NCBI RefSeq assembly: GCF_002854065.1
Contig: NZ_CP024147.1
Source of the DNA: Escherichia coli
Lineage (GTDB): Bacteria; Pseudomonadota; Gammaproteobacteria; Enterobacterales; Enterobacteriaceae
Reading direction: 5' to 3' (one strand)
Length of the DNA stretch: 64,000 bases
The notes beneath the pieces are model-generated. The model was given only the letters and a program-made list of their open reading frames with translations, was not told the DNA's origin and made no database searches. This document shows, in pieces, positions 1 through 64,000 of the stretch (position 1 is the first letter of the stretch; every line of letters begins with the position of its first letter). Position numbers and translations under genes: made by a program.

Positions 1-163
1 AACCAGACCGGGAGGAATGTTAGCCCCGCGCCGTCGTTAACCAAATCCCACGCCAGGGGAACAGACTGGCGGACCTTCAAAGACGGTCGCACACCGTGTT
101 TGACATAATTTATTGTTTTTTGCTTGCTCTTATTATTGCAGCCGTTAGGGTAATGACTCCAAC

Positions 164-667
164 TTATTGATAGTGTTTTATGTTCAGATAATGCCCGATG
201 ACTTTGTCATGCAGCTCCACCGATTTTGAGAACGACAGCGACTTCCGTCCCAGCCGTGCCAGGTGCTGCCTCAGATTCAGGTTATGCCGCTCAATTCGCT
301 GCGTATATCGCTTGCTGATTACGTGCAGCTTTCCCTTCAGGCGGGATTCATACAGCGGCCAGCCATCCGTCATCCATATCACCACGTCAAAGGGTGACAG
401 CAGGCTCATAAGACGCCCCAGCGTCGCCATAGTGCGTTCACCGAATACGTGCGCAACAACCGTCTTCCGGAGACTGTCATACGCGTAAAACAGCCAGCGC
501 TGGCGCGATTTAGCCCCGACGTATCCCCACTGTTCGTCCATTTCCGCGCAGACGATGACGTCACTGCCCGGCTGTATGCGCGAGGTTACCGACTGCGGCC
601 TGAGTTTTTTAAATGGCGGAAAATCGTGTTGAGGCCAACGCCCATAATGCGGGCGGTTGCCCGGCAT
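164..667 (-). CDS. insB: IS1 InsB (C-terminal part of InsAB' transposase, made by -1 frameshift)
   Basis: 167-aa ORF overlapping insA 3' end in the -1 frame; A6C slippery motif present. Confidence 0.9.
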
Positions 668-861
668 CCAACGCCATTCATGGCCATATCAATGATTTTC
701 TGGTGCGTACCGGGTTGAGAAGCGGTGTAAGTGAACTGCAGTTGCCATGTTTTACGGCAGTGAGAGCAGAGATAGCGCTGATGTCCGGCAGTGCTTTTGC
801 CGTTACGCACCACCCCGTCAGTAGCTGAACAGGAGGGACAGCTGATAGAAACAGAAGCCAC
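586..861 (-). CDS. insA: IS1 InsA (transposition repressor / N-terminal part of InsAB' transposase)
   Basis: 91-aa [25 protein letters not shown]... recognised as IS1 InsA. Confidence 0.93.
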
Positions 862-988
862 TGGAGCACCTCAAAAACACCATCATACACTAAATCAGTA
901 AGTTGGCAGCATCACCAGCTTTACTAATATATTGCAGCTGGACCGCTTACCCTGAATATTCAGGGTAAGCGTGAGAGTTAAAAAAGAA

Positions 989-3268
989 TTACAGCGGTTG
1001 GGTTTGCGCTTCAACCACGGCCAGCGCCACCATGTTGACGATACGACGTACCGATGCGATCGGCGTTAACACGTGAACCGGTTTCGCCACGCCCATCAGC
1101 ACCGGACCGACAGTCACACCTTCCGAGCTGGAAACGCGCAGTAAGTTGTAACTAATGCGGGCAGCTTCCATGTTTGGCATTACCAGAATATTGGCAGAAC
1201 CTTTCAAAGGGCTGTCCGGCATACGGTCGTTGCGAATCGCTTCCACCAGCGCTGCATCGCCGTGCATTTCACCATCAATCATCAGTTCTGGCGCACGTTC
1301 CCTGACCAGTTCCAGCGCCTGACGCATTTTGCTCGACGACGGACAGTCAGAAGAACCAAAGTTGGAGTGCGACAACAGAGCAACGCGCGGCTCAATACCA
1401 AAACGACGGACAGTTTCTGCCGCCATCAAGGTGATCTCCGCCAGCTCTTCTGCGTCTGGTTCGTCATTGACGTAGGTATCGGCAATAAAGGTGTTACCAC
1501 TCGGCAGCAGCAGCGCGTTCATTGCACCTGCGGTGTGAACGCCATCGCGATAACCAAAGACATTTTTCACCACGCTAAAATGTTCATGATAATCACCCAC
1601 CGTACCGCAAATCATTGCATCGGCTTCGCCACGCTGAACCATGATCGCGCCGATCACTGTCGGGTTACTGATCAACGCCCGCTGCGCCTGTTCCTGAGTG
1701 ACGCCGCGACGCTTCATGATCTGGAAGTATTCGGTCCAGTACTCTTTAAAGCGCGGATCGGATTCGTTATTGACGATCTCAAAATCAACGCCCGCTTTGA
1801 TCTGCAAGCCCAGTTTCTGAATGCGCATTTCGATCACGTTCGGACGACCGATAAGGATCGGTTTCGCCAGTCCCAGCGTTACCAGTTCCTGAGTGGCATG
1901 TAGAACGCGCGCCTCTTCCCCTTCCGGCAGAACTACGCGCTTCGGCGCTTTGCGAGCCTGGGAGAAAATCGGCTTCATAAACAGGTTGGTTTTGTAAACG
2001 AACTCAGTCAGCTTGTCGATGTAGACGTCGAAATCAGCAATCGGACGCGTCGCCACGCCCGACTCCATCGCCGCTTTCGCGACCGCAGGAGCGATCTTAA
2101 CGATCAAGCGCGGATCAAACGGTTTTGGAATGATGTATTCCGGACCAAAGCTCAGATCCTGATCGCCATACGCTGAAGCCACCACTTCGCTCTGTTCCGC
2201 ATGGGCCAGTTCTGCAATCGCGCGTACCGCCGCCAGTTTCATCTCTTCGTTGATGGCGGTTGCGCCAACGTCCAGCGCGCCACGGAAGATGAACGGGAAG
2301 CAAAGGACGTTGTTGACCTGGTTTGGATAGTCAGAACGACCGGTGCAGATGATGGCATCCGGACGCACTTCTTTCGCCAGCGGCGGCAGAATTTCCGGTT
2401 CCGGGTTCGCCAGCGCCAGGATCATTGGCGCTCGAGCCATTTTCTTCACCATTTCCTGGGTCAGCACTTTCGGGCCGGAACAGCCGAGGAAAATATCCGC
2501 GCCTTCAATCACATCATCGAGGGTACGTTTGCCGTCATCCACTACCGCATATGCGGCTTTGGTTTCCGCCATGTTTGGCTCACGGCCCTGATAGATAACG
2601 CCTTTTGAATCGCAAACCACGATGTTATGTTTTTGCAGACCCAGCGCGACCAGCAGGTTCATACAGGCGATTGCTGCAGCACCCGCGCCGGAAACCACCA
2701 TACGCACGTCAGAGATGTTTTTCTCCACCACGCGCAAGCCGTTGAGGATGGCGGCAGTGCTGATGATTGCCGTGCCGTGCTGATCGTCGTGGAATACCGG
2801 AATATTCATCCGCTCGCGCAGTTTCTGTTCAATATAGAAACATTCTGGCGCTTTAATGTCTTCGAGGTTGATTCCGCCGAAGGTCGGTTCGAGCGCAGCG
2901 ACGACTTCAATAAATTTGTCCGGGTCGAGTTCATCAACTTCAATGTCAAATACATCAATCCCGGCGAATTTCTTAAACAGAACGCCCTTGCCTTCCATCA
3001 CCGGTTTGCCTGCCAGCGCGCCAATGTTGCCTAACCCCAGCACCGCCGTACCGTTAGAGATCACCGCCACCAGGTTACCGCGCGCGGTATATTTGTAGGC
3101 TTTTAACGGGTCTTTTTCGATTTCAAGACAAGGTGCGGCAACGCCTGGTGAGTAGGCCAGCGCCAGATCGCGCTGCGTTGCCAGAGGCTTGGTTGGAGAA
3201 ACCTGGATTTTCCCTGGAACTGGAAATTCATGGAAATCAAGTGCACTTTGTTTTAACTGGTCATCCAT
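989..3268 (-). CDS. maeB: NADP-dependent malic enzyme (with phosphotransacetylase-like C-terminal domain)
   Basis: 759-aa [26 protein letters not shown]... recognised as MaeB; length matches. Confidence 0.95.
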
Positions 3269-3556
3269 TTGGTTGTTCCTTTCACGTAACGTTCACAAAT
3301 AAAGTGTGTGGGCAACAGCCCCTGCCCACAACGTGGCGCACATTATTACCTTGCCGGAGTCTACAGACTTTGAGCAAGTCCAAACTCTCACCATTAATAT
3401 AATGTTTTGGTAATAATCCTATAACACTGATGTTACCTGCTTAATCCAGCAATACCATGCCTGTCTGCTATGCTTTTTTGATGCGTTTAGCGAAATTTCT
3501 CAGAAGTGTGAATTAACGCACTCATCTAACACTTTACTTTTCAAGGAGTATTTCCT

Positions 3557-4507
3557 ATGAACGAGTTAGACGGCATCAAACAGTTCACCACTGTCGTGGC
3601 AGACAGCGGCGATATTGAGTCCATTCGCCATTATCATCCTCAGGATGCCACCACCAATCCTTCGCTGTTGCTCAAGGCTGCCGGATTATCACAATATGAG
3701 CATTTAATAGACGATGCTATCGCCTGGGGTAAAAAAAATGGCAAGACCCAGGAACAACAGGTGGTCGCAGCGTGTGACAAACTGGCGGTCAATTTCGGTG
3801 CTGAAATCCTCAAAATCGTACCCGGTCGCGTGTCAACAGAAGTTGATGCACGCCTCTCTTTTGATAAAGAAAAGAGTATTGAGAAGGCGCGCCATCTGGT
3901 GGACTTGTATCAGCAACAAGGCGTTGAGAAATCACGCATTCTGATCAAGCTGGCTTCGACCTGGGAAGGAATTCGCGCGGCAGAAGAGTTGGAAAAAGAA
4001 GGTATTAACTGCAACCTGACGCTGCTGTTTTCTTTTGCACAGGCCCGGGCCTGTGCGGAAGCAGGCGTTTTTCTGATTTCGCCGTTTGTCGGGCGTATTT
4101 ATGACTGGTATCAGGCACGCAAGCCGATGGACCCGTATGTGGTGGAAGAAGATCCAGGCGTTAAATCGGTGCGCAATATCTACGACTACTATAAGCAACA
4201 CCACTATGAAACCATTGTGATGGGCGCGAGCTTCCGTCGCACCGAACAAATCCTCGCCTTAACCGGCTGCGATCGACTAACTATCGCACCGAATTTGCTG
4301 AAGGAGCTGCAGGAAAAAGTTTCGCCAGTGGTACGTAAATTAATCCCACCTTCTCAGACGTTCCCACGCCCAGCTCCCATGAGCGAAGCGGAGTTCCGTT
4401 GGGAGCACAATCAGGATGCGATGGCGGTAGAAAAACTGTCTGAAGGCATTCGTCTGTTCGCCGTTGATCAACGCAAACTGGAAGATCTTCTTGCCGCCAA
4501 ACTATAA
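3557..4507 (+). CDS. talA: Transaldolase A
   Basis: 316-aa [26 protein letters not shown]...; transaldolase family; followed by tktB as in K-12. Confidence 0.95.
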
Positions 4508-4526
4508 ACCAGCCACGGAGTGTTAT

Positions 4527-6530
4527 ATGTCCCGAAAAGACCTTGCCAATGCGATTCGCGCACTCAGTATGGATGCGGTACAAAAAGCCAATTCTGGTCA
4601 TCCCGGCGCGCCGATGGGCATGGCTGATATTGCCGAAGTGCTGTGGAACGATTTTCTTAAACATAACCCTACCGACCCAACCTGGTATGATCGCGACCGC
4701 TTTATTCTTTCCAACGGTCACGCGTCGATGCTGCTCTACAGTTTGCTACATCTGACCGGTTACGACCTGCCGCTGGAAGAGCTGAAGAACTTTCGTCAAC
4801 TGCATTCGAAAACCCCTGGCCACCCGGAAATCGGCTATACGCCCGGAGTTGAAACCACCACCGGTCCTCTTGGACAAGGTTTGGCGAACGCCGTCGGGCT
4901 GGCGATAGCGGAACGTACACTGGCGGCGCAGTTTAACCAGCCGGATCATGAAATTGTCGATCACTTCACCTATGTGTTTATGGGCGACGGCTGCCTGATG
5001 GAAGGTATTTCCCACGAAGTCTGTTCGCTGGCGGGCACGCTGGGACTGGGCAAGCTGATTGGTTTTTACGATCACAACGGTATTTCGATTGATGGAGAAA
5101 CCGAAGGCTGGTTTACCGACGATACGGCAAAACGTTTTGAAGCCTATCACTGGCATGTGATCCATGAAATCGACGGTCACGATCCGCAGGCGGTGAAGGA
5201 AGCGATCCTTGAAGCGCAAAGCGTGAAAGATAAGCCGTCGCTGATTATCTGTCGTACGGTGATTGGCTTTGGATCGCCGAATAAAGCAGGTAAGGAAGAG
5301 GCGCACGGCGCACCGCTGGGGGAAGAAGAAGTGGCGCTGGCACGGCAAAAACTGGGCTGGCACCATCCGCCATTTGAGATCCCTAAAGAGATTTATCACG
5401 CCTGGGATGCCCGCGAAAAAGGCGAAAAAGCGCAGCAGAGCTGGAATGAGAAGTTTGCCGCCTATAAAAAGGCTCATCCGCAACTGGCAGAAGAGTTTAT
5501 CCGTCGGATGAGCGGTGGTTTACCGAAGGACTGGGAGAAAACGACTCAGAAATATATCAATGAGTTACAGGCAAATCCGGCGAAAATCGCTACCCGTAAG
5601 GCTTCGCAAAATACGCTTAACGCTTACGGGCCGATACTACCGGAGCTGCTCGGCGGTTCGGCGGATCTGGCGCCCAGCAACCTGACCATCTGGAAAGGTT
5701 CTGTTTCGCTGAAGGAAGATCCGGCGGGCAACTACATTCACTACGGGGTGCGTGAATTTGGCATGACCGCTATCGCCAATGGCATTGCGCACCACGGTGG
5801 CTTTGTGCCGTATACCGCGACGTTCCTGATGTTTGTTGAATACGCCCGTAACGCCGCGCGGATGGCGGCACTGATGAAAGCGCGGCAGATTATGGTTTAT
5901 ACCCACGACTCAATTGGCCTAGGCGAAGATGGTCCGACGCACCAGGCTGTTGAGCAACTGGCCAGCCTGCGCTTAACGCCAAATTTCAGCACCTGGCGAC
6001 CGTGCGATCAGGTGGAAGCGGCGGTAGGCTGGAAGCTGGCGGTTGAGCGCCACAACGGACCGACGGCACTGATTCTCTCCAGGCAGAATCTGGCCCAGGT
6101 GGAACGTACGCCGGATCAGGTTAAAGAGATTGCTCGTGGCGGTTATGTGCTGAAAGACAGCGGCGGTAAGCCAGATATTATTTTGATTGCCACCGGTTCA
6201 GAGATGGAAATCACCCTGCAAGCGGCAGAGAAATTAGCGGGAGAAGGTCGCAATGTTCGCGTAGTTTCCCTGCCCTCGACCGATATTTTCGACGCCCAGG
6301 ATGAGGAATATCGGGAGTCGGTGTTGCCTTCTAACGTTGCGGCTCGCGTGGCGGTGGAAGCAGGTATTGCCGATTACTGGTACAAGTATGTTGGTCTGAA
6401 AGGGGCAATTGTCGGGATGACGGGTTATGGGGAATCTGCTCCGGCGGATAAGCTGTTCCCGTTCTTTGGCTTTACCGCCGAGAATATTGTGGCAAAAGCG
6501 CATAAGGTGCTGGGAGTAAAAGGTGCCTGA
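4527..6530 (+). CDS. tktB: Transketolase 2
   Basis: ORF-track start 4464 is over-extended into talA; start set at ATG 4527 ([27 protein letters not shown]...) preceded by ggag 4517-4520; 667 aa. Confidence 0.94.
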
Positions 6531-6540
6531 TGGTGATCGC

Positions 6541-6610
6541 CGGATGCTGATTGCCGGATGCGACGCTGACGCGTCTTATCCGGCCTACAGCGTCTTATCC
6601 GGCCTACATG
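6541..6610. repeat. REP/BIME palindromic element cluster between convergent tktB and ypfG
   Basis: gccggatgcgacgctgacgcgtcttatccggcctaca matches REP family; 20-bp unit (g)cgtcttatccggcctaca repeated in tandem at 6571-6590 and 6591-6610. Confidence 0.8.
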
Positions 6611-6624
6611 TCCCGCCATTTTGT

Positions 6625-7668
6625 TTAACGGGTGATCCACAACGTGGGCCAGGCGTCTGGCCCATGCCAGTTATCGCAGGTGGGCTCTGCGGCGTAACGC
6701 ACCAGGCGAAAACGCTGACCGTCAAAGCGCCAGCGCGCCTGAATGCCACAATCGCTTAATCCGCGCCCTTTCGCTAAGGTCACCAGTTCACGCGATTTCT
6801 CATCAAATGTTGCGTTCATCAGTTCCAGTTCATTCGTCTCCTGCCCGTTGTTGAACGGCAAACGCAACCGAACCGGACGCGAGGCCAGTGGCTTTTTACG
6901 CGACACAATCCATGCCAAATCAATGGTGTTATAGGCCCCTGCCTCACAGCTAATCATCATCAGCGCTTTATCATCAGTCAGCGCAGTGACATTCACCTCA
7001 CGACGTAACGGATCAAGCGAGCAGCGCAGACCATTCATCCGCCAGTTTCCATAATCCAGCAAATCGTTGCGTTCTTCGAGTGAGAGTGGCGTCGGCGTTG
7101 GGTTAACCACCGCGACCTCTTTCAGCGCAGGCGCGGGCGGTACGCTGAGCGGCGGTTCGTCCCCTTTCTTTATCCACGCGGTTTCACTGCCAACGCGCTT
7201 TTGCTGAGCATCAATAAACAACAACGCCGCTTTTAAGCCACTCAGAGAAATGGTCTGATTGCCGTCGCGTAAGGTGATCGCCTTCCCTTCCTGAATCATC
7301 TGCAAAAACGCGGTGATGGTTGCCGTATCATCGGTTACTAGTAACCATGGTGAAATCCGCCACTTGTCACCACTTAACGCCAACGGCTCACCATCTAACA
7401 GCAGCCGTGGCGCAATTTCCCCTTCAGACGCATCCGGCGACTTCAACCCGCCGCGCTCAATACGTAAAACGGCATCGGTATGCGCCCCGGCGCTGCGGCT
7501 CAGGGTCATCACCAGTCCATTATGATCGCCCGTATTACGCGCCACGCAGAAGTTTTGGTTATTACAGGTGACCTGCCAGTCGGAAAACGCCCGTTGCGCT
7601 GGTGCCGCCCACACCAAAGACGTCGGCAACAAAGCGAAAAAAAAGAGAAGGAAAATGCGATAGCGCAT
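6625..7668 (-). CDS. ypfG: Secreted DUF1176-family protein YpfG
   Basis: 347-aa ORF with N-terminal signal peptide MRYRIFLLFFFALLPTSLVWA; position matches K-12. Confidence 0.88.
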   Translation of the reverse strand: MRYRIFLLFFFALLPTSLVWAAPAQRAFSDWQVTCNNQNFCVARNTGDHNGLVMTLSRSAGAHTDAVLRIERGGLKSPDASEGEIAPRLLLDGEPLALSGDKWRISPWLLVTDDTATITAFLQMIQEGKAITLRDGNQTISLSGLKAALLFIDAQQKRVGSETAWIKKGDEPPLSVPPAPALKEVAVVNPTPTPLSLEERNDLLDYGNWRMNGLRCSLDPLRREVNVTALTDDKALMMISCEAGAYNTIDLAWIVSRKKPLASRPVRLRLPFNNGQETNELELMNATFDEKSRELVTLAKGRGLSDCGIQARWRFDGQRFRLVRYAAEPTCDNWHGPDAWPTLWITR

Positions 7669-7793
7669 GGACGGTACGACCCCAGAAGTTCAAACAAACA
7701 GCACAAGTCGTATCTTCGTTGCGCAGGTAGCGCGGCTCAATCGGATTTGTCGGATTGAGCCAACAATAAACAACGAAATATTATTGTTATTTT

Positions 7794-8369
7794 TCAGTCC
7801 ATTAAATGTGACGTTTGCAAATAGTTAAGCAATAACACCGTCTTACCGTCACGTATCTCGCCGGTTTTGATCATCTCCAGCGCCTGGCTGAACGACAGCT
7901 CGAGCACTTCAATATCTTCATCTTCGACACCGCCACCGGCGTTAGCGCGCTGATTGTCACTGTATTCGGCGATAAAAAAGTGGATTAGCTCAGTCACACC
8001 GCCTGGCGACATATACAGTTCAAATAATTTGCGCACTTCACCCACTTCATAGCCCGTCTCTTCAATCGCTTCTTTGCGAATGCACACTTCCGGTTCGTCG
8101 TTATCCAGCAGCCCGGCGCAGGTTTCAATCAGCTGCCCGCTTTCATTGCCATTAACCCAAGTAGCGACACGGAACTGACGAATCAGAACCACGGTCTTTT
8201 TCTTCGCGTTGTACAGGAGGATCGTCGCACCATTACCGCGATCGTAAACTTCACGTTTATGGCGGATAACTTCGCCATCTTTGCGCGTGAGATCGTAAGT
8301 AATGTTGTGCAGGGTGAAATAGTTATCGGAGAGAATTTTGTCTTTAATGAGGGTGATTTGTTGCGTCAT
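7794..8369 (-). CDS. nudK: GDP-mannose pyrophosphatase (Nudix hydrolase)
   Basis: Start set at [11 protein letters not shown] (191 aa); ORF track extends 9 codons upstream; Nudix motif region present ([10 protein letters not shown]...E). Confidence 0.9.
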
Positions 8370-8436
8370 ACCGACTCCACAGCGCGAAATGAACAATTAT
8401 CTTACGCTGTGAAGTCGGGTTTGTCTGCGCAGGCTA

Positions 8437-10416
8437 TCAGTGAGATTTGACTGATTTTACCCCCAGCCAGTCAATAATCCCCTGTGCCGCATGACGTCCT
8501 TCTGCCATTGCGGTAACCACCAGATCCGCACCACGCACGGCGTCGCCACCGGCGAAGATTTTCGGATTGGTGGTCTGGTAACGGTACTGGCTTTCCACAT
8601 CCGCGATGATGCGGCCCCATTTGTCTACCGTTACACCGTGCGACTCCAGCCACGGCATCCCGTGCGGATTGAAGCCAAACGCCATAATCACCGCGTCGGC
8701 TGGCATGACAAATTCACTGCCTTCCACCGGTACTGGACGCCGACGCCCCTGGGCATCCGGCTCGCCAAGACGCGTACGCAGGAAACGAATCCCGCAAACG
8801 TGACCTTGTTCATTCAGCTCAAGCGCCACCGGCTGGACGTTAAATTCGAAGTTGGCCCCCTCTTCGCGGGCGTTCTTCACCTCTTTCTTCGAGCCTGGCA
8901 TGTTAGCTTCATCACGACGATAAGCGCAGGTGACGTTACTCGCGCCGTGGCGCAGCGCAGTACGCACACAGTCCATCGCGGTGTCGCCGCCGCCCAGTAC
9001 CACGACGTTAAGTCCGGCGGTATTGATAAACGGCTCTTCCGGTAGCTCTTCGAGCCCCATCACCTGTTTAGTGTTGGCGATGAGGAACGGCAGCGCGTCA
9101 TAAACGCCCGGCGCATCTTCATTGGGTAAACCCGCTTTCATGGAACGGTAAGTGCCTACGCCAACGAAGACCGCGTCGTATTGTTCCAAAAGCGAATCCA
9201 AAGAGACATCTTTACCCACTTCACAATTGAGTTCGAAGTGAATCCCCATCGCGCTGAAGATTTCCCGACGGCGTGCCAGCAGGGATTTATCCAGTTTGAA
9301 AGAAGGAATGCCGAAAGTGAGCAAGCCACCGATTTCTGGATGGCGATCATACACCGTCACCGCCACGCCATTGCGGGTCAGAACATCCGCACAGGCCAGC
9401 CCTGCCGGACCTGCACCGATAATCGCCACCCGCTTGTCCACTTTGGTGACATGGCTTAAGTCAGGGCGCCAACCTTTCGCCAACGCCTGATCTGAAATGT
9501 AGCGTTCAATGTTGCCGATAGTTACCGCACCGTGCTCATCGCGAATAGTACAGGCACCTTCACACAAACGGTCTTGCGGACAAACGCGTCCGGTAATTTC
9601 CGGCAGGGTGTTGGTCAGGTGAGAAAGCTCGACGGCGGCGTCGATGTTTCCGGCTTTCACCAGTTCAATCCACTGCGGTATATGGTTATGCAGCGGGCAG
9701 GTCCATTCACAAACGCTGTGCTCGCCGCATTTAAGGCAGCGCGAGGCTTCCCGTTGTGCCTGATCGGCACGGAATGGCAGATAAATTTCATCAAAACTGG
9801 TTTTGCGCGCTTCAATCGCCAGTTTATCCGGCTCGCCACGCGCGGGCGTTGCCTGCATTTGTTCGACTTTACTCATTACCGGCATTTCTTGTGCAGCGGT
9901 ACTGGCATGCCACGGTTGATGTTCCTGACGTGCGGTACGCAAGCGGCGGGATTTCGCCATGCCTGAGAGTGCGGCGTCAGTGACCAGCTGCAGCGCGTCC
10001 GCCGGGCAATTCTCGACACAGGCAGGACCGTTTTCGCGCCCTGCACAAAGGTCGCATTTATGCGCCGTGGCTTTAACCTTGCCCGCTGCGACGGGTGTCA
10101 GGACGATTTGCATCGTACCAAACGGACAGGCCACCACGCAGGATTTACAGCCAATACACTTTTGCTGATTGACCTGAATGCTGTCATCAACGTGGCTGAT
10201 TGCGCCATTAGGGCAGCTACGGGCGCAGGGCGCATCTTCACAATGGTGACAGGTCACTGCACTACGTTGCTGCTGATGTTTGATAACCGTAATTCGGGGA
10301 TGAAAATGATGTTGGCTCAGGACATGTTGCTCATCATTGTGAGCCATGACACAAGCGATTTCACAAGCATGACAACCCAGACATTGCTGACTGTTGGCCA
10401 TAATAAAACGATTCAT
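8437..10416 (-). CDS. aegA: Putative Fe-S / FAD-NAD(P) oxidoreductase AegA (GltD-like with N-terminal ferredoxin domains)
   Basis: 659-aa ORF; multiple CxxCxxCxxxCP ferredoxin motifs at N-terminus, GltD-like nucleotide-binding domain (IIGAGPAGLACA). Confidence 0.92.
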   Translation of the reverse strand: MNRFIMANSQQCLGCHACEIACVMAHNDEQHVLSQHHFHPRITVIKHQQQRSAVTCHHCEDAPCARSCPNGAISHVDDSIQVNQQKCIGCKSCVVACPFGTMQIVLTPVAAGKVKATAHKCDLCAGRENGPACVENCPADALQLVTDAALSGMAKSRRLRTARQEHQPWHASTAAQEMPVMSKVEQMQATPARGEPDKLAIEARKTSFDEIYLPFRADQAQREASRCLKCGEHSVCEWTCPLHNHIPQWIELVKAGNIDAAVELSHLTNTLPEITGRVCPQDRLCEGACTIRDEHGAVTIGNIERYISDQALAKGWRPDLSHVTKVDKRVAIIGAGPAGLACADVLTRNGVAVTVYDRHPEIGGLLTFGIPSFKLDKSLLARRREIFSAMGIHFELNCEVGKDVSLDSLLEQYDAVFVGVGTYRSMKAGLPNEDAPGVYDALPFLIANTKQVMGLEELPEEPFINTAGLNVVVLGGGDTAMDCVRTALRHGASNVTCAYRRDEANMPGSKKEVKNAREEGANFEFNVQPVALELNEQGHVCGIRFLRTRLGEPDAQGRRRPVPVEGSEFVMPADAVIMAFGFNPHGMPWLESHGVTVDKWGRIIADVESQYRYQTTNPKIFAGGDAVRGADLVVTAMAEGRHAAQGIIDWLGVKSVKSH

Positions 10417-10621
10417 AACGACCTTCTTTTTTGGTTGTAAAAACCTTATTCTTTATATGAGTGTTGTTATTACCCGACTTACAGGGGAATCGGCAATGTT
10501 CATGTGCCCAGAATAAGTAACTATTTCGCTATAAACTGTGGCAGATCAAATAATCCCATCATTGACTAAATTGCGTTTCAGCGAACTGGAACATTAATGA
10601 TTTTTTGTGGAGAAGACGCGT

Positions 10622-12322
10622 GTGATTGTTAAACGACCCGTCTCGGCCAGTCTGGCCCGGGCCTTTTTTTACATTGTGCTGCTGTCGATTCTTTCCACGG
10701 GTATCGCTCTGCTAACTCTGGCGAGCAGTTTGCGCGACGCTGAGGCTATCAATATTGCCGGATCGCTGCGTATGCAGAGTTACCGCCTGGGCTACGACTT
10801 GCAAAGTGGCAGTCCACAACTCAATGCACATCGCCAGTTATTTCAGCAGGCACTGCATTCACCGGTATTAACCAACCTCAACGTCTGGTATGTGCCAGAG
10901 GCAGTAAAAACTCGCTATGCGCATCTGAATGCTAACTGGCTGGAGATGAATAATCGTCTCAGCAAGGGCGACTTGCCGTGGTATCAGGCCAATATTAATA
11001 ACTATGTTAATCAGATAGACCTGTTCGTGCTGGCTTTACAGCACTACGCTGAACGCAAAATGCTGCTGGTGGTGGCGATTTCCCTGGCTGGCGGCATCGG
11101 TATTTTCACGCTGGTCTTTTTTACTTTGCGCCGCATACGCCATCAGGTGGTTGCCCCGCTGAATCAGCTGGTTACCGCCAGTCAGCGTATTGAACACGGA
11201 CAGTTCGACTCGCCACCGCTGGATACCAGCCTGCCGAATGAGCTTGGCCTGCTTGCAAAAACCTTTAACCAGATGTCGAGCGAGCTGCATAAATTGTACC
11301 GTTCGCTGGAGGCGTCAGTAGAAGAAAAGACCCGCGATCTCCACGAGGCCAAGCGTCGTCTGGAGGTGTTGTATCAATGTTCGCAGGCGCTGAACACCAG
11401 CCAGATTGATGTGCATTGTTTCCGCCATATTTTGCAGATTGTTCGCGACAATGAAGCGGCTGAATATCTGGAGTTAAATGTCGGTGAAAACTGGCGGATT
11501 AGCGAAGGGCAACCAAACCCGGAATTGCCGATGCAGATTTTACCGGTGACAATGCAAGAGACGGTTTACGGCGAACTGCACTGGCAAAATAGTCACGTTT
11601 CATCATCAGAACCGCTGCTTAACAGCGTTTCGTCGATGCTGGGACGCGGTTTGTACTTTAATCAGGCGCAGAAGCATTTTCAGCAGTTATTGTTGATGGA
11701 AGAACGTGCAACCATCGCCCGCGAATTGCACGACTCGCTGGCTCAGGTACTTTCTTACTTACGTATCCAGTTGACGTTACTTAAGCGTTCGATACCGGAA
11801 GATAACGCCACCGCACAAAGTATCATGGCCGATTTTTCCCAGGCGTTGAATGATGCTTATCGGCAGTTACGCGAGCTGTTGACTACTTTTCGCCTGACGC
11901 TGCAGCAGGCGGATCTCCCCTCCGCGTTGAGGGAAATGCTGGATACGTTACAAAATCAAACCAGCGCCAAACTGACCCTCGACTGCCGTCTGCCAACCCT
12001 GGCACTGGATGCGCAAATGCAGGTGCATTTGTTGCAAATTATTCGCGAAGCGGTGCTGAATGCGATGAAGCACGCCAACGCCAGCGAAATCGCCGTCAGT
12101 TGCGTCACCGCGCCGGACGGCAATCACACGGTTTATATCCGTGATAACGGGATTGGTATCGGTGAACCGAAAGAACCCGAAGGTCATTATGGTCTGAATA
12201 TCATGCGCGAACGCGCGGAACGGCTAGGTGGGACGCTGACTTTTTCACAACCTTCCGGCGGCGGTACGTTAGTGAGTATTAGCTTTCGCTCTGCGGAGGG
12301 TGAGGAAAGTCAGTTAATGTAA
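10622..12322 (+). CDS. narQ: Nitrate/nitrite sensor histidine kinase NarQ
   Basis: ORF-track start is GTG 10607; I recall NarQ beginning MIVKRPVSASLA (GTG 10622, 566 aa); HAMP and histidine kinase regions recognisable. Confidence 0.9.
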   Translation: MIVKRPVSASLARAFFYIVLLSILSTGIALLTLASSLRDAEAINIAGSLRMQSYRLGYDLQSGSPQLNAHRQLFQQALHSPVLTNLNVWYVPEAVKTRYAHLNANWLEMNNRLSKGDLPWYQANINNYVNQIDLFVLALQHYAERKMLLVVAISLAGGIGIFTLVFFTLRRIRHQVVAPLNQLVTASQRIEHGQFDSPPLDTSLPNELGLLAKTFNQMSSELHKLYRSLEASVEEKTRDLHEAKRRLEVLYQCSQALNTSQIDVHCFRHILQIVRDNEAAEYLELNVGENWRISEGQPNPELPMQILPVTMQETVYGELHWQNSHVSSSEPLLNSVSSMLGRGLYFNQAQKHFQQLLLMEERATIARELHDSLAQVLSYLRIQLTLLKRSIPEDNATAQSIMADFSQALNDAYRQLRELLTTFRLTLQQADLPSALREMLDTLQNQTSAKLTLDCRLPTLALDAQMQVHLLQIIREAVLNAMKHANASEIAVSCVTAPDGNHTVYIRDNGIGIGEPKEPEGHYGLNIMRERAERLGGTLTFSQPSGGGTLVSISFRSAEGEESQLM

Positions 12323-12397
12323 TGCCTCCTACTGACCAAAGAATGCTTGCACTTAAGGTTCAGTATAAAAGGGCATGATAATTTACATTAACTCCTT

Positions 12398-12415
12398 TTT
12401 TTCTCCACGATTGGC
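12398..12415 (+). promoter_or_regulatory. BaeR-box-like sequence upstream of acrD
   Basis: tttttctccacgattggc closely matches the BaeR consensus TTTTTCTCCATDATTGGC as I recall it; about 70 bp upstream of acrD start. Confidence 0.55.
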
Positions 12416-12485
12416 TCGTACCTTGCCGCTACAGTGAAGCAAGTCAAGCCTACAACGATACGCAGAAACACGAGGTCCTCTTTTA

Positions 12486-15400
12486 ATGGCGAATTTCTTT
12501 ATTGATCGCCCCATTTTTGCCTGGGTGCTGGCAATCCTGTTGTGTCTGACAGGTACCCTGGCGATTTTTTCATTGCCCGTTGAACAATACCCCGATCTCG
12601 CGCCACCGAATGTGCGAGTGACCGCTAACTATCCCGGCGCATCGGCCCAGACGCTGGAAAACACCGTGACCCAGGTTATCGAGCAAAATATGACTGGCCT
12701 CGATAATCTCATGTATATGTCATCTCAGAGCAGTGGCACCGGTCAGGCATCTGTCACTTTAAGTTTTAAAGCAGGCACCGATCCGGACGAAGCCGTGCAG
12801 CAAGTACAAAACCAGCTGCAATCAGCCATGCGAAAGTTACCGCAGGCGGTGCAAAATCAGGGCGTGACGGTGCGTAAAACCGGCGATACCAACATTCTGA
12901 CCATTGCCTTCGTCTCTACCGATGGTTCGATGGATAAACAGGATATTGCTGATTATGTTGCCAGTAATATTCAGGACCCGTTAAGCCGCGTGAATGGCGT
13001 CGGGGATATCGATGCCTATGGTTCGCAATATTCCATGCGTATCTGGCTGGACCCGGCGAAACTCAACAGTTTCCAGATGACGGCTAAAGATGTCACTGAT
13101 GCCATTGAGTCACAGAACGCGCAGATTGCGGTTGGGCAACTTGGGGGTACACCTTCCGTCGATAAGCAGGCGCTCAACGCCACCATTAACGCCCAGTCAC
13201 TGCTGCAAACACCAGAACAGTTCCGCGATATCACCTTGCGGGTGAATCAGGACGGCTCAGAGGTAAGGCTGGGCGATGTCGCCACCGTCGAAATGGGGGC
13301 GGAGAAATACGATTATCTTAGCCGCTTCAATGGTAAGCCAGCCTCCGGGCTGGGGGTAAAACTGGCCTCCGGCGCTAACGAAATGGCGACAGCGGAGCTG
13401 GTGCTCAATCGTCTCGACGAGCTGGCGCAGTATTTCCCGCATGGACTGGAATACAAGGTGGCGTATGAAACCACCTCGTTTGTTAAAGCCTCCATTGAAG
13501 ACGTGGTGAAAACGCTGCTGGAAGCTATCGCTCTGGTTTTCCTCGTTATGTATCTGTTCCTGCAAAACTTCCGCGCCACGCTGATACCCACTATCGCCGT
13601 GCCGGTGGTGTTGATGGGAACCTTCTCCGTACTTTACGCCTTCGGTTACAGCGTCAACACCTTAACCATGTTCGCGATGGTGCTGGCGATCGGTCTGCTG
13701 GTGGATGACGCCATCGTGGTGGTGGAAAACGTCGAACGTATTATGAGTGAGGAAGGACTCACTCCTCGCGAAGCCACACGTAAATCGATGGGGCAGATCC
13801 AGGGGGCACTGGTCGGGATTGCGATGGTGCTTTCGGCGGTATTTGTACCAATGGCCTTCTTCGGCGGCACCACCGGTGCCATCTATCGCCAGTTCTCTAT
13901 TACCATTGTTGCGGCGATGGTGCTGTCAGTACTGGTAGCGATGATCCTCACTCCGGCTCTGTGTGCCACACTACTTAAGCCACTGAAAAAAGGTGAGCAT
14001 CACGGGCAAAAAGGCTTTTTTGCCTGGTTTAACCAGATGTTTAACCGCAACGCCGAACGCTTCGAAAAAGGGGTGGCGAAAATTCTCCACCGCAGCCTGC
14101 GCTGGATTGTGATTTATGTCCTGCTGCTTGGCGGCATGGTGTTCCTGTTCCTGCGTTTGCCGACGTCGTTCTTACCGCTGGAAGACCGTGGCATGTTTAC
14201 TACCTCGGTACAATTGCCCAGCGGTTCAACCCAACAACAGACCCTGAAAGTCGTTGAGCAAATCGAGAAATATTACTTCACCCATGAAAAAGACAACATC
14301 ATGTCGGTGTTTGCCACTGTTGGTTCTGGCCCTGGGGGTAACGGGCAAAACGTGGCGCGAATGTTTATCCGCCTGAAAGACTGGAGCGAACGCGACAGTA
14401 AGACCGGCACCTCATTTGCCATTATCGAGCGTGCAACGAAGGCGTTTAACAAGATTAAAGAAGCTCGCGTTATCGCCAGCAGCCCGCCAGCAATTAGCGG
14501 TCTTGGTAGTTCTGCGGGTTTTGATATGGAGTTGCAGGACCACGCTGGAGCAGGTCACGATGCGCTGATGGCAGCACGTAACCAGTTGCTGGCGCTGGCG
14601 GCGGAAAACCCGGAGCTAACCCGTGTGCGCCATAACGGCCTCGACGACAGTCCGCAGTTGCAGATTGATATCGACCAGCGTAAAGCTCAGGCGCTGGGCG
14701 TTGCTATCGACGATATTAACGACACACTGCAAACCGCCTGGGGTTCGAGCTATGTGAATGACTTTATGGATCGCGGTCGCGTGAAGAAAGTCTATGTGCA
14801 GGCAGCTGCGCCGTATCGCATGCTGCCAGATGACATCAATCTCTGGTATGTCCGAAATAAAGATGGCGGCATGGTGCCCTTCTCTGCTTTCGCGACCTCA
14901 CGCTGGGAGACAGGCTCGCCGCGTCTGGAACGCTATAACGGTTATTCTGCGGTTGAAATTGTTGGGGAAGCCGCACCGGGGGTCAGTACCGGTACGGCGA
15001 TGGATATTATGGAATCGTTAGTGAAGCAGCTGCCAAACGGCTTTGGTCTGGAGTGGACGGCGATGTCGTATCAGGAGCGGCTTTCCGGCGCGCAGGCTCC
15101 GGCGCTGTACGCCATTTCCTTGCTGGTGGTATTCCTGTGTCTGGCTGCATTGTATGAAAGCTGGTCGGTACCGTTCTCGGTAATGCTGGTCGTGCCGCTG
15201 GGGGTAATCGGCGCGCTGCTGGCAACCTGGATGCGCGGGCTGGAAAACGACGTTTACTTCCAGGTGGGCCTGTTAACGGTCATTGGTTTATCGGCGAAAA
15301 ACGCCATCCTGATCGTCGAGTTTGCTAACGAGATGAACCAAAAAGGCCACGACCTGTTTGAAGCAACGCTCCACGCCTGCCGTCAGCGTTTACGCCCGAT

Positions 15401-15599
15401 TCTGATGACCTCGCTGGCATTTATCTTCGGCGTATTGCCAATGGCAACCAGCACGGGTGCCGGTTCCGGTGGTCAGCATGCGGTGGGTACTGGCGTAATG
15501 GGCGGGATGATTTCAGCTACTATTCTGGCTATTTACTTCGTGCCGCTGTTCTTTGTGCTGGTGCGCCGCCGCTTCCCGCTGAAGCCGCGCCCGGAATAA
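12486..15599 (+). CDS. acrD: RND-family aminoglycoside efflux pump AcrD
   Basis: 1037-aa [26 protein letters not shown]...; RND transporter; length and neighbours match AcrD. Confidence 0.95.
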
Positions 15600-15610
15600 G
15601 CAATAAAAAA

Positions 15611-15637
15611 GGCGACATGCTAATGTGTCGCCTTTTT
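15611..15637 (+). terminator. Rho-independent terminator after acrD
   Basis: GC stem ggcgac...gtcgcc followed by ttttt immediately after acrD stop. Confidence 0.7.
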
Positions 15638-15707
15638 CAACTTTTTTCAACTTTCCGATTAAGAACCTGCTCAGCGGGTTCTTGCTGTTTGTACTTTGTC
15701 TCAGGAA

Positions 15708-15767
15708 TTACTTACGAAGCATAACTTCGATAAAGTCTTTCCAGTTCCCCAGTTCACGTTCAATCAT
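15708..15767 (-). CDS. ypfM: Very small protein YpfM (19 aa)
   Basis: Minus strand atgattgaacgtgaactggggaactggaaagactttatcgaagttatgcttcgtaagtaa translates MIERELGNWKDFIEVMLRK; strong SD (agagagg) upstream; below ORF-track size cutoff. Confidence 0.75.
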   Translation of the reverse strand: MIERELGNWKDFIEVMLRK

Positions 15768-16129
15768 AACAACCTCTCTTATAATTATGGGTATTCTACG
15801 GAAACAATATACCGTGGTGAAGCTAATTTACTCGATTGCTGCGATGACTACCTCCGGGGGACAAACCTTATGTAAATACTATGGTCCTGCGGTGATGATT
15901 TGTATGTGATACACAGCAACATTTCGAGATATTCATACGGCATCTAATACTGATTTAATTCTGGTTAAAATACAGACAGATAACAAGATGAATATTCTTA
16001 ATGTTTACGTTAAAAATGTTTAATATTATTTAATAGTTGTTAATTTGAATACTTCGATAATGTTATATTTCCTGATAATCATTTGCAGGCAAAATGTTTT
16101 CACTCTTAAATGAGTATTTATTCTCATAA

Positions 16130-16504
<375 letters not shown>

Positions 16505-16507
16505 TCT

Positions 16508-17635
16508 ATGTCGTGCCCGGTTATTGAGCTGACACAACAGCTTATTCGCCGCCCTTCCCTGAGTCCTGATGACGCAGGATGCCAGGCTTTGTTGATTGAA
16601 CGTTTGCAGGCGATCGGTTTTACCGTTGAACGCATGGATTTTGCCGATACGCAGAATTTTTGGGCATGGCGTGGGCAAGGTGAAACATTGGCCTTTGCCG
16701 GGCATACCGACGTGGTGCCGCCTGGCGACGCCGATCGTTGGATCAATCCGCCGTTTGAACCAACCATTCGTGACGGCATGTTATTCGGGCGCGGTGCGGC
16801 AGATATGAAAGGCTCGCTGGCGGCGATGGTGGTAGCTGCAGAACGTTTTGTCGCACAACATCCCAACCATACGGGGCGACTGGCATTTCTGATCACCTCT
16901 GATGAAGAAGCCAGTGCCCACAACGGTACGGTAAAAGTCGTCGAAGCGTTAATGGCACGTAATGAGCGTCTCGATTACTGCCTGGTCGGCGAACCGTCGA
17001 GTATCGAAGTGGTAGGTGATGTGGTGAAAAATGGTCGTCGTGGATCGTTAACCTGCAACCTAACCATTCATGGCGTTCAGGGGCATGTTGCCTACCCACA
17101 TCTGGCTGACAATCCGGTACATCGCGCAGCACCTTTCCTTAATGAATTAGTGGCTATTGAGTGGGATCAAGGCAATGAATTCTTCCCGGCGACCAGTATG
17201 CAGATTGCCAATATTCAGGCGGGAACGGGCAGTAACAACGTTATTCCGGGTGAACTGTTTGTGCAGTTTAACTTCCGCTTCAGCACCGAACTGACTGATG
17301 AGATGATCAAAGCGCAGGTGCTTGCCCTGCTTGAAAAACATCAACTGCGCTATACGGTGGATTGGTGGCTTTCCGGGCAGCCATTTTTGACCGCGCGCGG
17401 TAAACTGGTGGATGCGGTCGTTAACGCGGTTGAGCACTATAATGAAATTAAACCGCAGCTACTGACCACAGGCGGAACGTCCGACGGGCGCTTTATTGCT
17501 CGCATGGGGGCGCAGGTGGTGGAACTCGGGCCGGTCAATGCCACTATTCATAAAATTAATGAATGTGTGAACGCTGCCGACCTGCAGCTACTTGCCCGTA
17601 TGTATCAACGTATCATGGAACAGCTCGTCGCGTGA
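16508..17635 (+). CDS. dapE: Succinyl-diaminopimelate desuccinylase
   Basis: 375-aa ORF; M20 peptidase family motifs ([17 protein letters not shown]). Confidence 0.95.
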
Positions 17636-17662
17636 TGAGTGGTTCTGCAAGAGGAAATAAGC

Positions 17663-17863
17663 ATGGACTGGCTGGCTAAATATTGGTGGATTCTGGTGAT
17701 TGTCTTTTTGGTAGGCGTCCTGCTGAACGTGATTAAAGATCTCAAGCGCGTCGACCATAAGAAATTTCTCGCCAACAAGCCGGAGCTTCCCCCGCATCGT
17801 GATTTCAACGATAAGTGGGACGATGACGACGACTGGCCGAAAAAGGATCAACCGAAGAAGTAA
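17663..17863 (+). CDS. ypfN: Small membrane protein YpfN
   Basis: Start set at [19 protein letters not shown] (66 aa); ORF track starts 8 codons upstream. Confidence 0.85.
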
Positions 17864-17870
17864 GCTGAGT

Positions 17871-17902
17871 GGCCGGATAAGGCGTTCACGCCGCATCCGG
17901 CC
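17871..17902. repeat. REP element
   Basis: ggccggataaggcgttcacgccgcatccggcc, canonical REP palindrome. Confidence 0.85.
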
Positions 17903-17943
17903 ATGATGTCTGATACGGTCTTATCAGCCCTACCCGGCTATTA

Positions 17944-18642
17944 TTACATCATTTCAATCACATCATCATCGCCAGGCTTACCGCCACTTAGCGCTTCGTC
18001 GAAATAATGTTTCGGAATGGTATAACGCAAGTGATCCAGGGCAAATTGCATACTGCGATTGTCGATCGCATGGCCTAAATCCTCCACGATATCCAGCGTC
18101 ACGTCACCACCAGCACTGATTAATGCTTCCTGCGCCGCAACCGCATGCGCCAGATCGATAACCGGATCTTCACCACCATGAATCAAGTGAATTGTCGTGG
18201 CTGTAGACGCGGTTTCCGGCAGGCTCGCATAGCGTCCGTTAAAGGCAATGACGCGCGAAGCAAGGCCCGGTTCGGCTTTAATGCTCTCCAGCGCCATAAT
18301 CGCGCCTTGTGAGAAACCAATTAGCGCCGTGGCGTTAGCCCCTACTCCACTCTGTTTCTGCCAGTAGCGTACCGTTTCAATAAACGTCGGCATGATCGCA
18401 TCCACACGCGCCTGGCGATTATCTTCCGTAATACCCTGCACCGAAAACCACTGACGCCCCGCCGGATTACCGCTCGGCTCCGCGCCTCCGACACTCACCA
18501 CCAGCGCATCCGGGAACAACGGTGCAAACCAACTGCCAATCTCCCCCATCGCTACCGGGTTATCACCGACGCCGTGAAAAAGCAGCAATAACTGTTGCGC
18601 AGGTTTATCCGGGCTTTGAACAACAAAATGGTCATGTTTCAT
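17944..18642 (-). CDS. ypfH: Putative esterase / alpha-beta hydrolase YpfH
   Basis: Start set at MKHDHFVVQSPDKP (232 aa); GFSQG serine-hydrolase motif. Confidence 0.88.
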   Translation of the reverse strand: MKHDHFVVQSPDKPAQQLLLLFHGVGDNPVAMGEIGSWFAPLFPDALVVSVGGAEPSGNPAGRQWFSVQGITEDNRQARVDAIMPTFIETVRYWQKQSGVGANATALIGFSQGAIMALESIKAEPGLASRVIAFNGRYASLPETASTATTIHLIHGGEDPVIDLAHAVAAQEALISAGGDVTLDIVEDLGHAIDNRSMQFALDHLRYTIPKHYFDEALSGGKPGDDDVIEMM

Positions 18643-18715
18643 GGCGAACTCCTTAACTGATGTCATTAATTTTACGCCGCTGACTCACAATGACCATGGG
18701 AGAAAATTGAAGGAG

Positions 18716-20731
18716 TCAGTGAAAAAATTGCCATTGCGTTATGCGATCGCGCAGACGCTCAGTGCGAACATCATTAAGTGCGAACAGCGCCTGCGCGGCC
18801 TCTTCCCGCTGACGGACCAGTAACATCTTGCGGCCTGAAAGTTTAAGTGTGGTACATAACTGCGCGTCGCTGACGTTTTTCTGTAAACGCCCACGCAGCG
18901 CCGGTAATGCCAGTTCACTGGTTTGTAGCAGACGCAATAAGCAACCTAACGATGTTAATAGCGGACGATGAGCGAAAGCAAAACCGGCCAGCTCAAGCCA
19001 GTCGTCGTCAGAAAGCACGATATCGTTTAGTGGATCAACAGGAAGCATTTCGCCATTCCACTGCGCGAGAGCTTGCGCATCGCGACGTAAACGGAAATGC
19101 TCACGTTCAGCCAGCTGTTTACCCGCATCACTCATCGGTAACAGCGCCATCGCCGTATAGCAACCGCTGCTGGCTTCACGATGATTACCCATTCGCACCA
19201 GCACAAAACCGCAGCGTTGCCAGAAACGCCATAACTCCCCGGTGTAACCAAAACTCACCGAAAGATAGTCGAGGCCAGGCCTATATTGCAAAGCGCTGGC
19301 AATGAGCTGTTGCCCAACGCCTTCGCGCTGACGCGCCGGATGAACTGCTATCCGGCTGACCCGCCGTCCACGCAATGTCGCCGCCAGTGGATTGCTGCCG
19401 TGCGCCGCCAGCGACTGGGCCACCAGATTACCCCGCGGGCGACGAAAACCTGCCCATACCGCCTGACTGAGTTCTTGAGATAATCCACCCTCATCCACCA
19501 GCCACAGCGCTCCGGCAATCTCGTTTTCGCCAGCCGCCTGTAAAAAATGTTGCCCTGGTGCATCCATCATGCGGCGTAAATCCAGTGGCGAAGTCCGGTA
19601 GTGCGCACCAGACAATAACTGATAAACCTTTAACGGCGTTTCTGGCTCGATTCGCCATAACGTCTGTTCAAATGCGGAAATGACAATATTGCCTTGTGGT
19701 GTATGGGTGAAGTTTTCATCGTCAAAAACCAGTGCATTACTAACCATTTTTTCCAGCGGGCATCCCTGTGCCCAGCGGATCGGCTGTTGCAGTTCAAAAC
19801 GGTGTAAATGCGGAAAGCGAGCGCAAAATTTCAGCAAAAAACCACGTCCGGTGCCTTCGTAGCCCTGCACCGTAGTGGTTAACAACGTTCGAGGAAAACG
19901 CGATACCAGTTGATGCAACAACGGCGCAGGTATGGCTGCGGCTTCGTCGACCACCAGCCAGTCGGCTTGCTCATCGCTGGCTAACAAGGCATCCGGCGCA
20001 ATAAAGCGAAACTTCTCGCCCGCAAATTGTGCCAGTACATCCGTTGCCGCTTTTGCGGGCGCAGTGACAATCGCACTACCCGCAATACGAGAAATGAGTT
20101 GCCCTGCCAGCGCCGATTTACCGCGCCCACGCGCAGCAGTTACCGCTGCCACGCCCGACGGCATGGTCAGTAGCTGCTGTAAGATTTGCTGTTGTTCTGG
20201 TTGTGGTGCGCCGGTCGCGGGGTGCCAGTCAGTACGGGGAGTAAAATGCGCCAACGAGAACGGCTGGTTTTGCCGCCAGAGGATAGCGTCGTTATCCGCC
20301 GTAAGTACGCGTTTGAAATGCTGGACAAAATGCGGCGTCGCAATAGGGTCAGGGCAATCACTCCAGCGCAGCGAGTCGGCATCAGGTTGGTTTTCCCACT
20401 CTTCCCATACAGGGAGTAACAAAACCAGCCAGCTTCCCGCTTTCAACGTTCCGCTAAGTGCGGCAAAGGCAGCGGCATCAAAGCCGTGGCGGGCGTCGAA
20501 TACCGCATGCCGGAACTCGCGCCCAAGTAAAGTTTGTAGTGCCGAGGGAGAACAGTGGTTTTCAGCATCTGGCTGCGGCGAAATCCACAGCCAGTCGCCA
20601 GGTAAGGCATCACGTAACTTAAGCGCATGATCAAAACACCAACCCTCTTCCCCGCTCAACACCAGCAAGCGGCGGATCCCTTCACGTTTCATTTGCGCTG
20701 TTAATGTGTGAAGCGCAGTCAGTTCAGCCAT
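18716..20731 (-). CDS. tmcA: tRNA(Met) cytidine acetyltransferase TmcA
   Basis: 671-aa ORF MAELTALHTLTAQMKREGIRRLLVLSGE...; helicase-like ATPase (ARGRGKSA) plus GNAT domain. Confidence 0.92.
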   Translation of the reverse strand: MAELTALHTLTAQMKREGIRRLLVLSGEEGWCFDHALKLRDALPGDWLWISPQPDAENHCSPSALQTLLGREFRHAVFDARHGFDAAAFAALSGTLKAGSWLVLLLPVWEEWENQPDADSLRWSDCPDPIATPHFVQHFKRVLTADNDAILWRQNQPFSLAHFTPRTDWHPATGAPQPEQQQILQQLLTMPSGVAAVTAARGRGKSALAGQLISRIAGSAIVTAPAKAATDVLAQFAGEKFRFIAPDALLASDEQADWLVVDEAAAIPAPLLHQLVSRFPRTLLTTTVQGYEGTGRGFLLKFCARFPHLHRFELQQPIRWAQGCPLEKMVSNALVFDDENFTHTPQGNIVISAFEQTLWRIEPETPLKVYQLLSGAHYRTSPLDLRRMMDAPGQHFLQAAGENEIAGALWLVDEGGLSQELSQAVWAGFRRPRGNLVAQSLAAHGSNPLAATLRGRRVSRIAVHPARQREGVGQQLIASALQYRPGLDYLSVSFGYTGELWRFWQRCGFVLVRMGNHREASSGCYTAMALLPMSDAGKQLAEREHFRLRRDAQALAQWNGEMLPVDPLNDIVLSDDDWLELAGFAFAHRPLLTSLGCLLRLLQTSELALPALRGRLQKNVSDAQLCTTLKLSGRKMLLVRQREEAAQALFALNDVRTERLRDRITQWQFFH

Positions 20732-20745
20732 CCCTGCCCCGGAAG

Positions 20746-21609
20746 TTAAATGCTTTTACCAAAAGTATTGCATTGTGCCGGATCGCCGCTGTCGAAACCA
20801 CGTTTAAACCAGCTGTAGCGTTGCTGAGAAGTGCCATGAGTGAAACTGTCTGGTACTACTCGCCCCTGACTTTGCTGTTGTAAACGGTCATCGCCGATGG
20901 CCTGCGCCGCGTTCAGCGCCTCTTCCAGATCGCCGGTTTCCAGAACGCCTTGCTGCTGCATACTATGCCCCCAGACACCGGCAAAACAGTCGGCCTGGAG
21001 TTCCATACGCACAGATAAGCGGTTCACTTCCGCCTGCGTCGCGTTTTGTTGCAGTTGACGAACTTTCGGCTCGATGCCTAACAGTTTCTGCACATGATGA
21101 CCGACTTCATGGGCGATAACGTACCCCTGGGCAAAATCGCCATCCGCGCCAAGTTTGTCTTTCATGTCATCATAGAAGGAGAGATCGATATAAACCGTGC
21201 CATCCGCCGGGCAATAGAACGGCCCCATTATGGACTGGCCCGCCCCGCATCCGGTACGCGTCATTCCACGGTACATGACCAGCTTCGGTTGCTGATAGGT
21301 CTTACCCATCTTCTCGAACTGTTGTCCCCAGGTGTCTTCCGTGGTTGCCAGAATCACCGAGGTGAATTTTGCGGCTTCGTCTTCATTTGGGCTAATTGAC
21401 CGCGTTGATTGCAGTTGAGAAACCGGCTGCCCGGTCATCAACCCGGTTAAATCAACGCCATAGTAGCCTGCAACCAGCACGACTATCAGTAAAATCAGCC
21501 CGCCTTTACCGCTCGGCAGACGGAAACCGGGACCGCCCATTGACGGACCGCCGGAGCTATTGCGCCTGTCTTCAACATTGTCACTTTCACGTCGCCCTTG
21601 CCAACGCAT
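20746..21609 (-). CDS. ypfJ: Putative membrane-anchored zinc metallopeptidase YpfJ
   Basis: 287-aa ORF; HExxH motif ([10 protein letters not shown]); N-terminal transmembrane segment. Confidence 0.88.
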
Positions 21610-21776
21610 AGATACCTCAACAATATATTCATTATAGAAATGATCGTAGGTGGTTCAGAGGAAGATTACCACAGGAAAACGGGATGAAATGGCGGAGGAA
21701 TGAGCGTTCAATGCACATCTTACGAGAATGGTTGTCTTGCCGTGCTAGCAGCACGGCAAGATGATGAACAGAAAAA

Positions 21777-22490
21777 TCAGTCCAGCTGTACACCCAGGCG
21801 GCGGGCGACGGCTTCATAGGCCTCGATCAGGCCACCGAGGCTCTGGCGGAAACGGTCTTTGTCCATTTTCTCCAGCGTTTCTTTGTCCCACAGGCGGCTA
21901 CCGTCCGGGGAGAACTCATCACCCAGTACCACTTCGCCTTTGTACAGACCAAATTCCAGCTTGAAGTCGACCAGAATCAGACCAGCATCATCGAACAGTT
22001 TTTTCAGCACGTCGTTCGCTTTGTAGGTCAGCTCTTTCATACGCGCCAGGTTCTCTTTGCTCACCCAGCCAAAGGTTTCGCAGTAAGATTCGTTGACCAT
22101 CGGATCGTGCATGGCGTCGTTTTTCAGGAACAGATCGAACAGCGGCGGGTTCAGCTCAATACCTTCTTCGATTCCAAGACGTTTCACCAGAGAGCCCGCA
22201 GCACGGTTACGCACGACACACTCAACCGGTACCATATCCAGCTTTTTCACCAGACATTCGGTATCAGAGAGCAGACGCTCCATTTGAGTCGGGATACCCG
22301 CTTCAGCCAGTTTGCTCATAATGAAGTAGTTGAACTTGTTGTTCACCATACCTTTGCGATCAAACTGCTCAATGCGCGCGCCATCCCCTGCTGACGTATC
22401 ATTGCGGAATTCGAGCACCAACAGGTCCGGGTTTTCCGTGCTGTATACGGTTTTCGCTTTACCACGATACAACTCAGCTTGCTTTTGCAT
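21777..22490 (-). CDS. purC: SAICAR synthetase
   Basis: Start set at [24 protein letters not shown] (237 aa). Confidence 0.95.
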
Positions 22491-22542
22491 CTTTATCACT
22501 CCTGGGTGTGAATTAACGTTTTAAAATCTTTTGCTGTCTGGT

Positions 22543-22596
<54 letters not shown>

Positions 22597-22643
22597 CAAA
22601 CAAATTTCGTGCGAATTACCGCTAAAATCGCGTTTTCCTGCCG

Positions 22644-22659
22644 ACGCACACGTTTGCGT
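22644..22659. promoter_or_regulatory. PurR-box-like palindrome upstream of purC
   Basis: acgcacacgtttgcgt, one mismatch from a perfect 16-bp pur-box-type palindrome; about 155 bp upstream of purC start. Confidence 0.45.
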
Positions 22660-22702
22660 ATCATATCAGAAAAAAGGGCCGGATGATTCCAGCCCTGTAT
22701 TT

Positions 22703-23737
22703 TTACTTGCTAAACGCAGCCTGGAAGACAGCTACCAGCGCGTCGTTCTGACTCTGAGTCAGAGTATGACCTTTCGGATCGATGAACTGTAGGCTGCTGC
22801 GGTTATCTAAATCACCAACCTGCAGTTTATAGTCACCGGATGCCAGGCCTGGATCGCTCGCGCCCAGTTCCTGCCAGTCGCTGTCAGACAGCGGCTTATA
22901 AGTTACGGCCATGTTGCCCTGCGAACGGGTGCTGTCGGTCACTTTCATGCCCACTTTTTCCAGCGCCGCTGGCAGACGTTGCCAAACCACATTGAACGGC
23001 CCGCGTACGACCAGCATTGGTAAACCGGTGTCATCAGCTGCACTTTGTACGTCCATAGTGGTGGAGGCACGATTTTGCGCAGCGTTCGCGGCGTCAGTGG
23101 CAGATTTATCCAGACCAGCGGAAATAACGTTCATCATCTCCGTGTTGTAACGCTGCATGGAAGCCGCGTCTGCAACCGGTTTGCCCGCCTGTTCCAGGTT
23201 CAGCAGTTTAACCGTAACCGCCTGCTGATAACCCTGCGGCTTAACAGAGATTTGATAACGACCACGATACTGCTCGTCTTCGTCCAGACGGTTCCATTGT
23301 ACCCAATCGGTGGTCAGTGTCTGACCAGCATCATCACGTTGGGTAATGGTGTAGTTTTTCGCCTGCAGCACGCTAACCACCTGCGGCCACAGAGTATTGC
23401 CACGACCATTTTCCACCAGCAATGAAGCGGTATCGCCCGTGAACTGGGTACGCGCGCCAGAAACCAGTGCCAGCGGCTGGGCTGGTGGACGAATGTCCAG
23501 CGCCTTACCGACAGCACCACTACCGTTGGTCACCGGGATTGCATAATCACCGGAGGTCACCGGCAAAATCATTCCAGCCGGGGCATGAAGCTCCGCAAGC
23601 GGTGCCGCTTCCAGGTAGGCTTCATCACCACTGACCTGACGCTTATAGCGTGAGTCAGAACTACAGGCAGCGAGTAATAAAACAAGCGAAACACCCGCAA
23701 CCTTTGCCAGGCGCGACTTTTGAACAGAGTAAGCCAT
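22703..23737 (-). CDS. bamC: Outer membrane protein assembly lipoprotein BamC (NlpB)
   Basis: Start set at [27 protein letters not shown] (lipobox LAAC), 344 aa. Confidence 0.93.
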
Positions 23738-23753
23738 CAAATCTCCCTAAACT

Positions 23754-24632
23754 TTACAGCAAACCGGCATGCTTAAGCGCCGCTCTGACCGTCTCACGAC
23801 CACTGTCGGTGATTGGTGTCATTGGCAGGCGCAGCGTATCGGTCGCCACAAGACCCAGTTCCTTACATGCCCATTTCACCGGGATTGGATTGGGTTCGAC
23901 AAATAGTTTGTTGTGTAATGGCATCAGACGCTGATTAATAACGCGTGCCTCGGCAAAATGCCCTTCTGCTGCCAGTTTGCACATCTGGGCCATATCACGC
24001 GCTGCGACGTTAGCCGTAACGGAAATAACCCCATGACCGCCTAATTGCATGAAGTCCAGCGCGCTCGCATCATCGCCGCTCAGCAGAACAAAATCATCTG
24101 AAACCAGCTCTTTGATCTGGTTTACACGCGTTAAGTTCCCTGTTGCCTCTTTGATTCCGATAATATTTTTTACTTTCGCCAGACGGCCCACCGTTTCCGG
24201 GAGCAGATCGCAGCCAGTACGGGACGGCACATTATACAGAATTTGCGGCAGGTCAGTATGCTCAGCGATGGCTTTGAAATGCTGATACAAACCTTCTTGC
24301 GACGGACGATTGTAGTAAGGGGTTACCGTCAGGCAGCCGACGATACCACTGTCATTGAAGCGCTGCGTCAGGCTAATGGCTTCCGCAGTAGCGTTAGCAC
24401 CGGTCCCGGCAATCACCGGAATGCGCCCGTCAGCCAGCTCCAGCGTCATCATCACCACATCAGCATGTTCGTCATGATTTAAGGTAGCGGACTCGCCAGT
24501 GGTGCCAACAGAAACGATCGCCGAAGTACCGCTGGCGACATGATAATCAATCAGTTTTTTCAAGCTAGCCCGACAGACATTACCTTTTTCATCCATCGGA
24601 GTAACAATCGCGACAATACTTCCCGTGAACAT
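23754..24632 (-). CDS. dapA: 4-hydroxy-tetrahydrodipicolinate synthase
   Basis: Start set at [19 protein letters not shown] (292 aa). Confidence 0.95.
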
Positions 24633-24777
24633 GGGCCATCCTCTGTGCAAACAAGTGTCTCAATGGTACGTTTGGTATGGCATTAAAAGCAAGCAGACAG
24701 AACCGTTCTGATTGTTGTATGCATGTTTTTTTTATGCTTTCCTTAAGAACAACTCACCCCTTAAAGGAATAACCAGT

Positions 24778-25350
24778 TTGACACTGTCATCGCAACATTA
24801 TCTGGTGATCACTGCGTTGGGTGCCGATCGCCCTGGAATTGTGAACACCATCACCCGTCATGTCAGTAGTTGCGGCTGTAATATTGAAGACAGTCGCCTG
24901 GCGATGCTGGGAGAAGAGTTCACGTTTATCATGCTGCTTTCCGGTTCATGGAATGCCATTACTCTGATTGAATCAACGTTACCGTTGAAAGGTGCCGAAC
25001 TGGATCTTTTAATCGTGATGAAGCGCACGACGGCGCGTCCGCGTCCGCCAATGCCAGCATCTGTCTGGGTTCAGGTCGATGTTGCAGACTCCCCGCATTT
25101 AATTGAACGCTTCACAGCACTTTTCGACGCGCATCATATGAACATTGCGGAGCTGGTGTCGCGCACACAACCTGCTGAAAATGAACGGGCTGCGCAGTTG
25201 CATATTCAGATTACTGCCCACAGCCCCGCATCTGCGGACGCAGCAAATATTGAGCAAGCGTTCAAAGCCCTATGTACAGAACTCAATGCACAAGGCAGTA
25301 TTAACGTCGTCAATTATTCCCAACATGATGAACAGGATGGAGTTAAGTAA
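24778..25350 (+). CDS. gcvR: Glycine cleavage system transcriptional repressor GcvR
   Basis: TTG start giving (M)TLSSQHYLVITALGADRPGIV (190 aa); ORF-track ATG 24712 over-extended; stop overlaps bcp start (taATGa at 25348-25352). Confidence 0.88.
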   Translation: MTLSSQHYLVITALGADRPGIVNTITRHVSSCGCNIEDSRLAMLGEEFTFIMLLSGSWNAITLIESTLPLKGAELDLLIVMKRTTARPRPPMPASVWVQVDVADSPHLIERFTALFDAHHMNIAELVSRTQPAENERAAQLHIQITAHSPASADAANIEQAFKALCTELNAQGSINVVNYSQHDEQDGVK

Positions 25351-25820
25351 TGAATCCACTGAAAGCCGGTGATATCGCACCGAAATTTAGCTTGCCGGAT
25401 CAAGACGGAGAACAAGTTAATTTGACCGACTTCCAGGGACAGCGTGTTCTGGTTTATTTCTACCCGAAAGCCATGACCCCCGGCTGTACCGTACAGGCCT
25501 GCGGCTTACGCGATAACATGGATGAGTTGAAAAAAGCGGGCGTTGATGTGCTGGGTATCAGCACCGATAAACCCGAAAAACTCTCCCGTTTTGCGGAAAA
25601 AGAGCTGCTTAACTTTACGCTCCTGTCTGATGAGGACCACCAGGTGTGCGAGCAATTCGGCGTCTGGGGGGAAAAGTCCTTCATGGGCAAAACCTACGAT
25701 GGTATTCATCGCATCAGCTTCCTGATTGACGCTGATGGCAAAATCGAACATGTCTTTGACGATTTCAAAACCAGCAATCACCACGACGTTGTGCTGAACT
25801 GGCTGAAAGAACACGCCTGA
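25350..25820 (+). CDS. bcp: Thiol peroxidase / bacterioferritin comigratory protein Bcp
   Basis: 156-aa ORF MNPLKAGDIAPKFSLPDQDGEQVNLTDF...; peroxiredoxin motif PGCT. Confidence 0.95.
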   Translation: MNPLKAGDIAPKFSLPDQDGEQVNLTDFQGQRVLVYFYPKAMTPGCTVQACGLRDNMDELKKAGVDVLGISTDKPEKLSRFAEKELLNFTLLSDEDHQVCEQFGVWGEKSFMGKTYDGIHRISFLIDADGKIEHVFDDFKTSNHHDVVLNWLKEHA

Positions 25821-26015
25821 TTACTTTGCTCCATTCCGTGCTGGCTGCGCTTGCGGTCAGCACACCTCACTTATCGTGATCAAGATCACATTCTCGCTTT
25901 CCCCTGCGACACGGGTGTCGAATCCATTTTTTGCTGAACGTTAATGACCATCATTTTTGTACCGTTCAGAATCCAGTTAATTCATAAATTATTGAATATA
26001 TTAAATTAATCAGAC

Positions 26016-26031
26016 TGGCATCCTTTATGCA
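26016..26031 (+). promoter_or_regulatory. Sigma-54 (-24/-12) promoter of the hyf operon
   Basis: tggcatcctttatgca matches TGGCAC-N5-TTGCA spacing (GG at 26017-26018, GC at 26029-26030); HyfR, a sigma-54 activator, is encoded downstream. Confidence 0.65.
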
Positions 26032-26033
26032 AT

Positions 26034-26690
26034 ATGAAATGCAATGTTTCATATCATTTTCAAGGAGCCGACATAAACCGCTTTGTGGTGGCCGAACCAC
26101 TGTGGTGTACAGGATGTAATACCTGTCTCGCTGCCTGTTCGGACGTGCATAAAACGCAAGGTTTACAGCAACACCCGCGCCTGGCCCTGGCGAAGACGTC
26201 AACACTCACTGCCCCTGTCGTGTGTCATCACTGTGAGGAAGCCCCTTGCCTGCAGGTCTGCCCGGTCAATGCCATCTCCCAGAGGGATGATGCGATCCAA
26301 CTCAACGAAAGCCTCTGTATTGGCTGCAAGCTTTGCGCCGTGGTCTGCCCATTTGGCGCAATCAGCGCTTCAGGAAGCCGTCCGGTGAATGCCCCTGCGC
26401 AATATGTTTTTCAGGCTGAAGGCTCACTCAAAGACGGCGAAGAAAACGCGCCAACCCAACATGCTTTGCTGCGCTGGGAACCGGGTGTCCAGACCGTCGC
26501 GGTGAAATGCGACCTGTGTGATTTCTTGCCACAAGGTCCGGCCTGCGTTCGCGCTTGCCCGAATCAGGCGTTACGGCTGATCACCGACGATAGCCTGCAA
26601 CGTCAGATGAAAGAAAAACAGCGCCTTGCCGCAAGCTGGTTTGCCAATGGCGGGGAGGATCCCCTTTCCCTCACTCAGGAGCAACGCTAA
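26034..26690 (+). CDS. hyfA: Hydrogenase-4 ferredoxin-type subunit HyfA (start codon uncertain)
   Basis: Four-cluster ferredoxin (CxxCxxCxxxC motifs); ORF-track ATG 26034 has no SD and lies upstream of the predicted sigma-54 start site; strong SD aaggag (26062-26067) precedes an ATA codon at 26073 where I recall the protein (MNRFVVAEP..., 205 aa) beginning. Confidence 0.85.
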   Translation: MKCNVSYHFQGADINRFVVAEPLWCTGCNTCLAACSDVHKTQGLQQHPRLALAKTSTLTAPVVCHHCEEAPCLQVCPVNAISQRDDAIQLNESLCIGCKLCAVVCPFGAISASGSRPVNAPAQYVFQAEGSLKDGEENAPTQHALLRWEPGVQTVAVKCDLCDFLPQGPACVRACPNQALRLITDDSLQRQMKEKQRLAASWFANGGEDPLSLTQEQR

Positions 26691-28708
26691 TGGATGCCCT
26701 GCAATTATTAACCTGGTCGCTGATCCTCTATCTGTTTGCCAGTCTGGCTTCGCTGTTTTTACTCGGTCTGGACAGACTGGCTATTAAGCTTTCCGGCATC
26801 ACATCGCTGGTGGGCGGCGTGATTGGCATTATCAGCGGAATTACGCAATTACATGCAGGCGTAACTTTAGTCGCCCGTTTTGCCACCCCTTTTGACTTTG
26901 CCGATTTAACCCTGCGAATGGATAGCCTCTCGGCATTTATGGTGCTGGTTATCTCCTTGCTGGTGGTGGTTTGTTCGCTCTATTCATTGACTTATATGCG
27001 CGAATACGAGGGCAAAGGCGCGGCGGCGATGGGCTTCTTTATGAATATTTTCATCGCATCGATGGTTGCCCTGCTGGTGATGGACAACGCTTTTTGGTTC
27101 ATCGTGCTGTTTGAAATGATGTCACTGTCTTCCTGGTTTCTGGTCATTGCCAGGCAGGATAAAAGGTCGATCAACGCTGGCATGCTCTACTTTTTTATCG
27201 CCCACGCCGGATCGGTGCTGATAATGATCGCCTTCTTGCTGATGGGGCGCGAAAGCGGCAGCCTCGATTTTGCCAGTTTCCGCACGCTTTCACTTTCTCC
27301 GGGGCTGGCGTCGGCGGTGTTCCTGCTGGCCTTTTTCGGTTTTGGCGCGAAAGCCGGGATGATGCCGTTGCACAGCTGGTTGCCGCGCGCTCACCCTGCC
27401 GCACCATCGCACGCTTCGGCGTTGATGTCTGGCGTAATGGTCAAAATCGGTATTTTCGGCATCCTGAAAGTGGCGATGGATCTGCTGGCGCAAACGGGTT
27501 TGCCGCTGTGGTGGGGCATTCTGGTGATGGCGATCGGCGCAATCTCCGCGCTCCTGGGCGTGCTGTATGCGCTGGCGGAACAGGATATCAAACGGCTGCT
27601 GGCCTGGAGTACCGTCGAAAACGTCGGCATTATTTTGCTGGCAGTCGGTGTGGCGATGGTCGGTCTGTCACTGCACGACCCGCTGCTCACCGTGGTTGGA
27701 CTGCTCGGCGCACTGTTTCATCTGCTCAACCATGCGCTGTTCAAAGGGCTGCTATTTCTCGGCGCGGGCGCGATTATTTCGCGTTTGCATACCCACGACA
27801 TGGAAAAAATGGGGGCACTGGCGAAACGGATGCCGTGGACAGCCGCAGCATGCCTGATTGGTTGCCTCGCGATATCAGCCATTCCTCCGCTGAATGGTTT
27901 TATCAGCGAATGGTACACCTGGCAGTCGCTGTTCTCACTAAGTCGTGTGGAAGCCGTAGCGCTACAACTTGCGGGTCCTATTGCTATGGTAATGCTGGCA
28001 GTCACTGGTGGGCTGGCAGTAATGTGCTTCGTCAAAATGTACGGTATTACTTTCTGTGGTGCGCCGCGCAGTACACACGCTGAAGAGGCACAGGAAGTGC
28101 CAAATACGATGATCGTCGCCATGCTACTGCTCGCGGCACTCTGCGTATTAATTGCGCTTAGTGCCAGTTGGCTGGCACCGAAGATAATGCATATTGCCCA
28201 TGCGTTTACCAATACCCCTCCCGTCACTGTCGCCAGCGGAATAGCACTTGTACCCGGCACGTTTCATACACAGGTCACCCCCTCATTACTGTTGCTGTTA
28301 CTACTGGCGATGCCTTTGCTGCCTGGCCTTTACTGGCTGTGGTGTCGTTCGCGCCGCGCAGCGTTTCGTCGCACAGGAGATGCCTGGGCATGCGGCTACG
28401 GCTGGGAAAATGCGATGGCCCCGTCAGGCAATGGCGTGATGCAGCCGCTGCGTGTGGTCTTTTCTGCGCTATTTCGTCTACGACAACAGCTCGACCCTAC
28501 GCTGAGGCTAAATAAAGGCCTTGCGCACGTCACCGCCAGGGCTCAGAGCACAGAACCCTTCTGGGATGAGCGGGTGATCCGCCCCATCGTGAGCGCCACC
28601 CAACGGCTGGCCAAAGAAATACAGCATCTGCAAAGCGGCGACTTTCGTCTCTATTGCCTGTATGTGGTTGCCGCACTGGTTGTGCTGCTAATCGCTATTG
28701 CCGTCTAA
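26690..28708 (+). CDS. hyfB: Hydrogenase-4 membrane subunit HyfB (NuoL/MrpA antiporter-like)
   Basis: 672-aa polytopic membrane ORF; start overlaps hyfA stop (taATGg). Confidence 0.93.
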   Translation: MDALQLLTWSLILYLFASLASLFLLGLDRLAIKLSGITSLVGGVIGIISGITQLHAGVTLVARFATPFDFADLTLRMDSLSAFMVLVISLLVVVCSLYSLTYMREYEGKGAAAMGFFMNIFIASMVALLVMDNAFWFIVLFEMMSLSSWFLVIARQDKRSINAGMLYFFIAHAGSVLIMIAFLLMGRESGSLDFASFRTLSLSPGLASAVFLLAFFGFGAKAGMMPLHSWLPRAHPAAPSHASALMSGVMVKIGIFGILKVAMDLLAQTGLPLWWGILVMAIGAISALLGVLYALAEQDIKRLLAWSTVENVGIILLAVGVAMVGLSLHDPLLTVVGLLGALFHLLNHALFKGLLFLGAGAIISRLHTHDMEKMGALAKRMPWTAAACLIGCLAISAIPPLNGFISEWYTWQSLFSLSRVEAVALQLAGPIAMVMLAVTGGLAVMCFVKMYGITFCGAPRSTHAEEAQEVPNTMIVAMLLLAALCVLIALSASWLAPKIMHIAHAFTNTPPVTVASGIALVPGTFHTQVTPSLLLLLLLAMPLLPGLYWLWCRSRRAAFRRTGDAWACGYGWENAMAPSGNGVMQPLRVVFSALFRLRQQLDPTLRLNKGLAHVTARAQSTEPFWDERVIRPIVSATQRLAKEIQHLQSGDFRLYCLYVVAALVVLLIAIAV

Positions 28709-28718
28709 GGAAATCACC

Positions 28719-29666
28719 ATGAGACAAACTCTTTGCGACGGATATCTGGTCATTCTTGCGTTAGCACAGGCCGTGATTCTGCTGATGCTAACCCCACTTT
28801 TTACGGGTATTTCCCGGCAGATACGCGCGCGAATGCACTCCCGCCGCGGACCGGGGATCTGGCAGGATTATCGCGATATCCACAAACTGTTTAAACGCCA
28901 GGAAGTTGCGCCGACATCTTCAGGTCTGATGTTCCGCCTGATGCCGTGGGTATTAATCAGCAGCATGCTGGTGCTGGCGATGGCCCTACCACTATTTATT
29001 ACCGTTTCCCCTTTTGCGGGCGGCGGCGATCTGATCACCCTTATCTATCTTCTTGCCCTGTTTCGTTTTTTCTTTGCTCTTTCAGGGCTGGATACCGGAA
29101 GCCCGTTTGCGGGAGTCGGTGCCAGTCGCGAGTTGACGCTCGGCATTCTGGTCGAACCCATGCTCATTCTCTCACTGCTGGTATTGGCGCTGATAGCGGA
29201 TTCCACGCATATCGAGATGATCAGCAATACGCTGGCGATGGGCTGGAACTCGCCGCTAACCACCGTACTGGCGTTACTGGCCTGTGGTTTTGCCTGCTTC
29301 ATTGAGATGGGAAAAATTCCCTTTGATGTTGCTGAAGCAGAACAGGAATTACAGGAAGGCCCGCTGACAGAATATTCCGGTGCCGGGCTGGCGCTGGCGA
29401 AATGGGGGCTGGGGCTGAAACAGGTCGTGATGGCAGCACTGTTTGTGGCCCTGTTTCTGCCCTTTGAGCGCGCGCAAGAACTTTCTCTCGCCTGCCTGCT
29501 GACTTCACTTGTCGTTACGCTGCTCAAGGTTTTGCTGATTTTTGTACTGGCCTCAATCGCAGAAAACACGCTGGCACGCGGGCGTTTTTTACTCATTCAC
29601 CATGTGACCTGGCTTGGCTTCAGCCTTGCTGCGCTTGCATGGGTCTTCTGGTTAACCGGTCTGTAA
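28719..29666 (+). CDS. hyfC: Hydrogenase-4 membrane subunit HyfC (NuoH-like)
   Basis: Start set at MRQTLCDGYLVILALAQ (315 aa). Confidence 0.92.
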   Translation: MRQTLCDGYLVILALAQAVILLMLTPLFTGISRQIRARMHSRRGPGIWQDYRDIHKLFKRQEVAPTSSGLMFRLMPWVLISSMLVLAMALPLFITVSPFAGGGDLITLIYLLALFRFFFALSGLDTGSPFAGVGASRELTLGILVEPMLILSLLVLALIADSTHIEMISNTLAMGWNSPLTTVLALLACGFACFIEMGKIPFDVAEAEQELQEGPLTEYSGAGLALAKWGLGLKQVVMAALFVALFLPFERAQELSLACLLTSLVVTLLKVLLIFVLASIAENTLARGRFLLIHHVTWLGFSLAALAWVFWLTGL

Positions 29667-29682
29667 GGAGCACTGACGGAAT

Positions 29683-31122
29683 ATGGAAAATCTTGCTCTG
29701 ACGACGTTAATGCTGCCTTTTATCGGCGCACTGGTCGTTTCGTTTTCGCCACAACGTCGGGCCGCCGAATGGGGGGTTTTGTTCGCCGCGCTGACCACGC
29801 TGTGCATGTTGTCGCTGATCTCCGCGTTTTATCAGGCCGATAAAGTTGCCGTCACGTTGACGTTGGTCAACGTGGGGGATGTGGCATTGTTTGGCCTGGT
29901 CATTGATCGCGTGAGTACGCTGATTCTGTTTGTGGTGGTGTTTCTCGGTTTGCTGGTCACGATCTACTCCACGGGTTATCTGACGGATAAAAATCGCGAA
30001 CACCCGCATAACGGCACGAATCGTTATTACGCATTTTTGCTGTTGTTTATCGGCGCGATGGCGGGACTGGTACTCTCCTCGACGCTGCTCGGTCAGTTGT
30101 TGTTTTTTGAAATTACGGGCGGCTGCTCCTGGGCGTTGATCAGTTATTACCAGAGCGATAAAGCACAGCGTTCAGCACTAAAAGCGTTACTTATCACTCA
30201 TATCGGCTCGTTGGGGTTGTATCTTGCCGCCGCCACGCTGTTTTTGCAGACCGAAACGTTTGCGCTTAGCGCGATGAGCGAGTTACACGGCGACGCACGT
30301 TATCTGGTTTATGGCGGCATCCTGTTTTCCGCGTGGGGGAAATCGGCCCAGCTACCGATGCAAGCGTGGCTACCGGACGCAATGGAAGCGCCAACACCGA
30401 TCAGCGCCTATCTCCACGCCGCATCGATGGTGAAAGTGGGCGTTTACATTTTTGCCCGCGCCATTATCGACGGCGGCAATATCCCGCATGTGATTGGCGG
30501 CGTTGGCATGGTCATGGCGCTGGTCACCATTCTTTATGGCTTCCTGATGTATTTGCCACAGCAGGATATGAAGCGGTTGCTGGCCTGGTCGACCATCACT
30601 CAACTTGGCTGGATGTTCTTCGGCTTGTCGCTCTCCATCTTCGGCTCGCGGCTGGCGCTGGAGGGCAGCATCGCCTACATCGTCAACCACGCGTTCGCTA
30701 AAAGCCTGTTTTTCCTTGTAGCAGGTGCGCTGAGTTACAGCTGCGGCACGCGCTTGTTGCCGCGTCTGCGTGGCGTATTGCACACCCTGCCGTTGCCAGG
30801 CGTGGGTTTCTGCGTGGCAGCGCTGGCGATTACCGGCGTACCGCCGTTCAACGGCTTCTTCAGTAAATTCCCGCTGTTTGCTGCCGGTTTTGCGTTGTCA
30901 GTGGAGTACTGGATCCTGCTGCCCGCCATGATTCTGCTGATGATTGAATCGGTCGCCAGTTTCGCCTGGTTTATTCGCTGGTTTGGTCGCGTCGTCCCCG
31001 GCAAACCGAGCGAGGCCGTCGCCGATGCCGCACCGCTGCCAGGGTCAATGCGCCTGGTGCTGATTGTACTGATTGTGATGTCGCTGATTTCCAGCGTAAT
31101 CGCCGCGACCTGGTTGCAGTAA
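29683..31122 (+). CDS. hyfD: Hydrogenase-4 membrane subunit HyfD (antiporter-like)
   Basis: 479-aa membrane ORF, NuoM/N-like. Confidence 0.92.
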   Translation: MENLALTTLMLPFIGALVVSFSPQRRAAEWGVLFAALTTLCMLSLISAFYQADKVAVTLTLVNVGDVALFGLVIDRVSTLILFVVVFLGLLVTIYSTGYLTDKNREHPHNGTNRYYAFLLLFIGAMAGLVLSSTLLGQLLFFEITGGCSWALISYYQSDKAQRSALKALLITHIGSLGLYLAAATLFLQTETFALSAMSELHGDARYLVYGGILFSAWGKSAQLPMQAWLPDAMEAPTPISAYLHAASMVKVGVYIFARAIIDGGNIPHVIGGVGMVMALVTILYGFLMYLPQQDMKRLLAWSTITQLGWMFFGLSLSIFGSRLALEGSIAYIVNHAFAKSLFFLVAGALSYSCGTRLLPRLRGVLHTLPLPGVGFCVAALAITGVPPFNGFFSKFPLFAAGFALSVEYWILLPAMILLMIESVASFAWFIRWFGRVVPGKPSEAVADAAPLPGSMRLVLIVLIVMSLISSVIAATWLQ

Positions 31123-31133
31123 GGAGATGATGA

Positions 31134-31784
31134 ATGACCGGTTCTATGATCGTAAATAATCTGGCGGGACTGATGATGCTGACATCGCTGTTTGTGATTA
31201 GCGTCAAAAGCTATCGCCTGTCATGCGGATTTTACGCCTGCCAGTCGCTGGTGCTGGTGTCTATTTTCGCCACTCTCTCGTGCCTGTTCACCGCAGAGCA
31301 ACTGCTGATCTGGTCCGCCAGCGCCTTTATCACCAAAGTGCTGCTGGTACCGTTAATCATGACTTACGCTGCACGAAATATTCCCCAGAACATCCCGGAA
31401 AAAGCGTTATTCGGTCCGGCAATGATGGCACTGCTCGCGGCGTTAATTGTCCTGCTTTGCGCATTTGTCGTTCAGCCCGTGAAGCTACCGATGGCTACCG
31501 GACTGAAACCGGCGCTGGCGGTGGCGTTAGGTCATTTTCTGCTTGGCCTGCTGTGCATTGTTAGCCAGCGCAATATCCTGCGGCAAATTTTTGGTTACTG
31601 CCTGATGGAAAACGGCTCCCATCTGGTGCTGGCGCTTCTAGCCTGGCGTGCACCGGAACTGGTGGAAATTGGTATCGCTACCGACGCCATCTTCGCCGTC
31701 ATTGTGATGGTGTTACTGGCAAGAAAAATATGGCGTACCCACGGCACGCTGGACGTGAACAACTTGACCGCGCTGAAGGGATAA
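31134..31784 (+). CDS. hyfE: Hydrogenase-4 membrane subunit HyfE
   Basis: 216-aa membrane ORF in operon position. Confidence 0.9.
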
Positions 31785-31788
31785 TGAG

Positions 31789-33369
31789 ATGAGTTATTCT
31801 GTGATGTTCGCTTTACTCCTGCTCACGCCGCTGCTTTTTTCGCTGCTCTGTTTTGCCTGCCGGAAACGGGGGCACTCTGCGACTCGCACGGTGACAGTAT
31901 TACATTGCTTAGGGATCACACTGCTGCTGATTCTGGCACTCTGGGTGGTCCAAACTGCCGCTGATGCAGGAGAAATATTCGCTGCGGGACTGTGGCTTCA
32001 TATTGATGGTCTGGGCGGTTTGTTCCTCGCCATTCTTGGTGTGATTGGCTTTCTCACCGGTGTTTACTCGATTGGCTACATGCGTCATGAAGTGGCACAC
32101 GGCGAGCTTTCACCCGTTACGCTGTGCGATTACTACGGTTTCTTCCATCTGTTTTTGTTCACCATGCTGCTGGTTGTTACCAGCAATAACCTGATTGTGA
32201 TGTGGGCGGCGATCGAAGCCACCACCTTAAGCTCGGCGTTTCTGGTAGGCATTTACGGTCAGCGTTCATCGCTGGAAGCAGCATGGAAGTACATCATTAT
32301 TTGTACTGTTGGTGTCGCTTTTGGTCTGTTCGGTACCGTGCTGGTATACGCCAACGCCGCCAGCGTTATGCCGCAGGCAGAAATGGCGATATTCTGGAGC
32401 GAGGTTCTTAAGCAATCGTCCTTGCTTGACCCAACATTAATGCTGTTGGCCTTTGTGTTTGTGCTAATTGGCTTTGGCACTAAAACCGGGCTATTCCCCA
32501 TGCACGCCTGGCTGCCAGATGCTCACAGTGAAGCGCCGAGTCCGGTCAGCGCCCTGCTCTCCGCCGTATTGCTGAACTGCGCGCTGTTGGTGCTTATTCG
32601 CTATTACATCATTATTTGCCAGGCCATCGGCAGCGATTTCCCCAACCGGTTATTGCTCATCTTCGGCATGTTGTCGGTTGCCGTGGCGGCATTTTTCATT
32701 CTGGTACAGCGGGACATTAAGCGTCTGCTGGCGTACTCCAGCGTGGAGAACATGGGACTGGTCGCGGTGGCGTTAGGCATTGGCGGGCCGCTGGGAATTT
32801 TTGCCGCGCTGCTGCACACCTTAAACCACAGTCTGGCAAAAACGCTGCTGTTCTGCGGTTCCGGCAATGTACTGCTCAAGTACGGCACACGCGATCTCAA
32901 CGTCGTCTGTGGGATGCTCAAAATCATGCCATTTACCGCCGTGCTGTTTGGCGGCGGTGCGCTGGCGCTGGCAGGGATGCCGCCCTTCAACATTTTTCTT
33001 AGCGAATTTATGACCGTTACCGCCGGACTGGCACGTAATCATCTGCTGATTATCGTCCTGCTGTTATTGCTGTTAACGCTGGTGCTGGCGGGCCTGGTAC
33101 GGATGGCTGCGCGGGTGTTAATGGCGAAACCGCCGCAGGCCGTTAACCGGGGTGATCTCGGCTGGTTGACCACCTCGCCAATGGTGATTCTGCTGGTCAT
33201 GATGCTGGCGATGGGAACGCATATTCCACAACCTGTCATCAGGATCCTGGCGGGCGCTTCCACTATAGTCCTCTCAGGGACGCACGACCTGCCTGCACAA
33301 CGTAGCACCTGGCATGATTTTTTGCCTTCAGGCACCGCATCTGTTTCGGAGAAACACAGTGAACGTTAA
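31789..33369 (+). CDS. hyfF: Hydrogenase-4 membrane subunit HyfF (antiporter-like)
   Basis: 526-aa membrane ORF, NuoN-like. Confidence 0.92.
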
Positions 33370-35074
33370 TTCATCGTCAAATCGTGGCGAAGCGATTCTC
33401 GCCGCCCTGAAAACGCAGTTCCCCGGCGCGGTGCTGGATGAAGAGCGACAAACGCCTGAACAGGTCACCATTACGGTGAAAATCAATCTGCTGCCTGACG
33501 TTGTACAGTATCTTTATTATCAACATGATGGCTGGCTTCCGGTCCTGTTTGGCAACGACGAGCGGACACTTAACGGTCATTACGCGGTTTATTATGCCCT
33601 TTCTATGGAAGGGGCCGAAAAATGCTGGATCGTGGTGAAGGCACTGGTCGATGCCGACAGTCGGGAGTTTCCGTCAGTCACACCGCGCGTCCCTGCCGCG
33701 GTCTGGGGCGAGCGAGAAATTCGCGATATGTACGGGCTGATTCCGGTTGGCCTGCCGGATCAGCGTCGCCTGGTGTTGCCCGATGACTGGCCGGAAGATA
33801 TGCATCCGCTGCGCAAAGATGCGATGGATTATCGACTGCGCCCTGAACCGACGACTGATTCCGAAACGTATCCGTTTATCAATAAGGGCAACAGCGATGC
33901 GCGGGTGATCCCTGTCGGCCCGCTGCATATCACCTCCGATGAACCGGGTCACTTCCGCTTGTTTGTGGATGGCGAGCAAATTGTCGATGCTGATTACCGC
34001 CTGTTTTATGTCCATCGCGGCATGGAGAAACTGGCAGAAACGCGGATGGGCTACAACGAAGTGACCTTCTTATCGGACCGCGTGTGTGGGATTTGCGGTT
34101 TTGCCCACAGTGTGGCCTATACCAACTCGGTTGAAAATGCACTGAGGATTGAGGTGCCGCAACGAGCGCATACCATTCGCTCGATTCTGCTGGAAGTCGA
34201 ACGGTTACACAGTCATTTGCTCAACCTTGGCCTCTCCTGCCATTTTGTTGGTTTTGATACCGGCTTTATGCAATTTTTCCGCGTGCGGGAAAAGTCGATG
34301 ACAATGGCGGAATTGCTGACCGGGTCGCGTAAAACCTACGGTCTGAATCTGATTGGTGGTGTTCGCCGCGATATTCTCAAAGAGCAACGTCTGCAAACGC
34401 TGAAACTGGTGCGCGAGATGCGCGCCGACGTGTCGGAGCTGGTAGAAATGCTGCTTGCCACGCCGAATATGGAACAACGCACTCAGGGCATTGGCATTCT
34501 CGACCGACAAATCGCCCGTGATTATAGCCCTGTAGGGCCGCTGATCCGCGGCAGTGGTTTTGCCCGTGATTTGCGCTTTGATCACCCCTACGCCGACTAC
34601 GGCAATATTCCAAAAACACTGTTTACCTTCACCGGCGGCGATGTTTTCTCCCGCGTGATGGTCCGTGTCAAAGAGACGTTTGATTCGCTGGCAATGCTGG
34701 AATTTGCTCTCGACAACATGCCGGATACCCCACTGCTGACCGAAGGCTTTAGCTATAAACCTCACGCATTCGCGCTCGGCTTTGTTGAAGCGCCACGCGG
34801 TGAAGACGTGCACTGGAGCATGCTCGGTGATAACCAAAAATTGTTCCGCTGGCGCTGTCGTGCCGCCACCTACGCCAACTGGCCGGTGCTGCGTTACATG
34901 CTACGCGGCAATACCGTTTCTGACGCACCGCTGATTATCGGTAGCCTTGATCCCTGCTACTCCTGTACCGACCGTGTGACGCTGGTTGATGTGCGCAAGC
35001 GCCAGTCAAAAACCGTGCCGTATAAAGAGATCGAACGCTACGGCATTGATCGTAACCGTTCGCCGCTGAAGTAA
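33359..35074 (+). CDS. hyfG: Hydrogenase-4 large (NiFe catalytic) subunit HyfG
   Basis: GTG 33359 preceded by ggaga (33347-33351); ORF-track ATG 33314 lacks SD; N-terminal RxCGxC-type motif ([11 protein letters not shown]) and C-terminal DPCYSCTDR Ni-binding motif. Confidence 0.9.
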
Positions 35075-35083
35075 GGACAGAAG

Positions 35084-35629
35084 ATGCTGAAGTTACTGAA
35101 AACTATTATGCGCGCCGGAACCGCGACGGTGAAATATCCCTTCGCGCCACTGGAGGTCAGCCCAGGCTTTCGCGGGAAACCGGACCTGATGCCCAGCCAA
35201 TGTATTGCCTGCGGTGCCTGCGCCTGTGCTTGTCCGGCAAATGCGCTGACTATCCAGACCGACGACCAGCAAAATTCGCGCACCTGGCAGCTCTATCTGG
35301 GGCGTTGTATTTACTGCGGACGTTGTGAAGAAGTGTGCCCGACCAGAGCCATCCAGCTTACCAATAACTTTGAACTGACCGTCACCAATAAAGCCGATCT
35401 CTATACCCGCGCGACGTTCCATCTACAACGTTGCAGCCGTTGCGAACGCCCGTTTGCCCCGCAAAAAACCGTCGCACTGGCTGCTGAATTGTTGGCACAG
35501 CAACAAAATGCGCCACAAAACCGCGAAATGTTGCGGGCGCAAGCGAGCGTCTGCCCGGAGTGCAAACAACGCGCGACGCTGATCAACGACGATACAGATG
35601 TACCGCTGGTGGCTAAGGAGCAGCTATGA
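35084..35629 (+). CDS. hyfH: Hydrogenase-4 ferredoxin subunit HyfH
   Basis: 181-aa ORF with two 4Fe-4S motifs ([24 protein letters not shown]). Confidence 0.92.
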
Positions 35630-36384
35630 GTCCAGTGCTTACACAACATGTCAGCCAGCCCATCACGCTAGACGAGCAAACGCAAAAGATGAAGCGGCAT
35701 TTGCTACAGGATATCCGTCGCTCAGCCTACGTTTATCGCGTCGATTGCGGCGGCTGCAACGCCTGTGAAATCGAAATTTTTGCCGCCATCACACCAGTAT
35801 TCGACGCAGAACGTTTTGGCATTAAGGTTGTTTCATCACCGCGTCACGCCGATATTTTGTTATTTACTGGCGCAGTCACCCGGGCGATGCGTATGCCTGC
35901 ACTTCGGGCGTATGAGTCTGCCCCCGATCATAAAATCTGTGTTTCCTACGGCGCGTGCGGTGTCGGCGGCGGTATTTTCCACGATCTCTACAGCGTCTGG
36001 GGCGGCAGCGACACCATTGTCCCCATTGATGTTTGGATCCCCGGCTGCCCGCCAACACCGGCCGCCACCATTCACGGTTTCGCCGTGGCGCTCGGTTTGC
36101 TGCAACAGAAGATTCACGCGGTGGATTATCGCGATCCCACCGGGGTGACTATGCAACCGCTGTGGCCGCAGATCCCGCCATCACAGCGTATCGCCGTTGA
36201 GCGAGAAGCGCGGCGGCTGGCGGGCTATCGTCAGGGGCGAGAAATTTGCGATCGTCTCCTGCGCCATTTAAGCGATGATCCTACAGGAAATCGGGTTAAC
36301 ACCTGGTTGCGCGAAGCCGACGATCCGCGTCTCAATAGTATCGTTCAGCAACTCTTTCGCGTACTCCGGGGGTTACATGACTGA
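35626..36384 (+). CDS. hyfI: Hydrogenase-4 small subunit HyfI (NuoB-like)
   Basis: 252-aa ORF; start overlaps hyfH stop; NuoB-like Cys motifs. Confidence 0.92.
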
Positions 36385-36790
36385 AGAGTGCGGGGAAATT
36401 GTTTTCTGGACGCTGCGAAAAAAGTTTGTCGCCAGTAGCGACGAGATGCCGGAACACAGCTCTCAGGTAATGTATTACTCACTGGCTATCGGTCATCACG
36501 TTGGCGTGATTGATTGTCTGAATGTCGCCTTCCGCTGCCCACTGACGGAATACGAAGATTGGCTTGCACTGGTCGAAGAGGAGCAAGCCCGACGTAAGAT
36601 GCTGGGGGTGATGACTTTTGGTGAGATTGTTATTGACACCAGCCACACCGCCCTGTTGACCCGGGCATTCGCGCCACTGGCGGATGACGCGACGTCTGTG
36701 TGGCAGGCGCGTAGCATTCAATTCATTCATCTGTTGGATGAAATTGTGCAGGAACCGGCCATCTATCTGATGGCCAGAAAAATTGCGTGA
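36377..36790 (+). CDS. hyfJ: Hydrogenase-4 component HyfJ (HycH-like)
   Basis: Start set at [16 protein letters not shown] (137 aa), overlapping hyfI stop (ATGACTGA); ORF track over-extended. Confidence 0.88.
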
Positions 36791-36819
36791 GAAGGATTTC
36801 TCATTAATAAGGACTGTTG

Positions 36820-38832
36820 ATGGCTATGTCAGACGAGGCGATGTTTGCCCCGCCACAAGGAATAACAATTGAAGCGGTAAACGGAATGCTCGCGGAGCGG
36901 TTAGCACAGAAACACGGCAAGGCGTCTTTATTACGCGCCTTCATCCCGCTGCCGCCGCCGTTCAGCCCGGTACAACTTATTGAACTGCATGTTCTCAAAA
37001 GCAACTTCTATTACCGCTACCATGATGATGGCAGCGATGTGACGGCAACAGTAGAGTATCAGGGCGAGATGGTCGATTATTCGCGTCACGCCGTCCTTCT
37101 CGGCAGTAGAGGAATGGCGGAGCTACGCTTTATACGTACCCACGGCAGCCGTTTTACTCCCCAGGATTGCACACTGTTTAACTGGCTGGCACGCATTATC
37201 ACCCCGGTTCTGCAATCATGGCTCAATGATGAAGAACAACAGGTGGCGCTGCGTTTGCTGAAGAAAGATTGCGATCATCATCGGGTACTGGTGGATATCA
37301 CTAATGCAGTGCTGTCACATCTTGATCTCGACGATCTGATCGCTGACGTCGCTCGTGAGATCCATCATTTTTTCGGTCTGGCTTCAGTCAGTATGGTACT
37401 GGGCGATCATCGAAAGAACGAGAAGTTCAGCCTGTGGTGCAGCGATCTTTCTGCCTCACATTGTGCGTGTCTGCCACGCAATATGCCTGGCGACAGTGTA
37501 TTGCTGACACAAACGCTACAAACCCGACAACCGACCTTGACGCACCGTGCAGACGATCTGTTTCTCTGGCAACGCGACCCGTTATTACACTTACTTGCAT
37601 CTAACGGCTGCGAATCTGCGCTCCTTATACCGCTTACCTTTGGCAACCATACACCGGGTGCATTGTTGCTGGCGCATACCTCTTCCACTCTCTTTAGTGA
37701 GGAAAACTGCCAGCTACTACAACACATAGCCGATCGCATCGCTATTGCCGTTGGCAATGCCGATGCCTGGCGTAGCATGACCGATTTGCAGGAAAGTTTG
37801 CAGCAAGAAAACCACCAGCTTAGCGAGCAGCTCCTTTCGAATCTGGGCGTCGGTGACATTATCTATCAAAGCCAGGCAATGGAAGACCTGCTCCAGCAGG
37901 TAGATATTGTGGCGAGGAGCGACAGTACGGTGTTGATTTGCGGTGAAACCGGAACTGGCAAAGAGGTGATCGCCAGAGCGATCCATCAACTTAGCCCGCG
38001 ACGCGACAAGCCGCTGGTCAAAATCAACTGCGCTGCCATCCCCGCCAGTCTTCTGGAAAGTGAGTTATTCGGTCATGACAAAGGGGCGTTTACTGGTGCG
38101 ATTAATACCCATCGTGGTCGTTTTGAAATTGCCGATGGCGGCACGTTGTTTCTCGATGAAATTGGCGATCTGCCGTTAGAACTTCAGCCTAAACTGCTGC
38201 GCGTATTGCAGGAGCGGGAGATTGAGCGTCTCGGCGGGAGTAGAACGATCCCGGTGAATGTCAGAGTCATTGCCGCCACCAACCGTGATTTGTGGCAAAT
38301 GGTTGAAGATCGCCAGTTTCGCAGCGATCTCTTTTATCGCCTGAATGTCTTCCCACTGGAATTGCCGCCGCTACGCGACCGTCCGGAAGATATCCCTCTT
38401 TTAGCAAAACATTTCACGCAAAAAATGGCGCGCCATATGAATCGCGCAATTGACGCCATCCCGACCGAGGCACTACGCCAGTTGATGTCGTGGGATTGGC
38501 CGGGCAACGTGCGCGAGCTGGAAAACGTGATTGAGCGGGCGGTACTGCTGACTCGCGGTAACAGTCTGAATTTACATCTAAATGTCCGACAAAGCCGTTT
38601 ACTGCCGACGCTAAATGAAGATTCAGCGCTTCGCAGTTCAATGGCGCAGTTGCTGCACCCGACGACGCCAGAGAATGACGAAGAAGAACGTCAGCGCATT
38701 GTTCAGGTATTGCGAGAAACCAATGGCATTGTTGCCGGGCCCCGTGGCGCGGCGACACGATTAGGGATGAAGCGCACCACGCTGCTGTCACGAATGCAGC
38801 GTCTGGGGATCTCGGTTCGCGAGGTGTTGTAA
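36820..38832 (+). CDS. hyfR: Sigma-54-dependent transcriptional activator HyfR (FhlA homologue)
   Basis: GAF-type N-terminal region, AAA+ sigma-54 interaction domain ([14 protein letters not shown]), C-terminal HTH. Confidence 0.93.
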
Positions 38833-38853
38833 TCTGCTTTTGCAGGAGTATGC

Positions 38854-39702
38854 ATGAGAAATAAACTCTCTTTCGACTTGCAGTTGAGCGCCAGAAAAGC
38901 GGCAATCGCTGAACGGATTGCCGCCCATAAAATTGCCCGCAGTAAAGTGTCGGTCTTTTTAATGGCGATGTCCGCTGGCGTGTTTATGGCGATTGGATTT
39001 ACTTTTTACCTTTCCGTTATCGCCGATGCCCCGTCTTCACAGGCATTAACCCATCTGGTGGGCGGCCTTTGCTTTACACTCGGCTTTATTTTGCTGGCGG
39101 TTTGCGGCACCAGCCTGTTCACCTCGTCGGTAATGACGGTGATGGCAAAAAGTCGGGGCGTTATTAGTTGGCGAACTTGGCTGATTAACGCACTTCTGGT
39201 GGCCTGCGGTAATCTGGCAGGTATTGCCTGTTTCAGTTTGTTAATCTGGTTTTCCGGGCTGGTGATGAGTGAAAACGCGATGTGGGGAGTCGCGGTTTTA
39301 CACTGCGCCGAGGGCAAAATGCATCATACATTTACTGAATCTGTCAGCCTCGGCATTATGTGCAATCTGATGGTTTGCCTGGCGCTGTGGATGAGTTATT
39401 GCGGGCGTTCGTTATGCGACAAAATCGTCGCCATGATTTTGCCCATCACCCTGTTTGTCGCCAGTGGCTTTGAGCACTGTATCGCCAATTTGTTTGTGAT
39501 TCCGTTCGCCATTGCCATTCGCCATTTCGCCCCTACCTCCTTCTGGCAACTGGCGCACAGTAGCGCAGACAATTTTCCGGCACTGACGGTAAGCCATTTT
39601 ATTACCGCCAATCTGCTCCCGGTGATGCTGGGTAATATTATCGGCGGTGCAGTGCTGGTGAGTATGTGTTATCGGGCTATTTATTTACGTCAGGAATCCT
39701 GA
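38854..39702 (+). CDS. focB: Formate channel FocB (FNT family)
   Basis: 282-aa membrane ORF; formate/nitrite transporter family; follows hyfR. Confidence 0.92.
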   Translation: MRNKLSFDLQLSARKAAIAERIAAHKIARSKVSVFLMAMSAGVFMAIGFTFYLSVIADAPSSQALTHLVGGLCFTLGFILLAVCGTSLFTSSVMTVMAKSRGVISWRTWLINALLVACGNLAGIACFSLLIWFSGLVMSENAMWGVAVLHCAEGKMHHTFTESVSLGIMCNLMVCLALWMSYCGRSLCDKIVAMILPITLFVASGFEHCIANLFVIPFAIAIRHFAPTSFWQLAHSSADNFPALTVSHFITANLLPVMLGNIIGGAVLVSMCYRAIYLRQES

Positions 39703-39739
39703 AAAATCAGCCCGGCGAAACAGTTCGTCGGGCTGAAGA

Positions 39740-40801
39740 TTATTCTTGCGCTATTTGCCCATCGGGCCAGGCGTGGATCACGGCTTTGATCAGCGTCGCC
39801 AGTGGAATGGCGAAGAATACGCCCCAGAATCCCCACAAACCACCGAAGATCACCACCGATAAAATAATCACCAGCGGATGCAGGTTAACCGCTTCGGAGA
39901 ACAACACCGGTACTAACAGGTTGCCGTCCAGCGCCTGAATAATCAGATACACTGCGAAGCAGCTCCAGAATTCCGTGCCTGCACCAAACTGGAATAGCGC
40001 CACGCCAACCACCGGAATGGTCACCACAAATGCGCCAATGTACGGAATAAGTACCGAGAAGCCGACCAGCACCGCCAGCAGCAGCGAATAGTTCAGCCCA
40101 AAGAGCAAGAACCCCAGCCAGGTGGCGATCCCCACCACGATCATCTCCAGCACTTTGCCGCGGATATAGTTGGTGATTTGTTGATTCATCTCCTTCCACA
40201 CCTGTCCTGCCAGTCCACGGTTACGCGGCAGCACCCGGCGAACGGCATTCAGCATCTGCTCTTTGTCTTTCAGCAGGAAGAAGACCATCAATGGCACCAG
40301 CACCAGATAGACAGCTATGGTCAGCAAACCGACCAGCGAGGCGAGGGAAATTTTCACCACCGAATCGCCCATGGTCAGCATCCGACTGCGCATATTTTCG
40401 GCCATTGCATCAATAATGCCCGCATCCATTAACGCCGGATAGCGGCGCGGCAACGTGGCGGCAAAGTCAGAAAGCTTATTGAGCATCCCCGGCATATCGC
40501 GGATTAAGTAGATGCCCTGTTGCCAGGCGATAGGCAGTACCACGAACGCCATCAGTAGCAATATACCGACAAAAACCACCAATACAATCGACGTCGCCCA
40601 GCGGCGGGAGCAGCCAATAGATTGCAGGCGCACGGTTGGCCATTCCAGCAAATAGGCCAGCACAATAGCCACCAGCAACGGAGCAAGCAGGCCACTAAAG
40701 AAAAAGATAATGCCAAATCCGGCAACTAAAATAACCAGCAAGGCAATCGCTTCCGGGTCGCTAAAACGGCGGCGATACCATTGCATCAACATTTCGAGCA
40801 T
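39740..40801 (-). CDS. yfgO: Putative permease YfgO (PerM / AI-2E family)
   Basis: 353-aa polytopic membrane ORF MLEMLMQWYRRRFSDPEAIALLVILVAG... Confidence 0.88.
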   Translation of the reverse strand: MLEMLMQWYRRRFSDPEAIALLVILVAGFGIIFFFSGLLAPLLVAIVLAYLLEWPTVRLQSIGCSRRWATSIVLVVFVGILLLMAFVVLPIAWQQGIYLIRDMPGMLNKLSDFAATLPRRYPALMDAGIIDAMAENMRSRMLTMGDSVVKISLASLVGLLTIAVYLVLVPLMVFFLLKDKEQMLNAVRRVLPRNRGLAGQVWKEMNQQITNYIRGKVLEMIVVGIATWLGFLLFGLNYSLLLAVLVGFSVLIPYIGAFVVTIPVVGVALFQFGAGTEFWSCFAVYLIIQALDGNLLVPVLFSEAVNLHPLVIILSVVIFGGLWGFWGVFFAIPLATLIKAVIHAWPDGQIAQE

Positions 40802-41013
40802 AAAGACCTTCCCTGAACCTCAAGAGCGGGATTGCGATCCGCAATTGTATCGAAATGTCACAAAAAAGACTTCGCTTTTTATGACGGATTCAGGAAACTG
40901 AAAAGTCATTTGAGTGGGCTAATCTTCGCCGTTACACTCAAAGGCGGCGCGGTGGGAACGATATTTCACAGTATCGGTCAAATGACTATCTTCAGAAATA
41001 CAGGATAGAGGTT

Positions 41014-42477
41014 ATGTTCAGGCAGTTGAAAAAAAACCTGGTTGCAACCCTCATTGCTGCTATGACCATTGGTCAGGTAGCCCCGGCGTTTGCCGACAGC
41101 GCAGACACCTTGCCGGATATGGGAACCTCCGCAGGAAGCACGCTTTCCATTGGTCAGGAAATGCAGATGGGCGACTATTATGTCCGCCAGTTACGCGGCA
41201 GCGCGCCGTTAATTAATGACCCGCTGTTAACGCAATATATTAATTCGCTGGGGATGCGTCTGGTTTCGCATGCCAATTCGGTTAAGACACCGTTTCATTT
41301 CTTTCTGATCAACAACGACGAAATTAACGCCTTTGCTTTCTTTGGCGGCAACGTGGTGCTGCACTCTGCCCTGTTCCGTTATTCCGATAACGAAAGTCAA
41401 CTGGCTTCAGTTATGGCGCACGAAATCTCCCACGTCACCCAACGTCACCTGGCGCGAGCGATGGAAGATCAGCAGCGCAGCGCGCCGCTGACCTGGGTCG
41501 GCGCGTTAGGTTCTATTTTACTGGCGATGGCCAGTCCGCAGGCGGGGATGGCGGCGCTGACCGGTACACTGGCGGGAACGCGCCAGGGGATGATCAGTTT
41601 CACCCAGCAAAATGAACAGGAAGCGGACCGCATTGGTATTCAGGTGCTGCAACGCTCAGGATTCGATCCGCAGGCGATGCCGACCTTCCTCGAAAAATTA
41701 CTCGATCAGGCGCGTTACTCCTCCCGTCCGCCGGAAATTTTATTGACTCACCCGTTGCCGGAAAGTCGTCTGGCAGATGCCCGCAACCGTGCTAATCAGA
41801 TGCGCCCGATGGTGGTGCAGTCGTCGGAAGATTTCTATCTGGCGAAAGCGCGCACACTGGGGATGTATAATTCCGGACGTAACCAGCTCACCAGTGATTT
41901 GCTGGATGAATGGGCGAAAGGAAACGTTCGTCAGCAACGAGCGGCGCAATATGGTCGTGCTTTACAGGCGATGGAAGCCAATAAATACGACGAGGCGCGA
42001 AAAACGCTGCAACCGTTACTGGCGGCAGAACCTGGCAACGCATGGTATCTCGATCTGGCTACCGATATCGATCTTGGGCAAAACAAAGCCAATGAGGCGA
42101 TCAATCGCCTGAAAAATGCCCGTGATTTGCGCACCAATCCGGTGTTGCAGCTCAACCTGGCAAACGCTTATCTGCATGGCGGTCAACCACAAGAAGCGGC
42201 CAATATTCTCAATCGCTACACTTTTAACAATAAAGATGACAGCAACGGCTGGGATTTACTGGCACAGGCGGAAGCCGCGCTAAATAACCGCGATCAGGAA
42301 CTGGCTGCGCGAGCAGAAGGTTATGCGCTCGCCGGGCGACTCGATCAGGCCATTTCGCTGTTGAGTAGCGCCAGTTCGCAGGTGAAATTAGGCAGCCTGC
42401 AACAAGCGCGTTACGATGCGCGCATCGACCAGTTGCGCCAGCTGCAGGAACGCTTTAAGCCTTATACCAAGATGTAA
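41014..42477 (+). CDS. bepA: Periplasmic M48 metalloprotease/chaperone with TPR domain, BepA (YfgC)
   Basis: 487-aa ORF, signal peptide, HExxH ([12 protein letters not shown]), C-terminal TPR-like region. Confidence 0.93.
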
Positions 42478-42497
42478 TTCGCATTAAAGGAAGAACA

Positions 42498-42857
42498 ATG
42501 ACCAAACAGGTAAAAATCTACCATAACCCACGCTGTTCAAAGAGCCGGGAAACGCTGAACCTGCTGAAAGAAAACGGCGTGGAGCCAGAAGTGGTGCTCT
42601 ACCTTGAGACACCCGCCGATGCGGCAACGCTGCGCGATTTGCTGAAAATGCTGGGGATGAATAGCGCCCGTGAATTGATGCGCCAGAAAGAGGATCTTTA
42701 TAAAGAACTGAACCTGGCTGACAGTTCGCTTAGCGAAGAGGCGCTGATTCAGGCAATGGTGGATAATCCGAAGCTAATGGAGCGCCCGATTGTGGTCGCG
42801 AATGGCAAAGCGCGGATTGGTCGTCCACCGGAGCAGGTACTGGAAATCGTGGGTTAA
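42498..42857 (+). CDS. yfgD: ArsC-family protein YfgD
   Basis: 119-aa ORF MTKQVKIYHNPRCSKSRETLNLL...; arsenate-reductase-like fold. Confidence 0.9.
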   Translation: MTKQVKIYHNPRCSKSRETLNLLKENGVEPEVVLYLETPADAATLRDLLKMLGMNSARELMRQKEDLYKELNLADSSLSEEALIQAMVDNPKLMERPIVVANGKARIGRPPEQVLEIVG

Positions 42858-42887
42858 GATGTGCTCCATCGCTAGTTGAAGCACATT

Positions 42888-42980
42888 GCCGGATGCGACG
42901 CTTGCCACGTCTTATCCGGCCTACGAATATTATGGATTAACTTCGCGTAGTTCGGATAAGGCGTTCGCGCCGCATCCGAC
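42888..42980. repeat. BIME: two inverted REP elements between yfgD and hda
   Basis: gccggatgcgacgcttgccacgtcttatccggcctac and gtagttcggataaggcgttcgcgccgcatccgac in opposite orientation. Confidence 0.85.
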
Positions 42981-42994
42981 AATAAACACCTTAT

Positions 42995-43696
42995 CTACAA
43001 CTTCAGAATTTCTTTCACAAACGGAATGGTCAGCTTACGTTGCGCGGTAATCGACGCACGATCCAACTGATCCAACGTCATAAATAGCGTGCGCATTTCT
43101 CTGTCGAGCCGCTTCAGCAAGAAACGCCCAACATCTTCCGGCAGTTCAAAACCACGCAAACGCGCGCGTAACTGTAGCGCCTGCAACTTATCTTCATCAG
43201 AAAGTGGCTGCAATTTGTAGATCTGCCCCCAGTCGAGTCGCGACGCGAGATCCGGTAATCCCAGATTCAACTGCCGCGGTGGACGATCGCCGGTGATCAA
43301 CAACCGTGTTTTGCCCGATTCCAGAATTCGATTGTAGAGATCGAAAATCGCCATCTCCCACAACTCATCGCCTGCAATACACTCAATGTTGTCGATACAG
43401 ACCAGCGACAAATGCTCCATACCGTCGAGCACTTCCGGAACAAACCAGGTGCGTTTATCCAGCGGGACATAGCCCACCGCATCGCCACGCTGCGACAATT
43501 CCGCGCAAGCCGCGTGCAGCAGATGGCTGCGCCCCGCGCCTTCGCGTGCCCAGAGATAGATGTAACCGCTATGTTCCTGACGCAGCACGTTTTGCAGCGC
43601 GGCCAGTAAAGAGGAGTTATCCCCCGGCCAGAAACTTGCAAAGGTTTCGTCGTCAGGAAGATAAAGTGGCAAAGAGAGCTGTGCCGGTGTGTTCAG
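42995..43696 (-). CDS. hda: DnaA-inactivating (RIDA) protein Hda
   Basis: AAA+ DnaA-like; start set at the CTG codon beginning (L/M)[18 protein letters not shown] (233 aa), as reported for Hda; ORF-track GTG 43741 is the older over-extended annotation. Confidence 0.85.
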
Positions 43697-43790
43697 AGAT
43701 ACCTCAACCAGGATTTCACAAAATCGCGAGAAGTTTACCACAGAATCCCATGATGTTTGAACCGGGCAGCAACACTGCCCGGTCGGTACA

Positions 43791-45080
43791 TTATTTGTCT
43801 GTTATATCCGCGTCTTCTGCGTCCAGCACCACTTCTTCAGGGCGCAGCACACTGATCAGTTTGAAAATCAAACTTAAGCCGATACCGACGATGGTCGCCA
43901 GCGCCATACCTTTCAACTCCGCCGCGCCGATGTTTACCTTCGCGCCACTGACGCCGATGATCAAAATCACGGAAGTCAGGATCAGGTTCTGTGCTTTGTT
44001 GTAATCCACTTTCGATTCGATCAAAACACGAATACCGGAAGCACCGATGACACCATAAAGCAGCAGCGAAACGCCGCCCATTACCGGCAATGGGATCATC
44101 TGGATAGCGGCAGCCAGTTTACCGACGCAGGAAAGCAGGATAGCGAAAATCGCCGCCCCGCCGATAACCCAGGTACTGTAAACACGGGTGATCGCCATCA
44201 CGCCAATGTTTTCTCCGTAAGTGGTATTTGGCGTAGAGCCAAAGAAGCCGGAGATCACGGTCGACAGGCCGTTAGCAAACATCGAACGGTGCAGACCTGG
44301 ATCGCGCAGCAGATCTTTTTTGACGATATTAGCCGTTACTACCAGGTGCCCTACGTGTTCGGCAATAACCACTAACGCCGCTGGCAGAATAGTCAGAATG
44401 GCAAACCACTCGAAGCGCGGCGTATAGAGGGTTGGCAGCGCAAACCAGTGAGCATTAATAATCGGCGTGGTATCGACAATTCCCATTGCGAAAGAGAGCG
44501 CGTACCCCACCAGCACGCCAATTAAAATCGGGATAATTGCCATGAAACCACGGAACAGCACGGAACCTAAAACCGTGACCGCCAGGGTGGTAATAGAGAT
44601 GATGATGGTTTTGGAGTCTGGCGTTTGCCCTTCAGCCGGGAGCAAACCCGCCATACCGGCAGCTACGCCCGCCAGCTCCAGACCGATGACGGCAACGATT
44701 GCGCCCATTGCCGCAGGTGGAAACAGCACGTCCAGCCAGCCGGTCCCCGCTTTCTTCACGATAAAAGAAACAAGGCAGAACAGCACGCCGCACATAATAA
44801 AGCCGCCCAGCGCGACTTCATACCCCAACGGCAACAGTAGCAATACCGGTGAAATAAAGGCAAAGCTGGAACCAAGATAAGCCGGAATTTTCCCTTTACA
44901 GATGAAGAGATACAGCAGCGTTCCAATACCGTTAAATAACAGTACAGTCGCCGGGTTAATATGAAATAAGACGGGCACCAGGACGGTTGCACCAAACATG
45001 GCGAACAAATGTTGCAAACTAAGCGGGATTGTCTGTAAAAGTGGCGGTCTTTCACTCACCCCGATAGCACGGCGCGTCAT
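43791..45080 (-). CDS. uraA: Uracil:H+ symporter UraA
   Basis: Start set at [33 protein letters not shown] (429 aa); NCS2 family. Confidence 0.95.
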
Positions 45081-45165
45081 AGTATTATCCTCTGTATTAT
45101 GTGTTATAGGCGCTTTACTCAAAAAAAAGCCGACTCTTAAAGTCGGCTTTAATTATTTTTATTCT

Positions 45166-45792
45166 TTATTTCGTACCAAAGATTTTGTCACCGGCATCGC
45201 CGAGGCCCGGAATAATGTATCCGTGCTCGTTCAGTCCCTGATCAATCGATGCGGTATACAGTTCGACGTCCGGGTGCGCTTTTTCCAGCGCAGCGATACC
45301 TTCTGGCGCAGCTACCAGCACCAGAACTTTGATGCTGCTGCAGCCCGCTTTTTTCAGCAGGTCGATGGTCGCGATAACGGAACCACCGGTTGCCAGCATT
45401 GGGTCAACGATCAGCGCCATACGCTCATCGATGTTAGAAACCAGTTTCTGGAAGTACGGTACCGGCTCCAGCGTTTCTTCATTACGGTACATACCGACAA
45501 CGCTGATGCGCGCGCTCGGAACGTTTTCCAGCACACCGTCCATCATCCCCAGACCCGCACGCAGAATTGGCACAACGGTAATTTTCTTACCTTTGATCTG
45601 GTCGATTTCTACCGGGCCGTTCCAGCCTTCGATAGTTACTTTTTCCGTTTCGAGGTCGGCGGTCGCTTCGTAAGTCAGCAGGCTACCCACTTCGGAAGCG
45701 AGTTCGCGAAAGCGCTTGGTGCTGATATCTTGCTCACGCATCAGTCCCAGCTTGTGTTTGACGAGTGGGTGTTTGACTTCCACGATCTTCAT
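45166..45792 (-). CDS. upp: Uracil phosphoribosyltransferase
   Basis: Start set at [21 protein letters not shown] (208 aa). Confidence 0.95.
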
Positions 45793-45819
45793 ACTCTTTC
45801 TCCTTTGAGGGGCAGCCAC

Positions 45820-45840
45820 AAAAAAAATCGACGGATTATA
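45820..45840 (-). promoter_or_regulatory. upp promoter -10 and initially transcribed T8 tract (UTP-sensitive reiterative transcription)
   Basis: Minus strand reads tataat then ccgtcGATTTTTTTTGTGG; the T8 run (plus-strand A8 at 45820-45827) matches the described upp leader. Confidence 0.7.
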
Positions 45841-46036
45841 CCTCCTTTCTTCAAGGCGGCAATATTATTTTCGTTGACTTTAGTCAAAATGATAACGGTT
45901 TGAGATAAAGTTATTTTATATTCAAATGGTTATGAAAGAAGATTATTCCATCCGAAAACTAACCTTTGCCCTGGCACAAGTCTTCTTTCGCCGCGCGCCT
46001 GGGGAAAAGACGTGCAAAAAGGTTGTGTAAAGCAGT

Positions 46037-46052
46037 CTCGCAAACGTTTGCT
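46037..46052. promoter_or_regulatory. PurR operator (pur box) of purMN
   Basis: tcgcaaacgtttgctt, close match to the pur-box palindrome ACGCAAACGTTTGCGT; 65-80 bp upstream of purM start. Confidence 0.7.
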
Positions 46053-46098
46053 TTCCCTGTTAGAATTGCGCCGAATTTTATTTTTCTACCGCAAGTAA

Positions 46099-47153
<1,055 letters not shown>

Positions 47154-47154
<1 letters not shown>

Positions 47155-47792
47155 TGAATATTGTGGTGCTTATTTCCGGCAACGGAAGTAATTTACAGGC
47201 AATTATTGACGCCTGTAAAACCAACAAAATTAAAGGCACCGTACGGGCAGTTTTCAGCAATAAGGCCGACGCGTTCGGCCTTGAACGCGCCCGCCAGGCG
47301 GGTATTGCAACGCATACGCTCATCGCCAGCGCGTTTGACAGTCGTGAAGCCTATGACCGGGAGTTGATTCATGAAATCGACATGTACGCACCCGATGTGG
47401 TCGTGCTGGCTGGTTTTATGCGCATTCTCAGCCCGGCGTTTGTCTCCCACTATGCCGGGCGTTTGCTGAACATTCACCCTTCTCTGCTGCCGAAATATCC
47501 CGGATTACACACCCATCGTCAGGCGCTGGAAAATGGCGATGAAGAGCACGGTACATCGGTGCATTTCGTCACCGATGAACTGGACGGTGGCCCGGTTATT
47601 TTACAGGCGAAAGTCCCGGTATTTGCTGGTGATACGGAAGATGACGTCACCGCCCGCGTGCAAACCCAGGAACACGCCATTTATCCACTGGTGATTAGCT
47701 GGTTTGCCGATGGTCGTCTGAAAATGCACGAAAACGCCGCGTGGCTGGATGGTCAACGTCTGCCGCCGCAGGGCTACGCTGCCGACGAGTAA
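47154..47792 (+). CDS. purN: Phosphoribosylglycinamide formyltransferase
   Basis: 212-aa ORF MNIVVLISGNGSNLQAIIDACK...; start overlaps purM stop. Confidence 0.95.
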
Positions 47793-47806
47793 TGCCCCGT
47801 AGTTAA

Positions 47807-47834
47807 AGCGCCAGCTCTGCCGCTGGCGTTTTTC
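47807..47834 (+). terminator. Rho-independent terminator after purN
   Basis: agcgccagc-tctgcc-gctggcg hairpin followed by ttttt. Confidence 0.8.
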
Positions 47835-47962
47835 AATTCACCTGTAAATCGCAAGCTCCAGCAGTTTTTTTCCCCCTTTTCTGGCATAGTTGGACATCTG
47901 CCAATATTGCTCGCCATAATATCCAGGCAGTGTCCCGTGAATAAAACGGAGTAAAAGTGGTA

Positions 47963-51575
<3,613 letters not shown>

Positions 51576-51580
51576 TGCTT

Positions 51581-51609
51581 TGCGGGCCGACGAGAAATGT
51601 CGGCCCGCA
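51581..51609. terminator. Bidirectional hairpin terminator between convergent ppx and yfgF
   Basis: tgcgggccgac-gagaaat-gtcggcccgca, 11-bp perfect stem. Confidence 0.75.
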
Positions 51610-51613
51610 TTAT

Positions 51614-53857
51614 TCAGGCACTTTCGCGAATGGGTTCGATTTCATTCAGCGTATCAATTAACGGTTGCGGCTTACCAATAAGATAACCCTGCATATAATC
51701 GATCCCCAAAGAGAGCACTGCCTCGCGGATCTCTTCGTTTTCAACGTACTCTGCCACTACCAGCATTTTCTTCATTCGCGCCAGGTGGCAAATCGATGCC
51801 ACTATCTGATAATCCAGACTATTTGACACAATATTGCGGATAAAACTGCCGTCAATTTTAAGCAGATCGGCATTCACATTTTTAAGCCGCGCATAGCTGG
51901 CGTAGCCGGTGCCGAAATCATCAATCGCAATCTGGCAGCCTAATTCCTGAAGATGCTGCAAGGTGATTTGCGCCTGCTTAACATTGGTCAGAGCATTACT
52001 TTCGGTGACTTCAAAAATAAGTTGCCACGCTTCAATCTGATATTTAGCCAGCAACTGACTGACTTCAACAGGAAAACGAGCCTGACATACCGAGGTTGGA
52101 GACAGATTAATAGCAAAACGGTGAGCGGGCATCTTCGCTCTGTTTTCAGCCATAAATTGCAGCGTATGCTCAATGACCCACATGTCGATACTCGACGATA
52201 AACCAAATTCGTGCGCGACCGGCAAGAAGCTATCGGGGCTGATCAGTTCATCATTCTCACCTTTCATGCGCAGAAGAATTTCATGGTAAACATCACCACG
52301 CATACCTGTAATCGGCTGGGCCATCAGGAAAAAATGGTTGTGTTCCAGCGCCTGCTGTAGTCGATTCATCATCGCGACTTTATCTTTCAATTCGCGTTGC
52401 AAATACATTGCCCCGCGACGCTGCATATTTTCCGGGGCGTTGGTCACGATGGAAAGTTCGGCGACCGTATTTAGCTCTCCCAGCAGCAGGTAGATATGAT
52501 TCACTGGCGAGCGCACATAGCAGTAACTGACGCCAATCTGCGGTTGCATCGGCATGCCATCCCAAAAGAAACGAAATTGCTTGAGATGGCTATCCAGTGC
52601 GGTAATGCGCTCCTGGTGCGATTCTGTATTCAGTCGCAGCGCGAGATCGTTACCCGAAAGCTGATAAACATCTTCACCCGGTTCCAGCAATGGTGACAGC
52701 CAGTGAGAAAGTTTTTGCTTGTATTGAATCCGCAGCATGATGCCATAGTTTTTAACCAGCATTTCCATGCCAGGGATGCGTAAATAACAAAGCGCAGACC
52801 AGGGGGCATCACGCAACGCGCGATTCAGGGCGCGAACATTTGGCAGATGAACCACCGGGTCCACATACGCAAGCCGTTGAATGCGTCTGACTACCGCTCT
52901 CTGACGGGTTGCCAGTACAGCCATATAATTGACAATAAAAGAGAATACCAGATAACTTGAGGAGGTTATGGTCAGCTGCGTGGTATAGCCAGGATAAATG
53001 GGAATGTAATTTTGATAGCTGTGGATGCTGATCATCAACACGACCGCCCAGAGCAGTGAAATCAGCTTATAACCATAGCGCATCGCTCCCCACATCATCA
53101 GGGGCAGCAATAATGACAAGGTATAATTGGTGCTAAAAATTGTGCTTTTTTCATTTAACGGCATGCATAACAGCAACAGTAAAGCACCTAATGCCAGTAG
53201 CCAGAGTGCGAACTCTTTTTTGGTGACTTTGACATCAACCTGCTGTTTTAATTGCGAATAATAACTACGTAAATAAAACGGATTTCGAACTACCCGAATG
53301 ATGAAGTAGCACAGCGGGACACCAATCAGATTGCCCACCAGTAAGGCCTGATAATTGATTAAGGTCCCGAGGTTAAAAGGCATGACGCCGACCAGATTTT
53401 CTCTGCTCGCCAGTAATCCTACAAACGCAGCAAACTGGAAAAGTATCAGAAACAGCGTTGCAGGAAACACAATCTGCCAGAATATACGCTGGGAAATTAA
53501 ACGGGTATCACCATGTGAAACGTTGTTACGCCGGGGAGTAAAGACCCTGTAACCGCCCCAACAGAGAATGATAATGATAATAAAATTAGCCGTTAATGAG
53601 AGCGTTTCGTAAAAACCCAGCTCTGCATATTTGCGGACAAAAATCCCTAAGGCGATCCCTGGCAATGCCGCCCAGCTGAAAAACATCATCATGCTGATCA
53701 TCAGTGCCAAAGGCAGATAAAAGAGAAAAACCTCACCGGAAGAAATATGCGCGAAAGTATTAATGTGGGCGAAAATGGGCAAGATTAAAGAAGGCAGGAA
53801 CAGCGGAAGCCCCCACCATTTATCACGTATTTTTATATAAGTTGCATTCAGTTTCAT
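51614..53857 (-). CDS. pdeF: c-di-GMP phosphodiesterase PdeF (YfgF): MASE1 membrane domain, degenerate GGDEF, EAL
   Basis: 747-aa ORF; N-terminal polytopic membrane region; C-terminal EAL-domain motifs. Confidence 0.92.
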   Translation of the reverse strand: MKLNATYIKIRDKWWGLPLFLPSLILPIFAHINTFAHISSGEVFLFYLPLALMISMMMFFSWAALPGIALGIFVRKYAELGFYETLSLTANFIIIIILCWGGYRVFTPRRNNVSHGDTRLISQRIFWQIVFPATLFLILFQFAAFVGLLASRENLVGVMPFNLGTLINYQALLVGNLIGVPLCYFIIRVVRNPFYLRSYYSQLKQQVDVKVTKKEFALWLLALGALLLLLCMPLNEKSTIFSTNYTLSLLLPLMMWGAMRYGYKLISLLWAVVLMISIHSYQNYIPIYPGYTTQLTITSSSYLVFSFIVNYMAVLATRQRAVVRRIQRLAYVDPVVHLPNVRALNRALRDAPWSALCYLRIPGMEMLVKNYGIMLRIQYKQKLSHWLSPLLEPGEDVYQLSGNDLALRLNTESHQERITALDSHLKQFRFFWDGMPMQPQIGVSYCYVRSPVNHIYLLLGELNTVAELSIVTNAPENMQRRGAMYLQRELKDKVAMMNRLQQALEHNHFFLMAQPITGMRGDVYHEILLRMKGENDELISPDSFLPVAHEFGLSSSIDMWVIEHTLQFMAENRAKMPAHRFAINLSPTSVCQARFPVEVSQLLAKYQIEAWQLIFEVTESNALTNVKQAQITLQHLQELGCQIAIDDFGTGYASYARLKNVNADLLKIDGSFIRNIVSNSLDYQIVASICHLARMKKMLVVAEYVENEEIREAVLSLGIDYMQGYLIGKPQPLIDTLNEIEPIRESA

Positions 53858-54208
53858 AGATGCTCAGCAGAATCCCCCACATCCTGAAGGAGGTGTATTC
53901 AGACAGGCATCCCACCTGACTTCGAATGATGATTATTCATCACTATAGAGAGCATTGATTCTAAGTGTCATATGAAAGTTCCAATTGATATATATCAAAC
54001 AAAATAACCCTGATTAATGAATTATTACGTTTATCATGTTAATTCATCATTATTACATCATCATTGTAAATAATTAAATTAACTTCCATAACATTAAAAT
54101 ATGTATCCACTGACGCTTTTTTACATAACGAAGAATTGACCATTTTGTCCTGTTGTGCCTTAATGTAAGTACCGTCCACAGCGTGGGACATACTTCAAGG
54201 AACCTTTT

Positions 54209-54400
54209 GTGAGTCAGGCAACCAGTATGCGAAAACGACACCGATTTAACAGTCGCATGACCCGTATCGTACTGCTCATCAGCTTTATCTTCTTCTTTGG
54301 CCGTTTTATCTACTCGTCCGTCGGTGCCTGGCAGCACCATCAGAGCAAAAAAGAAGCTCAGCAATCCACACTCTCCGTCGAATCACCGGTACAACGTTAG
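54209..54400 (+). CDS. yfgG: Small membrane protein YfgG
   Basis: 63-aa ORF MSQATSMRKRHRFNSRMTRIVLLISFIFFFGRF...; one hydrophobic segment; position matches K-12. Confidence 0.8.
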   Translation: MSQATSMRKRHRFNSRMTRIVLLISFIFFFGRFIYSSVGAWQHHQSKKEAQQSTLSVESPVQR

Positions 54401-54710
54401 CGGTTACCTTCTCCACTTTCACAGAACATAACGGCACTTCGCTGTCGGATGCTTTTGCTCTTTGGGATTATCAAAGCGGCAGATATTCTTTCATCTTAAA
54501 TTTTACGTCTTTGTCCTGACTGATGTTTATCCTGTTTGGCTGCGAAATAAATATAAAATTAATATATATGTTGTAATGATATATTTTTATAAATTATTCC
54601 CTGCGTGAATTTTAATAAATTTAATCTATCCCTTTATACGCAATACATTTACTTTCCTCTTTTGATGATCTTAAATGTCTTATTTTTCGTAATGTGTATA
54701 ACAAGGAATA

Positions 54711-55229
54711 GTGATGAAATTTAAAAAATGTCTTCTGCCTGTGGCAATGTTAGCGTCATTCACTCTTGCAGGATGCCAGTCAAATGCTGACGATCATGCC
54801 GCCGATGTTTATCAAACCGATCAACTGAATACCAAACAAGAAACTAAAACCGTTAATATTATTTCCATTCTTCCCGCAAAAGTTGCCGTAGACAACTCCC
54901 AAAATAAACGGAACGCACAAGCCTTCGGCGCGCTTATTGGCGCAGTCGCTGGCGGTGTTATCGGCCACAACGTCGGGTCTGGCAGCAATTCCGGAACGAC
55001 GGCAGGTGCAGTTGGCGGCGGAGCTGTAGGCGCGGCAGCGGGTTCTATGGTGAATGATAAAACCTTAGTGGAAGGTGTTTCTTTAACGTATAAGGAAGGC
55101 ACCAAAGTGTATACCTCTACTCAGGTGGGTAAAGAGTGCCAGTTTACGACAGGTTTAGCCGTTGTTATTACCACGACGTATAACGAAACGCGTATTCAGC
55201 CAAATACCAAATGTCCTGAAAAGAGCTAA
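54711..55229 (+). CDS. yfgH: Outer-membrane lipoprotein YfgH (glycine-zipper type)
   Basis: 172-aa ORF with lipobox LAGC and Gly-rich GxxxG zipper region (GALIGAVAGGVIGHNVGSG). Confidence 0.85.
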   Translation: MMKFKKCLLPVAMLASFTLAGCQSNADDHAADVYQTDQLNTKQETKTVNIISILPAKVAVDNSQNKRNAQAFGALIGAVAGGVIGHNVGSGSNSGTTAGAVGGGAVGAAAGSMVNDKTLVEGVSLTYKEGTKVYTSTQVGKECQFTTGLAVVITTTYNETRIQPNTKCPEKS

Positions 55230-55244
55230 TAATCAGGAGGAGTC

Positions 55245-55784
55245 ATGAAGAAAGTTTTTCTTTGCGCCATCTTAGCCTCCTTAAGCTATCCGGCTATCGC
55301 CTCATCATTGCAGGATCAACTCTCTGCTGTCGCAGAAGCGGAACAGCAAGGTAAAAATGAAGAGCAAAGGCAGCATGACGAATGGGTCGCGGAGCGCAAC
55401 AGGGAAATCCAGCAAGAGAAGCAACGTCGCGCAAATGCCCAGGCCGCCGCTAACAAAAGAGCGGCAACGGCAGCGGCAAATAAGAAAGCTCGTCAGGATA
55501 AACTGGACGCCGAAGCCACTGCGGACAAAAAACGCGATCAAAGTTATGAAGATGAGCTACGCAGCTTAGAGATTCAGAAACAAAAACTGGCGCTGGCAAA
55601 AGAAGAAGCCCGCGTTAAGCGAGAAAACGAATTTATCGATCAGGAACTGAAGCACAAAGCTGCGCAAACCGATGTGGTGCAATCTGAAGCTGACGCCAAC
55701 AGAAATATGACTGAAGGCGGTCGCGATCTGATGAAAAGCGTGGGCAAAGCAGAAGAGAACAAATCGGACAGCTGGTTTAATTAA
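55245..55784 (+). CDS. yfgI: Secreted coiled-coil protein YfgI
   Basis: 179-aa ORF with signal peptide MKKVFLCAILASLSYPAIA and charged Ala/Lys/Glu-rich low-complexity region. Confidence 0.85.
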   Translation: MKKVFLCAILASLSYPAIASSLQDQLSAVAEAEQQGKNEEQRQHDEWVAERNREIQQEKQRRANAQAAANKRAATAAANKKARQDKLDAEATADKKRDQSYEDELRSLEIQKQKLALAKEEARVKRENEFIDQELKHKAAQTDVVQSEADANRNMTEGGRDLMKSVGKAEENKSDSWFN

Positions 55785-55822
55785 TCGATGTTACTAACTT
55801 CAATCCTATGATTCGTGAGTAT

Positions 55823-55854
55823 AAAAAACCCTCTGTAGTAACAGAGGGTTTTGT
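55823..55854. terminator. Bidirectional terminator between convergent yfgI and guaA
   Basis: aaaaaccctctg-tagtaa-cagagggtttt hairpin flanked by A and T runs. Confidence 0.8.
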
Positions 55855-55876
55855 TCATTCATAGTGCAGGGTCAAA

Positions 55877-57454
55877 TCATTCCCACTCAATGGTAGCTGG
55901 CGGCTTGCCGCTGATGTCATACACCACGCGGGAAATACCGTTCACTTCATTGATAATGCGGTTGGAAACGCGACCGAGGAAATCGTACGGCAGGTGCGCC
56001 CAGTGTGCGGTCATGAAGTCGATGGTTTCGACAGCACGCAGAGAGACAACCCAGTCGTATTTACGACCATCGCCCATTACGCCAACAGAACGTACCGGCA
56101 GGAAGACAGTGAACGCCTGGCTGACTTTGTCGTACAGATCCGCTTTACGCAGCTCTTCAATGAAGATGGCATCAGCACGGCGCAGCAGGTCACAGTACTC
56201 TTTCTTCACTTCGCCCAGTACACGAACGCCGAGGCCCGGTCCCGGGAACGGGTGACGGTAGAGCATGTCGTACGGCAGGCCCAGCTCCAGACCAATCTTA
56301 CGCACTTCGTCTTTGAACAGCTCTTTCAGCGGTTCAACCAGGCCCATCTTCATCTCTTTCGGCAGGCCGCCCACGTTGTGGTGAGATTTGATGACGTGTG
56401 CTTTACCGGTTGCAGACGCCGCAGATTCGATAACGTCAGGGTAGATGGTGCCCTGTGCCAGCCACTTCACGTCTTCCAGTTTCAGCGCTTCTTCATCGAA
56501 TACTTCAACGAAAACGCGACCGATGATTTTACGTTTTGCTTCCGGATCGTTTTCGCCAGCCAGCGCTGACAGGAAGCGATCTTCTGCCGGAACGTGAACA
56601 ATGTTCAGACCAAAGTGATCGCCAAACATATCCAGAACCTGCTCTGCTTCGTTGAGACGCAGCAGGCCGTTGTCGACGAATACGCAAGTCAGGTTTTTAC
56701 CGATAGCGCGGTGCAGCAGCATTGCGGTTACGGAGGAATCCACACCACCAGAGAGGCCGAGGATAACTTTATCGTCGCCTACCTGCTCGCGGATGCGAGC
56801 TACAGCATCGTCGATAATTTTCGCTGGCGTCCACAGGGCTTCACACTGGCAGATATCACGCACAAAACGCTCCAGCATGCGCATACCCTGGCGGGTGTGA
56901 GTCACTTCCGGGTGGAACTGTACGCCATAGAAGCGTTTTTCTTCGTTAGCCATAATGGCAAACGGGCAGCTTTCGGTGCTGGCTACGGTGATGAAGTCGG
57001 ACGGGATAGCGGTAACTTTATCGCCGTGGCTCATCCAGACATCGAGCAGCGGTTTACCGTCTGCGGTCAGCGCATCTTCGATACCGCGAACCAGTGCGCT
57101 GTCGTTTACGACTTCAACCTGCGCGTAGCCAAATTCACGTTCGTTAGAGGCTTCAACGTGACCGCCCAACTGCATTGCCATGGTCTGCATGCCATAGCAA
57201 ACGCCGAATACCGGTACGCCTGCTTCAAAGACATACTGCGGCGCACGCGGGCTGTTTTCTTCAGTAGTACTTTCCGGGCCGCCGGAAAGAATAATGCCGC
57301 TTGGATTGAAGTCACGAATTTGTGCTTCTGTCACATCCCACGCCCACAGTTCGCAGTAAACACCCAGCTCACGCACGCGGCGCGCAACCAGTTGAGTGTA
57401 CTGAGAACCGAAGTCCAGAATGAGGATGCGATGCTTATGAATGTTTTCCGTCAT
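55877..57454 (-). CDS. guaA: GMP synthase (glutamine-hydrolysing)
   Basis: 525-aa [36 protein letters not shown]... Confidence 0.96.
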
Positions 57455-57522
57455 TGACGCTTATTCCGAGGCAAGTGAAACAGATAATATAAATCGCCCG
57501 ACATGAAGTCGGGCGAAGAGAA

Positions 57523-58989
57523 TCAGGAGCCCAGACGGTAGTTCGGGGACTCTTTAGTAATGGTCACGTCGTGAACGTGGCTTTCCTGAATGCCCGCACC
57601 GCTGATACGTACAAACTCCGCTTTAGTACGCAGTTCGTCGATAGTACCACAGCCGGTCAAACCCATACAGGAGCGCAGGCCGCCCATCTGCTGGTGAATG
57701 ATCTCTTTCAGGCGACCTTTATAAGCTACGCGACCTTCGATACCTTCCGGCACCAGTTTGTCGGCAGCGTTATCGCTCTGGAAATAACGGTCAGAGGAAC
57801 CTTTGGACATCGCGCCCAGAGAGCCCATCCCACGGTAAGATTTGTAAGAACGGCCCTGGTAGAGTTCAATTTCACCCGGAGATTCTTCAGTACCTGCCAG
57901 CATGGAACCCACCATTACCGCGCTTGCGCCAGCGGCGATAGCTTTGGCGATGTCGCCAGAGAAACGGATACCGCCGTCAGCGATAACCGGAATGCCGGTG
58001 CCTTCCAGCGCTTCAACTGCGTCAGCAACGGCAGTGATCTGCGGAACACCTACGCCAGTCACGATACGAGTCGTACAGATAGAGCCAGGGCCGATACCGA
58101 CTTTAACCGCGCTGCAACCAGCTTCTGCCAGAGCGCGTGCACCTGCAGCTGTTGCCACGTTGCCGCCGATGATTTGCAGATCCGGATATTTAGCACGGGT
58201 TTCACGGATACGCTGCAAAACGCCTTCTGAGTGACCGTGGGAGGAGTCGATCAGCAGAACGTCAACGCCAGCGGCAACCAGCGCGTCAACACGCTCTTCG
58301 TTACCCGCACCTGCGCCAACTGCAGCACCAACACGCAGACGGCCTTGCTCGTCTTTACAGGCGTTCGGTTTACGTTCCGCTTTCTGGAAATCTTTCACGG
58401 TGATCATGCCGATCAGGTGGAATTCGTCATCAACCACCAGCGCTTTTTCAACGCGTTTTTCGTGCATTTTTGCCAGCACCACTTCACGGGCTTCACCTTC
58501 ACGCACGGTGACCAGACGCTCTTTCGGCGTCATGTAAACGCTAACCGGCTGGTTCAGGTCGGTAACAAAACGCACGTCACGACCGGTGATAATACCCACC
58601 AGTTCGTTTTCTTCGGTAACGACCGGATAGCCCGCAAAACCGTTACGCTCGGTCAGTTCTTTCACTTCGCGCAGCGTCGTGGTTGGCAGAACAGTCTGCG
58701 GATCAGTCACCACACCAGATTCGTGTTTTTTCACACGGCGAACTTCTTCTGCCTGGCGTTCAATGGACATGTTTTTGTGGATAAAGCCGATACCGCCTTC
58801 CTGAGCCAGAGCAATAGCCAGGCGCGCTTCCGTTACGGTATCCATTGCTGCGGAAAGCATAGGGATATTCAGACGAATAGTTTTCGTCAGCTGGGTGCTG
58901 AGGTCAGCAGTATTCGGCAGAACGGTAGAATGAGCAGGAACGAGGAGAACGTCGTCAAACGTCAGAGCTTCTTTAGCGATACGTAGCAT
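57523..58989 (-). CDS. guaB: IMP dehydrogenase
   Basis: Start set at [21 protein letters not shown] (488 aa); ORF track extends 23 codons upstream. Confidence 0.95.
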
Positions 58990-59120
58990 GGGCAATATCT
59001 CGACCAGAGTGGTTAATAAATATTGCCGCGGCATTATACAGAGCGTAACCGATTGCATCTACCCCTTTTTGCAAAAAATGCTTGCTATCCCCGAAGGGCG
59101 GGTTACTATCGACTGAATAA

Positions 59121-60527
<1,407 letters not shown>

Positions 60528-60595
60528 GCCGGAAAAGAGGCGCCAGCATCGCATTAGGCAATAGCGCCCAGGCTACGCCAAATGCGCTCCCCTCG

Positions 60596-62507
60596 TCACT
60601 GGAAACAAGTAACCAGACCAGGTTTATTGGCTAACGTGATACTACAATCCTCTGTGCCAGTGCTCTCGTCCATCCCACACCGTTGAGAGGACAAGTAAGG
60701 GAAACTTGGCGAAGCTGGCCATCCCAGCGAATTAAACACAGCATACAATGTCTCTAACTCATTGTATGTCGGTGCATTTTCTATATTTCCACACTGCTTC
60801 GAGATATCCCATTTGCTGGCATCAGTAATATGCGCAGAAGCCCAGTTTTCGTAGTTAATAATCGGTGAGGATACGGGATTGGCCCCGGACGGTAATTCAG
60901 TTGTCAGTATCGGTCGATGTAATGTTTTTCCATTCACCACTGCCGTGTCTGCCATATGCCCCCAGAAGTGAGCAGAAGATACATTTGGGCTGGTCAATAC
61001 GGTGAAAATAGTGTCCATCATTGCAGTCACTGTTGGGTATTTATCCAGCGTTACCGTCAGCGGCGTTTTATAACCCGGCGTATTGTCCTGACGAACAGTA
61101 AAGTTTGCCGTGCCGTCTGCCCCCGTCACGCCACTGATCTCGTTCCCACTAACCGCTAATAGGGTAGCCGCCCCCGATGATGGCTGGATGGTAATATCAT
61201 CCATAGCCGCCACATCGCCATATAGCGTCGCCCCACTATTACGCGGAGAGGCATCACCACGTCGCAGAGTAAACGCCACATTTGGCACAGGTTTCCCGGC
61301 GCTGTCTTTCACCGTCACGGTGACTGGCATTGCCTCGCCCTTCTTCACTTTCGCCGCCTGAGTGGTGGAGTCAAATGCCGTTGACGTCAGGGTGACGGTA
61401 GAAACCGTTGAGTGAGGGTGCACCAGGCACGCCTGGAAGGCGCGGCTTTTAGATACAGTAACAATTTGACCTGTATTGAAGTCAAATGATTCACAAGAAT
61501 TCGCGCCCGCAGGACAATCTGCATTTGTCCACCACACATAGCTATTCTGTTTCACCGGCCAGCCAATCTCATTGACGATAGAGCCATTCGGATAGCGGTT
61601 GTATAAAGATTGAAGCTCATCCAACGATGGATATCGTGCGCTTTCACAAGGGGTAAGCTCCGGCAAATATCGCTGGGTAATATATGGCGCAGGCCAGCTT
61701 TCATTATTTATATTCACTTTAGTGAGCGAATAACCGCCACCGCTGGTTGCCCCCATTTCGGTCCACAGTTTCATCCGCTCAAACTGCGTTCCGTCTGCTG
61801 AGCTTACCGTTTCTGGCATATGTCCCCAGAAATTGGCTTTGGGCGTATCCGGGCTTGTTACTACGGTATACATCAGGTCGAGATCTGACTTTACCCCTGT
61901 GTCACGTGCAAGCGTCGCCGTAAACGGTGTTACCAGTCCCCAGGTATTATCCTGCGTAGCGGTTAACGTGATGATGCCATTACCGTCCGTAACCCCGTTC
62001 CAACTGGCGTTATCATCTGCAAATTTGTAATTGGCTTGCGCAACCGGCGTCAGGAACTGTAGCAGTAGATCATCTGCTGTCGAGCTTTTGAAATCACTCG
62101 TAGTGCGCACTTGTGCTGTCGCACGCGACAACGTGACGCTTTCATAGGCGGCAGGTCTGCCCGCATCATCCGTGACCTTGATGGTTAACGGTATTGATTC
62201 GCCCTTCTTCGCCCATGCGGTCGGACGGTTGTCGTTGATGCCTGTTTTGTCCGCATTCAGCAACGTAGAGGTCAACTCAATCTTCGTTGCCTCAGTGTGC
62301 GGGGTCAACCAGGCAGAGCATTAAATTGCCCGCCGTCGATGTTGTGCTTTCGTTGCGGATAGCACCGTCCATCAGATTAAGCACCTGGTTATACCATGTT
62401 GAACTTGAAACAGTTTGATCGTACGCCCACCAGTAATTACCTGCGTTAAGAGGCAGCCCCAAATCAGTTTCCAGCGCACCATTTGGATGGTCGTTGTAAA
62501 GCCCCAT
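60596..62507 (-). pseudogene. RatA/RatB-invasin-like repetitive Ig-domain protein, C-terminal part, reading frame broken
   Basis: ORFs 62292-62507 and 60596-62308 share the repeat architecture of the upstream ORF (WGHM motif, LYN...GWP motif, VTVKD..G.P....FTL.RGD Ig-like motif); frames joined only by a 1-nt shift in the G4 run at 62301-62304. Confidence 0.55.

Positions 62508-64000: not shown

Follow-up and report, generated by a model that had tools for sequence, protein, structure and literature searches.

The translation start of Escherichia coli hda: a conserved CUG codon downstream of a promoter-like GTG

The window analyzed here is a stretch of 64,000 nucleotides of E. coli DNA that carries hda on its minus strand, and the question raised by this locus is at which codon translation of the gene begins. 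A mechanical list of open reading frames places the frame at 42995..43741 (minus strand, 248 aa) and opens it at the GTG 43741-43739. An in-frame TAA (43804-43802) closes the frame upstream, and this GTG is the first canonical start past that stop. Codon 16 of the same frame is a CTG (43696-43694), and the recognizable N-terminus of Hda follows directly after it. The original prediction had described exactly this arrangement, a GTG-opened frame with the Hda N-terminus running from a CTG 15 codons inside, and its coordinates and offset were reproduced without deviation when the strand was read and translated. We conclude, with a probability of about 0.93, that hda is translated from the CUG codon at 43696-43694 as a protein of 233 aa. 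The features on which the argument draws are as follows.

42995–43696, minus strand: hda coding sequence as used in translation, 233 codons followed by the TAG stop (42997-42995), encoding the DnaA inactivator Hda
43694–43696, minus strand: CTG (CUG) initiation codon of hda, assigned on EcoGene 3.0, the class given by tetracycline ribosome profiling (TetRP) and invariance
43701–43705, minus strand: Shine-Dalgarno (SD) sequence GAGGT, 4 nt upstream of the CTG, with an anti-SD duplex of -8.9 kcal/mol
43664–43681, minus strand: codons of the clamp-binding motif QLSLPL, residues 6-11 of the 233-aa Hda
43739–43741, minus strand: GTG opening the mechanical frame, judged a non-functional start; the annotation start of 2006, replaced in 2014
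43670–43672, minus strand: TTG (Leu9), first canonical in-frame start downstream of the CTG, which would give a 225-aa form; an implausible start

Identity of hda and evidence for its start

The assignment of the gene is clear. The product scored 476.6 bits against the Hda equivalog model NCBIfam NF005982 (cut-off 268) and 281.4 bits against TIGR03420 (cut-off 194.8), and Pfam detected the AAA+ DnaA-type ATPase domain PF00308 (Bac_DnaA) together with PF22688 (Hda_lid). Upstream of hda lies uraA, whose TAA stop is at 43793-43791, and downstream lies arsC/yfgD on the opposite strand. The hda region of the window is 99.9-100% identical to that of E. coli genomes; in addition, a 901-nt query around the hda start was found at 95-100% identity in 5425 of the 5426 complete E. 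coli genomes, with uraA and hda as the features covered. The window contains the locus known from E. coli K-12 (b2496, UniProt HDA_ECOLI), the same gene with the same codon and no difference between the two. Chain E of PDB 5X06, which consists of a 20-residue tag followed by MNTPAQ..., is identical to this Hda over residues 1-233, and the activity in RIDA, i.e., stimulation of DnaA-ATP hydrolysis together with the DNA-loaded clamp, is established in the literature for exactly this protein.

A variant of E. coli Hda of 258 aa was also observed, with an internal tandem duplication of approximately 25 residues over box VII and the arginine-finger region. It is represented by two member sequences on a 5-kb contig, and it may be either an assembly artefact or a rare allele.

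Initiation of hda at CTG has a published history. EcoGene 3.0 credits it to Su'etsugu et al. (2008, J Biol Chem 283:36118). The original prediction had labeled the CTG start as established knowledge, which is appropriate since the CUG start has been in print since 2008 and is already part of the reference annotation. All five RefSeq records that we compared carry a 702-nt coding sequence from the CTG: the MG1655 record (b2496/NP_416991.2) and those of four PGAP-annotated strains (WP_001307333.1) sampled across the identity range. The comparison with curated entries that had been proposed as a check was thus favorable, the MG1655 protein NP_416991.2 being encoded from the same CTG.

Ribosome profiling places the signal at the same codon. 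Table S3 of the TetRP study lists the 2006 start of hda 45 nt upstream of the 2014 start and assigns the gene to manual class '3. 2014', meaning a signal at the version-3 start; class 'multiple' was not given. The automated screen of that study missed hda, and its class came from manual inspection. No Hda N-terminus was present in the TRAINSPOTTER N-terminomics supplements, the one such data set searched.

Structural work is also consistent with the shorter protein. In the structure of Hda with the clamp (Kim 2017), the motif is numbered 6-QLSLPL-11 and is bound to the clamp in the crystal, and the arginine finger is R153. Counting from the CTG gives the same values (QLSLPL at residues 6-11, P-loop residues G55/R56/S57 and arginine finger R153). 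These published numbers are compatible only with a 233-aa Hda, indicating that the numbering used in the field assumes the CTG start. Translation from the CUG sets QLSLPL at residues 6-11, near the N-terminus. Literature, reference annotation, TetRP, structural numbering and the comparative genomics presented below agree that the CTG at 43694-43696 is the functional start, as had been claimed.

The codon context favors the CTG as well, and the pattern cannot be attributed to chance. Predicted anti-SD pairing amounts to -8.9 kcal/mol for the CTG, compared with -4.3 kcal/mol for the GTG at 43741 and -1.7 kcal/mol for the TTG at 43672, and no other in-frame NTG or ATH codon in the N-terminal region pairs as well as the CTG at 43696. 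The predicted fold of the hda leader is no stronger than that of shuffled sequence (z = +1.3). The GAGGT 4 nt upstream positions the ribosome in a leader with little structure, and the initiator tRNA is expected to place Met at the CUG. A further in-frame CTG at 43711 was considered as a start and rejected; it lacks an SD sequence (-3.7 kcal/mol) and is not conserved.

A start downstream of the CTG, at the TTG of Leu9, would yield an Hda of 225 aa. Forms of this length do occur in public annotations (e.g., K. pneumoniae KPN_02819 at 678 nt), and TTG is a canonical start codon, but initiation there would remove half of the motif that is seen bound to the clamp, and in 37 of 85 species Leu9 is encoded by CTG rather than TTG. 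With its poor SD pairing in addition, we regard the chance of this start as next to nil.

Conservation of the CUG codon in Enterobacterales

A scan of species-representative genomes yielded 80 loci from Enterobacteriaceae in which the identity of Hda was 92% or higher, to which Yersinia, Proteus, Erwinia and Dickeya were then added. Counts over 81 refer below to Enterobacteriaceae sequences, and counts over 85 to Enterobacterales sequences from five families. The codon preceding Asn2 was CTG in every one of the 85 sequences and never AUG, GUG or UUG. GAGGT was likewise present 4 nt 5' of the CTG throughout (85/85), its columns being invariant in alignment A1 and in all 81 Enterobacteriaceae. 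In 5421 of 5426 complete E. coli genomes, the 30-mer 43711-43682, covering the SD sequence, the CTG and the next four-plus codons, was matched at 99% identity or more.

The degree of conservation is unusual for a leucine codon of this gene. Among 37 conserved Leu positions, a single codon is kept at only one, the CTG start; elsewhere CTG, TTG and CTC interchange. When all degenerate positions with an invariant residue were considered in the 85 sequences, the codon itself was invariant at only two of 138, the CTG start and the CCG of Pro4. The latter (43685-43687, minus strand) may point to a constraint on the nucleotides themselves in the initiation region immediately past the start.

Upstream of the SD sequence the picture changes. 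Indels of 1-6 nt occur between species and break the frame, and many genera have in-frame stops 18-24 nt before the Asn2 codon, i.e., 5-7 codons before the CTG. Reading back from the CTG, 46 of the 81 Enterobacteriaceae meet a stop before any in-frame ATG, GTG or TTG; reading forward, all 81 reach their first canonical start at residue 9 or later, where initiation would cut the clamp motif. An open frame that joins the GTG to the CTG exists in only 12 of the 81, E. coli among them. Conservation of the coding type begins at the CTG, and no conserved canonical start lies upstream of it.

A close relative provides the most direct view of the upstream codons. In locus L006, labeled E. coli strain SCPM-O-B-8794, Hda is 99% identical, and the leader carries a 1-nt insertion (AAATCCCTGG versus AAATCCTGG). 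As a result, the promoter-like GTG is out of frame and a stop lies 42 nt upstream of the CTG. L006 is direct evidence that the 15 upstream codons are free of coding constraint even within Escherichia.

These data bear on the reading adopted by the MG1655 annotation of 2006 and by ab initio calls, in which translation truly starts at the GTG at 43741 and Hda has 248 aa. In its favor, no canonical start lies between the in-frame stop and this GTG, and public gene calls contain many Hda entries of 248 aa, among them the Logan/ENA call that represents the 90% cluster of the 248-, 233- and 225-aa sequences. Against this, the annotation was moved from the GTG to the CTG and TetRP backs the new site, the frame is intact in only 12 of 81 relatives, with indels and stops in between, SD pairing of the GTG is weak, and L006 retains an almost identical Hda despite a frameshifting insertion within the 15 codons. 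The GTG also lies within a conserved promoter-like motif, described below. We therefore consider a 248-aa Hda very improbable and retain the CUG as the start of hda.

Outside Enterobacterales, Hda of Shewanella amazonensis (PDB 3BOS) and Caulobacter HdaA share the AAA+ and lid domains with the E. coli protein, and a QL[SP]L-type clamp motif is located within approximately 3-15 residues of their N-termini. For eight distant Hda homologues, the starts assigned by gene callers were GTG, ATG, GTG, TTG, ATG, ATG, TTG and GTG, with no CTG among the eight; within this sample, the CTG start is confined to Enterobacterales. The CUG passages in an eLife 2021 paper concern Caulobacter dnaA, not hda.

The second CTG start confirmed in E. 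coli K-12 is that of yfjD (EcoGene 3.0). The two cases are alike in that the CTG was found from conservation and a ribosome-binding site and that a nearby canonical codon had been misannotated. They differ in that yfjD is an unrelated gene whose wrong start, a TTG, lies downstream at codon 9, whereas that of hda lies 15 codons upstream.

A promoter-like motif around the upstream GTG

Three features lie upstream of the CTG.

43732–43740, minus strand: TGgTAAACT, resembling an extended -10 element, with TG at 43740-43739 and the hexamer TAAACT at 43737-43732; it overlaps the GTG
43697–43738, minus strand: non-coding leader and probable promoter DNA; together with the GTG at 43739-43741 it makes up the 15 'upstream codons'
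43762–43782, minus strand: 8-bp GC-rich hairpin, CCGGGCAG/CTGCCCGG, 8 nt past the uraA stop TAA at 43793-43791

The pattern TGnTA[A/G/C][A/G]CT was present in all 81 Enterobacteriaceae at a variable distance from the CTG (42-48 nt), and the T, G, T, A, C and T of the motif are invariant columns in alignment A1, with Yersinia, Erwinia and Dickeya included. The invariant positions are those most important in an extended -10 element, namely TG, -12T, -11A and -7T. From its sequence, TGgTAAACT is a likely promoter of hda, and we infer a transcription start near 43725 and a leader of approximately 29 nt without the GTG. The 45 nt from the GTG of the frame list to the CUG are non-coding and represent the 5' leader and probably hda's own promoter, with the GTG itself contained in the putative -10 element; transcripts from such a promoter would consequently exclude the GTG.

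Other searches for a promoter were negative. A consensus promoter scan of 43500-44100 returned none, the sole site assigned to hda in the transcription start site (TSS) data of Kim 2012 is represented by 2 reads and lies 620 nt upstream, inside uraA, and the accessible portion of the Ettwiller 2016 TSS supplements has no entry near the hda locus. The phrase 'hda promoter' was absent from the literature searched.

Two further candidates in this region were rejected. TGTGGTAAA matches a DnaA box at 7 of 9 positions, but the T that breaks the match corresponds to the invariant -12 T in the -10-like hexamer. TGTGG-N6-TCTCG was considered as a CRP site; its second half is poor and it is not conserved.

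Between uraA and this motif, the hairpin is well supported by comparison among genera: 85% of cells are paired, and at four of the eight pairs changes occur on both sides. The tract after it is just a short TTC(T), unlike that of a textbook intrinsic terminator, and this weak T-run is why the terminator scan passed over the hairpin. The hairpin is probably the 3' end or terminator of uraA, separating uraA from the putative hda promoter. The weak T-run also means that some read-through from uraA is possible.

Such read-through is the basis of a dual reading, in which most initiation is at the CUG and a minor 248-aa isoform is made from the GTG on upp-uraA transcripts. In the absence of a strong T-run read-through is plausible, these transcripts would carry the GTG, which in E. 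coli is in frame and open, and the sole recorded TSS for hda is indeed inside uraA. However, TetRP assigned the hda signal to the 2014 site and not to 'multiple', the SD sequence of the GTG is poor, and the 15-codon extension is not conserved as coding sequence. A minor GTG isoform is highly improbable in our estimate, and initiation at the CUG remains the preferred reading.

Annotation of hda starts and the dosage of Hda

The original prediction also held that automated annotation would miscall hda by 15 codons. This was true of ab initio callers and of the 2006 MG1655 record (747 nt); it was not true of RefSeq/PGAP, which was correct in all five records. Ab initio callers miss the start in both directions, giving 248 aa as well as 225 aa, and the exact 248-, 233- and 225-aa sequences of E. 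coli Hda each occur on at least 1000 contigs in public collections.

Additional lengths were found in other genera. In Salmonella and Citrobacter, an ATG in the same frame, 8 codons (24 nt) ahead of the CTG, gives rise to Hda calls of 241 aa; in these loci (L004, L007-L014 and L016) the CTG and GAGGT are intact, and either start or both may be used. Calls of 235 aa ('MLLNTPAQ') occur in Yersinia, Erwinia, Hafnia, Dickeya and Proteus, from a GTG within GAGGTG. The Yersinia, Proteus, Erwinia and Dickeya loci examined (L083-L086, approximately locus positions 598-612) all read GAG GTG CTT CTG AAY, in which the CTG and the SD sequence are kept and the annotated start is the in-frame GTG embedded in the SD sequence, two codons upstream of the CTG. 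Both 233-aa and 235-aa versions of Hda are present at NCBI for Hafnia paralvei, and Hda of Proteus myxofaciens has in addition an ATG at residue 3.

Among the three lengths of E. coli Hda in databases (248, 233 and 225 aa), only 233 aa places the clamp motif correctly near the N-terminus, and the right length matters for homology models, the design of constructs and the numbering of residues. The practical value of the finding is annotation quality, and it opens no new question. Given that the CUG start was already known, the additions made here are small: the invariance of the CUG across the order and the location of the false GTG in a promoter-like motif.

A weak start codon as a means of setting the level of a protein has a precedent in infC, which encodes IF3. 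Its AUU start is conserved, weak and non-canonical and sets the level of a dosage-sensitive factor, a likeness to hda. The difference is that the weak codon of infC acts as the sensor in a demonstrated IF3 feedback loop. We know of no loop of this type, recognized or demonstrated, for hda, and IF3-sensitivity of the hda CUG is speculation.

Weak starts may extend beyond the order. Among the distant gammaproteobacterial Hda loci (L087-L090 and L094-L097, 45-63% identity), five of eight predicted starts are non-ATG, compared with approximately 18% genome-wide (binomial P ~0.007). As far as these predicted starts go, there is a hint that hda tends to use weak start codons in general.

Initiation at CUG in E. 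coli reporters is approximately 1-2% of that at AUG, so that synthesis of Hda is probably very low. We infer a dosage rationale, in which the weak CUG would keep Hda scarce. The finding of neither AUG, GUG nor UUG at this position in 85 sequences suggests that weakness of the start is itself under selection. A more specific proposal is that the CUG in particular is kept as a very weak and possibly IF3-sensitive codon that caps Hda dosage and, separately, that the upstream GTG is conserved only as part of an extended -10 element; we offer this tentatively, at slightly below even odds. As far as checked, neither CUG-specific selection nor the GTG as a promoter part is stated in the literature examined.

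Hda switches off the replication initiator DnaA, and a weak CUG is a plausible way to limit the amount of Hda. The strict conservation of the CUG fits this idea of scarcity, without proving it.

Follow-up and report, generated by a model that had tools for sequence, protein, structure and literature searches.

SlyB is a PhoPQ-regulated outer-membrane lipoprotein with cryo-EM structures (7OJF, 7OJG), and its Escherichia coli paralogue YfgH was the subject of a detailed 2025 preprint. That work placed YfgH in the outer-membrane fraction, reported that it keeps the outer membrane stable under stress and, using AlphaFold3, predicted a SlyB-like ring of 11 subunits; it dealt with YfgH alone and mentioned YfgI 0 times. 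Expression of YfgH is reported to be almost nil in LB and to rise under outer-membrane stress: it is cited at ~7 copies per cell in LB, and yfgH is induced by LpxC, LptD or BamA knock-down. YfgG is required for Ni/Co tolerance (PMC6338753), and a yfgI mutant is sensitive to nalidixic acid (PMC3536626). An earlier note on this DNA had described yfgG, yfgH and yfgI as an old, horizontally acquired, H-NS-silenced module of unknown function; with a metal-tolerance protein, an outer-membrane stabiliser and a drug-sensitive mutant on record, "unknown function" is outdated. Higashi 2016 (PMC4720273) treats genes bound by H-NS within segments shared among E. coli strains as ancient horizontal acquisitions; yfgH, in the unit yfgHI, is H-NS-bound there by ChAP-seq and is marked 'L/N' in the horizontally-transferred-gene column, which we interpret as a prediction of transfer by the methods of Lawrence–Ochman and Nakamura.

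We analysed a window of 64,000 nucleotides (64 kb) of the E. coli chromosome, in which pdeF–yfgG–yfgH–yfgI–guaA is a well-known region (Table 1). Our analysis indicates that the AT-rich block at 53858–55784 is probably composite, with a pdeF–spacer 1–yfgG backbone and a yfgHI islet lying under one H-NS tract and YfgI as the putative partner of YfgH. The earlier finding was largely correct, and the locus is ordinary and mostly known from the literature.

Table 1. Features of the pdeF–guaA region (positions in the window; a dot marks features given without a strand)
Feature	Position	Strand	Basis
pdeF (yfgF), MASE1-EAL c-di-GMP phosphodiesterase	51614..53857	-	Pfam MASE1 and EAL; annotation
AT-rich spacer 1, ancestral divergent control region of pdeF and yfgG	53858..54208	.	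34.2% GC
pdeF promoter, ATGACA-18-TATAGT	53942..53971	-	Consensus scan, 10/12 matches
FNR box TTGATATATATCAA	53985..53998	.	Found in sequence; Myers 2013 predicted site
50-aa ORF, PGAP 'hypothetical protein'	54039..54191	-	Annotated in strain 100416, not in K-12; 31.4% GC
yfgG promoter, TTGACC-17-CTTAAT	54136..54164	+	Shimada 2014 hexamers placed in sequence; transcription start near 54171
yfgG, 63-aa single-pass membrane peptide, DUF2633	54209..54400	+	Pfam PF11119
AT-rich spacer 2, islet left junction and yfgHI leader	54401..54710	+	31.0% GC
yfgHI islet, cargo of the variable slot between yfgG and guaA	54407..55822	+	43.9% GC; homology breakpoints
Candidate yfgHI core promoter, TTTACT-17-TTAAAT	54648..54676	+	8/12 matches, weak; conservation
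yfgH, outer-membrane lipoprotein, SlyB paralogue, Gly-zipper 2TM	54714..55229 (annotated 54711)	+	PF05433; SlyB match; lipobox LAGC
yfgI, secreted DUF5384 protein	55245..55784	+	Signal peptide AIA/S; PF17358
Bidirectional intrinsic terminator, common to yfgI and guaA	55823..55855	.	Hairpin CCCTCTGT-AGTA-ACAGAGGG, flanking A and T runs

Base composition of the block

The region from 53700 to 55900 was 100% identical to strain 100416 and was matched in 5425 of 5426 complete E. coli genomes. Alignment of 53858–55784 with K-12 MG1655 was colinear and gap-free, with 9 substitutions. GC content was 34.2% in spacer 1 and 31.0% in spacer 2 compared with 52.1% for the window and 42.6% for the remaining intergenic DNA (pooled), while the complete block reached 42.9%. 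When 200-nt windows were ranked across the 64 kb, the lowest (22.5%) and third lowest (24.0%) fell in the two spacers; the AT run quoted in the earlier note, attattacatcatcattgtaaataattaaattaa, corresponds to 54049–54082. Analysis of 1.5-kb windows (mean 52.1%, sd 3.0) revealed a minimum at 53414–54913 with 38.9% GC, far below the next value of 44.9%. The sliding-window calculation thus confirmed that both spacers are strongly AT-rich and that the surrounding 1.5 kb is the most AT-rich stretch of the window. At short scale the ypfM–yffB spacer was equally AT-rich (31.1% GC overall, 23% in 200 nt), and the short uraA–upp spacer had 30.6% GC.

The intergenic stretches had also been said to be unlike the flanking core genes. 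This held clearly for the spacers, whereas coding GC was only mildly low (yfgG 49.5%, yfgH 47.0%, yfgI 49.1%; yfgH and yfgI 3–5 points under the window mean) and the codon-usage scores of yfgH and yfgI lay at the low end but were not outliers, similar to hyfI and tmcA. The GC3 of yfgH (0.42) was the lowest among the real genes of the window. The description of the three products as small envelope proteins was accurate: they are a 63-aa membrane peptide, a Gly-zipper lipoprotein and a secreted helical protein.

The pdeF–yfgG backbone and the H-NS tract

pdeF (46.3% GC) was kept at the same position in Salmonella, Klebsiella, Citrobacter and Pseudocitrobacter, and DNA homology with Salmonella, Klebsiella and Citrobacter continued through spacer 1. 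pdeF is a backbone gene with its 5' part inside the H-NS tract. Spacer 1, the yfgF/yfgG spacer, contains published genomic SELEX sites for RpoD holoenzyme and H-NS together with published FNR and sigma-S ChIP peaks. The hexamers of the pdeF promoter were identical to those given for yfgF in Shimada 2014, and Myers 2013 reports a predicted FNR site and a ChIP peak at yfgF/yfgG (Tables S5 and S6). Occupancy of yfgF/yfgG by FNR increased from 0.35 to 1.68 in a Δhns ΔstpA strain (Myers 2013, Table S7), the only background in which anaerobic induction of pdeF was seen; the published explanation is that the H-NS tract restricts access of FNR to the pdeF promoter. The 50-aa ORF in spacer 1 is most likely not a gene, with synonymous to nonsynonymous ratios of 1:5, 1:10 and 4:22, compared with 8:1 and 9:1 for yfgG, and with stop codons in Salmonella and Citrobacter.

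The ratios obtained for yfgG reveal purifying selection, and yfgG is a conserved backbone gene outside the islet. Its product matched PF11119 (DUF2633) with 97.6 bits (cut-off 25), and homologues of the family were identified in Escherichia, Citrobacter, Salmonella, Kluyvera, Klebsiella, Enterobacter, Leclercia and Atlantibacter. Published K-12 data place a yfgG start site at 2627275 and a sigma-70 ChIP-seq peak of 11,933 at 2627279, both of which mapped to about 54171–54175 in the window; peaks inside yfgHI, by comparison, were 178 and 138. yfgG is actively transcribed though it lies inside the H-NS tract. No convincing terminator was identified after yfgG, where the folding energy was similar to that of shuffled sequence (z = 0.36), so some read-through from yfgG into yfgHI is possible.

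H-NS ChIP-chip regions lie over the block in K-12 (Myers 2013, Table S3). Mapped to the window, these regions covered about 53170–55305 (anaerobic) and 51295–55860 (aerobic), a tract of 2.1–4.6 kb from the 5' end of pdeF through yfgH or yfgI; the ChIP data are from K-12, with which the region aligns without gaps at 98.9% identity. The H-NS occupancy expected from composition was therefore borne out over the whole block. Silencing is likely for part of it: the block is bound in vivo and yfgH has low basal expression, whereas yfgG has a strong sigma-70 peak at its own promoter and is not silenced. H-NS binding together with low basal expression suggests that yfgHI is silenced; a search of the accessible literature found no report of yfgH or yfgI de-repression in an hns mutant. 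The 10-mer TCGATAAATT is said to have been described by Lang et al. in 2007 as a high-affinity H-NS site. Allowing up to 2 mismatches, it gave 70 matches compared with 59 ± 8 expected, which is no enrichment. The sole exact match in the window falls within yfgI, and the motif was given no weight as evidence.

Borders, distribution and gene pairing of the yfgHI islet

Backbone DNA homology with Salmonella and Klebsiella ended at about 54406 and restarted at 55823. The terminator between yfgI and guaA was stable on both strands (-21.2 kcal/mol, z = -6.8, on the plus strand; -17.9 kcal/mol, z = -5.2, on the minus strand) and belongs to the backbone, since the Salmonella and Klebsiella homology restarts there. 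The slot between yfgG and guaA was filled by other genes in S. Infantis, K. pneumoniae and K. aerogenes, and some Escherichia carried extra cargo or a prophage. Among its contents in enterobacteria were acyltransferases, a toxin–antitoxin gene and immunity-like genes; one strain had a prophage there. The slot is a small hot spot for enterobacterial accessory genes. A search for mobility scars identified only short chance repeats in 53800–55950 and no integrase or tRNA among the neighbours; scar-free borders fit an ancient insertion.

Within spacer 2, positions 54407–54640 were unalignable outside the E. coli clade, even with E. albertii. An Rfam scan of 53500–56000 with E up to 1 gave a single chance match to a human lncRNA family (E = 0.8). 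The promoter scan gave no plus-strand promoter in spacer 2 at the scan threshold, and promoter-like matches numbered 5 compared with 4.5 expected from shuffled sequence. Because the scan was at shuffle level, the yfgHI promoter is proposed from conservation: the candidate scores under the scan threshold, and its hexamers, in contrast to the remainder of spacer 2, were conserved 5' of chromosomal yfgH in Escherichia, Pseudocitrobacter, Citrobacter and Kluyvera.

Translation of yfgH probably starts at the ATG at 54714 rather than at the annotated GTG at 54711, because the ATG and an AAGGA ribosome-binding site are conserved and the GTG is not. The protein has a lipoprotein signal peptide with a lipobox cysteine (MKFKKCLLPVAMLASFTLAG|C) and Gln at position +2, as read from the translation, and matched PF05433 with 33.2 bits (cut-off 24.2). 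YfgI matched PF17358 (DUF5384) over residues 33–178 with 209 bits (cut-off 25). The earlier note called it a coiled-coil secreted protein; "coiled-coil" is a prediction, with AlphaFold2 modelling a single unbroken helix from residue 18 to residue 178 (mean pLDDT 85.5). No solved structure related to YfgI was found.

DUF5384 relatives were identified at 26 loci when one genome for each of 100,044 species was searched, and the family had 292 representatives among 1.84 billion proteins. A yfgI homologue directly followed a yfgH homologue at all 26 genome loci, in 4 of 4 distant members and at all plasmid and phage loci inspected. Because the homologues are adjacent at every place examined, this pattern suggests that YfgI is a partner of YfgH. 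The adjacency, including that on phage-plasmids and Col plasmids, may be a new addition, and its invariability is the useful biological lead from this locus. YfgI carries the odd label 'nalidixic acid resistance protein', which a role as partner of YfgH could explain.

The distribution of the pair was patchy. yfgHI was retained in the slot in Escherichia, some Citrobacter, Pseudocitrobacter and S. bongori, the last with the same gene order and yfgHI at the same position, and one S. enterica genome contained a deletion remnant of the pair. The cassette was in the slot before the Escherichia–Salmonella split. Outside the slot, the pair was found in Kluyvera, Xenorhabdus, Dryocola and a Pantoea. 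It is also carried by IncY/P1-like plasmids, phage P7 (upf50.5 and upf50.0) and 7.5-kb ColRNAI plasmids, and these plasmid and phage copies comprised yfgH and yfgI homologues only. One distant pair adjoins a phage integrase gene, and a second copy elsewhere is also beside an integrase. On the small, mobilisable Col plasmids the pair adjoins an unclassified phosphoethanolamine-transferase-like gene; its assignment to MCR was rejected, with scores far under every family cut-off. Between E. coli and E. albertii, identity was 85% for the pair and 98% for the flanks. Copies of YfgI in the slot roughly tracked the species tree, so the original transfer may have gone in either direction between chromosome and mobile element.

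Co-occurrence of the three genes failed in both directions: yfgG was present and yfgHI absent in S. Infantis and Klebsiella (K. pneumoniae, K. aerogenes), and plasmids, phages, Kluyvera and Xenorhabdus carried yfgHI apart from yfgG. A single yfgG–yfgH–yfgI module is thus contradicted. Horizontal acquisition of the set stands for yfgHI, which is old, patchy and mobile, but not for yfgG and spacer 1, which are conserved backbone; likewise, yfgHI is not universal in Enterobacteriaceae, whereas yfgG is widespread across the family.

Competing explanations and comparison with known systems

In the composite arrangement that we favour, spacer 1 serves as a divergent control region of the backbone, with a sigma-70 promoter and FNR box for pdeF and a polymerase-occupied yfgG promoter under the sigma-S peak. 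The yfgHI islet is an old two-gene cassette for outer-membrane protection, since kept, decayed, or absent with other genes in the slot. Both AT-rich spacers may nucleate an H-NS filament, which would hold the weak yfgHI promoter almost off until outer-membrane damage, as published, switches yfgH on. YfgI would then be an obligate partner of YfgH, as its invariable adjacency suggests, and a leakier outer membrane, not a defect in DNA repair, would underlie the sensitivity of yfgI mutants to nalidixic acid.

Joint import of yfgG, yfgH and yfgI as one AT-rich module silenced by H-NS as a unit would account for three co-oriented envelope genes under a single H-NS tract, with no intrinsic terminator between yfgG and yfgH. 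It is very unlikely and already largely refuted by distribution: where yfgHI is missing from Salmonella and Klebsiella genomes, yfgG and spacer 1 are still conserved beside pdeF; YfgG occurs broadly in Enterobacteriaceae, compared with only 26 loci found for YfgI; and the plasmid and phage copies hold the yfgH and yfgI homologues only. In addition, yfgG has its own strongly occupied promoter, and the phenotypes differ, with Ni/Co tolerance for yfgG and outer-membrane integrity for yfgH. Also very unlikely is an unannotated element in spacer 2 (a small RNA, small protein or mobile-element remnant) that would explain its composition in place of yfgHI regulation. At 310 nt the spacer is unusually long and AT-rich for a co-oriented gene pair, and it contains ORFs of 48 aa (54462–54608) and 39 aa (54605–54724) and several promoter-like sites on the minus strand; however, those sites are at the number expected by chance, no Rfam match fell below E = 0.8, no repeats were found, and the failure of 54407–54640 to align even with E. 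albertii indicates no conserved element there.

A stronger, though still unlikely, competitor is that nothing was imported, so that these are ancestral Enterobacteriaceae genes with ordinary AT-rich promoters that draw H-NS, and chromosomes were the source of the copies on plasmids and phages. The conservation of spacer 1 across genera, the tracking of the species tree by YfgI slot copies, the lack of mobility scars and the presence of the locus in nearly every E. coli genome (5425/5426) all agree with this, as do the core spacers ypfM–yffB and upp–purM, which are just as rich in AT or are likewise marked for H-NS by SELEX; of the divergent spacers that contain RpoD sites, 36% have H-NS sites too. 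Against it, no other stretch of the window reaches so low a GC at kilobase scale, GC3 is lower in yfgH than in any other real gene, and comparison of E. coli with E. albertii shows the pair changing much more quickly than its flanks. Alternative locations of the pair in Kluyvera, Xenorhabdus, Dryocola and a Pantoea, the distant pair beside a phage integrase, the other slot genes in Klebsiella and S. Infantis and the extra cargo or prophage in some Escherichia also argue against purely ancestral genes, and the 'L/N' mark on yfgH in Higashi 2016 points the same way. Taken together, these results favour a composite block. Composition alone pointed to a tract that is coated with H-NS in published ChIP data. 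Such reasoning also has a limit, seen here: conserved regulatory DNA of the backbone and a genuine ancient islet occur together in the AT-rich block.

Comparison with SlyB revealed a shared lipobox, a shared Gly-zipper 2TM and a full-length alignment (7OJF, E = 4e-10, YfgH residues 8–163). In contrast to SlyB, YfgH has very low basal expression, and it always occurs with a DUF5384 partner gene, a comparison made on the YfgH side only. According to the 2025 preprint the two proteins do not cross-complement, and suppressors map to clsA for yfgH and to the Mla pathway for slyB.

TraT, a plasmid surface-exclusion and serum-resistance lipoprotein, resembles YfgH as a small, oligomeric outer-membrane protein found on mobile elements. 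Residues 56–161 of YfgH scored 28.1 bits against TraT PF05818, below the cut-off of 31, and matches to PDB TraT chains had E = 0.013–0.14 (9FS5 at E = 0.013). Membership of the TraT family was rejected, the score being under the Pfam threshold and the SlyB match far better. We know of no exclusion phenotype for YfgH.

Braun's lipoprotein (Lpp) is a periplasmic helical spacer. YfgI may be likened to it as a predicted secreted, purely helical rod, and 160 residues at 1.5 Å would give ~24 nm, on the scale of the periplasm width; in contrast to Lpp, YfgI has no lipobox, and no sequence similarity to Lpp was found. We tentatively propose that YfgH and YfgI could form an obligate mobile two-protein outer-membrane module, a SlyB-like ring with a ~24 nm periplasmic rod, that acts as a transferable envelope-hardening or exclusion trait. 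If true, yfgHI would be a transferable trait and not an E. coli housekeeping oddity.

The P7 pair upf50.5/upf50.0 and the IncY/P1-like copies have gene order and spacing identical to yfgHI, with products 65–69% (YfgH-like) and 47–50% (YfgI-like) identical to those of E. coli. Their location is different: instead of adjoining guaA, they lie with the c4–icd–ant immunity region on one side and the late tail operon on the other. In the tree they branch deeply and separately, close to the Xenorhabdus copies. The P7 annotators had already recorded similarity to E. coli proteins. As in the genes described by Higashi 2016, yfgH combines low GC, a patchy distribution and protein divergence faster than that of the flanks; unlike in that class, the tract here also spans the non-imported backbone of pdeF, spacer 1 and yfgG.

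The AT-rich tract and its genes

The DNA spanning 53700-55900 is 100% identical to E. coli strain 100416 and is present in 5425 of 5426 complete E. coli genomes; relative to the AT-rich block (53858-55784), K-12 MG1655 is colinear and without gaps, with nine substitutions. Sliding-window analysis bore out the strong AT-richness reported in the earlier note, with a GC content of 34.2% in spacer 1 (between pdeF and yfgG) and 31.0% in spacer 2 (between yfgG and yfgH), compared with 52.1% for the window and 42.6% for its remaining intergenic DNA. In 200-nt windows the two spacers had the lowest and third-lowest GC of the whole window, and among 1.5-kb windows 53414-54913 (38.9% GC) was the minimum by more than 4 standard deviations. 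The divergent 380-nt ypfM-yffB spacer (15768-16147; 31.1% GC, 23% in its lowest 200 nt) is equally AT-rich at short scale, so the distinctive signal is the kilobase-scale one. Coding GC of the three genes is just mildly low (yfgH has the lowest GC3 among real genes in the window, 0.42), and their codon-usage scores lie at the low end without being outliers.

The prediction of three small envelope proteins also held. YfgG has a basic N-terminus followed by a single hydrophobic span, YfgH carries the lipobox LAGC and YfgI a signal peptide with the signal-peptidase I site AIA/S.

Features of the yfgGHI locus
Feature	Position	Strand	Remark
ppx	50034-51575	+	gene order
pdeF (yfgF)	51614-53857	-	gene order
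Spacer 1	53858-54208		pdeF-yfgG
pdeF promoter ATGACA-18-TATAGT	53971-53942	-	spacer 1
FNR box TTGATATATATCAA	53985-53998		spacer 1
AT run quoted in the earlier note	54049-54082		
yfgG promoter TTGACC-17-CTTAAT	54136-54164	+	spacer 1
yfgG	54209-54400	+	Pfam DUF2633
Spacer 2	54401-54710		yfgG-yfgH
Candidate yfgHI promoter TTTACT-17-TTAAAT	54648-54676		weak; conserved end of spacer 2
yfgH	54711-55229	+	Pfam glycine-zipper 2TM domain
yfgI	55245-55784	+	Pfam DUF5384
guaA	55877-57454	-	gene order

A 50-aa ORF in spacer 1 (54039-54191, minus strand), called a 'hypothetical protein' by PGAP (WP_000017552.1), is probably spurious: its substitutions are almost all non-synonymous, showing no purifying selection, stop codons interrupt it in Salmonella and Citrobacter, it overlaps the yfgG promoter, and K-12 lacks the annotation. 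Spacer 2 gave no Rfam match, and no convincing terminator was found 3' of yfgG. Positions 54407-54640 could not be aligned even with E. albertii; the final ~70 nt are conserved. The ribosome-binding site AAGGA (54703-54707) and the ATG at 54714 of yfgH are invariant across the genera compared; the annotated GTG start at 54711 is GTA or GTT in other genera, and the real length of YfgH is probably 171 aa, not 172 aa.

Elsewhere in the window, 60596-61720 matches, at 100% identity, a segment of an 'adhesion domain-containing protein' gene that IS1 interrupts in reference strain 100416. Past xseA, S. bongori carries a large BIg21/InvE_AD gene.

Backbone and islet

S. Infantis, K. pneumoniae and K. 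aerogenes share DNA homology with the window across pdeF, spacer 1 and yfgG as far as about 54406, and again from 55823, at a bidirectional terminator ahead of guaA. YfgG homologues occur in Escherichia, Citrobacter, Salmonella, Kluyvera, Klebsiella, Enterobacter, Leclercia and Atlantibacter, and yfgG is under purifying selection. Thus pdeF, spacer 1 and yfgG are backbone, and 54407-55822 (spacer 2, yfgH and yfgI) is the islet. The three genes had been proposed to form a single module; the cross-genus comparison instead splits the block, with yfgG and spacer 1 shared with genomes that lack yfgHI in the yfgG-guaA interval (the slot). In S. Infantis the slot holds a DUF1493 gene. Both Klebsiella genomes have a LysR regulator and an MFS transporter there, together with an anaerobic sulfatase maturase in K. 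pneumoniae and an antitoxin gene in K. aerogenes.

The yfgI-guaA junction (55785-55876) is itself an insertion site. In the phage TL-2011b record (E. coli O103:H25), phage lysis genes directly abut yfgI, followed by yfgH, yfgG and pdeF. Other occupants of the junction are a SUKH-1 immunity-like gene in E. whittamii and, in Escherichia sp. E1V33, a 4.8-kb stretch containing two acyltransferase-3 genes.

Distribution and mobility of the yfgHI pair

YfgI relatives are rare: a pattern scan covering 100,044 species, each represented by one genome, yielded just 26 loci, and a profile search against 1.84 billion protein representatives yielded 292. A YfgH homologue lay directly upstream on the same strand at all 26 loci, and the upstream protein was 44-56% identical to YfgH in the four distant metagenomic members looked up. 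The pair occupies the slot in Escherichia species, Pseudocitrobacter, some Citrobacter and S. bongori, and one S. enterica genome retains an internally deleted remnant; a published study reports orthologues in S. Typhi, where they are SdiA-regulated (srgIL), and none in Typhimurium. Outside the slot it occurs in Kluyvera, six Xenorhabdus species, Dryocola and a Pantoea, and in ~200 plasmid records. Carriers include IncY/P1-like phage-plasmids, phage P7 (as upf50.5 and upf50.0, between the c4-icd-ant immunity region and the late tail operon), 4-kb Salmonella plasmids and 7.5-kb mobilisable ColRNAI plasmids. In the last of these, a 513-aa phosphoethanolamine-transferase-like gene (L006 3593-5134; L007 1965-3506) sits immediately upstream of the pair. 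It fits no named family, its best matches (CptA, EptA and MCR models) being far under cut-offs; the three genes look like a small envelope-modifying cargo.

In a neighbour-joining tree, slot copies formed one group roughly tracking species, and Col-plasmid and P1-like copies formed separate deep groups. No integrase, tRNA or flanking repeat was found at the E. coli islet borders. A second, diverged pair in Escherichia sp. E1V33 (L025 9701-11228), with a truncated YfgH-like gene, adjoins a partial phage-integrase gene and a FliF gene, and in GCA_014349205.1 the genes flanking a distant pair encode a phage integrase and a protein with SNIPE/T5orf172 nuclease domains. We conclude that the yfgHI cassette has been in the slot since before the Escherichia-Salmonella split and belongs to a small mobile family, whose first transfer may have run in either direction between chromosome and mobile element. 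The proposal of old, horizontally acquired DNA stands for yfgHI but not for yfgG and spacer 1, which are backbone.

In two RefSeq phage records the YfgH homologue is labelled 'DNA methyltransferase' (P7 upf50.5, L009 4476-4997; TL-2011b F365_gp55, L008 2355-2870). The product is clearly a SlyB/YfgH-family lipoprotein, so the label is an annotation error, which could propagate. Among E. coli strains, the Ala-rich segment AQAAANKRAATAAANKKARQ of YfgI (codons 65-84, 55437-55496) varies by in-frame loss of 2-9 residues, so that protein length ranges from 170 to 179 aa; slippage between short repeats looks like the cause, with the predicted helix shortened as a result.

H-NS occupancy and protein function

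K-12 coordinates map exactly onto the window: the region has no indels, and both the FNR box and the yfgG start of transcription served to check the offset. TCGATAAATT, the high-affinity H-NS 10-mer of Lang et al. 2007, has its sole exact copy in the 64 kb at 55630-55639 (minus strand), inside yfgI, and a one-mismatch copy at 55779-55788; looser matches were not enriched in the 64-kb window. In K-12, H-NS ChIP-chip covers 2626274-2628408 (~53170-55305) anaerobically and 2624400-2628963 (~51295-55860) aerobically (Myers et al. 2013, Table S3). ChAP-seq lists yfgH (unit yfgHI) as H-NS-bound, with 'L/N' in the horizontally-transferred-gene column (Higashi et al. 2016, PMC4720273), and SELEX places an in vitro RNA-polymerase site and an H-NS site in the yfgF/yfgG spacer (Shimada et al. 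2014). The core ypfM-yffB and upp-purM spacers of the window bear the same mark in that study, and ypfM-yffB is a local control: AT-richness and H-NS binding in a short spacer do not by themselves make it foreign DNA.

FNR occupancy at spacer 1 rises from 0.35 to 1.68, and pdeF is induced anaerobically, only in a delta-hns delta-stpA strain. At the yfgG promoter, inside the tract, the sigma-70 ChIP-seq peak is strong (11,933) and there is a sigma-S peak as well, so H-NS binding is not equal to silence. Listed sigma-70 peaks within yfgHI are only 178 and 138; YfgH is cited at ~7 copies per cell in LB and is heavily induced on depletion of LpxC, LptD or BamA (YfgH preprint). The suggested H-NS silencing thus fails at yfgG, although the tract is H-NS-bound; we infer it for yfgHI.

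IS5 targets the pdeF-yfgI locus. In a gallium-evolved K-12 line its insertion maps to 53961 in spacer 1 (site CTAA, 53961-53964; PMC6928379). Strain W444 carries IS5 with a deletion from within pdeF to within yfgI. Insertion of IS5 into H-NS-bound promoter regions is known at other loci.

The module had been assigned no function, a view that published phenotypes overturn. YfgG is necessary and sufficient for Ni/Co tolerance (PMC6338753). YfgH is a full-length SlyB paralogue whose loss causes SDS/EDTA and vancomycin sensitivity and worsens LptD defects. Deletion of yfgI leaves 7% survival on nalidixic acid (PMC3536626); since YfgI is secreted, a leakier envelope would be a simpler account than a DNA-repair defect. 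YfgI is predicted to form a single helix of ~160 residues after its signal peptide, and no solved relative was found. The invariable adjacency argues that YfgH and YfgI may act together; a detailed YfgH study does not mention yfgI.

Taken together, the AT-rich feature is real and its earlier interpretation half right. The K-12 literature already covers nearly everything on the locus, and the analysis adds modestly to it: the backbone/islet split, the variable yfgG-guaA slot and the obligate, mobile YfgH-YfgI pairing.
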